A stretch of 64,000 nucleotides of DNA from Cenococcum geophilum (Eukaryota). A program made the translations under genes and the position numbers. A model generated the notes under the pieces. The model did no database searches, was not told the DNA's origin, and was given only the letters and a program-made list of their open reading frames with translations. The stretch is from NCBI GenBank assembly GCA_050273025.1, contig CP158635.1, forward strand, positions 17,360,001 to 17,424,000. Direction: 5' to 3'. Shown in pieces: positions 1 to 64,000 of the stretch (position 1 is the first letter of the stretch; every line of letters begins with the position of its first letter).

Positions 1-211
1 TCCCACTAAGTCCTACTAGGACTACTACTTAAATCCTATTCTGCTCCGTATATATATTAACTAAGTAACTAAGTCTATAATATATACCTTTTCTTCCCAT
101 TTTCTTACCTTTTTTCCTTATGTAACGTCTTAACCTCCTTATACGGTTTATATATATAGCTTAATAATATCTACCTTGCTATATATTATTGTCGCTTATA
201 CTTACTTCGTA
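1..211 (+). mobile_element. 5' LTR (left-truncated by window edge) of LTR retroelement A; last bases (ATA) displaced to 3041-3043 by an insertion
   Basis: Near-identical, with RIP-type C/T and G/A differences, to 11472-11656 plus 18960-18988 and to the reverse complement of part of 19208-19637. Confidence 0.85.
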
Positions 212-539
212 TATCGGTAAAATATAGTACCCTTTCAATGGCCTTAATGGTTGGTGGTTGACGCAATTGGCGCGCAGTTAAGGGCATTTAGCAACTCGAC
301 CGACTAGCCTATATCGTGTTTTTTTGACACGCAGCCTGCGCGTAGCCTGCGTGTAACCTGCGCGCAACCTACGCATAACCTACTAGTAATCTGCGCATTT
401 GGCAACCATAATTATATTTACCTCTTTTATACTAATAATATATTTTAAATAAATAAAAGCTATTTTAAAGCTATTTATAAGGCTAGCAAAATAAATATTA
501 TTATTTTAGATAATTTAATATAATATAGCGATGGTTCTC

Positions 540-945
540 TTCTACCTATTTACCTATTGACTTACCTACCTACCTACATCGCCTACCTATTTATATCGCC
601 TACCTATCTACATCTACCTATCTACATTTGCCTACCTATCTATATCTACCTACCTATCTATATTTACCTACCCGTTAGCATTTATTTACCTATCTATATC
701 TACTTACCTATCTGCATCTACCTACCTATTTATATCTACTTATCTATATCTACCTACCTATCTATATCTGCCTACCCGTTAGTATCTACCTACCTATCTA
801 TATCTGCTTGCCTATCTATATCTACTTACCTATCTATATCTACCTGCCTATCTATATCTGCTTACCTATCTATATTTACCTACCTATCTACATCTACCTA
901 CCCGTTAGCATCTACCTGTTTATGCCTACCTGTCTATGCTACCTT
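540..945. repeat. Degenerate ~18-bp CTAC/CTAT-rich tandem array
   Basis: Repeating units like CTATCTATATCTACCTAC. Confidence 0.9.
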
Positions 946-992
946 AATTCGATCGATTGATCGAATCGTTTATAATGTTGGCTGGCTAGTCG

Positions 993-1995
993 TTGTCGTC
1001 TAGCTCTGGCGACGGTTGTCTAGTTCTGGCAACGGTCGTCTGGTTCTGGCGACGGTCGTCTGGCTCTGGCAACGGTCGTCTAGTTCTGGTAACGGTCGTC
1101 TGGTTCTGGCGACGGTCGTCTGGTTCTGGCGACGGTCGTCTGGTTCTGGTAACGGTCGTCTGGCTGGCGACGGTCGTCTGGTTCTGGCGACGGTCGTCTG
1201 GTTCTGGTAACGGTCGTCTGGCTGGCGACGGTCGTCTGGTTCTGGCGACAGTCGTCTGGTTCTGGTAACGGTCGTCTGGCTGGCGACGGTCGTCTGGTTC
1301 TGGCGACGATCGTCTGGCTCTGGCAACGGTCGTCTGGTTCTGGTAACGGTCGTCTGGCTGGCGACGGTCGTCTAGTTCTGGCGACGGTCGTCTGGTTCTG
1401 GTGACAGTCGTCTGGTTCTAGCGACGGTCGTCTGGCTCTGGCAACGGTCGTCTGGTTCTGGTAACGGTCGTCTGGCTGGCGACGGTCGTCTGGTTCTGGC
1501 GACAGTCGTCTGGTTCTGGTAACGGTCGTCTGGCTGGCGACGGTCGTCTGGTTCTGGTAACGGTCGTCTGGCTGGCGACGGTCGTCTGGTTCTGGCGACG
1601 ATCGTCTGGCTCTGGCAACGGTCGTCTGGTTCTGGTAACGGTCGTCTGGCTGGCGACGGTCGTCTGGTTCTGGCGACGGTCGTCTGGTTCTGGTGACAGT
1701 CGTCTGGTTCTAGCGACGGTCGTCTGGCTCTGGCAACGGTCGTCTGGCTCTGGTAACGGTCGTCTGGCTGGCGACGGTCGTCTGGTTCTGGTAACGGTCG
1801 TCTGGCTGGCGACGGTCGTCTGGTTCTGGTAACGGTCGTCTGGCTGGCGACGGTCGTCTGGTTCTGGCGACGATCGTCTGGCTCTGGCAACGGTCGTCTG
1901 GTTCTGGCGACGGTCGTCTGGCTGGCGATGGTCGTCTGGTTCTGGTAACGGTCATCTGGTTCTGGCGACGGTCGTCTAGTTCTAGCAACGGTCCT
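993..1995. repeat. GC-rich minisatellite of mixed 20-bp and 18-bp units, roughly 50 copies
   Basis: TCGTCTGGTTCTGGCGACGG and TCGTCTGGCTGGCGACGG units in tandem. Confidence 0.95.
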
Positions 1996-2122
1996 CTGCT
2001 GGCTGCCGTTCTGGTGCCTCCCTAGGTAGGGAGGATATAAAGAAGGAAGGAAGGGTAAAAAATAAGGTGGCTACATAGGGTAGAGGCACGTGTAGAGGCT
2101 ATTGGGAATATAGCGGGGACCC

Positions 2123-2455
2123 GATGCAGAGCTTCGTGTAGAGCCTCTATACGCAGAGCTTTGCGCAGAGCCTTGTGCAGAGCCTCTGTACGCAGAGCTT
2201 CTCGCAGAGCCTCGTGCAGAGCCTCTGTACGCAGAGCTTCGCGCAGACCCTCGCGCAGACCCTCGTGTAGAGCTTCGTGCAGAGCTTCGTGCAGAGCCTC
2301 TGTACGCAGAGCTTCGTATAGAGCCTCGTGTAGAGCCTTATGCGAAGCTTCGTGCAGAGCTTTATATAGAGCCTCTATGCGCAGAGCTTTATACAGAGCC
2401 TCTGTATGCAGAGCTTTATGTAGAGCTTTGTGTAGAGCCTTATATAAAGCCTCCA
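2123..2455. repeat. Minisatellite of 12-bp and 15-bp units
   Basis: GCAGAGCTTCGT and GCAGAGCCTCTGTAC variants; followed by ~5 copies of the 10-mer ATAAGATTGT at 2462-2510. Confidence 0.9.
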
Positions 2456-2582
2456 AGTAATAAGACTATAAGATTGTATAAGATTGTATAAGATTATATA
2501 AGATTATATATAATAGTTAAATATATAGTATATAACTTTACCTTAATCGCACGTTAAGAAATATATAGTTAGCTTTTAAAGT

Positions 2583-2975
2583 TGTTAAGTAGGTTAACTG
2601 CATATTAAGTTAGTTAAATTATATGTTAAGTAGGTTAACTGCGTGTTAAGTTAGTTAAATTGCATGTTAAGTAGGTCAACTACGTATTAAGTTAGTTAAA
2701 TTGCATATTAAGTAGGTTAACTGCGTATCGAGTTAGTTAAATTATATGTTAAGTAGGTCAACTGCGTGTTAAGTTAGTTAAATTGTATATTAAGTAGGTT
2801 AACTACATATTAAGTTAGTTAAATTGCATATTAAGTAGGTTAACTGCGTGTTAAGTTAGTTAAATTGCATATTAAGTAGGTTAACTACGTATTGAGTTAG
2901 TTAAATTATATATTAAGTAGGTCAACTGCGTGTCAAGTTAGTTAATTGCATGTCGAGTTGGTTAAATTGCATGTT
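2583..2975. repeat. 41-bp dimeric (20+21) tandem repeat, about 9 copies
   Basis: AGGT(T/C)AACT recurs at 2591, 2632, 2673 and onward with period 41. Confidence 0.92.
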
Positions 2976-3045
2976 AATTACGCGAAACGCGAAAACCAAA
3001 GTCTACTTAAATCTCATCCTGCGAATATTTTCCCGATGTAATACT

Positions 3046-6000
3046 TATTACGGACGCTTTAAGTACGATGTTATAACTACTTAGGGAAGAGTTAGAAGAA
3101 GCTAGTTGGTTAATTTAGGCACGGTCTAGGATGGAGCCGATAGAGCTATATGACGAGGAATAGTAACTGAGGTTATATAAGATCGGATACCTAGAACTCG
3201 GTCGCCCCCCGAACTCGGACGCGTTTCCCATACAAATTAGCGATTTTCCACCTCTATAAAAACAGTATTAGTAATATATTATTAATAATATAAAGTTCTA
3301 AATTTAAAGCTTATATAATCTTAAGTTAATTTATATAAAAAAAATTTTAAATTATCTTTATATGCTAATTTATTAACTAAACTAGAATTTATATAGTAAT
3401 TTGGCCCCCCTAAAAAACATACTATACTATTTTAATAAATTTTTTTATTAATATTTTTTAATAATATATAGCTATGCGACACCAGATTTCAATTTATATA
3501 GCATTTATATATATAGGCTTTTAAAATATAGCTATTTTAAAAATCTCCTATATAAAAAAACTAAAATTTTATATAGGAGCTTTTTAAAATAGCTATATTT
3601 TAAAAGCCTATATATATAAATGCTATATAAATTGAAATCTGGTGTCGCATAGCTATATATTATTAAAAAATATTAATAAAAAAATTTATTAAAATAGTAT
3701 AGTATGTTTTTTTAGGGGGCTAAATTACTATATAAAATAAACTATTCTATTTTTTAGGCGTATAAAGATCTTTTTTTAATTTTTTTTAATATAAATTTAC
3801 TTAAGACTATATAATCTTTAAGTTTAGAACTTTATATTATTAATAATATATTACTAATACTGTTTTTATAGAGGTAGAAAACCGGCATTTTATATGGGAA
3901 ACGCGTCCGAGTTCAGGAGGCGACCGAGTTCTGGGTTTTCGATCTTAACGTTATACATAATATATATAGTGTACGAAGGGAACGTACGTATAATATGTAT
4001 AACACATACCTTACGTATAAAGGGGATTTCTTAGAAGTATGGTTATATATTTAAAGGACCACAGTCCCTACCTAGATAGTTCTCTTCTTTATAGTAAATC
4101 TTAGAATATAATTAGAGTTAATCTATTAGGTAACTACTCCACCAGTTATATTTATGTTGTTAACTATTCTATACCTATATACCTAGCCCATTAATAAGTC
4201 CACTGTAGTATTTCCTATAAGGCTTCATTATACATTTACTACCAAGGTTATAGTAAAAAAAGTTAAATAATATGCCACTAAAAGCAGTAGCTATAACGGC
4301 GTTAATAGCGGCAACTACCTTAGAATTAGGTAATAATACTAGTATAGTAAATACTAACTCGCAACTAGTTACTGTTGGACAGCTATAGAAAATAGTTAAT
4401 TAATTAATAGATAATAATAGAATACTTAAAGAAAGAATTAATAGGATTAGAGTGGCTAAGGTTAAGTTACCCTTAATAGAGCAATTCTTAGGGGAGAAGT
4501 TAAAGCTTAAGGGATTCCTTATATAAATGCACTTTAAGGTTATATAGGAAGGAGTGAAGCTAGGAACGCCTATAGATTAAGTCGCTTATATAGGATTGTT
4601 CTTAACAGGAAGGGCACTTAAGTAGTTTAAGCCTTACCTTACGGAGGTATAAGAGTATAGTATAATAACTACTAATTAGGAAGTATAATATATATTCTTA
4701 AGTTAGAACGGGTTTGTAGAATAGTTAATATAGATATTTAGAAACCCGAAGGTAACTACTACGGTAAAAAGAAAACTTTAAACCCTAGTATAAAGAACTT
4801 TAGTAATTAAGTATATAACGTAGTTTTAAATATTAGTAATATAGGTTAAATAGAATAATAAAGCGCTTATAGTATAGTATAAATAGGGACTTAAAGCAAA
4901 AGTCTAAGATGTAAATTATTCTAATAGAAGATACGGACACTCTTAGGGATTTAATTAATTAAGCAATTAAGATTAATAATAGGATTTACTAAAGAGAGTA
5001 GACTAAGAAGGGTTAGGATAGAGTTCTATAGTTGTATAAGGCGTAGGGCACGCAATAATAAAGCTAAAGTTAAAAACTATAGTATAGCGTAGAGCTAATA
5101 GACCTAAGCAGTATTAAAGAAAATAAGAAACGGAATAAGCGACTATAGAAACCTAGAGGATAAGGATTAAGTAATTAAAGGTCTAAGGAGCAAAGGCTAA
5201 ACTAGGAATCTTAGCAATAGAAGACGTTTAAGCGGACTCTATAATAAGAAAAATAGTTTAAAGAAGGGGCTTATATAAATTATAAAAAATAGGGTTATTA
5301 CGTTAAAGACTATAGAAGTAGTTAAAGTTACTATATAGTAAAAGAAATAAGACTAGTAGAAGATATATATATAGAGGGATAATAGTGTACTATAAGGAAT
5401 AAAAGAATGTTTAATTAATAGTTTTGCGTTTTGTTATAATAACATATACTAAATTTATAAAGACGCTAAGTATAGCGTAAGCTATTAGCTATAAGAGCTA
5501 AAATTATTAGAGTTTAAAGGAACTAATAAACTAGTTTATAGATTGGATATTAAAGATAATAAATTTAATATAGGCGAAATATTCTGTAATAATAAGATAA
5601 TAAAGGCAGCTTACTAGGAGTATATAAACCTTAAAGATATTATATAAGAGGTAGAGGATAATTCCACTAAGAATAGGAAACATTAGTAGGGATTAAGACC
5701 CCACTAGATATAATATCTATCGCTTTATAAAATGTAAGAGAAGTAGGATAGTAAACTACTTTAGCACTTAATAAAGGCAAAAAGCTAAAGACTTAAGATT
5801 CTTAAGATAAGATAAGAGATAACTAAGATTCTTAAAATGAGATAAGGTAAGCTTAAGGACCTATAACGGACGATAACTAATAGAGTAGAGTAACGGCTTA
5901 GTTTAGTAATATATAAATGAGCTTAGGATGAAGTTTCCTAAAAGTATAAGACTCTTAAGATAAGATAAGAATACTATAGAAGCCTAGAGTTAAGCTTAAG

Positions 6001-9000
6001 ATAGAAGCAAGCTTAGGATTAAAAATCTTATAAAACTAAGACTTCTAGATATAAGTAAGGACTATTAAATAAACCAAGATTAAGAAGTAAGAAGACTTTA
6101 AGGATCTACTTATAAGGCGAAAACCAAAAGAAACCATAATAGAATTTAGATAGAGAATTATCGTATAGTAAGAATAGAAACTAGATAAAAGATCTAGTAT
6201 ACTAGGCTATATAAAGGACAGAGCGCTAATATAAAAAATCACTAATAGGCCTAGAGTAGGCATACTAAGAGCTAAGTAGCTTACTAAACTAGAAAATAAA
6301 AAGGATCTAAGAATCCCTATTAGGTTTAAAGAATAATATATAAAAGGCTATTATAATATAGTAATAAGAAGATACTTCCTTACGGACAAGCCGTATATAC
6401 TCTAGTAGCTATACTAAAAGTAGTATAAACAACGATATAATAATAAGTAGGAAGATTTCTATATGTGGTTAAATAAATAAGTTATTTAGGACCACCTAAT
6501 TATAGAGAAGGCTATAACTTATATTAAAGGAGCCTTAATTATAACGTTAAAAGATCTAAAGGAATAATTAGAGGACTAAAGAAGTAAGAGACGTATCTTA
6601 GTACCCGCGAATAAAGTCGTAACGTTCAGATTAGCACGATAAAGGTTTAAACTTAAAGATAAAAATAAGTTAAGAGTTAACCTAAAGCACCTAGTACACT
6701 ATACGTTATTATAAATTGTATATATAGACAATATATATAAAATACACAAGAATCTAAAGGAAAAGAATTAGAAGTACCTTATAAGGATATATTAGGCGCC
6801 AAAAGAGCAATAGTATAGGAATACTAAGTATATATATAGCTGGCATCTAACAGAAGTTTAAGAGTTAGGAGACTTAATACTTTAACTAAGAAGATTCCTT
6901 ATAGAAGAATGCTTAGACGGACGATAGTAGTAGAAATGCCTAGAGAATATGTATTTATAGTATATTAAAGATAAAAAGTAAACTAGGCATTAGCTAAAGA
7001 ATAAGCTAAGTATATAAGGATTAAGTAGCTAATAATTAGGAAAAGTAGAGGCCTATAAAACTAGAGGGAGCTAGTAATAAAGCCTTAGACCCTTAAAGGA
7101 ATTTAAGAACAACACCTAAATTTATAAGTTAAATAGTAAAATTAATAGTTTAAAGTACTAATAGATAGTGGAGTAACGCGGAACTATATTTTATTAGTAG
7201 TAGTTAAGAGAATGGGATTACCTTATAGGTAAAAGAAGCAACCTTACCTATTAGTTATAATTTTAGGAGATCTAATAGCCTATAGAGGAGGGATCATTAA
7301 CCTCAAAATAGGACCTATTTAGATAACCATTAAAGGAAGATGAATTAAGATGTCTTTTAATATCCTATTATTGGGACGGGATAAGGCAGTACTAGGGATG
7401 CCTTAGTTACAGAAATATAATCTAAAGATTAATTAGATTATAGGCTAGGTTAATATTAGAGATACGCGATAATATAAAATACGACAGCAAACTAAGTTAA
7501 AGCGACATATAAAGAGACTAAGTGAGGCTTAAGTTATATACTAAAAAGATATTATAAGTATGGCAAGAAACTATAGAGTCTAAAAAGCAAAAAGCTGGTA
7601 GATTATATAGCATAGGACTATAAAATAAAGTTAGAACTAGAAACGAGTCTAAGGTTCTTTTTAACATATAAGCTCACTAAAGAAGAGTTTAGAGCACTTA
7701 AAGAGTTTATCTAAGAAAACTTATAAAAGGGATATATTAAACTATTACAGTTATTAGCAGGTTATCTAGTACTATTTATACCAAAGAAGAACGGAAAACT
7801 TAGGTTATATATTAACTACAGATAGTTAAATAGTATTATTTAAAAGGATAGGTATATACTATTTCGAGATTTAGTATACTAAAGGAACTAAGAATATAAA
7901 AGCAGATATACTTAGTAGAAAGGCTAAACTATAAAATAATAAGAAACTATTAGGAGCAATGCTACGTAGAGATAAGGACGGATTAATTAGATATAATTAC
8001 CCTAAACTAGTAGTAACTTAGGAAGATAATAAACTAAAAAGAGTTTATAAGACACTAAAGAGCTTTTAGGTATAAAGAATTCTAAAGGCATAGCTAGAAG
8101 ATCTATAGATAGATATATATATAAATTAAGAAGCGAAGTATATCCTAAGAAGCATAGCAGAGCATTTTATAGAAGATTTCTATAGAGAAATAACTTAAGG
8201 ATATAATAGAGCAACAGGCTTAATATTAAGACTTTAGAAAGAATATATTATTAATAGAATCTAAAATATCGCAAAAAAGTAATAAAAGAATATTTAGATT
8301 ATTAAAGGAATAAACTAATAAGGTATAAGCCATATAGAGGGCTATAACCTATTAAAATACTAGAGAGACTATAGGAGGTTATATTATAGGACTTTATCGT
8401 TAAGTTACTAAAGTTAAGAGATTCTATTACCAAATAAGAATATAACGCGATCTTAGTAATAGTAGACAAGTTAACTAAGTAGGGCTACTTTATAGCATAT
8501 ATAGAAGAAATCTCAGCAGAGAATATCGCTAGAATCTATATTAAAGAAGTGTTCGCAAGATATAGAGCACTAAGTAAAATTATATTAGATAGAGATTTAA
8601 GATTTATAGCAGTATTCTAGGAGGTATTCTTAGCGGAGTAAGGAGTTAGAGCAGCAACTTTCACGATATATTACCCGCAGACAGACAGTTAAATAGAAAG
8701 ATTAAATTAGACGCTAGAATAGTATCTAAAACATTATATTAATTATACATAGAATAATTAGATATCACTATTATTAGTTATATAGTTTATATACAATATA
8801 ATACTATAGGAAGGAATAGGCACATTACTATTTAAGGCAAATTATAGATATAAGCCAAGAATATCATTATTACTATAGTAAGTGAAGAAAACGAGTAGTA
8901 TAGCTAAAGAAAAAATAAAGATACTAATAAATCTTTATACAGACCTTACGGAATTAGTAAAAAAGGTATAAGAGAAAATAAAAAGGTACTATAATGCTAT

Positions 9001-10569
9001 GAGATCTAAGGGACTAGATCTTAAAGAGGGAGATAAAGTATGGCTACTATATAAAAATTTTAAGAGTTAATAACTAAGTAAGAAGTTAAACTATATCAGA
9101 CTAGGACCTTTTAAAATCATTTAAAGGATTTCACCGGTTGCGTTTAAGTTAAACCTATTAGCTAAGATAAAAATCTACCCTATACAATATATCGCGATGC
9201 TAGAGCCAGTATATAGAGATATTAAGCTATTAGCCTATAAAGCAAATATATATAGAGGATAAAAGGAAGACAAATAGCAAGTTTTAAAGATTATTAATTA
9301 TAAGAACGTTAATAATAAAATATAGTATAAGGTTAAGTAAATAGGCTATAATAAGACTACCTAGGAGCTACTAGAAAATCTAAAGAACACTATAAGAAAG
9401 GTACAGAAGTATTAAAAGAGATTAGGTTAGGTAGTATTAATAAAAAAGAATTACTAAAGAATAAGTTACCTAAGGGGGATCTAAGAAGAGCAATTGCCGA
9501 ACTACTTAGATCTATTTCCTTCTCGGCTAAAAAAGAATCTATTTTTTTATTGCTAAGTTTCTATAAACCTTATTCTATAAGTTTCTACTTCTTAGAATAG
9601 ACCTTTTTACAAATCTTCTTAAGACGGAGTAATTAAGTAGATGCCGTAATATAAGTATCTAAGGCTTTCTATTCCGCATTATAAGAACATTCTAACTTAA
9701 TAAGGGCTTAAGATAACTCGCTATTAAGATAAGCAGTAGTAGATTAAACACGAGACCCTAAGATAGATTAATTAAGGAACTAGATAGCTATTATAAGTAA
9801 TAAAGCACGTATACTTAGCATTAGAAGTAGAGTAAACGTTATAGGACGAATAAATATTCGCTTTAGTGCACTTTAAGTAAGAGGACGGTTATTATAAAGA
9901 TGGACTTACTAACGTAATATAAACCAACCCCTCTTTTAAATAGTAAGAATATGGAGATAGTATAATCTCATTAAGAGACAATATCGCAATAACAATGTAA
10001 GCACAACGTTGCGCCTATAAAGAGGAAGAAGCCTTAGGTATAATAAGCGACAATATTAACTAAATTAATTAGACGGCTATTATACCTCTAGTAAATAACT
10101 TAAAGATATTTAGAATCTTTAAGGATAAAGATAGAGAGGAGGGAGATAGTGTTATAGACGCTTTAAGTATAATGTTATAACTACTTAGGGAAGAGTTAAA
10201 AAAAAGCTAGTTAGTTAATTTAGGTATAGTTTAGAATGGAGCCAATAGAGCTATATAATAAGGAATAGTAACTAAGGTTATATAATATTGTATGCAGTAT
10301 ACACAGTATATAAAGGGAACGTACGTATAATACGTATAACACATACCTTATATATAAAGGGGATTTCTTAGAAGTACGGTTATGTATTTAAAGGACTATA
10401 GTCCCTACCTAAATAGTTCTCTCCTTTATAGTAAATCTTAGAATATAATTAGAGTTAATCTGTTAGGCAACCACTCCACTAGTTATATTTACGTTGTTAA
10501 CTATTCTATACCTATATACCCAGCCCATTAACAAGTCTATCGTAGTATTTCCTATAAGGCTTCGTTATA
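3046..10569 (+). mobile_element. Ty3/gypsy chromovirus-like LTR retrotransposon B, RIP-inactivated, internally deleted in RT/RNase H
   Basis: LTRs 3046-4232 (interrupted) and 10150-10569; 5-bp TSD ATACT (3041-3045, 10570-10574); purine tract before 3' LTR; relics of gag (~4270-5320), protease (IDSGVT, ~7160), RT start (LFIPKKNGKLRL, ~7770), integrase (~8150-8900) and chromodomain (~9270-9420). Confidence 0.93.
3180..3945. mobile_element. 766-bp palindromic (foldback/MITE-like) insertion in the 5' LTR of element B
   Basis: Ends AGATCG...CGATCT, TA duplication (3178-3179, 3946-3947), absent from the 3' LTR; arms are reverse complements around a centre at ~3562. Confidence 0.9.
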
Positions 10570-10574
10570 ATACT

Positions 10575-11315
10575 ACGTTGCGTTAACTACCTATATTACC
10601 GTTAATATGCAGAACGAACCTAAAGCCCCTATAACGGCCGCCGGTATTATATCCGCACTTTAAAAATAATTAGTAGGGATATAGAAGTCTTTTATAGATG
10701 CCCTTAAATAGAACTAAACTACTTTAAATTAATAATAAGCTAAATAAAAAGCACTATACTAGCAATTAATTAAGAACCTCTAAGAAGAAGTCTGCGCCCT
10801 TAAGATACCTACGCTAGGACCTTAAGACTAAACACTATCTCTAGAGATGAATACGCGGAACGCGAGCCCTAAACCCACAGTAATTACTTACCCTAAGCCG
10901 ACTACTATACTAAAATGATCTAAATAACTACTAGATCCCCTAGTATTTACTAGTAAACAATAAAAACTTTAATTATTCCTAAGCTAGCTTAAAAATAAGC
11001 TAACTAGTAACGCTAACCGTTACCTAACTAAAGCTAACTAACTCTGTTACGTCTTAAGTTAACTAAGAGGAGATATAGCTAACCTTATTAAACCTCTTTA
11101 GCCAAACTTAGTATAAAGCCTAGTTATACTTCTTAAAGCTATATATAGTAATCCAAACCGCTAAGCTACTACTTAAAGTAGAGAAGCTATATTAAGCCCT
11201 TATGGGAACCCGTTAACTTTATAAGACTTATATAAGCTATAAAAGACTTTTATAAACTCTACTTAGAACTACTACAGCCCTATCTTATAAAAGCTTAAGT
11301 TTAAAGGGGGGGTAC
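10575..11315 (+). mobile_element. Internal region of LTR element A: truncated gag relic plus polypurine tract, no pol
   Basis: ATG at ~10607; RIPed gag-like stretch DPLVFT..LKNKLTSNANRYLT..YVLS*LRG; AAAGGGGGGG at 11303-11312 just before the LTR. Confidence 0.7.
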
Positions 11316-11656
11316 TGTTATAGGACACCCCCATAACACCTTATATATATTTACCTATTTTTATTAACTTAGTAACTAAAGACTAACTATAAGATAGCAA
11401 TCTAATAGTAATCTAATAGCAACTTACTATATTCTGCTATATTCTACTAAGTTCTATTAAGTTTTACTAAATCCCGCTAAGTCCTGCTAGGACTACTACC
11501 TAAATCCTATTCTGCTTTATATATATATTAACTAAGTAACTAAGTCCACAATATATACCCTTTCTTCCTATTTTTCTACCTTCTTTCCTTATATAACGTC
11601 TTGACCTCCTTATACAGTTTATATATATAGCTTAATAATATCTACCTTACTATATA
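11316..11656 (+). mobile_element. 3' LTR of element A, first part (remainder at 18960-18988 after LINE insertion)
   Basis: Starts TGTTA after the PPT, ends GTAACA at 18988; matches 1-211 and the inverted copy at 19208-19637. Confidence 0.85.
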
Positions 11657-14600
11657 ATAATAATAAATTCAATTTACCGCCCGTCCCGGTCCCCCTAGTG
11701 GGTCCACGCAGGCTAATACCTTCTATAGGAAAAACTCTAACTTAGAGAAAACCCCACCTCAGGCCACGCTAGAGAGATAGCAGCGTTCCGACATCGGAGC
11801 GCCGGCGGCTCGCCTTCTACCTACCTTTAAGTCTGCATATTAAGCCAACTAGCCGCGCTTCGCGGATAATCTTACTCTACCCCCTTCTTTCCTTATCCTT
11901 TTATTCTTATTCTTTTACTAGTTCTCTAGGCTTTAAAAGGGCTAGTGTTTACTTATGTCCTCTATATCTATTGCCTTTACTACCTAAAACTAGGGTAACG
12001 TACCTAACTATACTAGCCATTTTACTACCGCTTAGGCGCTTTCTTTATTATTTAAAATATCCTAAAGGCGTTTAGAGGCGCATTTTGCTATAAAGTCCGC
12101 CCTTTAGTAGTATGGACACTAGAATAGTATATAGTAGACTATCTACCTTATCTAGCCATATTTGCACCGCGGGAGAACTGCCAGTACACTAACGGATACA
12201 AGCTATATATTAAGCCCTATTACCTTTATACAAAGAAGAAATAGTGCTATAGCCTCTGCTTTTGTTAGGCCTTTATATAATAGGATTATAGGTTTCCCCT
12301 ATAGGGTCTTCTATATGGTTTCTATACGGTCTTTAGCCTTTACCTACTACTATCGTCGCTATTCTAAATCTGCCCATTTCGCGATAAAGGTAGTTGCCTG
12401 CCTTTAGTACTGGTGACCTCCTATATAGTAGCGGCGCTCCGCCTGCGCTCTGCCGGCATTTTACTAGCCATACTTATAGGGGTTTATTATAGCTTCCTAC
12501 TCTATATAGTCCTTCTAGTACGCGAGGAAGCCTTATATCTCATTTTTACGGTCCTTTATACGTTCCCTAAGCGCTTCTAATAGTACTAGTAGCCGTTTTA
12601 TTTTTTACTAGCGCTTTACTAATATATTCTAGATACCGTTAAGTACCTCTACTAATTCCTTTTCTACCCTATTAAAAGCCGTCTTAGTAGCTCTTTAGAG
12701 GGCTATCGTTTTAATATAGAGTTGGATTAGGGGAATAGCCGCTTCCTTCTTTATTACAGCTATTAGTGTTTACTAGTATGCCCCTATAACCCTACGGAGA
12801 CACTAGTTTTAGACTTTCTATAGTAGTTTAAGCAAGCTTTTCGCTGGTGTTCCGCCGTCATCCTATACTCCCTATACTTGGGCGCTATACAGCATCGCTA
12901 GTTAGACGGTGGCTGTATATAGGAGGTATAAGCGGCGCATTAATAGGCCCTATATAGACGCGGTAATCCTTAATATTACTTTAAAGGCTACTAAGCCCTT
13001 ATTCGCGGCCTTTTTAACCTATTCTTTCTATTAGAGCTTAGGGTCTACCTAGATCCCTAGGACTCGCATACTAGTTTTCTAAGGGACTGTCTCGTAGCCG
13101 GCGATACGCACGGTAGACGTAAGGTCTACGGTGGCGTGGCGCTGTTGCCTTGTAAAGTATATAAGCTAGTACTTCTTAGAGGCGAACGCCGCCCCGTATT
13201 AATTTGCCTATATAGCGTAGCAGTTATAGGCGGCCTCTAATTATTAACAGTTCTCTATTATAGAGTCCCCCTAGGTAATAAGGTTTATATCGTCTATAAA
13301 GCTAAACCCTAGTATACCGCTATTAGGGCGCTAAAATTTCTCTAACAGCTCTAATATAAAAAAGAGAAATAAGATTAGTGATAAGGGTGACCCCTAAGGG
13401 ATGCCTATCTATGTCTAAATCTAGTTACTCTTATATTTTATAAACTTAATATAGGTTTTATATACTATTAGGAAGCTTTATATAAAGTTTATAAGCCACT
13501 TTAAAAAGCCTTTTTTTTTAAAATATAGAGGAGCCTTTTATAGGAGATGTTATTAAATACCCCTACTAAGTTTAGGCTTAGTATTAACACTATATACCTA
13601 CAGCGCGTTTGCTACGCCATCTATACGCAAGAGCTAAGCAGTTCTACCGCTAATAGTGTAGATTATTTACGCCTTGCTCCTATCTAGTTCTAAGAAAGTA
13701 GCCTATACTCCTTTGCAGCCTTAGATATAATATTGGCTATATACTTTTCTAGGACTTTTACTAGCGTATTTTTAAGGGTAATTGGTCTATAGCTACCTAG
13801 GAGAGAGTAGTCTTTCTTTTCTTCTTTACGTAACACTATAGTTATAGATTCTTTAAGGCTTTTTAGTATTATTTCGCTGGTAAAGCAATAACTAGCTACT
13901 TCTACTAAATCTTTTATAATAACTAGGGCAGCTACTTTAAGGACCTCGTTTGGTATGCTATCTAGCCCTAAAGCTTTTCTATTTAGAAGACTCCTAATAA
14001 GCTTACTAATTTCTTCTGTTAAGATAGTGGGGCTAATATTAAGCACATTTTGTTCCCTTATTATCTCTATATTACTAAGGTCTGCTATTTTAGTTTTAGG
14101 AAAGAACTTAGCTATAAGGATATTGGCCTTTATAATATTATTATCTATTAAGGGATCCTTAGTAGACCTCCTAAGGTCTAGTAGATAGGGGTTTACCTTT
14201 ACTATACTTACTTTTCTACTCTATTTTAATAGAGTCTAAAGTCTCTTATTATATGGTTTTAACTAATCTTTAGTAAGTTTATAAATAAAGCGTTTTTAGT
14301 TATTATAACTAACTCTCCTAGTCTCTTTTTACAGTTAATTATTTAATACTAAATATCTTTAGTAGTCCTTAGGGTTGTTATAGGCTTAGAGCTATTGTCG
14401 CGCCTATTAGGCGCCGGCGTGGAGCTATATAGCCTATGGCAACTATTTTTAATAGGCCTGCCGGCTAGGCTGTGCTTATAAGCAGTATTCTTTAAATGCT
14501 TACTTAATCCCTTCCTAAAAGGCTTAAAAGGGGTCTTTAGATGTGGTTTAGTTAAGCTCCTAGATGCTTTAGAGAAAGCCCTATAAGTTTAGCCTTTTAA

Positions 14601-17600
14601 GGACGAGGCGCTAGCGTTCCGCTAGTAAATAGCCAGTATTATTAATTTAGATGCGGATTAGTATATAGTCTCTTATAAGGGCCCATTCCTTAATTATACT
14701 ATAGAAGTTAACTTTTTTATATAGATCTGGTAATATAAACGTAAGGTCTATTATACTCTCCTATTGCCCTCTTTTCTATATAGGCTCTCCTTTTAGTATA
14801 GCGAGTACTAGGCCTCTAGTATCGGTTTCGGCTAAAAGGCGTTCCGCCTGCTCTTTACTAGCTATATACTTTCCGCCCTATATCGGATAGTAGGCGTTAA
14901 AGTTACCTAAGAGTATAATTTCTCCCTTAGCTTCCTTAATAGCCATTTTAACCTTAGGCTATGCCCTAATCTAAGGGCCATCTTTACGCGGGTTATAGAT
15001 ATTAATAATTATAGCCTCTAGCCCCTTTAGGCATACCTAGAGGGCTGCGGTAAAGGGGCTATACTATCTACGCTTTTAATACGCGGCGTTAATATTCTAG
15101 CTAATTATAAAGCAGACCTTTATTATAGGGAGAGCGTTATATATAAGTATAAATCCCCTAGGGCAGTATATTAATTTGGTGTATCTATTATATGCTAGCT
15201 CTTAAATTATAAGGACCTAGTAGTCCGCTAGCATAACGCTATTAAAGAAGGGGCGATACGCCCCTTAGTTTGCATTTCCGTAGTTATACTAGATAATTAT
15301 ATACTTACTTATTTAAAGTAGGTGTGGGCTTATCTATATCTATATCCTATTCCTTATTATTTTCGCTATTAACTATTATTGCTCTATTAACGCAAAGCCG
15401 GAGCCTTAATTATAATCTATCTCTGCTTACTATTTTAATAAAAAATAGTTTGCCTAGTCCCTATTTAAGTGGTTATTCTTAGGTCCCTAGGTAAGATATT
15501 TTCTATCCTCTTTTCTTATTAGTGCTAATTATAAGGTTTCCTAGTATTAAGGGTTAGTATATTATTTCTACGGCTTCTTATATACGGAGTAACTGCGTTA
15601 AAAGGGCCATCCTCTTAATTTAGATACCTTTAAGGTAGCTTTAAAAGGTCCTACACTTTTTTCTTTACTATACTTTATAGGCTTTACCGTAGTTAATATA
15701 GGATACCCTTTCCTTAGGGTAATTTGTGGTGTTATATAGTCCTATATATTACCTATATTTCCGCTTAACACTATCAGCACTTACGCTACTCGCTGCCACC
15801 ATTAAATCTGCATGGGCGATGCGAAAGGACTTCGTAGTATCAATGCTTAGCCTAGATATTAGTGGTGCCTACAACAATGTACCCCACGAGCGTCTCCTGT
15901 ATATCCTTAGGGCAAAGGGCTTCCCAAAATGGATTATATAATTTGTCCAAGGGTTTACAGGCTAGAAAGAAACATCACTGGTCTTTAGCGGATACTAGAG
16001 CCCCCCTATTGCAGTTGCAACAGGAATACCATAAGGATTACCCCTCTCGCCTATACTCTTTCTTTTCTTTATAAGCAACCTGCTTAACTCCTTTAAGGAA
16101 GGGGCAACCTAGGGAATAGGCTTTATTAATAACATAAACCTAATTATATACGGGCCAACAGCCGTAGAGAATTGCAGAACACTAGAGAAAGCCTATAACA
16201 CTTATATAGAATAGGCAAGACGTTATAGAGTCTAATTCTCACTAGAGAAATACCAGCTAATCTATTTTATAAGAAAACGCAACTAATCTGCAGATCTCTA
16301 GTATATAATTCGCATCTAAGGCTTTAGGGGTTAACTAGTTTAGGGCCTAAGGGTACTAGGAGTATAGGTAGACATTAAGCTCCGGTGGAGCGTATATGCG
16401 GCATAAGCGGCCTATAAAGGCTAAGCACAGTTTATCGCTTTATCTAGGATTGTTAATTCTATATAAGGTCCATACTTCTAGAGGTTACGCCTACTATATA
16501 TAGTAGTTGTCTGGCCAACCATAATATATAGATCCAGTATTTGGGCCATTAGAGAAACTAAGAAGGGCCCCCTAAAATTACTCCTTAAACCACTTTAAAA
16601 GGTCTAAATAGCCTACCTTTAAAGTATTATAGGCGGGTATAAGTAAACGGCCACAGCACTGCTTAAAAAGGAATCTAATATTCCCCCCCTATAGTTATAT
16701 ATTAAAGCCGCTATAATATAAAGAACATAAAATAAACGTAACTCTAATATTATAAAGTATATTAAGACACGTCTAAGTAAACTATAGAGGGACCCTAGAG
16801 TACCCTATAGGAGAATAAACTAATAACCTTAAAGTAGGGAAGAGATATTAAAGAAACAGGTAAAGAAAGCAGAAGAAGAATAGTATTACTTTAGGGCCCA
16901 GGCCTATATAAAGGAGGAAGGAAAACGCGCAAGAGGTTAGTAAAGATAATAGTAAGACAGAGAAAGGAGCTAAAGTAGAACACGTAAGAACGCTAGAAAA
17001 CTATCTACCGTAATATAATACTAGTTAGACTAACACTAAAGAGGTAAATAGGAGTCAAAGGTATAGAGGCTAATTTAGGTAAGACAAACCTAAGCTATAG
17101 TATAGTTAACGCTATAGGGGGTAAATACCTAAGGGCTCTAAGAAGGCCTAATAAAGGCAGAAAATATAATAGTAACACTCTTAAGAACAGGGGTAATAGG
17201 ACTAAAAGATTGGCTTTACTGGGTAGGTATCCTAGTAGGTAGCCCAAGATGTAAATATAGCTAGCTAAAACAGACACCAAAATATATAATACTACTATGC
17301 CCCCTACGCACTAATTAAGAAATAATGCTCTTAGTAGCTAGTATAGAAAACTATAATACACTACTCTTAATATAAAAAGGCCTTAAGGCGGTTACCTAGT
17401 GGCTTATTAGTTAAAATATGCTAAATTAGTTCTGGGTTATAAGGGAAATAGTAATAGAAGGTAAGGGAGTAAGCAGTAGGTGCCCCCTAGTAACTCTACA
17501 GTAGTAGAGTAAAAGTTTATAATACTAGCGCGTCTATAGGCTAATTACGGCAGTAGTAGTTCCTAAGGAGGTTAAACAGTAAGGTAGTAGAGCACCATAG

Positions 17601-18945
17601 GCAACTTATAGGCGCTAAGTAGGCGAGTCCTAAAAGGCGGGGAGATGGATTATAGGGTTTTCTCATTTTTCTTAAATAGAGTTTTCTCCCCATATATAAA
17701 TAAGGAGTAGTCCGCGTGGGCCCAATAGGGATCTAAATCGGACGTTAAGCAATGAATTATTATTATTATTATTATATTACCTATATTTTATTTACTTTCC
17801 GTATACGCTTTATATATACCCCTATTAATTACAGTAATAGCATTACTTTATAATTATACTATTCTTAAATAGCCTAGTTTTAAAAAGCTAGGATTTAATA
17901 ATTATTCTACTTTTTACAATCTTTTACTAAATTACTTAGGTTAGAACGCTAATTATAATTATTCCCCTAGTCTTCTTAGGTTCTTTTTAAGCGCTGCTAA
18001 AGTTTACCTAGCGTTTTACCTACACTTTAGGGTCGTATAGCTATTAAATCTAGCTAATAGCTATCCTAAGTATAAGGCGCTTTATAGCTTTATAAATAGA
18101 TTAAGTTAATTCTAAATTATCTATATCCCTTCCGCTATTAATTAAAGTCTTAAGTAGGACTCCTAGTACTTTTAAGAGGTAATCTTTTCTTAGTATCCTA
18201 AGTCCTAGCGCGTCTAGCCCGTTTAGGATTTAGTTCTTTATTATTTAGGAGAAGATATAGACATTTATATCCCTACTATTAAGGGTGCGTACAGTATATA
18301 CGCTTAGTATTATTCTCTAAATAGTCTTAAAAAGCTCCCCTAGTTTATAGCCCTAGGGCTCCTTAAGCCGGACGCGTATACTCGCTCTCTATAGTGCCGC
18401 GACTGTGTTTACTATATAGGCCGCCTATATAGTAATAGCTGCTTAGGTTTAAACCTATACTAGGGGAACTCTTAGGCCTAAGGGTCCTCCTTTACGCGTT
18501 TCTTTTTAGATTTTCTTAATACTAGCTTTAATTTAGTTAAGCTGGGCCTTAGTTTCTTATTCTTAGGTTATTTAGGGGACTAGACGCGTAGAAAGAGCTT
18601 TAATATACTATATTACCTCTTAAATAAAGGTAAGTATTTAATGCCGTAGAGTTTCTTCCTCCTCTTTTATAAGATCGTTTTTAATTTATTTAAGTATTTC
18701 CTTTAGTTTTTGCTATTACTAGCAGCTGTCCTTTTCGCGTTATTACCCACCTAGTTCGTGGTTCGGTTCCTGCGCGTCGCAACTCTTACGACTTTAGCAG
18801 GAAGCCTGCGCCCCTCCGTTATCCCCCATGCTCTAAATAGGGGCGACGTGGTTTTATAGGGTTTCTTAGTGCGGGGAATAGGATTCCGATATCGGGTTGC
18901 TTTATTAAGTGGTTTTGGGCTAGTTTCGCTGCTGTTACGGCTTTT
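11657..18945 (-). mobile_element. Full-length Tad1-like LINE (copy 1), RIPed, interrupted by LINE copy 2
   Basis: (TTA)n-type tail at 11657-11665; RT relic (KALGLDSIPNEVLK, YRPITLKNTL), endonuclease region ~14600-15310, ORF1 with zinc-knuckle relic split across 15760/17789; TSD TACCTTACTATATA at 11643-11656 and 18946-18959. Confidence 0.88.
15761..17772 (+). mobile_element. 5'-truncated Tad1-like LINE (copy 2, different subfamily)
   Basis: RT motif SMLSLDISGAYNNVPHERLL; (ATT)n tail at 17757-17772; 16-bp TSD TATATTACCTATATTT at 15745-15760 and 17773-17788. Confidence 0.9.
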
Positions 18946-18988
18946 TACCTTACTATATATTATCGTTGCTTATATTTACTCCGTAACA

Positions 18989-19637
18989 GTTATATATTAC
19001 TATAGCACTAGCGTAGTAAGGAGCCTTAAGCTCCTCGCCCTTCCTTATTCTAGAAAATAATAAGTATATTAACTAACATCACTATAACCTACTTAAGTAG
19101 TTATTATTAGTAAGTTATTTTATATAACTAATAATAGATATAAGGGCTTTTAGGTTATTTTATATACTAGCTAAAGCGGTATAAGGTCTAGGTTTAATAT
19201 AATATAGTATTACGGGGTAAGTATAAGCGACAATAATATATAGTAAAGTAGATATTATTAAGCTATATATATAAACTATATAATAAGATTAAAACATTAT
19301 ATAAGGAAAAAAGGTAAGAAAACGGGAAGAAAGGGTATATATTATTAGCTTAGTTACTTAGTTAATATATATATAAAGTAGAATAGGATTTAGATAGTAG
19401 TCCTAACAGAACTTAGTAGGATTTAGTAAAACTTAGCGGAATATAGTAGAATTTAGTAGAACTTGGCGAAATATAGTAGGATTTAGTGAAACTTGGCGGA
19501 ATATAGCAGAATATAGCAGATTGCCGTCAGATTGCCGCAAATTGCCGTTAAATTGCCGTCCCATGGTTAGTCTTTAGTTGTTAAGTCGGTAGAAACAGGT
19601 AAACGTGTATAAGGTATCACGGGGGAGTCTCGTAACA
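18989..19637 (-). mobile_element. 5' LTR (19208-19637) and gag start of a related LTR element A'
   Basis: Reverse complement begins TGTTACG and ends GTAATA; the sequence after it is a RIPed match to the leader/gag start of element A at 10573-10635. Confidence 0.75.
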
Positions 19638-20910
19638 CTTTGTACCTAATACTAAACCTAAAGCTAAGTAAGAATGGTTATTATAACGCCTTCGCCCAAG
19701 CCAACCTTTTTCGCGGCCTAATTAATTTAATTACGTAATATATAATTTGGAACTATAATAAAAAAGTAGCTTCTCTAATAACTAAAGAAAAAAAGGTGCC
19801 TTTACCTCTACTACTTATTATAGGCGGAGCGTTAACCTCTAACGATTAGGACGTTATTATTAACTATATTAATATTCTATTACTAATTCACGAAGCTACT
19901 AAGATACTTAAATCTAGAGGTAAATCCGGCCTATATAGCGCGATTTAGGAGGTAATTTTTATACTTAATTAGCTACTTAACCCCTTTAAAGAAAAGAAGA
20001 CCTAAGTAGTTAAAGTAATAATAGAAGGCTATCCTAATTAAGAATTAAATTAAGGATTATTACGCAATTAACCTTAATCGCAGGTGGTTAAAACTGTAGA
20101 AGTATTTTAAGAAACTTAATAAGACTCCCGTCTACTGTATAGCCGTTTTACTTTAAAAACTTCTATAAATATATATAGGCAGATCGCCTAGATTAGCTAA
20201 TTAAAAAAGACTTAGCTTTTTTTAAGCTTTGGCTTTCATATAAAGCTAAACTAGAGGCTTTAACTACGTTACTAACTTAGTTACTAACTTAGCAGCAAAA
20301 ACCATCGCATGTGGCGTCTGGTAAAGACGACTATATTCAAGCCAATACTCGTAGCTCTTAAGGCCTTATTAACCCCAATGGGTATAGGGCTTAGAGAGTT
20401 TAAGAGCCTCTTAATTATGATTATCCGCTTGCAAGCGATCCTATATTATATTAGTGGCAGACGCAATTAACTTAGCTAAAGCTCTTAAAGATGGCCCTTA
20501 ATATATTAACAATACTAGCTATAAGCGATAACTGCGAACCAGCCCTTAGTGAAGCTGGTAATCTTTTAGAGCTACGTCGTTTAAGGCTTCGGCCTGATCT
20601 TATTACTGCCTTGCAGTGTAATCGTAGCTATAAAAGGATAGGCTTTAAAAGATCTAGTACAGATGGTAAGTGAGCCACGATCTATATAGGCGATAGTGAC
20701 ATCTAGGTGCTTTAAAAGCAGAGGCCTTATTACCAGAGCCTCTCTTAAAGCCTCTCTTAAAGCCTCCCTTAGAGCCTCCCTTAAAGCCTCCCTCAAAGCC
20801 TCCCTTAAAGCCTCCCTCGAAGCCTCTATTAACGCGTTCCTCAAAGCCGCTCTTAATACCTCGCCAAGCTTTGCGATAACTACCCCTATGTAACTGCATT
20901 ATATAACTAC
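19638..20910 (+). mobile_element. hAT-family DNA transposon remnant (transposase C-terminal part)
   Basis: ORF 20491-20673 ALNILTILAISDNCEPALSEAGNLLELRRLRL resembles the hAT dimerisation domain; 12-bp repeats AGCCTCCCTTAA at ~20737-20830; right boundary approximate. Confidence 0.75.
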
Positions 20911-21192
20911 AAGTCGGGCCGCGGAGGAGAGATTTTGGAGTGGCCTACAGCCTCAATTTTGTATATAACACTAAAACTTCTATATAAAATTCAATTAAGC
21001 GGGCAGGCAAGCCAGGCAAGCCGACAATTTTGGCCAAATAAGCCAAGCAAGCAAGCCAAGCAAGCAAGCTGAGCCTGCTCAGCTTGGCTCGCTTGCTTAT
21101 TCCCAACTCTGAGAGGAACTCTAGGAGAAAAATCATAAAAAGTCGAAACCAATAGCCCTCTCCGCTCATCCCCGCACATGAATGCCAATTGC

Positions 21193-21939
21193 TTACTGAC
21201 GGCAAGCAACCTTGACACCCTTCTCGATGAAGGTACCAATACCCGGAATAAAGCTGGCAAGGACTTCACCAAGCGCACCAGCCTTTCCACAGCCACCTGC
21301 GCTTGTAGCCTTGTAGGACGACAAAGTGACGATGTAGTTATCTGGGCGAAGCACACCATCGTTCTGATACACAAGCACCTTGATGACGGATGGTAGCATG
21401 AAGCCATTGTCCACTTGTATACACTGCGCGGTATAGATACCGCACTGGCAGTCCTTGATTGCAACTAAAGGACCGCAGGCTGCATTTTCCGAGTACGCCA
21501 CTGATTCCTGCCAAGTGGTGCCACGGCATTTGCTGAAGATCGAGCGGCTTTGCTGTTTGCCCAGGTTGTCGACCGCAGCCCACATAGTTTTGATGACAGA
21601 GTTGCGCATGTCCCAATTATTGAAATCGCCAAAGTTGCCCCATTGACCGTCAAGCTTAACATCGACGTTAAGCTTCGGCTTCTCGAGTTCGTGGTTGCAG
21701 GCGCCGTCGAATTGATAGTAGGTAGCATCAGAGAGACCAGCATGGTCGTCGGATTGAGCGTACATGCGCTGCCAGACGGCATCGAAGGAGTTGAGATTAC
21801 CAACGTCGACAAGTTTGTCGCTGAATTGGACTTCAAAGCGGAGTTTAGTGTCACGTTTGACCACGGCGGGTTCGATGGCAGCGGAGTAGGCGGAGGAGAC
21901 AAGGCCGAGGAGGCCGACTGAAAGTGTGCTGAACTTCAT
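21193..21939 (-). CDS. Secreted 248-aa protein with 8 Cys, unknown function (effector candidate)
   Basis: Intact intronless ORF; signal-peptide-like MKFSTLSVGLLGLVSSAYSA, propeptide ending in KR (Kex2-type). Confidence 0.88.
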   Translation of the reverse strand: MKFSTLSVGLLGLVSSAYSAAIEPAVVKRDTKLRFEVQFSDKLVDVGNLNSFDAVWQRMYAQSDDHAGLSDATYYQFDGACNHELEKPKLNVDVKLDGQWGNFGDFNNWDMRNSVIKTMWAAVDNLGKQQSRSIFSKCRGTTWQESVAYSENAACGPLVAIKDCQCGIYTAQCIQVDNGFMLPSVIKVLVYQNDGVLRPDNYIVTLSSYKATSAGGCGKAGALGEVLASFIPGIGTFIEKGVKVACRQ

Positions 21940-22904
21940 GATGATCTGAGATATGAGTTAGCAATCTTCGGCATGTGAAAGATGCATCCTTGACCCAGAT
22001 GATTGAGGTCGTTGTAGACGCTGCAGCCTCTTGTTGTCTCGGTCATGGAGAAGTGTTGACATACGAATTACTTGAAATAGAATCAATAGTCAGGCGGTGC
22101 GGCTGCTTTGTGCTGGTAGTGCTCGTGTGTGAAAGATGCTTAGATGCTATAAGGTACAGAGAAGAAGTGCTGATCTACAAATTTTAGTTCCATTCTTGTC
22201 ATTCTTGTCTTCCCTTATATACTAAACACAAGCAAGACTTATCCCCTCAAAGACTGTATGCTTTCTGCGTAACGCAACCTCGTGAGCTTAATAACATTAC
22301 TGATTGGATATGTATTCCTAATCCTGGACTCCAACTTCGAAGCCGTATCTCTCCAAAGTTTTCGTGTTCTAACCCTGTACCAAGCTTTTTCTTGGAATCC
22401 TCACATAGATTGCTTGTCTGGGCAAGGTGAACACGAGGTAATAACAACGATTATGGTACGCTGTTGTATAAGCTTAGGGCGTGTTCGGTTGCAATCTGGA
22501 GCTTTTTCAATCTGACGTTGATCCGTGCTTTCACTAGCGTCAATTAGTAGATAATTAGTGGCGCTTAATCTGGTGGTTGTGGTCAATCTGAAATAAAGCC
22601 GACTGTTCGGTTGTGTAACGTACGTGTCCCGCACCACGTCGCCATACGGCCAAAAAGACAGAGAGTACTCGCGAACTTGAGCGACTCTTGCGGGATCTAA
22701 TATATGTACTCTTACAGGTTAATTATTCTAATAAAAAGGCCTTGGATGAGGATTAAAATTAGCGATATCTTCTACCTAATCAGATATAAATGGCGATAGA
22801 AAGAATTAAGAAGAGGACATCATATAGGGCAGCTGCTGTAGTAATACCGTCGTCGGTAAGGGCGGTGGCAGTAGGGGCATGGTGGATTGGTGGACGGGCG
22901 CACG

Positions 22905-23140
22905 AGCAGAGCTCCAGATTCGACTTGACGATTAATCTGGAGAAAAAAGCTCCAGATTGATCTGACGCCAAGAGCTCAAGTTCAACTACTATATACGGTA
23001 AAGCGTGCGAATTTGACGCGGTTGCCGATCTGGAGGAGCTCCAGATCAGAAAGTCGCCAGATTGACCGAACAGTCACCTCCAGATCAGATTGAGGCTCCA
23101 GATCAACCCGGTTCTGGAGCCTCCAGATTGAATCTGGAGC
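22905..23140. repeat. Cluster of CTCCAGAT octamers in both orientations
   Basis: Forward at 22912, 22950, 23039, 23078, 23096, 23121; reverse at 22935, 23028, 23132; two more variants. Confidence 0.8.
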
Positions 23141-23169
23141 TGCAACCGAACGCACCCTTAAATAGCCTA

Positions 23170-23303
23170 CGGAGGTGCCAGGGCTAAATTTTATCACACC
23201 GCTTTGGGCAGAATATTCTACCACCAATCAATCAAGGCGCTCTCACTAATTTTGCGCACTGCCACCCAAAGCGGTGTAATAAAATTTAGCCCTAGCACCT
23301 CCG
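23170..23303. mobile_element. 134-bp MITE with ~39-bp TIRs and TA flanks
   Basis: CGGAGGTGCCAGGGCTAAATTTTATCACACCGCTTTGGG and its near-perfect reverse complement ending 23303; TA at 23168-23169 and 23304-23305. Confidence 0.85.
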
Positions 23304-23319
23304 TAAAGCCCAGGGAGGC

Positions 23320-24320
23320 AGTAGACCGGTTTTTCTAGCTAAATAAGTATCCGCGAAACACCTGCCACGTAGAGTTAGCATATAAATTAGTTACAGACGC
23401 CGTTAATTAAAGTTCTACTAGAGTCCCTTACTAATATACTATACCCGATTGATTAATATTAAGTCTTCCGTATAGCCTTAAGGCTCCTGCCGACTTAAAT
23501 TTACTATTATAATCGGTATCCGGCCGCCTAGAAGCTTAATAAGGAGTTATTAAAATACAAGGTGGTAATAGAAAAGGAAGACATGTCTCCCGCGATCACG
23601 TTATCGCGACTACCTCGCGCGCCCGCGAGGTTTAAATAGCCTTGTCGCCGCGGGCACTACTTAATCAACTACACCTTATACGGCAGGTGTATTGGTAGTA
23701 GAGCTTATCCACTAGGTAGATTAATTAATCTACTATCTACCTGCTTAGCAAAAGGTATACAAGCTACCTTATTTTACTATATAAACCTTGTTGTCGATCG
23801 GTAGTCCGTGCACCGATTGTAAGAAAAGAATGAGAACTCTGTCTATTGAATGTGGCTCTAGAGCCTCTATAAATACGTAAGGAAAAGGGTAGTAGACTAA
23901 TTCAGTGACCGTGTCGGAGACCGAGTCGTAGACCGAGTCGTTGACCAGGACAGTAGTAAGACGGTAGTAAGGAAATCCGATTCTAAATCCGACCTGGATC
24001 GACACTTGTATAAAGGGTAGGCAGGAGGTGGGCAGGGGGGTGGCAAGGGTAAGATTAAGCACCTTGCCCATTCGGTTAGGTATTGTAGCAGGTAGATTGT
24101 TAGAAAAACTGGTCTAGTACCCACCCCCCGGCTTAAACGTTAGCATATCAGGGCTAGCACGGCCATTTGCCCTACGAAGGTAGATATAACCTTTAAGAGC
24201 TCTGCTGCCTGTAGCCAAGGCTCGAAATCGAGGGTTTTTACTTGCTAAACCCGTAGTCCTCGCTATCCACACAGGCCCACAATTCCTTCAATTTAACGTT
24301 CATTAAGGGGGGGAGAGTAG
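23320..24320. mobile_element. Unclassified RIP-like repeat remnant
   Basis: Local TpA-rich composition, no credible ORF, ends in a G-rich purine tract; family not identified. Confidence 0.35.
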
Positions 24321-24359
24321 AGAGATTTAAAGTTTATGGTGCGCAGCGCGCTGAAAAAT

Positions 24360-24727
24360 ATGAACTATCGAATACGAAGACAATGAAAAGCCCAGCTTGC
24401 GGGAGATACTGGGCATAAGAGAGAAGTAATACCCACGTGCACGGCTTTGGTATAATAGATAGGATATATAGAATTAAATAAGATGTTGAGGTGCAGTAGC
24501 CTAATAATGCTAGAATCTTTACGTATGCTTGAACTAAGTAGAGAGATGTAAAGGTTATTATACGGTCAATGATACGAAATACTGAGTACGAAGACAATAA
24601 AAAGCAAAGTTTGTAGGTAATATTGGGGATCAGACAGAAGTAATGCCCACGTGGGCATCTTTGGTGTGATTGATAGGGTACGTAGACTCGAACAAGGTGT
24701 TAAGGTGCAGCACCCCAGCGATAATGG
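24360..24727. repeat. Diverged ~150-bp direct duplication (24360-24510, 24573-24727), each copy with CCCACGTG
   Basis: Shared blocks TACGAAGACAAT, AGAAGTAAT.CCCACGTG, AGGTGCAG in the same order. Confidence 0.8.
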
Positions 24728-24840
24728 GATCGAGCTCCTCCCTTCGATATAAAGACAAGGCCGCAACTCCTCAATCATAATCAGCTCTACATCAATCTCA
24801 AAGCCAAGTCTAACCCTTTTCGAACTTCATCCTTTCAACA

Positions 24841-25014
24841 ATGATTCTCCCTCGATTCTTCGCAATTTTCTTTGTCGCCATGTCTATGGTGCAAGCTCAG
24901 GCGATGCCTGAGCTTGACACTCGCGAGCTTCAAGTTCGCGATGATGGTACTGCGTGCCCAGAGGCTGGTGAGGGCCCTCACGATCCAGCTCTGTATTTCG
25001 ACCACCAGTGCTAG
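24841..25014 (+). CDS. Small secreted prepropeptide, 57 aa if unspliced
   Basis: MILPRFFAIFFVAMSMVQAQAMPELDTRELQVR-DDGTACPEAGEGPHDPALYFDHQC*; TATA-like TATAAA at ~24748; ACA-ATG start context; below the ORF-track length cut-off. 3' structure could be spliced. Confidence 0.6.
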   Translation: MILPRFFAIFFVAMSMVQAQAMPELDTRELQVRDDGTACPEAGEGPHDPALYFDHQC

Positions 25015-25199
25015 ACACTGAAACTTGTCAACGAGGCCTAGGGGGAGAACGGCCCGAGTTGTGTGTATGTAAGTTTTTCACTAATTATATGCTCTGATAG
25101 TACAAGTTGACTGAATACCTAAAGGTTGGATATAGCCGTTGCCGTGGATAGGATAGTGAGGGGCGGGGAGTCTTTCTTTTAACACTGGATGATGCGTAG

Positions 25200-26245
25200 A
25201 ACAGCAAAAATAAGTGGATCTTCCTCTGAGACCGCATTTAAATCTGTCACCGGGAATATAGTTTGCGGCACTAGCATGAAGACTGGGCTCAGCCAAGAGT
25301 TGCGGAACATCATTGTAGTCAACTGTAATATCGTAGTCCGTCGAACACTGCCCACAGTAACATAATTTAGACTTGTGACGGCCCTTTTTAAGAGTATACT
25401 TGATAATATCCCTTAAATTGACATGACTATTAGAACTTCCTCGGTGTCCAACAACGAGCTGCGGCATTGCACCCACGATCTGAGCTGCGAAGTCGGAATG
25501 ACTTCTCATTCCGGTTGAAACCACGATTGAGCACTGAGCGTGGAACAAGAGCTGATTTGAGATGATGCGAGCCTCGGTCCTGAGCCGTATCGAGCAATTT
25601 TTCTTCAGTACCTTTACAGTATCTGTCGATTTGAAGTTGAAGTCATCCAGAGGAATTCCATAGTTCAAGCCCCAGAGATGTTGGTTTATAGCAAGCCGTA
25701 CATGATGGTACGCGAGGACATATCGGTGTCCATAGTGTATATAACCGTTGAATTCAGCACATTTCCGTTTAACTTCACGATTGAAGCGCGTTGGTCCTCC
25801 AAGTCGATCATGCGAGTGAAACCTATCACACCAGGCACAGAACCAGTGGGATGGGAAGGCCTGTTCCAGGATGGTGTTCGCTCTTCTCTCGTACTTGCTC
25901 CGCGCCCGCTTAAGGAGTTTGTAAAGATGATCAGTTCCTACGGCATAGCAAATGTACCGACTGCTGAGACAGAATGCTGCCGCAGATTCTCGTGGAAGGT
26001 ATGACGTAATCTCTTGGATAATCTATAGGGAGACTTAGGATAGGTGGCTTTTTCTCTACGGGCAGAATACCCCAATCCTCGCAGACTGCAGAGCCGAAAC
26101 GGATGCCAGACTGATATCGAGACTTTAAAGGATCATGTCGAGATTGAAAGGAAGGTTGATCCTGTATAAGATGCTTGTCTACTCCAGAAGAGAGTTGAGA
26201 GAACCGACAGAACAGTTGACTAAAGGCTTTGCTAAATGTGAGCAT
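25200..26245 (-). pseudogene. F-box domain protein pseudogene
   Basis: Joining frames gives ILSLPI/IIQEITSYLPRESAAAFCLSSRY (F-box-like), then ILEQAFPSHWFCAWCDRFH and later CGQCSTDY; at least two frameshifts (~26022, ~25875). Confidence 0.65.
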
Positions 26246-26694
26246 GGTTACGTAAATCTCCTAGTCAAGATAGGAGACTAAGGGAATTACGGAGATACAA
26301 TGTTGAAGGGTACTCATTCCTTGGATAAACGTGGTTTAAAGTCGAAGAAGAGATCAGGCAAAAGATTGGCCACAGCCGTGCTACAGCAATTTTAACTAGT
26401 TCCCCATATCTCTGAGACATTTCTCTTGGATTTGCAAAGGTGTCTGCCTTGGGGCAGATAGCTCATCTGGCGAGGTGCGGCATGGCTGTGTTTAAAAGCC
26501 CGCGGAACTGTAGGCGCGCCAAGACGAACTAACACCAGCCGCTTTCTCGACTGTCTACGTACCTTGAAAGTCTGCCTCACTGGCTAGTTCTATTTCTTCT
26601 GCCACTGCTACTGTCACTGCCACTGCCGTTGCCGCTGCCACTGCACCATCGCCACTTATCCCCAGTGTCAAGAGACTCAAGTCATATCGCAAAT

Positions 26695-27188
26695 ATGGGT
26701 TCCGTCGTACTCCCGCATCTCGTCACCGGCTGGCACGTTGACCAGGCCATCGTAAGTCACCACTTTTCCTCCCCGCAGCGCATGCATGACTCTGACTAAC
26801 ATTTATGGCACCCAGATGTCCGAAGAAGAGCGCCTTGTAATCATCCGTTTCGGCAGAGATTGGGATCCAGACTGTATGGCGCAGGACGAGATCCTGTTCC
26901 GCATCGCTGACCGCGTCAAGAATTTCGCCGTCATCTACGTCTGCGACCTAGATCAGGTTCCCGACTTCAAGCAGATGTACGCTGTACGACCCGATGACGC
27001 TCATGTTCTTCTTCCGCAACAAGCATATGATGTGCGATTTCGGCACTGGTAATAACAACAAACTTAACTGGGTCCTGGAGGATAAGCAGGAATTGATCGA
27101 TATCATCGAGACGATCTATCGTGGTGCAAAGAAGGGTAGGGGTTTGGTTGTCAGTCCCAAGGACTATTCTACTCGCTATCGGTACTGA
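26695..27188 (+). CDS. DIB1: U5 snRNP thioredoxin-like protein Dib1/Dim1 (TXNL4A); apparent 2-nt frameshift at ~26981
   Basis: Exons 26695-26751 and 26816-27188; MGSVVLPHL..WHVDQAI, FGTGNNNKLNW, GLVVSPKDYSTRYRY. Confidence 0.93.
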
Positions 27189-27938
27189 GCGGGATGCCTT
27201 TTGGCTTCGTCTTCTTGAATGAACGCGAGCTCGACAAGTATCCTACAACGAGACGAGGAGAAAGGGCGAATGGGATATTCTTAGCGCGACGATATGAACG
27301 AGCAGTCTCCGTTATGACTACTAAGTTGATAGGCGGTATTTGGAGTTTGGTTGGTCTCACTTAATCTCAAAATATGTCCTAGCGATCAAAGTGCTAATGC
27401 GAGTTACTCAAAAGAACTGACCCTTTCGATTTCGAATCGTAAGTGCCACCATATTAGGATTACTGACTATGTCCCAGCTACCCCTACCCGCTTTATTTTA
27501 TGGGACCTTTAATCCTTAGGAACACCGAGAACACCCATGCCTACACCCATTTCGCACATGCTATTGAAAATCCATTTTTGTTCTACCATAGCGAGCACTC
27601 CTTTGTCATCCATAGTAAGTTACGTTGGCAAGAATATTTCTCAGAACCCATATATTAGTACTTGTATAATACCAAGCATCGATAAACAGAAAGCAAGATT
27701 CGCCCCCTACTCCCTCGCATGCTTAACACCATGTTCACTCTATGGACCATTACTTCTCCCAAACAACCCTCCCAAAACCACAACAACCTGCAGCATGGTA
27801 TCCGCGAACCAGCGCCACCGAAACAAGAGCTCCCCGAAAAGCACCATGCAACACTCCTAGCCATCCCCAACGCCATCCATAACCCATGATCCCTCGCCAT
27901 GCAGAATCCAAAGCCCAAACGCACCCCTTCCACCCCAC

Positions 27939-30387
27939 TTACTTGGAAGAAAAGAAATGATGCTTCTTCTTTTTCTTCTCCGGATCCTTTGAGAACTTCC
28001 CGCCCGAGTTCTGAGCCGCCAAATGACTGCCCTGTCCATTCTGTGGTCTGCCCGCGACCGCACCACCCCCCGAGTTCAGCGTCATGGCGCCCAAGCCCGC
28101 CGTCGGCGGCGCCGGGGTCTTCGGCAGCCCTGGCTTCGCCAAACTGGGTGGAGTCGGTTTCGGCGGCTCATCCCGCTCGAACAGATGCGCAGGTGCTTTC
28201 GGCTTGGGCAGCTCGGCTGGGATGCCCAGCCGTCTCTTGTCGACGCTCAGATCGCCGACCTGTCGCACGAAGAGCCCTGGGTTGAGCATGTGCGAGGTTA
28301 TGAGGAAGACATCACGGGAGGTCTGGCGCGAGACTTCATAGCAGGCGCGCGACTCGGAGTAGGTGGCGCCGCCAGCCATGAAGACGATAATGCGCTGTCT
28401 AGGCTCTACCGAACTTAAGCGCGACTTCGCCCACGTTGGCTTGGCGGAGCGGAGGGAAGCGGCGGAGACCGAGTCTTGGGCAGATGGTTCGGTGGCGTCT
28501 AGATGCGGTTTTGTGTAAGGGAAGATGGTCTGGTCGAGCACGCCGCGAACGTGGTCTTCGAGAAGGTTTTGGAGGGCGGTTGTAAAGCGCGAGAGGGCGT
28601 ATTCTTCTGCGTTAGCGGGAGGAGCGGGTTTTCGAGGAAATAGAGGGGGCGAAGGGGGTTTGTTGTCTTTGAGAGGTCTAGCAATGCGCGCTCCCAACAA
28701 GTCGAGGTTGTTGAGAACTTCACCATCCTGTGGAGGAAGTTGAGCGTGGGCGAGAAGTTTCATGAGGTCCGCAGGGAGAAGTCCGTCTTTGTAGAGGAGG
28801 TACAAAGCTATGAGGCGCAGACGATCCGGGCGTGTGATACTATCTTCGTCAAGAGTGCGAACAACTTGATCTGCAAGGTTTTTAGGTTTGCGGTAATCCT
28901 CATCAAGTCCGGTAGCGAGGGACTACTAAATTGTCAAAGAATTGCTCGTATGAGAAAATAGGGTTGGCAGAAACGTACTTGTTCTACCGATGCCAGATCT
29001 GGTAGCTTATGATTCTGGAATATATTCATGCATTCTTGAGCCATGCTCAGGTGTAGCGAATATGCTTCCTTCATTTCCTGAAACTGAGGCAAACCAGCTA
29101 TCATATCCTTGATGGCATTTAAACTGCTTGCGTTGCCAGTATCTGAGTTCGTGAAATGAGGATTTTCGTCAATGAACCTTTGGAAGTCGCCCATCAACTT
29201 TTCGATGGTATCTTTCATGTGCTGATGTCGGTTCTCTACCCATATCTTGTCTTTCTCGCCAATTTCCATCTCCTTTTCCTCTTCGTCGGGCCTTCCCTCG
29301 TTTACGATTGCCTTGTATGTTACTTTATCTCCTTCTTTGATTGGCAAAATATCATGAGCCATTGCTTGGTAAGTAAACTCGTGCAGGAGGGGGGCAAATA
29401 AATCCATTGACCTATCGGTGATATAGAGCGCTCCTCTAGGACGGTTCGAAGGAGGAGGGAAATTTTGATGGTATTGGGCGTACATATCTATCTGTTCCTG
29501 CGCAAAACGCGCAAGATGCAAGCAGAGAACGCTAGCCTCGTGAGACGGGTTCCGTGGTCGGTAATAGCGAATAGTTGGATACTCGCCCAGAGAAACACAC
29601 ACAGCCACAATCTAACAAATTAACGAAGTCAGCGTCCTCCTAGTATACACGATAGACATTCTTCTTACCTTTTGTGCTAACTCTTCCATGTGCTGCCTAA
29701 CGAGGTTATTACACGCCGGATGGAACAGAATTGGGAAGCTCCACGGGTCCCGGAAGGTGATCAAGTGGGACTCTCTGGGGTAGTAGTTAATCTCCAGCAC
29801 TCTGAATATCCGAATCTGCTCTCTTGCTATAGATAACCTGTCTATGCGCTCTCTTAATGGTGGAGGGAGCACTGAATAGGTCAGTATTTAGCCAGGCGAA
29901 AAGTGAAAACATAGCCTTACAAGACGTCCATATTAAAAAGGTGCCTCGATATCTGCGGCGTTCGAGGTCGGCCATAATGCATTCGACAATATGAGGTTGG
30001 GGAGAAAGGATGTAGACAGCGTCCATGTCCTTATTTATTGGCCGCCTATGCTCAATCTGCTCAATATCTGGGGTTAAGTCAGACATCTGATGGCATTTGC
30101 AATTTAAAATATGGTCGTACTTGTTATCTGCTCGTTGAGAATATCATCTTCCTTCACAACATTGTCGATGAGCTTGCGGCTCGTCTCGTCTACCACCAAG
30201 ACTTTCCACTAAATTGAGGTTGGTGTCAGGACAGCTTTATGAGGGGGTCGAGGTGCGTGTACTTCTCCGCGCGCGGTATTTCGTATGGTATCGAGTATAA
30301 CTATATAGTATAATTAGCACATGAAGCTTCAAAGAATGATAAAGGGTCTATACTGTCACGCTGAGTGTCGATAATGGAGGCACCCAT
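27939..30387 (-). CDS. SEC1: Sec1/Munc18-family exocytic SM protein, multi-exon
   Basis: Start MGASIIDTQRD; motifs WKVLVVD, LGEYPTIRYY, DRSMDLFAPLLHEFTYQAMAHD, IIVFMAGGATYSE; polybasic C-terminus; several GT-AG introns. Confidence 0.93.
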
Positions 30388-30737
30388 GGCGGGCAATTCC
30401 GGGCAGCTTCAGTTGGAATGAGAGAAAGAATACAGCGATGGTTAAAAGATCGCTCGAGGTTATATTTAGACCTGCTTTGTGGTAAATTTCGAGGGGAACA
30501 GAAGTTGCGGGCAGGTATTCGTGGTGGTTGAGAGGGTAATGTGGGGTTTCGGCGATGGCCATCTCGCTCCGCCTGAAGACGAAACTTTTGACGTTGTACA
30601 CCAAATAAAAAACCCCAAAACACTCCAACACCAACACTAACGAGACAGCCAATTCAGCACCTTTAGCCTTTATTTACTGTTCATGGGATCTGAGGCGCCT
30701 TCTATCACGGTCCAGTCTTCCTCCTAGACTGCTTAGG

Positions 30738-33656
30738 ATGCAGACGCAGGCCAAGCGTCCTAGCCTATGCATTTTCTGTGCCTTTGCCTCCAAACCACGC
30801 CGCCCAATTCCGCGAATTCAGGCCGCCAATTGGAAGAGTTTAAATCGCCAGCGTAAGCCTCTAGTTGATCCTGGAACAAGGACAGGCACATGGAGACCAC
30901 TTCTAGTTCAGGATGACAAAGTAAACCAACTATCTCCTTCCTAAGTAATGCAGGACTAATAAGGCTTTTAGCATCGCGCCATCGCTATTCACCGTATTCG
31001 TAAAGCAGCAGGGAAAGGGACTGTTAGTCTAGCCGCTAATAACCCAGAGATACTTAAATCATTAGTAGTGCAGAAGCTCCTACCCAATCTTAAGAAAGAG
31101 CTGAGCGAACCGGAATTCCTCGAGAGTATTGAGCTCAATCCAAAGTCATTCAAAGAATATTGGGCCAGTTTTGAGAAGGTTATCGAGAATACCGAGGGTC
31201 TTGATGATGGCTTTGCTGCCAAATTCGAAGCGTTACAAGACGCATACCGAGAAAAGGGAGTAACCGGTGTGATACGTGAGCTGAAATATGGCTTCTACGC
31301 ACATATAGCGGGAGTAAATTTCACAGCCGCTGAAATTAAGAATCAAAAGGCTCTGGCAGATTTACGCTATCCTGCGGAATGGTACCCGGCAACGAGAGAG
31401 ATACGGCGAACTATCCACCTTCACGTAGGACCGACCAATTCGGGCAAAACATACCATGCCCTCAAGCGACTCGAAAAAGCGAAATCTGGCGTGTATGCTG
31501 GACCCCTGCGTCTACTAGCTAACGAAATCTTTACCCGCATGAATGCGAAGGGAAAGAAATGCGCTCTCATCACAGGAGAGGAAAGAAAATTTCCAGACCC
31601 AGAAAATATTGATATGGTGAGCTGTACCGTCGAGATGGCCCCGATAAACAAGGAACTCGAGGTCGCCGTTATCGATGAAATTCAGATGATCAATAGTCCC
31701 GAACGTGGCTGGGCATGGACTCAAGCATTCCTAGGAATGCAAGCGAGGGAAATGCATCTCTGCGGAGAAGAGAGGACAGTACCGTTGATTCGGGAGTTAA
31801 CAGCAGCAATGGGGGATAAGTTAGAGATACACAGATATCAGCGACTTAGTCCTCTGAAAATGATGAATAAGAGCCTGGGAGGGGATCTCAGCAAACTTCA
31901 AAAGGGCGACTGCATAGTCGCCTTTTCAGTCATGGGTATTCACGCTCTCCGAGAGCAAATAGAAAAGAAGACTGGCCGGAAGGTCGCCATTATCTACGGT
32001 AGTTTACCACCAGAAACCAGAGCTCATCAAGCCAGGCTTTTCAACAACCCCGAAAATGACTATGACTTTTTGGTGGCCAGCGATGCAATCGGCATGGGCC
32101 TTAATCTGTAAGTCATCGCCGCCCAGATAGGCGTTGTTACTAGCTAATAAAACATTAGAAGCATCAAGCGGATTATTTTTGAAACCTGTGTGAAGAACAA
32201 CGGGCAAAAGATGGTAGCTCTACAAACATCAGAGATTAAGCAGATTGCTGGTCGAGCCGGGCGTTATCGCATTGCCGAACAGTCCGCTAACGAAGGAACC
32301 GAAAGCAACGACTTTCAGACAGAAATACCTGTTGAGAAAGCTCCAACGCCAGGATTCGATGGGGTTGTGGACATAGATGACAATCTTCCTTTGGAGGAAG
32401 TTCGTCTTGACAAGCAGTCAACTAAGAACACCAACCACATGGAAGCGGAGCCTCAGAAAAGCCCCAGCGCCGCTTTGCATTCCAAGAAACCTGATACAGT
32501 TAATGTTTCTATCACCTCACCAACGCCAAGCAAATCTACTGGAGAAGGCACTGTCGGATACGTCACAACTCTCGAAAGAATCGATTTCGCCAGAGTGGCG
32601 CGTGCGGTTGGGGGAGAAGCCGAGATTATTCAAACAGCAGGGCTCTTCCCTCCGGCACGGATTATCGAGCGCTTTGCGACTTATTTTCCTCCTGGAACTC
32701 CCTTTAGCTACATCCTCCTCCGATTGAACGAGATATCCCGGCTCCACCCCCGCTTCCACATATGTGGCCTGAAGGACCAGCTCATCATCGCCGATATCAT
32801 TCAGCCTGTGAAAGGCTTGACTACAGGCGACCGCATCATATTCTGTTCAGCTCCGGCCCCCACGCGAGATCCCGAAACCAGAAAGCTCCTGCGTACCCTC
32901 GCGGAGTGCGTAGGCAAGCAAAAACGTGGCGGACTCCTTGACATTCCTGAATTTAATCTAGAGCTTTTAGACCAGGATCCTTTGCCAGATCGCGTTTACC
33001 TTGCTAAGCTCGAAAGTTTGCATAGAGGCATTGTATTATACCTCTGGCTCAGCTTCCACTTCTCGGGCGTCTTCACTACACGCGGAATGGCGAACTATGT
33101 TAAGGGGTTGGTTGAAGATAGGATTGAGGTTACGTTATCGAGGATCTCGTATTCGGACAAGTATAGGGAAAAATTGAAGAGGAAGCGTGAGAAGGCAATG
33201 ATTGACGACCTAAAGCGGGAAATCATGGCTGAGAAGGACGTAGAGAATGAGGAGTGGAAAGAGCAAGAGACGGAAGATGGAGATGAGGTGGAATTGAACG
33301 AAGAACGCCGTGCGAAGACCCTAGCTGCAGTAGGAGTACAGGAAGTCAAGGACGTTTTGGGTGATACGCAATCTTTTCGGGAGGACGATCGGGACCTGAG
33401 GGGTGACTATAACGAGTACAACACGCCTGAGCTTGAAATGTGGGAACAGTTTGAACCACGTGGGAACGGTGCATTGCGGCCTTTCAAGTTCGGCCCTTTT
33501 GACAGCATCGACGAGATAGAGAAGATGGTTATAGACATCACCGCGAACACTCAGGCCCTGCGCGATAAGACATTGGATTTGGAAACGAAGACGAATTTAA
33601 AAAGCATTGACCTTAGCTCTGGAAATGCTGCGGAGATTATACATCCGCTGGCATAA
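30738..33656 (+). CDS. SUV3: Mitochondrial ATP-dependent RNA helicase Suv3
   Basis: Introns 30921-30971 and 32108-32158 give one frame; GPTNSGKT, DEIQM, SDAIGMGLNL, QIAGRAGR. Confidence 0.95.
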
Positions 33657-34015
33657 ATGTATATGTAGACCCGTGGACTGAGGAGGTATTTGAGACCCGA
33701 AACTCAATACCATAGCCTTTAATGTTTGGATGAGATGGGAGTCATAGGAGGCATGTCTTGTATCTTCTTTATTTGTAACTTCTAAGATGCATCTCTCGGC
33801 GTATTGGGGAGAACTGGGCTACGCCATTCTGGCTATTGTAAAACATTTGGATAGAAGGCTTGCACGCTAAATCTCCGGAACACAGGAGGGCTAAGAAAAT
33901 GGAATATAGAGGAATGCAGACTAGCTAATTGCTCTCGCGAAATTAACAACTATTTAAGCACCCAACTCCTTCTCAAAGTCACCCCTTGATCCAATTTATT
34001 CCCTTTCTTTTCACA

Positions 34016-35186
34016 TCACCCAACTCTCGCAGCACCCCCATTAGCCGCAACAACGCTCCCACTTACCCACCTCGCCTTCTCACTAACCAACCACCCGACT
34101 ACATCTGCAACATCTTCGCACTCGCCCATCCGTCCTCCCTCTGCAACCGTCACCTTCGGCAGCCGTTCATCTTTCAGTGCTTGCTGTGTGGCATCTGGTA
34201 GAGACCTAAAACCATGGCTATCCGTCAGGCCAACCGAGACGGCATTCACAGTCGTACCCTGCATGCCGGGAGCGGAGCCGAGCTCGAGAGCCCACGAGCG
34301 CGTCAAGGACTCCAGAGCGGTTTTCGTAGCCGCGAAGACAGAGCTGTCACCACAGCGTCAGCAATCCCTCCACTAGCCCGTTCAAGCGCGGTCGACGCCC
34401 AGACCCAATCTGCCGCCCCTAGACCCGGGGCAGCGGTCCGAGAAGCAGAAGGGAAGAGAGCCACACGTACCCGCCTACCCGCCCCTCGCGCACGCGGTCG
34501 CTCGAGATATTCACGATGCGCGCGTTCGGCCGGAACAGCTTCTTCCGCACCAGCGTCTCGACCATCAGAACGGGCGTCTGCACATTCCCCAGCAGGCTCT
34601 TCTCAACGTCCCCCAATTCCATCTCCCCAATCTTATGCCGTACCACGATCGCGGCGTTATTTACCAGGATGTCGACGTGGCCGTCAAACTCGGTTTCCAG
34701 CGTGCGGGCGATAAGGTCCGCGCAGTCGGGGGAGAGGATGTTGGCGGCGATGCCGACGAGCTTGGGCTGCGTGGGGTGTGTCGTGTGAGATATACGCGTG
34801 CTGGAGGTACTGGGGAAGGAGGGGAAGGCGTTGGAGTAGAGTGCCGAGACGGTGTGCGAGAGAGTGTCGAAGTGTTGCGCCGAGGATGGGTCAGAGTAGG
34901 TTCCTAGCACTGCGGCACCCCGGGTTGCAAGGCCGAGGGCGATGGCGCGGCCGATACCTTTGGTTGCGCCACTGAGGGAGGTTAGTGAGATTGGATGCTT
35001 GGAGAGTGGTGGGGTGAGGGATGGGGGAGAGGTGAGCTTAAATGTTGTGCTCTCGGAACTGCTGGATGGGAAGATATGTGTGGGTTGAGGACATGAGAGG
35101 AATGCAGTAATTAAATGCTTGAGATGGCTTTTGATATGGCTTTTTGAACTGTTTGATTGAACAAGTGTTTCGATTTTCCCGGACAT
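34016..35186 (-). CDS. Short-chain dehydrogenase/reductase, atypical active site; start uncertain
   Basis: GATKGIG Rossmann motif, DILVNNAA, IVNISS, intron 34344-34470, then VFAATK...VNAVSVG. Confidence 0.78.
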
Positions 35187-35875
35187 GGTAGAAGTGAAAA
35201 GATTTACTCTCCACATGTATGAAATCTCTTGAATTATGAAAACGGACTTCAACGAAACCCAAGAGAGTTAGAGAAAAGGAAATAAAAAGTTCTTACGTTA
35301 CAACTGCTACCTTCCCCGCTAGATCCTGCTCTTGCAGGTGTGGAGCTTCAGGTATATAAGAGCCTGTTCCGTCCATGACTGGAAAGCAATTGTTTAGAAA
35401 ATATTAAATGTCTAGCACAAGATGTAGCTACAGCTTGAGTTCTAATACCAGCGGAGGGGATTGTGCGGAGTCCGTTTCATTGGGGCTGAAGTATTATTTC
35501 AGCTGTGATGTCAAACGTCGCTACATGACTTGTGGCGTAGATTGTGGCTGGTTCTATGGGGTTCAAGATTCATCTGACATATACAAGCCCCATCTTGCTT
35601 TTGCCGTCAAGCATAAGATCCGACATATAAGCTCCTCGAAGGCGTTCTTGGTATTTAGTGACGCCTCGCGGGAAGAATGCGGCACGCCTAGGTACATTTG
35701 AGGCTCATTAAATTAGATCGCTCCTTGGTCAAATCTCATAGCCGCAGACTTCCGCCAGCTACTTCATCCAACTCCATTTCTTCACCCACGCGACACACAA
35801 CAACCCGCCAAAACAGAGCACTTACACCATCAGCCTATACATCGTGTTTTGGAGATTCCTCTGCAGAGCGTCGCA

Positions 35876-36928
35876 ATGGCGCCTCTTCACTTATTCGAGA
35901 TTCCCCGGCCTAAGGTAAGTTCTCGACTCCCTTCAGCACCCGCAACCGTCCTCTCCACTGCCGCTAACATGCTCTAGGCCTTCTTTAACTACATGTCTCT
36001 CCGCACAGGCGCCGAAATCATAACCTTCCTCATGCTGCTAAACAAGATCTCCGGCTTCTACGGCATCCTAGCCCTGTTAACCGGCGCGCCGTTGACCTCG
36101 CTCCAATTCTCCATGTACCTGTACTCGCTGCTGGCGCTCTGCGCAACCGCCTACCTGAGCCCGCACATCCGCCGCGCCTCGCCGCTGCAGTGCCTCGCCC
36201 TCGCCCACCTCTACGCCTTCGACACCGTGCTCAACGCCCTCTATACCGCCGCCTTCGGCGTCGCCTGGTTCTACGTCCTAGCGCAACACGGCGACGACGG
36301 CAAGACCGCCGTGCCCGGCGCCCCCGGCATCTCCTCCGCCGCCGGGTTCACGAACCCGAAATACAACGTGTCATCCGTCGAGGTGATTGCGGCGCCCGCG
36401 GGTGGGCTAGTGCCAGGCCAGGACGCCGTGGCCGTGGGCACGGGGGCTGCGGCCGCGGCCGGCAGCGGCGCGGGGCTCGGCGGCGCGGTCTTCCACAGCG
36501 GCAGTTTCATGAGCCTGTCCGTCATCGCGGTGCTCTGGGTGCTGCGCGCCTATTTCGTCTTCGTGCTGCTGGCTTTCGCGCGCCAGGTCTTGCGCCAACA
36601 TGTCGCTACGACGTCCTCTGCTGCGTGGGGTGCACCCGGAGCACCGCAGGATAATCTCGCTGAGAACCCCTTCGCTGAGGGCCGTGAGGAGGGCGAGGGG
36701 TGGAGGGGGAAGCTTGGGAGAGCTATGTTGGCTGGTGCACCGCAGTATTGGCTTGGTGCCGATGAGGATGGCGAGTGGATGCGTGGCTTGGGCGGGAAGT
36801 TCAGGAAGAGCATGGAGCCTGTGGGTGTTGTGGAGAGGGAGAGGAGGCGGAGAAGTGGGACCGGACCGCCAGCTCCACCCAGGGAACTTGTTGGGCAGAG
36901 GTTGGCGGATTTGACGGAGGTGAGGTGA
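35876..36928 (+). CDS. KEI1: Inositol phosphorylceramide synthase regulatory subunit Kei1
   Basis: Exon 1 35876-35914, intron to 35977; PRPK-AFFNYMSLRTGAEII..LLNKISGFYGILALLTG; four hydrophobic segments. Confidence 0.85.
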
Positions 36929-37526
36929 GCAGGGCGACTAGACAAGAGAAGGATCGGAGTGACAGTTTGGCAGAACAGAAGTAAAGAGGACGTAGCAGAG
37001 GAAGAAGGTGGATGGAGAAGTAGACGCTCGTAAACGAAGGAGACGAGCGGTAATGACCTAATTGGATGAACGCGCGGATTATCCGGTTGATAAGGCGTTT
37101 TTGTACGAGTACGAAAATCTCGGAAGTTTGCACACAATCCATAAAGCTGAGCGTTGCGGGTTTACCCGCTCTATTCCTATACACAAGTCCACAGCATTTT
37201 AGCATTAGGCGTAATTCTATCACGACTTTCTACTGTATCGATTTGCCACTGTTATACCCACCTTTTTGCCCTTTTATGTTGACTATTATGATTAAGCAGA
37301 GTCGTAAAATTTGGTACAGACGGAATGCTTTTCCCATCCATTGAGTTGCGTTGTGTAATACCCCAGACCGTTTTTCTACTTCCAATCGAGCGGAAATAAC
37401 TCCTTTAGAACCTCACTGCACATCTTTTGAAAGATCTTGAGCTAGACCCCTCGAAGTCCCTCTGTACATTCCGCGCTCCCGAACGCCTCTAAGCATCAAC
37501 CCTTCTGCCACCTCTTACTCACTCTT

Positions 37527-39138
37527 CTACTCCACCACCCTCCTCTCAATCTCTCGCCTCTCCCTCCACCTCCTCCACCACTCCCTGGGCGTCCCCTCCA
37601 CAAACCCCACCGCCAACCCGGCCGTCACGGCACACACCCCCGCCAACACAGCACACATATTCCCATACCCGATCCTCTCCCTCAAACCCCCCGCAACTAG
37701 CGGCCCCAGCGTGAGGCCACCACTCCACACCATGCTATTAAAGCCATACAGCTGCGCATACGGCCCACGGTCCCCAAAAAGCGCCGGATTCACCTTCCAG
37801 AACCGCTCGACCACAGCGCCGGCCTCGACGAGCGCGGGCGCACTGATGACCGCCAGCCCAGCCCCGCTCAGCGCCAGTAGCGCCGCGAACAGCGCAACCT
37901 GCTGCGGCGTCTGCCCCGGCGCGGGGTGTGGGCGCGGCAGCCGCAGGAGCGTCAGCGCGGGGACGAGGTACGTGTAGCCCAGCACGGCGAGCGGCTTCGT
38001 GCCGTAGCGGTCGACGGCCCAGCCGAAGAGCGGGCCCAGCAGCAGGTCGGAGGCGCCGAGGGGGAGGAAGAGGAGGCCGGCGGAGAGCGAGTCGAAGTTA
38101 TAGCGGGTGGAGGCGACGAGCGGGACTGTGGCGTCGAAAGCGCCGAGGAGGAGGGCTTGGATTAGGCCGAGGAAGAGGGCGGTTAGGAGGGAGGGGTTGC
38201 GGAGACAGAGGAGGATGGGGAGGGTGCGGGTTAGGGCCGTTTTGGGGGGTTGGAGGTGGTAGGGGGATTGGGAGAATGGGCATGGGTTCGCGAGGAGTGG
38301 GGTGGATTCCGTCAAGGGTGCGACTTCTGGGTCACTGGAGGAGGTAGTCGAGGTGGTGGAGGCGCAGGAGGGGGATGTTGGAGGGCTATATTTTGCGGCG
38401 ACTTTCTTTTCGATGACGAGGAGACGCATGAGGAAGTCGAGAGCGAGGAAGGCCACGCCGAGCCCAAAGACGCCGCCGTATCCTGTTTTGGCGTAGAGGA
38501 TCCCGCCGAGGACGGGTGCGAGGAGCGTTGCTACTGATAGAACGCTGAATATCTGGATTGGATGGCGGTCAGTTGGGTTGGTGCTGACAAAAAGAGGACG
38601 ATATGCATACGGATCCAATTGCCTTGCCTAGATTTTCAGGCCCAACAGTTTCTACAAGCAGTGCCAATCCAACGGTCCATACCACTCCGCTGCTGGCTCC
38701 TTGTAGCAATCTCGCAATAGTCAGAACGACAATGGATTGACCTACTGCTAAGAGGACGGTGGCGAGAGCTAGTATGATCAGGCCCAGCAGGAACGGGAGC
38801 TGACGTGAGGATGACAGCTTGTCTGCCAAAATGCCTGATACGGGTGATGCTACCATAGAAGCTGCTGCGTATACAGCCAGGAGTGTGGAGACATAGCTCT
38901 GAATTTGTGATTTTGGTGTATGGACTCTTTCTTCCAACATGAATGGGAGGACAGGTACGATCAGGCCGTAGAGAAACATGTCAGTAAACATGCCAATTCC
39001 TACAGTACTGATGATAAAGAATGTATTTGAGCGCCAGCGGAGGCCGATGGGAGGTTTGCTATGCCCATGATCAAGAAGCGGTGTGTTCTTCATCCTCCAC
39101 CAGGACGCTGAAGGTGAAGTTGGAGAATTTGAGGACAT
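37527..39138 (-). CDS. MFS transporter, vesicular amine transporter-like
   Basis: WRS..FIISTVGIGMFTDMFLYGLIVPVLP, ARLLQGAS, GWAVDRYG; intron 38553-38610. Confidence 0.9.
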
Positions 39139-39553
39139 TTTAATGTCCTCTTTATTACGAGGTTCGTCCCAAGCTCTTTTCTGTAAGAAAATGGGGAAGA
39201 TAGACAGCACTAGAAATATGGGAAGTTGCAAAAACCCATCCCGTAGCTCTACCAACCGAACCTTCTATCAAAGGGCTAGTACGACCTGATGACTCACGAG
39301 AGGCCTTTCACATTGCAGCAAAAGAAATACTTGTAATACGGCAGCACTAATTTTACGAGAACGGAAGCAATACGAAAATGCAGAGGTCGTGCTCACCTAA
39401 TAAATGGGTAATGGGCAGGCCTGGATGAAATGCTTGGTGGTAGTATTTTTGCTCGGCTAGTCTTGCCATTTCGGGCTCTGTTCACTTCCGACTTGCCAAG
39501 GCTGCATTTCGAACATTGACGCAGGCTCGACAAAGCTCCATACTGAATTAATA

Positions 39554-40487
39554 ATGGCAGCCATACAGCAACTAGGCGGTAATCTGCCAAGTGCAACGTT
39601 CGTACTCATGAATACCCTCTTTACGACCTTGCTGACTAGGCCAGCAGTGTCTATGTATGTCTAGCATCTCCAAAACCACTACCACGCCTCGAATTCTGAC
39701 TTGGTGCGGGGATAGGTTCGCAATCTCGAAGAGCGCATTAAGATCGAGCAGCTGAAGGAAGCCCTGAATGAAATATTTAGCGAATATGGAACCATTCTGG
39801 AAATCGTTGCCAAGAAAAACCTCAAGGCGAAAGGGCAGGCCTTCATAATTTTTGAAGACGTGGACTCGGCGGCACAGGCAATAGAGGAAGTGCAAGGATT
39901 TGACCTATTCGACAAATCCATGGTGCTCGATTTTGCGAAGACGAGAAGCGACGCGACAGTTAAGAGAGAGGGAACCGAGGAGGAGTTTGAAACGCATAAG
40001 CGGAGGAGGCTGGCTGAGAAAGGTACGTCGCATGGGAAATAGCAGCCATGTCCCGGACTGTATATTTGGGGGCAACTTGAACTGATTTGGCTATTCTACA
40101 GAGCGGAAGCAGGCCCAGGAAGCACAGGAAGCACAGAAGAAGCTCAAGAGACCTGCCGGTGCTGCCGCTGAGACTGCCAAACCGGCAAAAGGGCCTGGCC
40201 TCAAGCCAACAGGTGGAGCTGCGGCTGTTGTGCCAGACGAGTATCTGCCACCGAACAAGATTCTCTTTGTGCAGAATTTGCCAGACGATTACGATGTCGA
40301 TGCGTTGACAGCAATTTTCAGCCGATTCAATGGATTCAGGGAAGTCCGGTTGGTGCCTGGAAGGAGAGGTATTGCGTTCGTAGAATATGATGCGGAACAA
40401 GGAGCAATCAGTGCGAAGGAAAGTACGGCGAATATGCCACTGGGAGATGAGAGCAAGCCGATGAAGGTGACGTACCAGAGACAGTAG
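39554..40487 (+). CDS. U1A/U2B''-family snRNP protein (two RRMs)
   Basis: Exons 39554-39597, 39648-39654, 39716-40022, 40102-40487; TVYVRNL, KGQAFIIF, PPNKILFVQNLP, GIAFVEY. Confidence 0.92.
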
Positions 40488-40694
40488 CGTCTGTATGCCC
40501 ATCTTCGGCGTTATGGTGTTTCAAAAGGGAATGGCATTATGTACTCTTCGCATGATGGGGCATCTCAATAAATATATGCTCGATAGCCATTGCGAGTTTC
40601 ATGATCATCAAAAATGAAGCAATTAGTATTGTTGATAAATACGAGCACAAGTTCCGAGAACACCCCATCGATTTCATACACAGCACCTAAAAAC

Positions 40695-41686
40695 CTAAAA
40701 GATAACATCCTCGTTATCTTGATCACCAAGCAAGTCCTTTGATTCAACCGCTTCCTCTTTTTTCATGTCTTTCTCGTCGGCTGTTTTTTGGGCTTTCTCC
40801 CTCTCTTTCTCTCCAGCAGCAGCATCGCGATGCTTTTTCCCAGACACCTTCTTTAGCCTATAGAATTCCTCTCTGTCCAGCTCATCTAACTCCGAATTGA
40901 TGTACTTAATCGTGTTCTCTGTCCTAGGAATGATAACATGCTCGCTGGGAGAAAAAGCAATTATTAGTTAGATAAAAAATTTTGGATGATGGTACTCACA
41001 TGGCATTCACTCTTCGATTCACCACCTTAATAACCTCATCGAGAATGACGAAAGCAGTCTGCAGACTGGCGAGCTCCACCAATGTCTCAACAGCTCGCGC
41101 ATATGTCTCTCTACACCGCTGTACCTGCTGGCCACCTTTTCCCAAACCCGTCAATCCAAAGTCGTTGTTGCCCTCCGTCATATAGCTTTCGAATTGGGGC
41201 AAGAATACACCTGAAACATTTTCTTGCTTCGTTCTTACGCGAAATCTTGCCGATTTTGCAGACTCCTGTATTTGATAACCAATCTCTCCTCCCACAGCAT
41301 ACGTAACTTCTGCTAGCGAAAATGCAGCAATCTGCATGACCCGGCCCATCTTACGCTTCGCCTCATCGATGCGGCGTGTGATCTCTAATCGTTCGTTTCA
41401 GTTTACGAGTCTGCAAGAAAATATACAACGTGTTCATACCTCGAAAGCGTCTACAAGCGGGGAGGAATTAGCTAGGTGGTATTCTAAGAGTTGTGTGATT
41501 GCATACTTTGTCAGAGCTTCACTCTTTCTCTTTAATAGGTCGTGACCAGTTTGGGCACCCTTCAACTTGCTCTTCATCAACCCCAGCGATTGTCGCGTGG
41601 GGAAGACCGCTTCTCGCGCCTACGCACCTCTATCAGCTACATCGTATAGCTCCGACAGCTCCAGGACCTACCCCGCTACCAGACAT
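40695..41686 (-). CDS. VMA8: V-ATPase V1 subunit D
   Basis: REAVFPTRQSL, LLKRKSEALT, ENVSGVFLP, LASLQTAF, NRRVNA, ELDELDREEFYRLKKV, C-terminal DVIF; four introns. Confidence 0.95.
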
Positions 41687-42017
41687 TGTGGAACCAACTC
41701 TTAGTGACGGCTAAAAGGTCAGCGGTTGGCTAAGTGCTTCACAAGGATCGAGCTGAGGAAGTGAGGGCCGAGAGAAGGCTAATGCTATAGATAGCAGTCC
41801 TCGTGAGGGATTCAGCGTTGGATGGCGTAGATGGTGCAGATCCTAGCGGTCGCATTCGCAAGTCGAAGCGAAGCCCGAAGCGCCAACCCTGGCTCTCAAA
41901 TCAATCACCTCAGAAACTGCCTCACTGCACCCCGACAACCACCACCCACCCCACCCCTTCTTCTTCCGCTCTCGAGGTTTTCAGCCCAGCACAGGCTTCC
42001 GACGCCTATCCTGAGCG

Positions 42018-44624
42018 ATGCCTGGAGAGCTCTTGAGGACGGTGGTCAACGCCAGTCTCCCGCGCGGCAACAAACGGAACGCATCGAAAATGTCCGCCGA
42101 CTTGTACCTCATTTCGGACAACGACGTGATCTACGAGCAAGACATCATCCGGAATCCGGGCAGTATCAAGCCGTGGCTGGACTACGCGAATTTTAAAAGG
42201 CAGCACGGCAGTCTGCTCGAGCAAGCTTTCGTCCTCGAGCGCGCCTGCACCACTCTTCCACGGTCCTACAAGTTATGGAAGATGTACCTCGAGCTGCGAA
42301 CAAAACACCTTGAGCGCAAGAATCCTGCCAAATTCGCGCCGCATTATGTCAAAGTCAATGCATTGTTCGAGAGGGCGTTGGTTCTATTGAATAAGATGCC
42401 GAGGATATGGGAAATGTATCTGTCGTTCCTGATGCAACAGCCACTCGTTACAACCACTCGAAGAACATTCGACAGAGCGCTACGCGCATTACCAATCACT
42501 CAACACAACCGAATATGGGCACTATACCGGCCGTTCGCCAACTCCGCATCCGGAGAAACCGCAGTCAAGATATGGAGGAGATACATGCAGATACATCCGG
42601 AACATGCGGAAGACTTCATCGAGTTGCTAAAGGATATGCGACAGTACACTGAAGCAGTCAAGAAGTACATGGAGATTCTAAACAACCCTCGTTTCAAGAG
42701 CAAGGAAGCCAAAGGCCCGTTTCAGTTCTGGACAGAGATGGTTGAGCTGTTAATAGACCATGCAAAAGAGATTGAAACGGGAGATGACAGTGGCATAGAC
42801 GTGGAAAAGATCATTAGGAGCGGTATTGCACGTTTCGCCGACCAGAGAGGGATATTATGGGTTGGACTCGCCCGGTATTGGATCAATAAGGGCGAGTACG
42901 AAAGAGCCAGGGATGTATTCGAGGAGGGCATCACTACTGTCATGACTGTGCGAGACTTCTCCATCGTGTTTGATACGTACGCAGAGGCTGAGGAAGGCCT
43001 CATCGGGATAAAGATGGATGAGGCAGCCACACGGTCCGACAAGGGCAAAATTAATGAAGATGCCGATCTAGACCTTGACATCCGGATGATGAGGTTTGAA
43101 CAACTCATGGATCGGCGGCCATTCCTTGTTAATGATGTTCTGTTGCGGCAAAATCCGAACAACGTCAACGAATGGGAAAAGCGAGTCGCGTTATGGGGCG
43201 ACAACAAAAAAGAGGTGGTGCAGACCTATACCGATGCTATTGCAGCAATCCAACCGAAGAAAGCTGTCGGCAAGTTTCATGAGCTTTGGGCGAATTATGC
43301 AAAATTCTACGAAAATGGCGGTGACCTCAGAAACGCCCGAGTCATCATGGAAAAGGCTGTCAAAGTTCCATTCAAGTCTGTCGCTGAGCTCGCTGAGATG
43401 TGGTGCGAGTGGGCTGAGATGGAGCTTCGCAACGAGAACTTCGACCGCGCTGTGGACATCATGGCCAAAGCTACGCAAGCACCTAAACGTTCAAATGTCG
43501 ACTACTTCGATGAGACATTAACACCACAGCAGCGCGTGCACAAGAGTTGGAAGTTGTGGAGTTTCTATGTTGATTTGGTCGAGAGTGTCAGCACGCTTGA
43601 AGAGACGAAAAAAGTGTACGAAAGGATATTCGAGCTGCGAATAGCTACTCCACAAACCGTTGTGAACTACGCCAACCTCCTTGAGGAAAACCAGTACTTC
43701 GAAGACTCATTCAAAGTCTACGAGCGTGGCTTGGACCTCTTCAGCTATCCTGTTGCATTCGAACTATGGAATCTGTATCTCACCAAGGCTGTTGATCGGA
43801 AGATTGGCATCGAGCGACTTCGCGATTTATTCGAACAAGCTGTTGTCTGCCCACCCAAATTCGCAAAAATTTTGTACCTGATGTACGGTGCGTTAGAAGA
43901 AGAACGAGGTCTCGCTCGTCACGCTATGCGCATATACGAGCGCGCAACCCGAGCCGTCGCAGACGATGATCGTATGGAGATGTATAACTTCTATATCACA
44001 AAATCTGCCTCGAACTTTGGGCTTACTTCAACACGCCCGATCTATGAGCGTGCCATCGCGGCGCTCCCCGACAACGAAGCAAAAGAGATGTGTCTCAAGT
44101 TCGCGGAGATGGAGCGGCGGCTTGGCGAAATCGACCGCGCGAGAGCCATCTACGGCCACGCGAGCCAGTTCTGCGATCCCAGAACAAACCCGGCTTTCTG
44201 GCAGAAATGGGAGAGCTTCGAGGTGCAGCACGGCAACGAGGACACATTCAAGGAGATGCTACGCATCAAGCGAAGTGTCCAAGCGCAGTACAAGTATGTG
44301 TACCTCTTCTACTTCCCTACCCGTTCCCCTTTCCTGCCATCCTTTGTATATGGCCTACCGCTGACATTCCATAGCACCGACGTCAATTTTATTGCCTCCC
44401 AAGCCATCGCAAGGGGCCAGCAAGCGCAATCCGACGCCGCAAACGGCGAAACCAGCGACGAGAAAGCCGACGCCATGGCAGCGCTTGAGCGACAAGCCCG
44501 CGCACCCGTCGGCTTCGTCGCCGCGACCTCAGGCCCCGAAGGCAGCAACCAGCTCAAAGAAGCCGCAGTCCAGGAGCCCACACCCGCGAACCCGGATGCT
44601 ATTGATGTTGATGACGATTTGTGA
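42018..44624 (+). CDS. SYF1: Pre-mRNA splicing factor Syf1/XAB2 (HAT repeats); alternative start at 42090
   Basis: LPRSYKLW, DVLLRQNP, LGEIDRARAIY, HGNEDTFKEMLRIKRSVQA; intron 44294-44374. Confidence 0.96.
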   Translation: MPGELLRTVVNASLPRGNKRNASKMSADLYLISDNDVIYEQDIIRNPGSIKPWLDYANFKRQHGSLLEQAFVLERACTTLPRSYKLWKMYLELRTKHLERKNPAKFAPHYVKVNALFERALVLLNKMPRIWEMYLSFLMQQPLVTTTRRTFDRALRALPITQHNRIWALYRPFANSASGETAVKIWRRYMQIHPEHAEDFIELLKDMRQYTEAVKKYMEILNNPRFKSKEAKGPFQFWTEMVELLIDHAKEIETGDDSGIDVEKIIRSGIARFADQRGILWVGLARYWINKGEYERARDVFEEGITTVMTVRDFSIVFDTYAEAEEGLIGIKMDEAATRSDKGKINEDADLDLDIRMMRFEQLMDRRPFLVNDVLLRQNPNNVNEWEKRVALWGDNKKEVVQTYTDAIAAIQPKKAVGKFHELWANYAKFYENGGDLRNARVIMEKAVKVPFKSVAELAEMWCEWAEMELRNENFDRAVDIMAKATQAPKRSNVDYFDETLTPQQRVHKSWKLWSFYVDLVESVSTLEETKKVYERIFELRIATPQTVVNYANLLEENQYFEDSFKVYERGLDLFSYPVAFELWNLYLTKAVDRKIGIERLRDLFEQAVVCPPKFAKILYLMYGALEEERGLARHAMRIYERATRAVADDDRMEMYNFYITKSASNFGLTSTRPIYERAIAALPDNEAKEMCLKFAEMERRLGEIDRARAIYGHASQFCDPRTNPAFWQKWESFEVQHGNEDTFKEMLRIKRSVQAQYKYVYLFYFPTRSPFLPSFVYGLPLTFHSTDVNFIASQAIARGQQAQSDAANGETSDEKADAMAALERQARAPVGFVAATSGPEGSNQLKEAAVQEPTPANPDAIDVDDDL

Positions 44625-45463
44625 AAAAAGGTGGATATCTTTACAATGGGATAGGAATCTGGACACCGGGGTCACTTGCATCATCAAGGCGTTGTTGTGC
44701 TGGGGGAAATATTCGATACAGACTGCTCGATTGATATTTTCTAACTTGTGTTTTACGTACCCCGCGCCCATTAGCGGCTACCACCTTTCTTGTTTTTTTT
44801 TTCCTCTCTCATCTCAGTTTCGGAGCAGACTATTGGGTTGGACCCGGTTTACTCGTGCATATGATGGCGTTGGATGCTTGAGCTATGGATCTGATAGGCA
44901 GGGGAGTGGTGGGAAAGGGATGGCTGGTTCCAGTGCATGATGCTTCTGCCACTTCTGACTTTCCTTTGTTCTTTTAGCTTGATGTAGGAGAAGAGGGAGG
45001 CAGTTGATGCTTTGGAGTGGCTCGTTTGAGGGTATTGGGAGGCGGATGCCTAAATTATTTTGCTGGGAGGAGAAAAAAAAACCACTAACTCTACACTACA
45101 CACACTACACTATATACATTTCCTGATATCAAGATTCACCTCTGAGAAACTTCAAAAATATCCACCGGTTCTATCTCGCCACCCTGCTATATTTCCTCTG
45201 ATATCTTTCACCGGCCAGCCATGGTCCGCGGACCCGCTTCCGGCATCCTCCAGCATCCCTCCTTCAAGACCCGGCGCCCCAGCCTGGGTTTCAGGGCGTC
45301 TAGCCAACATTATCCACACCCAGAACCACACCGCAGCAGGCTGTGCAGCGGTACCGAGGCCTGCGTCGCACCGCAGGTCGCACCGCTGGCTAATACCTTG
45401 TTTCGGGGCGCAGCAGCAGCAGCAACGGCCGCCGCGTGCGAGATCGGCTGCACGTGTATGCTG

Positions 45464-46509
45464 CTGCGATTTTAGCGTACACGAGGGAGCTATGCCAGCG
45501 GTTCAGTGCGCTGGAGCAATACGGTCGGCAAAGATGGAGCATCTGAGACTCCGCAAAGGGAGTTGTATAACCTTTAACTAGCAGAAGACAGTTTATAATT
45601 CTTCGTTTATGGGTAGAGCTGTGCTACTAGACTTAAAAAATTTATTTGTGTTTATTCTGCATATGCGGGCTTGAAATAATAGTGAGAGCCAGGCCTACAA
45701 ACGGTGAACTTTTAGGCATCCTGTATGAATTTAAACCCGACGTTAATTAGTTATCGGGTCATGTCTATCCCTTTGCCCGGTAAAATTCGTCCCAATTATC
45801 ATTTTGCCAGTGTACGGATCACCAGATGGTAGGGCGCTACCAAGAGAAGGGATAATTAATGAACAAATCTCGCAAACCTTGCCTTAAACGTGAGTCTAGT
45901 GAAGCGCAACGAGGGGCAGCAGAGGTTGGTCTGAACCACCAATGTGGAACTTCCAACTGACCAAAGAGACTCAAATCACTGCAATTTTAGCGTCTACGAG
46001 GGAGCTATGCCGGCAGTTTAACGCAGCTATCCCTTAACCCGCTGATTCTGGCTCTCAGTTATCGATAAGGATTAGCCAATTAGAGGCCTGATTCTTGGCC
46101 ACTGTAATAAGAACTGCAGCGACATAAGGTTATTCAAATCCGTGGTTTCTATATATATATATATTTATAGGCTAGTCCTTAGAGGAGCTATGCCAGGTGT
46201 TCCTCCCAACAGGGCCCTGTCGTGCAGAACGGAATCCTACACACGGAACGGCCCCATCTTGTTCTCGGTGTTGGTGCACGGTGCAGCTTGGCATTGCACC
46301 TCAGCGGGTTAAGGGATAATAGGCTATTCCGCGAAGAAGCCGGTGAACTCCAAGCAGGAATCCAACCAGTACCAACTCACTACAATTTTAGCGTCCACGA
46401 GGGAGCTATGCCAGCAGTTCAACGTAGCTGTGATAGGCTGTTTCGCGGAGGAGCCGCTGAAGACGGGAAGAAATAGTAATTCACTGCAATTTTAGCGCAC
46501 TCGAGGGAG
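45464..46509. repeat. Dispersed/tandem direct repeat with ~50-bp conserved core
   Basis: TTTTAGCGT..ACGAGGGAGCTATGCC core at ~45464, 45976, 46377; partial copies at 46182 and 46481. Confidence 0.8.
46028..46318. mobile_element. Putative MITE with 18-bp perfect inverted ends (including flanking TA)
   Basis: TATCCCTTAACCCGCTGA (46028-46045) and TCAGCGGGTTAAGGGATA (46301-46318); interrupts one repeat unit. Confidence 0.65.
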
Positions 46510-47061
46510 TCTTTACAAGCACGTGAGAGCAAAGGCCGATTCGGCCATTTCCTTCGTTTGCACGTTCCTTCGTGCCGTCTAGTCACTCCATAACTTCAGA
46601 TGAGCGTACAAACCTCTCACCAACAACACAAGCGAGAAACATAATCATCTACTATTGCAGTCTGCTCAGTCAGCGGTCTCGGGCTTCGGTCTCCAGGCCG
46701 AGCGATTATGTATACGGCGTCACCTGCTGCAGCTTGGCAGGGCTTGGGTTTAAGTTTTGGTAGATTTATAAGCTACAAAGTCAATTGATTACAGGTTTGA
46801 CCACCTCCGTTTGGCAATTGCAGCCGGGTGGGGGTACGCGGCGTGTTGCGAGGTGTTACTTCTGACATGGGGAAGGTTGTGTAAGGCATCAGCAATTACT
46901 GACAGCGCGCTTGAAACCCAAATATCTAAAATATGTAGAGAAGAGTGTGTGGTCGTGGGTTGATATAAGGTGTCGAGCTTTGGATGGCCGAGTGGAACCA
47001 CACCAGCTGAAGAGCTCGGAAAACCAATTCCATAAATCCGGTCCCAGCAGTTCTGTAAACC

Positions 47062-48091
47062 ATGCAGGGCTTCCTCGCCTCTGCACCCGCCCTGCGGGCG
47101 ACGGCCCACGCCACAGCCGCATGCTCGCACCAGCTCGAAATTCGCGCCGCTCTCGTCGACATTCAGGGGCACCCCGTCCAACACCGCCAGCTACGCCGTC
47201 CAGTCGTTCGGCGGTGGCGCCTACATAGTGACGGACGGGTCCTACCAGAACGCCTTCTTCGTGCCGACCGCAGGCGTGGTCCACGTCGACCTGCCGCTGA
47301 CCATCAGCAGGAACATGCTCTCCACCATCGGCAACGTGACGAGCCAGCCCATCACGCACATAGTGTACAGCCGCCCGCAGGCGGACCACATCGGCGTCGC
47401 CTCGCTAGTCGCGGGCCCGGGTAAGCCCCGTCGAGATCATCGCGCACGAGGACACCAAGGAGCTGTTGCAGGAAGCGCCGGATGCCTCGCGGCCGCTCCC
47501 CACCGTCACATTCAAGGACGACTGCAGGCTCCGCGTGGGGCAACCAGACGCTGGAGCTGCGCTACGACGGCGAGAACCACGCCCGCGGCAACATCTACAT
47601 CTACGCGCCGGCGCAGAAGCTGCTCGTGCTCATCGACGTCGTTTTCCCCCCGGCTGGGTCCCCTTCGCGTACCTGGCCGTCAGCAGCAACATCCCCGGCT
47701 GGATCACGGCGCACGACCCGGCGTCTGACTTCGCGTACCATGTCGGCGGGCACTTGGGGTGGGCCGGCGCGCGCGCCGACGTGTTGGTGCAGAAGGAGTA
47801 CATGCAGGACCTGCGAGCTGCAAGCAAGCGCTCGACCTCACGGCGGCGGATGATCCGCTGCCGAGCGCGGCGGTTCTGCAAGGGGCGGTTGAGCTCGTGA
47901 ATCCGGGGAATCCCTGGACGGCTTTCAGGGGCTATCTGGCTGTCGTGGTTGAGTATTGCGGAAATGCGACGAACAAGAAGTGGGTTGGGAGGTTGGGCGC
48001 GGCGGATGTGTTGGGGATTCGACAATGCGTGGACGACGGTCGAGCCTCGGGGACCGATTATAATGTTCTTGGGCCGTTGAGGAGTCTCTAA
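47062..48091 (+). pseudogene. Metallo-beta-lactamase-fold protein pseudogene
   Basis: Fragments in different frames: VTDGSYQNAF, PITHIVYSRPQADHIG (degenerate HxHxDH), GENHARGNIYIY, LVLIDVVFP/PGWVPF, VGGHLG; many frameshifts. Confidence 0.78.
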
Positions 48092-49812
48092 GAGGGGATT
48101 TGGGGAAGCTGGTTAGGATACCAGAGTACTGGATTTTTGGTGTTGTTGAACCTAGTGTCGTACGAAGATGTACTGGCTGCATTGTTCAACCCGGCCAATA
48201 TCTGGATCTAATTATGGTCCCGCTGTCTTTCCACTAGGAACTGGAATGATCGGAAAAGTGTCTGTCTAACAGAAATGCTACCCGCACACGCAATTTTTGC
48301 TAGAATGAAACACACTTGAAGGAAGCCACAATATAAAATAGAGCTCATGTATAACGAGGATGTCGTACGCTAGTTTACGTTAGCTGAAGCGGTGGCCTAT
48401 TAGTTCCTGAGTAAAAGCGGCGCCGCTCACTAAACCAAATCTAGGGTCTCACCTAAGTTTGGCGCATGCCATCCGGAGGTTTCCTAGTCCAGTATTCCCT
48501 CAGACGTTGGCTTCAATTTGCCCCAGACCCCTTGACGCCCAGCACGACGCTATGGAACGATAGTCCAGGAGATATGCGGAGCTGAGGGCTGTGCATCTAT
48601 CATATCTCCTTGACACATTAGAAATGGCTCAACGGTTGGTATCGGCTGGAGCTTCCCACGGCCTGATTGACCCTTACGCTATCCCGCATGCATTCCAAAA
48701 TCAATCCCAAACAAGCCCGATCTAGCATTCATCTTCGCGCATCTGGAGTCCAGGTTATCTATCCGAGAAGGGAGGAGAAGCTTTAGACGGTGCAGATCGA
48801 TGTCAATCAGGTCCATCTCATCATAGATGCGTCCGAAAGACTACACATGTCCGTGATAGGCGTCTGCACCCGAGTTGTTTGGGCCTCACGCCAAGCTGCG
48901 GTTTGCCATCTTTGCTTCTTAGTGTCGAGATAGAGAAGTGTCTGAAGGGGTTTTTGCACCCTGCTAGTGTAGTGCGGTGGAGGCGCAGCACTGACAGAAA
49001 GCGGAGCTTGAGCACGGAGGATCATTGAGGACCAACTAGGCAAAGAGCTCAGAGGGCTGCAGAAAGGTAGAGGTGCAGCAAAGTGCAGCGAGTCTTGCGG
49101 TGGTGCAGGCAGGTGGCCAGGCCCTTCCCCAGGTCGATAAGATAGAGACATGAGAGGGGTGCAAGCAGCAGCCACGACATAAGTGACCTGTCCACTCACC
49201 GGCCCAAGGCTCATCATCCCTTCCTCACTACCCTGCGCTCCACTACCAGCACGGCGGATATGCAACACTGCGAGCGAGGCAGTGCTGCGGGCGATCCAAC
49301 CATTTTCGCTCACCACTCTCTCTAGCCTGCACTACGACGATCACCGCGAATCACCGTTGCTAGCCCGGGACGCACTGACGTAACGGCTTAACATTTCTCG
49401 AGCAGATTGGATATTCCCGTCGGCACGGCCAATTGATGGCGCAGGCCTGCTCAAGGGACAGCTGGGCAGAAGGCAAGACTGGCACTTGTCAGATCGCCTC
49501 GAGCTGAGCTGAGGACGGCATGGCAGTCTGAGTGCATCATGTGCAGCGGGCCCCTCCCTTGACGTCGTTGGCGAGAAGGCCGAAGGCAATTAAGGGCTGG
49601 GGCGATGAAGGGAGGCCTGGGAGGAGCTGGGAGGGGGGGTCTCTTTATATCTTGCCCTGCATGCCCCCAGACCTCGATGATGTTTATCATTGATCTCGAG
49701 CAATCCTCCCCTCCCCCCCAATACCAGTCGATTGATTCTCTCTCGTATACCTCCCATTTACTTTGAGATATCCTTTGACTACCAAATATAACAACGACCG
49801 ATATCATCCAGG

Positions 49813-50375
49813 ATGGCTACAACTGCGGTTTCAGGTATGCTTTCTCCAGAGTCTTTCTATCTGCGTGCCTGGGGATCCTTTCACTCCCCCTCAGCTTGCT
49901 CTATCACAGCACAAGAGCACCATTGACCTGACACTACTGCCACACCTCCACGATTTCCAGCAACAACGCAATTAACGTCCACAGACATCGATGGCACCCC
50001 AACCAACAACCCCTCAGTGCGATTGGAGGACCCCTTTGTCTCGCAGCGCGAAGCCAACAACAACCCATTCGGGGGCGACAAGCTCGCGGACGTAGCCGGC
50101 AACGACGACATGCGGCTGTCTACATCGCCACCGCAGAAGGACCGGCGCATGAGCAAAGAATGGGACGCGTCCAAGGTACCTCCCTCCCGCTTCCAGAAGC
50201 GCGAGGGCAGCATCTACTCAACCCCATCATCCCGCGACGCCCATGTGAAGGGCTCGGAGAGGGATAGGGCGTATCATGATAAGCTGAAGGAGAAGGTGAG
50301 ATCTACCCTAAACGGCCAGAAAACGGCTAGCTGCGGAATGTGATACTAATGGGAGAGCAGGGCTGGAACAAATAA
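49813..50375 (+). CDS. Small (115 aa) hydrophilic fungal protein of unknown function
   Basis: Exons 49813-49834, 49985-50295, 50361-50375 join in frame with canonical GT-AG sites; motif RRMSKEWDASKVPPSRFQKREGSIYSTP. Confidence 0.75.
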
Positions 50376-51535
50376 TCTCCAACGAAAGCTGGGTGTTGTT
50401 TGCAGAGTGGGAAAAGCAGATGTTTGTATGAGTTGCGCGCTGGGTGCCAGAACTGTCGTCATGCTTTTCATACGACTGCATGAGTAAGAAATAGCATGGC
50501 CCGATGTTTCGAGTTGGAATTGGAGTTCGTTCTTCTTCGCTGGTGGCTAAATTGATACTTGCATGTATTAATCACCCGTTATCTCTCCCTCCATCTTTGC
50601 TGCCTCCCTCCATTGTGTGCTGCCGTAGCGACACCTCGCTTTGTCGCAACTCCGGTGAAATTCGTGCGGGTGAAAAACTGTGCATTGTCAGCTGGGCGGG
50701 TTTTGCTCACGCTTGACTGTACACAGAGGTGGCGACGTTTATCTCATAAATCAGATGCTCCGTAGTTGAATTTTAGCCGAACTCAGTTAGATCAGCTCGT
50801 GCTTGGTTGCGGGCAGGCACGCCAGAAAATCGCTCATATCTGCTCCCTATATTTCAAATTCCTTAACGCAGCGTCTGAGAGCCTCAATATTACTGTAATA
50901 TAGAGGTAATAGAGAAGATAAAGAGCATTTGGCTTGCAGTATTTTAAAGATAACTAGACTTAAAGAAGTATATAAGTTTTAGCAGTAAGGCAGAGATTTT
51001 AAAACATTCGTTACTGCTAAAGCTAGGACCATAAGCTGTCAGACCCCTCGTGGAAGATTTGTTTGGATAAGGAGCAGTATGCCCGTGCACGCCGATCCAT
51101 GAGATAAGGTGACATGGCATCGCGAGGTGACGACATCGCTATGACCGCTCTCCCGCCCGTGCGCAACGCACGATCCGGTCCTGGAATGCGTTCGCAGCTC
51201 GTAGGGCTTGGCCTGGCCTGAGCGCCCAAACCACCGATGCTCTTATCATCACGTCCGCATCCACGTCCGCATCCACGTCTTCATACTGCGCCATACTGAG
51301 CATCGAGCGCTGCATATTGCAGAGGGCTCGAAGCTATGAAAAGGAATGTAGAAAAGTTATATATGTATAGGCTGACTTTCCTTTAACAGCAACACTGAAT
51401 ATCATCGTACCCGCAATCTCAAGTCGCAGATAATTTAAGCGCCTCAGAAGCGTATCAAAAGTTAAACTATGGTGATAATGAGGGAATAAGTTTATCTTTG
51501 CATCCATTTCTTTTCCGGAAAATTATAAGCCTCCG

Positions 51536-54500
51536 TGTATAATTACAGCACCTGTCGTACCAACCGCGTGCTTACGCGTTCGGTACGCCGAGTACGCGTT
51601 TACGCGTTTGGTGCACCAACCACCCGCTTACGCGTCTAGTGCACCTCTAAAGCACTGACTAATCAGGGGGGAGGCGCATCAGTATATAGACTATGTAGTC
51701 TGCTTTATATAATCGACAGTCACTATTATCTAAAAGAGCATACGATACTATATGTATTTCGTGCCCCTGGATCTGACTCACTCGTGCTATTAAGTTAGTA
51801 CGAACACTGATTAGTGAGCGCGCACAGATTAGCAATCACTTGATACCTCCCCTAAGCGATACTCGACAGCGACCACCTGTTTAGACTCCTAGTATGACCT
51901 GCTGGAAGGTCAGAAGTTGGGGATTACGGACTATTACCAACTCTGTATACTTATTTAAGTCTTAGTACGGTTTACTGGAAGTTATAGACGCGAATATAGA
52001 CCTTTACGGAACCCCCTATCCTTAACCCCCTTAAACCCTAAACCTCTTCGGACCTTATGGAAACCCTCTACCCTTCTACAAACCGTTACGGACCCGTTAA
52101 TCGCCTTTATGGACTACTATAAGACCCCTTGAACTGTTACGGACCCGCTAATTGATTTTACGGACCGTTATAAGACCTCCTCTACCCGCTATAAGCTACT
52201 ACGACCCGCTATAGCTTATATAGATATATAACGCTATATAATATGGTAGATATAAGCAAGCAAATCAGCGAAGGTTAAAAGAAGTGGAGCTAAGGAGTCG
52301 ACCTTACGTCTACGGACGACGTTAACGACTATATTAATTTCAAAATCCTTAAATACGGACACTATAAGCTTCTAAATAATGACCTATGGGAGTAATATAA
52401 GGAAGACTTTGCGGACTTTACGGAAGCTATTCTAAAGACTTATAACCCTACTGCTATCTATAACCTATGAACCCTTTTACGTTACTAAGGTGTATAGGTT
52501 AAAAAAGATAAATGAGTTACTGTTGTACGGTCCTTATATAACACAATATAGGAGGAAGACCAAACGGAATAGACTAAAGAGAAAATCCTAGACTAGGTTA
52601 AAGCTATAAATAATCTCTCTGCTTCTCCTAAACTTAATGGCATTGCTAGCCTTATACTTAACCTACTTAACTAAATTCGTCCTATAAACCTAAGCAATTT
52701 TGGAATTAATCTTACGGGCTAAAGTATACCTAGTACCCAAGTTACGGACCGTAATACCCCCGTAAACCAAAATATGGACTAAAACCCTTCCGTTAATAAA
52801 GCTATAGATCCACAACCTGCCTAAGTTATAGATCCGCAAGCTATATATCCGTAAACTATATATCTGTAAGCCACATATCCGTAAGCCATAGATCTATAAG
52901 TTATAGATCCGTAATATACCTAAGTAAAGACCTATAGTAAGGAACTAGCTAACCTGGCTAAGCTCTATACCGACGAATCTAAGTATAGCGGTAAAAACGA
53001 TAATTTTAACTTTAAACTGACCATCTTTATGGACCTTTGCTAAAAGGCTGATATTCCTAAATAAGAGTTTAGCTAAGCCTACTCTACTATGCTATGCGGC
53101 CTAGCACTTAACTACTATTATACTAACCTTAAGAGCAACCCCCTTGGTATTCCCTTTAATAAGCTATGTAAAGCTACCCGTAACTACTTTAAAGGACCGG
53201 AATATAAGCGTAATATCCTTACCTAATGGAATGCGACTAAGCTACGGACCGTAATTAATAAGAACACTAAAAAATCGACTATAGAGTGTCTGTAAATCCT
53301 TATTAAAGACCTCCAGCACCTATAGTATGGCCTTAACGCTAAGCTTTAAATAGACAACTTCCTACACAATAAACTTATTACGGCTTACTAGGAAGTAGAG
53401 CCCTGCAAGTATACCTACTATAAGCCTATAGATATCTTAGCTGGCCTTATTAATAATTTACGCTCCTCTATTATAATATACAAAGTCTTAAACCCGCTAG
53501 GTAGTACTTAAGCTTTTGCTACGGATATTTAATATCCGTAAACAGACTTAGATGTCTACTTTATGGACCGCCGCTACCGCTAGTAGTACCCGTACCGACT
53601 AAGTCCTACTCGTAACCCCTATAGCAACTCCCGTATAAAAGTATACCCCCGCAGATAAATAAGCTAGAAGTGCTTTATATATAGTAAGGAAGGATGTTGG
53701 TCTATAAGGTATACCTAGGAAGAACGCAATAAGTCTAAGAAGAGATTTAATAGACGGATTAACTAGTTTATCTTATACTACGAAGGAGAGGAAGTAGAAG
53801 AGTCTTTTGATAAGTTAATGGAAGCCCTAATAATTAACTTTAACTTAGATACTTAGGAACAGGAGATCTTAGAGACGTTCTTAACTACTTTTAGACCTTT
53901 TACGGACAGCTAAGCCTTTAATATTACGACCGTATTAGCCGACCGCTCCTTTACATACTTAATTGTACCCGAAAACTGGCCTATAAGCACACCTATTGGA
54001 CCCGTTACGGATATTATGGACTACGAATAGGACCTATTTGCATATATTATTACAGAACGCTATACCCCTAAGGAATTCTACGGTGTTATAATTGATATAG
54101 GTGCCTTTAAGAAGTCTACCGTAGGCTATAGACAATACCTTATATATAAGACTACTATAGATGATAATACGGACATTAATATTATGTAAACTGGGGCCGT
54201 AAACGTCTAGTTCGGCATTGGCTTAACCGCATTAATTAGATTAGCTAAAGTTAAGACTCTAATTGGCCTAGTTAACTTTTACGTAGTAAAAGTGGATACC
54301 CCCTTCCTACTCTGTTTTGCAGACATGGACAGGCTATAGGTGTACTATAACAATATTACGGACACCTTAATCGGCCCTGTAACTGCCCTAGGAAGCAAGC
54401 ATATCACCTTACTAATTACACGACGATTTAGATATCCGTTCCTTATATAGGGAGAGACCCTACAGACGTATATTTAGGAATTTTTCGACTATAACCCGTG

Positions 54501-57500
54501 CTACCTAACTAGTACGGAGATCTACCGTCTATACTGCTGTTTTGGCTACCCGTTAGCCGAAAAGCTATATAGAGTCCTTAAACGCTCTGGATATGACGTT
54601 AATAGAAAGGCAGTTAATTACCTAACTAAATACTGCTCCTTCTGCTAGAAATACGGACGTTCCCTAGGCTGATTTAAGTTTACCCTTTATAAGGACCTTA
54701 ACTTCAACTACTTAGTATACATAGATATTATATATATTAACGGCAGTTTAGTATTATATATAATTAACGAGGTAACCTACTACTAAGCTGCCCGTTAGTT
54801 ACAAAATATATCTATAAAATATACTTGGGATATTTTACGGACCTACTAGATTAATATATACGTCGGACCTCTGTAGTATATTACCTATAACGCTAGTAAG
54901 AACTTTATTAGTAAGGAATTTTAGCAGTATGCTATAGCTATGGCTATATTAACAAAAGCTATTTTAGTTAAGGCGTATTGGTCTATTGGGCTTATTAAGC
55001 GAGTTTACTTAGCCTTACGGAAAGCTTATTAAATTATTACGGATAAATATAAGGATATCTAAAAGGAACTAGCCCTATAGATGGCTGTAAAAGCTATTAA
55101 CGACACCGCTGGCCCTAATAGACTAGTACCCACCCTCTTGGTCTACGGAGCTTACCTAAGGATAAGCAACCTAGATTTTCCTGCCCCGTCTATTATAGAA
55201 CGAGCAGCTATAATATGGAAGGCGATGGCTAAGATAGTCAAGCTACGGGCTAAATAAACTATTAATAACGCCCTATATTATCGTAACGGACCTAATACGA
55301 CCTTAGTATATAACCTCCCGCTTAACTCTAAAGTCCTTATATGGCGTGAAAGCGGCAAGTGGACTGGACCCTACCGTTTACTAGCTATAGAAAACGAGAC
55401 ATGCTGTGTATAACTTCCTAGCGGCCCGACTAGCTTTAGGAGCACGTCCGTAAAACCCTACTTTTGGCCCGAAGACACCTATGACGTCGAGCTAGATGAA
55501 CTAGAAGTAACTGCCGAGCTAGACAAACTGGAGGTAATTACTGAACTAGATAAACTAGAAGCGACCGCCGAATTAAATAAGTTAGAAGCACCTTTGCCTA
55601 CCCTAGAAGTCCCCCAGAAACCTACTAAACCCACTATACTTACTATAAAGCGTGGTCGAGGACGCCCCCGAAAGCACCCTATAACTAAGAATACTATAAT
55701 AGAGACTTACCTAACCTCCGCAGGAATATCCGCAAGGTAATCTCCGCCTGCGGATATATTAGTTCTAGTATAGGAAACCCCCTTTACGGACTTATAACGT
55801 AAAGAGATTAACGGACTACTTAAAAAGGGCGTCTTTGCGGTTATAACGGAGAAAGACGTTCCGTAAGGCGTCCGTATATTTAACTTACGCTTTATTAACG
55901 AAATTAAGTACCTAGGTACTGATAAAGCTTTTAAAAAATTAAGGCTTGTTATATAAGCCTATAACGACTAAGGGAAGGGCTTAGTCCTTATATAATTGCC
56001 TATAATTTAATAAGTTAGCCAACGGATTATACTTGCACTTATACCCGGACTACAGCAAAGTAAACCTATAGCCCTTTACCTACGGGATATCTTATAAGCC
56101 TATATGCAGTTTAATACCTACCTAAGCAGAGATATCTTTATATAACTATCCTGTAAGCTTAACCTATAATTAGAAACAATTTTATGGGTTATAAAACCTC
56201 TTTACGGAGTACTAGAAGCCGGAAACTATTGGTTTAAGATATACCACTAGCACTATATTAGTAAACTTAAAATGGAATAGTCGACTTATAACCCCTGCCT
56301 CCTATATAGCCCATTAAACGGCCTTAGTATTATTGGACTCTAAACAGATAATACCCTCTTTTTAGTAGACTGGATATTTGCGGACGCTAAAGAGATTAAA
56401 CTGTAAGAAGCTAAGTTCCTAGTAAAGCCGCGAGAGTAGTTAACTAAGTAGACTCTAATTAAGTTTAACGGAGGCTTAATTATATAAAAGGGTAACTTAA
56501 TCTAGCTAACCTAGGAACGCTAAGCTTAAAACCTAAAGCTTATTATAGCAAAGCCTATAGACCTTACTAGTTCCTATAGAGAAACCTATAAGACCGTAAA
56601 TATAAAGGACTAATACGCTGTATAGCGTATAAAAGGCGCCTATATTACTATAGTCTGCCAACCCAAATCTGCCTATAACTTATCCTTTATGGCCTAGGCA
56701 GTAGATCCGTAAGAAGAAAATATTAAGCAGCTTAATAAGCGCATTTAGTGGCAAATTAATAATGCAGTAAGGGGACTTACTTTTATACCACTAGACCTAA
56801 GTTCCCTTAGCTTACTAGCATTTACGGATGCCTCCTTTACTAATAATAAAGACCTGTTATTATAAATCGGCTTTATAATTGTACTTACGGACTATAATTA
56901 GGACGTAAATCTACTGTACTGGTCTTTAATTAAGTGTAAATGAGTAACCTATAGTATACTAGCTTCTAAACTATATATACTAGCTTATAGATTTAATATA
57001 GCAGCCGCAATTAAATTAACGGTTTAGAAGATTCTATAACTAGAGTAGTTACCCCTAGTTTTATGCACTAATTTAAAGTCCCTTTACGACTGCCTAGTTA
57101 AACTAGGTACGATATAAGAGAAGAGGCTTATAGTCGACCTAATGTGCTTATATTAGGCCTATAAACGATATAAGATTATAGAGGTTAAATAGATTAGCAG
57201 TGGAGATAACCTAGTAGACGCTATAACTAAGGCAAAGCCGTATTAAGCTCTTAAAACCCTAATTAATATAAATAAGCTTAACCTAAAGGTTATAGAATGG
57301 GTAGAGCAAGACTAACGGAGCATTTATGGTTTAGCTACGGCCCGTCGGAAGGCCGTATAGTGCATTTATGGCCCGTTAAAAGGCTGTATAGTTTATTTTA
57401 CGGACCGTAAGCAGGACTTACGGCCAGCTTGGAGCACCATTTAGAAGGCAACCCAGAAGGCACCTTAGGAGGGATTTCCTATGTATTTTCTTATGTGTTT

Positions 57501-57836
57501 TATAGTTCTATTAAGACAATTACGGAGGCTATATATAAGTGGTTTCATTTTCTAAGTACTGCCAGTATATAATTACAGCACCTATCGTACTAACCGCGTG
57601 CTTACGCGTTCGGTACGCCGAGTACGCGTTTACGCGTTTAGTGCACCAACCACCCGCTTACGCGTCTAGTGTACCTCTGAAGCACTGACTAATCAGGGGG
57701 GAGGCGCATTAGTATATAGACTACGTAGTCTGCTTTATACAATTGACAGTCACCATCATCCAAAAGAGCATACGATACTATACGTATTTCGTGCCCCTGG
57801 ATCTGACTCACTCGTGCTATTAAGTTAGTACGAACA
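51536..57836 (+). mobile_element. Ty1/Copia LTR retrotransposon (GalEa-like), full length, RIP-inactivated
   Basis: 271-bp LTRs 51536-51806 and 57566-57836; TSD CTCCG (51531-51535, 57837-57841); domain order gag-PR (IDIGA)-INT-RT (KPLYGVLEAGN, GL*TDNTL)-RNase H (FTDASF, DNLVDAITK). Confidence 0.95.
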
Positions 57837-58820
57837 CTCCGTTTCTACCACTTTATGGGATTCTCTGTTTAATTTCCCAAGATTTAGAGACTAGGGTTTC
57901 CATGAACCTCATCCTTAAGAGTTCAGAGATTTAGATTTTTACGAACTCCCCTCTGCTGGATTTCTGACAATTGGGCAACTGGGTACAAATAGGCGTCGCG
58001 ATTCGTGACATCTAATTTCAAAATTAGGGATTCCAAGTTTTATAAACCTCCATCTAAGCCTTTCACGCATAGAGGCTCTATCTGGGGTTCTTAGTCTGCC
58101 TATTTAAAGGACCTAGATACATACTTTACTATAAGGCACTGAATCACCTTTTACAAACTCTTCACCTATACCAAACTTGGAGCTTGTATTGCTACACCCA
58201 GGAAATTTTCGTTTCAATTTTCCAATATCTAGCATTCTAGGATTTTAATTTTCGGGAACTCACATTGTCACTCTTTCGAGCATGGAGGCCCTCTTTAGAC
58301 ATCTTAGCATTCTTATTAAAGATACGTTTTATGATACGGAATCAAATCACCGTTTGAAGTCTTGCTGGACCTACTAAACATCGAGCTTCTATATCTACTG
58401 GTATACGGCGATCCCTCTTTTCAATCTTTCTCATATCCATATATTCTGGAATCTCGATTCTCAGGAATCTCCTTCCGCGAAATCTACGCGCTGTGTAGGA
58501 GGGACCAGAGCCTCAGTCCTGAAAGTTGTAGGGGCAAGAGCTGGGTAGTCTTTTAATAGCTGTCACAGCATTACCACATTCAGACTCGGCGACGAAGGAT
58601 AATAATCCACGATATTTCAAACCAGCCCGACAAGCATAGTCCAGCTCAGTTAAGCGAAAATTATATACACACTGTAACCCAAAACAAATCCAGCGCCCCA
58701 TCCAACCCTCCCTCTCCACCCATCCCAGCCAGAACGCCATACCATGCTCCTAAGAAACCGGCTCCTCATCTCTCCTCAAACACGCCCGCACACACTCTTT
58801 CTTGCTCGCTCTCTCGCTCT

Positions 58821-61246
58821 CTACTCAAACTGATCATCCCTAAACCCCGGCTCATCGTCCGCCCCCCGAATCGGGCCCATCGCCCCCGCGTCCAACAGCG
58901 GCGGCCCACCAACAGCCCCAATAAGACTCTTACGATGCCCCCTCGGACTCCGATCCAGCGTCTCGCTAACCTCCTCCACCATCCCCCCCTCGCCCCCCTC
59001 CTCGCCCTCCCCCTCAAACCCGCGCGCCGCAAGCCGGCACGCAAGCACCGCATCGCGCAGCTCGCCCAGAAAAGCCTGCATCCCCTCAAACGGCAGCGGC
59101 AGCCCGCCATCCGCGCCATACAGCCGCCGCGCCATGTCGAGGCTCTTCTCCGCCTGCAGCGCCTTGTCGAGCTTGAGCCACGCGTCGGCCGCCAGCACGG
59201 CCCACAGCGCCGCCTTGCGCCGCCGCGCGCCCCAGCGCATGCTGCCGACGCCCCCGCGCGCCGCGAAGCACGCGCCCACGCGCCCCGTGAACAGCGCGTG
59301 GCCGACGGGCCCGACGAGCCCGGCGTCGAGGACGCGCGCGGCCCAGCGCGCGGCGTCGTCGGCGGCGTCCCCGCCGCGGAGACGTAGCAGCTCGAGGCCC
59401 AGGGCTAGCGTGCGCAGCGCGTAGTAGGGCGCCGCGCACCGCGTTGCGTAGCTGTAGCTGGCGGCCTCGAGCCAGGTGTCGATGGTGTCGGTGCGGGATT
59501 TGGTAGGGAGTGGCGCGGGGTTCATGAGGGCGGAGACGGCGGCCATTTCGGCGGCGCCCGCGTAGTGCCGCCATGCTTTGTCGTTGGTGAAGTCGGTGCG
59601 GAGTAGGTCGTAGGTGCTGAGGGCGAGCTTGAAGTCGCGCAGCATGAAGGCGTAGTCGGCGAGTTTGCGCATCAGGGCTTCGGGCGCGTCCGGGCGGTAG
59701 AAACCTTGGAGCGAGTCGTAGTTGGAGCCTGATGAGCTTTGCGTGGGTGAGGATGAGGTGCGGTTAGACGAGAAGGGCGTCCAGCGTTTCGAGAGCGACA
59801 TGAAGCGGCCGGAGATGCCGCGGCGCCGCGACAGAATTTGCTCGTTCCAGGTGGCGGTGTTGCGTTCCATCGTGGGGATGATGGATTGTGTGACAAGTTC
59901 TCGGACGAAAGTGCGAAGGGCGGTAACGTCTGAATCGAAGAGGTAGGGAGCCGGATCTGTGATGTCGTCTGCGGCTTCTGTGAGAAGTTTTAGTATATTA
60001 CACATCCATTTGATGAAACAACAGCTTCCAGTTTATTATTCAATACTTCGTTTCTAAGAGAGGAGGGATAAATACCTCGCTTCTGGATCTCCGCAAGCTC
60101 TTCGGCGGCAGATAACCATTCACAAAGCGGAAGCTTGGTGCTATCATCGTCGGAAGGTATGCACTGGTTGCTTTTTAATCTAAGAAGATGACAGTGTAAC
60201 CCAAAATGCCGCTTCATTTGCTCAAAAAGCGCATTGGACTTTGTGATGTCGCTATGTTCTTCATCATGGATGAGAACATAATATCGAAGGAATTCGTTGT
60301 TTACCCATTGGGGTAATCTGTGATTTCCAGTGTTGGTACTACCGTATAGTCGCCGTAATTCTTCTATTGGTGAGGGGTTTCTAGAACTTATTGCAATTAT
60401 GCAGGCTACGGGGTGTGCGAATGTTTCGTGGGGTGTCATGGGGAGCCCCGAGAGTAGCCTTCGCAAGTATAGCGTGTAGAATGGTGATGTTGAACTGTCC
60501 GTGTGCGAAGGTTCATTTTGATGGTTCAGGTAGTCAGAGACTAGGTCGTGTGGCTGCAGCTCAGAATATTGTAGATGACGGTCCACGGCCTCCTCAATCT
60601 GCCCAATATCGCCTCCGGTCCTTGAGAAATTTAGTGATGTCCTTCCGCCGTCTCGATAGCCGTTTGCGCCCTCTGGCCTGACTTCTGTGCTCCTCCTTCC
60701 GGGAACTAACGGTACGCCCAAACCATCTGTCATTCCAGTAAATCGTATGCCAAAATCCTCCCAGCTCCTACTTGCGCCGACGCTGTCCCTAATGGTAACT
60801 TTTCCAGGTACAGATTCCCCAAAAGGTCTGAGCAACTCCAGAAGCCCCCCGGTGAACCCCTTGGCTTTTACTATTTCCTCCGTATCCGCCGACGCCACTA
60901 TAGCTACATGGGGCACAAAGGACCGTAATATTAGGTTTCTCGGTTCATCTGGCCTGCCTGCCGACGAGTTTGCGGGAGACCGAGTTCCATTTGCTCTTGG
61001 GCCAGGAGAAAATATAGAGCCAGGGATGGCTTGTGCGAGTGGAGTGGCAGTACCTGAGCTAGGGCGAGATGACGGGAGTGATGCGGTCGAGGCGAACAGC
61101 GAGGAGAGCGAAGGATTAGAACGCCTATAGGGCAGGCTAGCTATAGAGGAGTTGGGCGACTGTCTCCGCTTAGGTAAGACTATTGAGGACTGCAAATCGG
61201 CGTACTGGGCGGGTTTAAAAGGCGATGCATCTTGCGAAGGCGTCAT
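58821..61246 (-). CDS. TRS85: TRAPP III subunit Trs85/TRAPPC8
   Basis: HETFAHPVACIIAISS, LRYYVLIHDE, MKRHFGLHCHLL, PEALMRKLADYAFMLRD; intron 59978-60075. Confidence 0.92.
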
Positions 61247-61619
61247 GGGAGCCTTCGACGAGGGACCCGGCTGGGAGGATATATGCGCGCGAATGCTAAG
61301 GGACAGCTCATGGATCGTGACGATGGGAAGATCCCAGTGGGAGGGGGTTGAGGGTGGTAATAATGGGGATTGGCGAGTTATTGGTTAGGTGTTGCGCTGG
61401 AAGTTGGAAGTGACGAAGCACCGGAGCAAACGGTGACCTGCACCAGAATTTGAGCATGTGCCATCTCCCCTGCTATACAACCTCCCTTTACGAGCGAATT
61501 AAAGAGACTCTCACACTCGTTTCTTCAAAATACTTCTTCACCACCACTCTAGACACATAAAGTGTGCGGCGTAAATAGTACAGGGTGTGGTAATCCCTCA
61601 TTTAGGCACTCTCACATGA

Positions 61620-64000
61620 ATGACTCTTCGCCTTTGTTCACGCCTTTTCCACTCTTCTTTTCTTCGCCGTGAGCCCATCTCACATCTTCCTTTATCAGCT
61701 CCCCCACCATTTTTTTGTGCGTCAAAACATATCTTATTCAGCCATTCTCGCTGTATGTCCTTGCAAAGGCGCCCAAGTCCTACTTCACAAGACGAGCAAA
61801 CTTCAAAACGGCGGAAAGTCGAACATCAAGCTCCGCCCAAAACATATCCCCGCAGAGCTATGACTACAAATTTGAATCCCCAAACTCTCGAGCTCACGGA
61901 AGTTGAGACTACCCTGCGCCAGCTGTTGTTGGATGTAGCCGAATATATAGACCGCACGTCCGTGCCCGAACCCGTTGACCCCCAAGTGAAGGTACCAGAT
62001 GAGCTCGCAAAAGCTAAGATCGAGCTTCGCTTTACTGGAGGGTGGGTCCGGGACAAGCTGCTCGGCGTGGGCAGCCACGATATTGATGTTGCTATCAACA
62101 AGATGACTGGCTTCCAATTCGGGCTAAAAATGAGAGAATACCTCGAGATCCCTGGAAATCCAGAGAAATACGGAATAGCCCCAGCCTCATCCAGTACTAA
62201 AGCCAACGCGAATGGAAAGGGTAGAGACATCGGGCACGGTCTGTATAAGATTGAGGCAAACCCGGAGAAGTCAAAACACCTTGAAACAGTCACGACCAAA
62301 ATTCTAGGCTTAGATATCGACCTTGTGAACCTTCGCAAAGAAACGTATACTGAAGACAGCCGTAACCCTCAGATGGAATTTGGAACGCCGGAGGAGGACG
62401 CAATGAGGCGCGATGCCACTGTTAATGCCATGTTCTATAACCTTGAAACATGTGCTATCGAAGATTTCACGGGTCGTGGCTTCCAAGACATGCAACTAAA
62501 GATTATTCGAACCCCTTTGGAACCATATCAAACATTCAAAGACGATCCTCTAAGAGTTTTGAGATTGATCCGATTTGCAAGTAGGCTGAACTACAGCATC
62601 GACCCTGATACGGAGAATGCGATGGAAAACGAAGACATAAAAAGCGCCTTAAAATTAAAGATTAGTCGTGAGAGAGTTGGTATCGAGATAGAGAAGATGC
62701 TCAAGGGACCAGACCCACACAGGGCTCTAGCGCTCATCGATCGGCTTGGTCTCTACGACACTATCTTCACAGACCCAACAAAAGAGATATCGTACAAGCC
62801 CGATATTTCCTACATAAAACCCGCATATGACTGCGTTTTCGAGCTTTCGCGGTCTACCAGCGATCAAGAAACTCTCTCTGTAATATCATCAACCCTTCTC
62901 AGAAACTTTGACGAGAAATATCTAGCCTGGATTGCCGCCGCATTGGTTCCATGGGCCGACGCTCCATTACCCAATCCTCCTAAAAAAGGCGGCAAAACAA
63001 CTTACACTGCCCAACTAGTCGCTCGCGAGGGTATCAAGGCCCCCAATAAGATCTCTGAAGTGATTACATCTTCAGTGGAACATTCCGAAAATATTCGAGC
63101 TTTGAAGGACCGATGCGTGACTCAGCTGAAATATCCACATCGACGACAGGAAGGTGAGGATGCCACAGCAAGAGACACACTAGGGATGGCAATCCGGCGC
63201 TGGGGTCAAACGTGGAGGAGCCAAGTTCTATTCTCCTTGTTATACGAGGTCTCGATTGGATCAATTCCAAAAGACAGTGAGTATTTGACCTTAAATGTAT
63301 TTCATTCGTTTCTAACCTCATCACGTAGCGGTTATTTCGTCTTATGCCACCTTCCTCTCTCAATTGGTCAAGCTTGACGTTCTCGAGGCGTACAAATATA
63401 AACCCTTAGTCACAGGCACAGAGTTAGCAAGCGCTCTCTCAACACCCCCAGGACCATGGATGAAAGATGCGCTGGAAGTGGTAATGGCCTGGCAACTCCG
63501 GTACCCCGAGGTTAAAGACCGAGCCGCTGCAATCGAAGCAGTGAAAGCACACAACGAGGCTAAACTCCAAGACGAGACTAAACGCGAGGAAAAGAATAGT
63601 GAGCTCCCTGCCCGTCTCGCCACTCATTTCTTGCAGCTTACCATCCGCCCTCTGTTCACCTCCTCACAGAAACAGTCTCATCCAAATCTCACGGCGGCGG
63701 GTCGTAAAGCCACACAACCCAAACCCCACAAAACGCTCAATTTCGATGAGTCCGTCAAAGAGCTTTGGAAGGATCCACACTATGGATGGGCCTTAGACCT
63801 CCTTCGTTGGGTACTTTGTACGCTAGACTCCAAAGGTGTTGAAACGAATTGGGGTCTCATAGTTCCGCCCATTCTAAGAATGCTTGATGACATAGAAACG
63901 GCGTGGAAAGCAGCGGGATGCGAATTACTGACAATGCTATTGAATATCACTCCACCTGCACTACTAGCAAAAACTGGGCTTGGAAATGTATTCGAGGAAG
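61620..64000 (+). CDS. CCA1: tRNA nucleotidyltransferase (CCA-adding enzyme) extended in frame by a Tti2-like domain; runs off window
   Basis: GGWVRDKLLG..DIDVAI, EDAMRRDATVNA, DDPLRVLRLIRF, ISRERVG; intron 63277-63328; exon 2 open to base 64000. Confidence 0.92.

Follow-up and report, generated by a model that had tools for sequence, protein, structure and literature searches.

How does the reading frame of a CCA-adding enzyme come to continue, with no stop, into a second and unrelated protein, and which products does the cell obtain from it? The locus that raises this question lies at the end of the window, by which we mean the whole stretch of 64,000 nucleotides of Cenococcum geophilum DNA analysed here, and all of its features are on the forward (+) strand. 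CCA addition and the maturation of PIKK kinases (TOR, ATR, ATM) are both essential, and we know of no link between the two. The original prediction held that CCA1 is fused in frame to a Tti2-like domain, and suggested that the two functions might be separated by alternative transcripts. Both ideas have held up, and we believe that one transcription unit probably gives rise to two proteins, with an optional second intron setting whether CCA1 alone or a CCA1-Tti2 fusion is made.

The enzyme starts in CCA1 exon 1 (61620..63276), which by the list of open reading frames, the sequence and Pfam encodes the catalytic head and the RNA-binding region. The head matches PolyA_pol (PF01743; 79.5 bits, cut-off 23, E 3.7e-22) and the neck matches PolyA_pol_RNAbd (PF12627; 34 bits, cut-off 22, E 2.5e-08), and the translation of the window contains the GGWVRD...DID and RRD motifs, which we take to be those of CCA enzymes. 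Yeast CCA1 has several in-frame start codons, and so does this exon, with ATGs at 61620, 61755 and 61860. The first opens a presequence-like MTLRLCSRLF...; of the relatives known from transcripts, P0293 and P0294 begin at its equivalent and P0088 at that of the third. The 5' leader (61300-61900) had no match in Rfam. Exon 1 ends at intron 1 (63277..63328), a 52-nt GTGAGT..TAG intron with a branch-site-like CTAAC motif, which was predicted from the sequence and proved real and constitutive: it is spliced out in all four RNA data sets examined (X19, X4, X5 and X10), with the joint 63276>63329 being covered by 38 reads of X19 and by contigs of the other three.

Exon 2a (63329..63598) encodes the C-terminal tail of CCA1, PGPWMKDALEVVMAWQL..., followed by a charged linker. 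As had been proposed for the sequence after intron 1, a profile built from alignment A1 places it at the C-terminal ends of both Schizosaccharomyces pombe enzymes, cca2 (9ns4_A, residues 407-472 of 487, E 8.9e-12) and cca1 (9ns2_A, 423-485 of 502), while the Pfam match to PF13735 in this exon is weak. The AF2 model (pLDDT 90.2) of P0002, a relative that is 64% identical over the query segment, has 9kma as its top Foldseek match (E 1.5e-20, TM(target) 0.76), this being a model of the relative and not of the window protein. By domains, tail and fold, the upstream part of the locus is thus a putative CCA-adding enzyme, predicted to add CCA to the 3' ends of tRNAs.

The frame does not close at the end of this tail. 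From 63316 to 63999 it runs through 228 codons with zero stops, as the original prediction had it, and translates as PGPWMKDALEVVMAWQLRYP ... ELPARLATHFLQLTIRPLF ... TGLGNVFEE up to the window end. A contig from another strain (L002), 99.4% identical to the window with 21 differences in 3685 nt, extends the frame from 63316 to 464 codons, ending in a TGA at the equivalent of 64708-64710. The Tti2 moiety occupies 63599..64000, where the window end cuts it, and reaches ~64707 by L002. The proposed Tti2 identity is borne out by the Pfam model: PF10521 matches residues 89-228 of the frame with 116.5 bits (cut-off 25.2, E 2.1e-33, profile positions 32-169 of 279), and the near-identical relative P0001 with 250.8 bits over positions 32-278 of 279. 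The A1 profile also reaches human TTI2 (7f4u_C, residues 214-432, E 9.1e-06), whereas a single-sequence phmmer search with the Tti2 part gave only a chance-level match to PDB chains (E 0.18). The AF2 model of this part is an all-helical solenoid (pLDDT 93, pTM 0.90), for which Foldseek and VIA return generic importin/ARM/HEAT proteins, with a best VIA Z of 17.2 and no TTI2 chain among the matches listed. The domain matches of CCA1 and of Tti2 are far beyond chance.

It should be noted that the moiety is not a complete Tti2. It lacks the N-terminal region of ~190 residues found in free-standing fungal Tti2, as the start of the PF10521 match at position 32 reflects, and its coding sequence is joined to the frame of the enzyme with no separate start codon; in alignment A1 no Met is conserved from the end of the CCA tail to the start of the first Tti2 helix. 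The segment of human TTI2 that pulled down TTI1 was residues 1-193 (PMC8278493). Because the region equivalent to this TTI1-binding part is missing, the competence of the moiety as a Tti2 is not self-evident.

Between the two parts lies a second intron, 71 nt long (63599..63669, GTGAGC..CAG), which the RNA data show both spliced and retained. It starts within the zone (63550-63600) near which transcripts had been considered to end or restart if the fusion were not real. RNA reads cross the CCA1/Tti2 joint, although short reads and assembled contigs such as these cannot prove that both halves sit on one molecule. When intron 2 is removed, the frame shifts into exon 2b (63670..63707), and CCA1 stops after 12 more codons, which form the tail KTVSSKSHGGGS, at a TAA at 63705-63707. 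The spliced product is then CCA1 only, with 574 aa from ATG 61860 or 654 aa from ATG 61620, whereas retention encodes a fusion of 932 aa from ATG 61860. The spliced form is in the minority: in X10 the spliced unitig (joint 63598>63670) has a depth of 13.1 and the unspliced one 22.8, and in X19 four reads are spliced at a local depth of ~21. X4 and X5 each gave a single 3.4-kb contig that begins at 61430, extends beyond the end of the window, and has lost intron 1 but kept intron 2. Since intron 1 is already removed from them, these retained contigs represent processed RNA. Furthermore, the retained intron codes for the first conserved Tti2 helix (ELPARLATHFLQLTIRPLF), so that this helix can be made from the retained form only.

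One could argue, on the other hand, that the fusion with both activities is the sole functional protein, and that splicing of intron 2 merely serves as a non-productive outlet through NMD that tunes the mRNA level. The spliced mRNA might indeed be an NMD target instead of a productive message, as its stop leaves a 3' UTR of ~1.2 kb, it is the minor form in both X10 and X19, and across loci the shifted frame stops after anything from 1 to 29 codons, with tails that vary in sequence and length. However, the spliced product has a normal C-terminus, because in the solved CCA enzymes of S. pombe 15-17 residues follow the matching tail motif. Moreover, such transcripts are abundant enough for assembly in many species: of 20 CCA1-type proteins inspected, 17 terminate at the joint, their short tails being unrelated to Tti2, and the cluster of P0088 counts 45 members. 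The tail KTVSSKSHGGGS agrees with those of P0088 and P0293 and with the predicted tails of L001 and L002, and three of the 17 short CCA1 proteins have tails identical to those predicted from loci L030 and L056. Many lineages also place the stop directly after the splice, 16 of 59 tails being a single amino acid. Finally, going by the targeting of yeast Cca1, a presequence form fused to Tti2 would bring a cytosolic chaperone subunit into mitochondria. Taken together, we regard this NMD explanation as rather improbable, and prefer to see the spliced mRNA as the source of a second protein.

The splice signals of intron 2 were also compared across relatives. Its donor GTGAGC is present at all 60 distinct related loci compared, and an NAG acceptor at +65 or +71 at 59 of them. 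Within the intron, a CTTACC element (63637..63642), found through codon conservation and located 28 nt before the acceptor, is likely a weak branch site. Among 63 distinct loci, GAG encodes the donor Glu in 63, CTT the Leu in 62 and ACC the Thr in 57. These three are the only codons whose third position has an entropy close to 0; most of the ~65 other conserved columns have 1-2 bits. As such, the splice signals of intron 2 are conserved past the protein's own needs, which makes this locus a clean natural case of selection holding splice signals at synonymous sites within a coding helix. We also considered whether the donor GUGAGC pairs with the conserved GCUUACC in a masking hairpin, and rejected this, as the 92-nt fold has a z of 0.48 and the best fold does not pair the two elements with each other.

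The arrangement is by no means confined to Cenococcum. Of the 120 matches listed, 63 are CCA1+Tti2 models of ~800-1010 aa (about 900) from many dothideomycete orders, and the Arthoniomycetes share the fusion. At the nucleotide level, the frame across the joint never closes in any of the 77 parsed metagenome loci: counted from VVMAWQL, it stays open for 360-410 codons in all 63 that reach a stop, and is still open in the 14 that end at a contig edge. The in-frame fusion predicted from the window therefore extends across Dothideomycetes, and fused models are already present in public annotation for dozens of relatives, and a literature search found no paper pairing Tti2 with a tRNA nucleotidyltransferase or CCA1. 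Gene predictors do run through any open frame, and some genomes carry a CCA1 annotation of 550-630 aa alone (Ascochyta lentis P0299, Coniothyrium glycines P0309, Cladosporium halotolerans P0339), which might lead one to see the fusion as an artefact of annotation or assembly, with the retained-intron RNA as unprocessed precursor from which the Tti2-like frame is never translated. This we consider very improbable, given that the Tti2 part is kept as protein across classes (916 library matches at E<=0.001), that intron 2 encodes its first conserved helix, which hence needs the retained form, that the retained contigs have lost intron 1, and that the frame is open in every parsed locus.

A further explanation would have two overlapping but separate genes, in which Tti2 is made alone, either through a promoter within the 3' portion of CCA1 (starting at the Met of PGPWM, 63458, or that of VVMAW) or because the fusion is cleaved, so that the intact fusion would never be the working species. 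Both of these Mets are invariant in alignment A1, yet they sit within the tail domain of CCA1; if translation began near 63700 instead, it could use no Met but that at 63880, and the conserved first helices would be lost. A 1440-nt Logan contig does yield a 415-aa protein starting MKDALEVV (P0001), and the annotation of Teloschistes has CCA1 and Tti2 as adjoining, separate genes. Read depth in X19 points in the same direction, climbing at 63314-63487 (52-57 compared with 21-24) and once more along the Tti2 body, where it reaches 97-122, or 4-5x that of the CCA1 body (5-25). This excess could stem from an extra Tti2-only transcript. Nevertheless, we did not adopt an internal promoter as its cause, because the region 63300-63750 showed no flagged cluster of RNA 5' ends and because the X10 unitigs on the two sides of the joint are equal in depth (25.7 and 22.5). 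Separate genes would, moreover, have no need of the in-frame relation that is held in 77 of 77 loci. We keep this explanation as a rival, and an unlikely one.

Returning to the single transcription unit with an optional intron, its workings may be pictured as follows. Intron 1 would be removed from every mature mRNA, and a minority of these mRNAs would also shed the 71-nt intron 2, giving a CCA-adding enzyme of ordinary length, possibly the main or the mitochondrial one. On the majority, which retain intron 2, the ribosome would continue into the CCA1-Tti2 fusion. This fusion would most likely be the cell's source of Tti2, presumably assembling with Tel2 and Tti1 into the TTT complex and thereby serving PIKK maturation, a role suggested by its sequence. 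The frozen donor is strong, and if the equally frozen CTTAC acts as a branch-like element of non-consensus sequence, the combination of the two could hold splicing at a partial level and in this way fix how much of each product is made relative to the other.

How far could this be taken? A more daring version would make the CCA-adding enzyme of Dothideomycetes and Arthoniomycetes itself a physical part of TTT, its helical CCA1 body replacing the Tti1-binding N-terminal half of Tti2 and the sole Tti2 being tethered to it. The weak-branch intron would then be a regulated switch, linking the capacity for tRNA 3'-end maturation, or the supply of mitochondrial versus cytosolic CCA1, to TOR/PIKK biogenesis. 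We offer this as speculation, with little expectation that it is correct in full. A fixed arrangement of the two halves is compatible with the single-chain AF2 model of the fused relative P0002, which has a pTM of 0.82 over 911 residues and a well-ordered helix at the joint.

Should the class have no Tti2 besides the fusion, TTT would be built there unlike that of yeast or human, around a Tti2 that lacks its usual Tti1-binding half and carries a 60-kDa enzyme instead, and one small intron would balance a housekeeping enzyme against a growth-control chaperone. Existing annotations, showing either a 900-aa fusion or a 550-aa enzyme, would each be half right, and both isoforms should be recorded. 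Many crop pathogens belong to the fungal class concerned, as do extremotolerant black yeasts.

With regard to known systems, the upstream part resembles eukaryotic class II CCA-adding enzymes such as yeast Cca1, S. pombe cca1/cca2 (9ns2/9ns4) and that of Arabidopsis (9kma) in head, RNA-binding domains and tail. Unlike in these, most mRNA of the window gene passes the normal C-terminus into ~370 residues of Tti2, and the normal stop is reached only by the optional splice. The downstream part resembles Tti2/TTI2 (PF10521; human 7f4u, 7ole) in its family HMM and profile match, and its model is a helical solenoid of a generic kind, but it differs from the free-standing Tti2 of Lecanoromycetes, Sordariomycetes and Leotiomycetes in lacking the ~190 N-terminal residues. 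Looser fused or adjoining arrangements of CCA1 and Tti2 are found in Eurotiomycetes and Lecanoromycetes. Models of other Pezizomycotina with the two in the same order come from Aspergillus (1049-1166 aa), Helicocarpus (1236 aa) and Teloschistes (1070 aa merged, and also split as 525 + 532 aa on neighbouring locus tags); these were compared as predicted proteins, which may be true fusions or merged models, and they keep the full Tti2 N-terminal region, with profile matches from position 1-2. As for the switch itself, exonic introns ('exitrons'), intron-retention switches and read-through or conjoined genes are all established concepts. Intron 2 is like an exitron in being a GT..AG intron within coding sequence whose keeping or removal yields two proteins from one gene. 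What sets it apart is that the switch uncouples two unrelated essential functions, and that throughout a fungal class the synonymous sites within its splice signals are frozen.

The joined CCA1-Tti2 frame is real, as the original prediction had proposed for a CCA-adding enzyme running into a Tti2-like domain, and both the position of its first intron and the content of the frame behind it were called correctly. On the + strand, an open frame from 61620 forms exon 1 of a class II CCA-adding enzyme, in which the Pfam search found a PolyA_pol head (E 3.7e-22) and the RNA-binding domain of CCA enzymes (E 2.5e-08). Beyond intron 1 (63277-63328, +; 52 nt, GT..AG), the downstream frame (63316-63999, +) encodes the CCA-enzyme tail and then Tti2, with no stop up to the window end. 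By HMM, membership of the Tti2 family is clear: the search envisaged in the original prediction gave a strong match to PF10521 (E 2.1e-33; 116.5 bits against a cut-off of 25.2 bits; profile positions 32-169 of 279). The 3' remainder was supplied by L002, a metagenome contig with 99.4% identity to the window (21 differences in 3685 nt), which extends the downstream frame to 464 codons from 63316, ending in a TGA at window-equivalent 64708-64710. This gives a fusion of 932 aa when ATG 61860 is taken as the start. In-frame ATGs are also found at 61620 and 61755 (+), the first of which starts a presequence-like MTLRLCSRLFHSSFLRR (MTLRLCSRLF...). Two transcript-derived relatives, P0293 and P0294, begin at the position corresponding to this first ATG and end in the spliced form, without Tti2.

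The joint itself carries an optional intron 2 of 71 nt. Its donor (63598/63599, +; A|GTGAGC) lies within Ser-Glu-Leu codons where the charged linker ends, and its acceptor (CACAG|) ends at 63669 (+). Removal of this intron shifts the frame into 12 more codons, KTVSSKSHGGGS, and a TAA at 63705-63707, so that CCA1, counted from ATG 61860, has 574 aa. Since a profile places the CCA tail against the final residues of the S. pombe enzymes of solved structure (cca2, 407-472 of 487; cca1, 423-485 of 502), the spliced product stops at the normal C-terminus of a CCA enzyme. CCA1 of normal length can come only from the spliced form. If the intron stays in, its 71 nt code for ELPARLATHFLQLTIRPLFTSSQ, the helix that comes first in the Tti2 match and is its best conserved one, so that Tti2 can come only from the retained form. 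P0088, which stands for 45 clustered Logan-contig sequences, is exactly the spliced form (572 aa, 97% identical, both introns absent, C-terminus ...KNKTTSSKSHSGGS).

The original prediction had allowed for alternative transcripts, and both forms of intron 2 indeed occur in RNA. Alignments covered 61400-64000 and included raw RNA-seq (X19, from a strain 95-99% alike to the window) and three metatranscriptomes (X4, X5, X10); transcription at the locus is from the + strand. All four data sets show intron 1 spliced out (38 reads in X19; contigs of X4, X5 and X10). For intron 2, X10 holds both the joint 63598>63670 (GT..AG, 71 nt; a 60-nt unitig at depth 13.1) and a retaining unitig of 131 nt at depth 22.8, while X19 has four spliced reads at a local depth of ~21, their joint offset by a strain SNP that is also present in the related locus L001. 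X4 and X5 each provide one ~3.4-kb contig, which starts at 61430, runs ~890 nt past the end of the window, lacks intron 1 and keeps intron 2. These contigs are processed RNA; being assembled, they leave single-molecule continuity unproven. The reading offered in the original prediction is supported, and a conserved intron-retention switch is most likely the mechanism of the two products, by which one gene would give either CCA1 alone or the predicted CCA1-Tti2 fusion protein.

X19 shows two further features on the + strand. The 5' leader at 61445-61704 is covered 95-150x, against 5-25x over the CCA1 body, with fragment ends bunching at 61445/61482 and 61704; this suggests an abundant short RNA of ~220 nt, or promoter-proximal termination. 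Its 3' end would fall between the ATGs 61620 and 61755, and the region has no Rfam match. Eleven molecules share an end at 63501, right after the WQLRYP codons, where depth drops from 57 to 33; noise, divergence between strains or a minor RNA end may explain this. Divergently upstream lies a Trs85 (TRAPP subunit) gene (58821-61384, -) in two ORF pieces, and as PF12739 is split over these (profile positions 1-249 and 260-452), a Trs85 intron lies near 60000. Past the Tti2 stop, convergent ORFs at L002 4765-6459 (-) resemble, by eye, MoeA/gephyrin-type molybdopterin-biosynthesis proteins.

A scan of metagenome contigs yielded 80 loci, with the joint parsed in 77 (not in L033, L073 and L076). The frame is open from the CCA tail in 77/77, reaching a stop after 360-410 codons in 63 and leaving the contig still open in 14. 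All 60 distinct joint regions have the donor GTGAGC; 56 have an NAG acceptor at +65, 30 have one at +71, and 59 have at least one of the two. These intron lengths are all 2 mod 3, and the shifted frame runs for 1-29 codons before its stop, in 16 cases for just one. When 63 distinct loci are aligned by codon, third-position entropy at conserved residues is typically 1-2 bits. Three residues, at intron 2, are instead frozen: the donor Glu is GAG in 63/63, the Leu of 'LT' is CTT in 62/63, and the next Thr is ACC in 57/63. The Ser or Gly before the donor Glu is AGT or GGT without exception. Such freezing of synonymous positions reflects selection that acts on RNA signals and not on protein. The usual branch-site consensus is CTRAC, and intron 1 in the window has CTAAC. 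The frozen CTTAC sits 23-29 nt upstream of the acceptors, a branch-site distance, and shuns the synonymous CTA and CTG that would yield CTRAC. We infer that CTTAC may be a deliberately weak branch site, limiting splicing so that it stays partial. A hairpin masking the donor was unsupported by RNA folding (z 0.48).

The short form is also found in relatives. With the C-terminal part of P0088 as query, 19 of the 120 matches listed have the CCA domains and lack Tti2. Of 20 proteins examined, 17 stop at the joint with short unrelated tails (exceptions: P0346, P0343 and P0298). The tails of P0316, P0301 and P0342 are letter-exact to predictions from loci L030 and L056, and by eye GQTG in Cladosporium halotolerans P0339 and GQSSNGH in P0361 equal AAG-acceptor predictions for L004-type sequence and L046, respectively. 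Ascochyta lentis is annotated both at 552 aa (P0299) and at 905 aa (P0104).

As for the fusion, 63 among the 120 matches listed for the last-exon ORF carry PF01743 plus PF10521 at ~800-1010 aa, the top named match being Lophium mytilinum (64% identity). Mapping across Dothideomycetes, suggested in the original prediction, thereby places fused models in many orders, namely Pleosporales, Mytilinidiales, Botryosphaeriales, Venturiales, Dothideales, Capnodiales-type and Myriangiales genera. Public annotation has long contained such fused models, one Septoria entry naming both domains; a literature search found no paper joining Tti2 with CCA1 or tRNA nucleotidyltransferase.

The Tti2 part alone retrieved 916 proteins at E<=0.001 from the protein library. 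Arthoniomycetes share the tight, truncated fusion (Coniocarpon, 892 aa; Chrysothrix, 1013 aa). Eurotiomycetes, seen as protein models alone, have long fused models with a whole Tti2, matching the profile from position 1-2 (Helicocarpus, 1236 aa; Aspergillus, 23/24 matches, 1049-1166 aa). Tti2 is a free-standing protein of 510-570 aa in Lecanoromycetes (Psora, Teloschistes, Agyrium), Sordariomycetes (Clonostachys, Camillea, Colletotrichum) and Leotiomycetes (Diplocarpon, Xylogone). For Teloschistes, one annotation gives CCA1 and Tti2 adjacent locus tags and another merges them. Since the two are joined or adjacent in other classes, which are known from proteins alone, the CCA1-then-Tti2 order predates the Dothideomycetes on the sequences compared, and the compact, N-terminally truncated form with its junction intron appears as a dothideomycete/arthoniomycete state. 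Three entries stand apart: P0101, a 429-aa Tti2 with CCA tail filed as Quercus suber, is probably fungal DNA within a plant assembly; P0245, a free-standing Tti2 of Colletotrichum truncatum labelled 'poly polymerase protein', apparently borrowed its label from fused models; and P0131, an unnamed Logan protein of 364 aa beginning ~12 residues ahead of the first Tti2 helix with no CCA tail, may come from a lineage whose Tti2 is short and free, or may be a truncated gene call.

Is the fused Tti2 competent? In AF2 models its 370 residues form a confident helical solenoid (pLDDT 93, pTM 0.90), which in structure comparison resembles HEAT/ARM proteins generally. The full-length Lophium fusion (pLDDT 90.2, pTM 0.82; joint helix 546-563 at pLDDT ~89-96, the loop before it at ~71-89) is compatible with CCA1 and Tti2 as one body. 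A profile of the region also matches human TTI2 (7f4u_C residues 214-432, E 9.1e-06). Free-standing fungal Tti2 has ~190 N-terminal residues more than the fused one. In Pal et al. 2021 (PMC8278493), human TTI2 1-193 co-purified TTI1, and the C-terminal 194-508 was insoluble, with no TTI1 co-purification; the absent N-terminal region is thus a real puzzle. The same study describes TTI2 with an N-terminal GST as working in pull-downs, so that an N-terminal appendage on Tti2 is tolerable.
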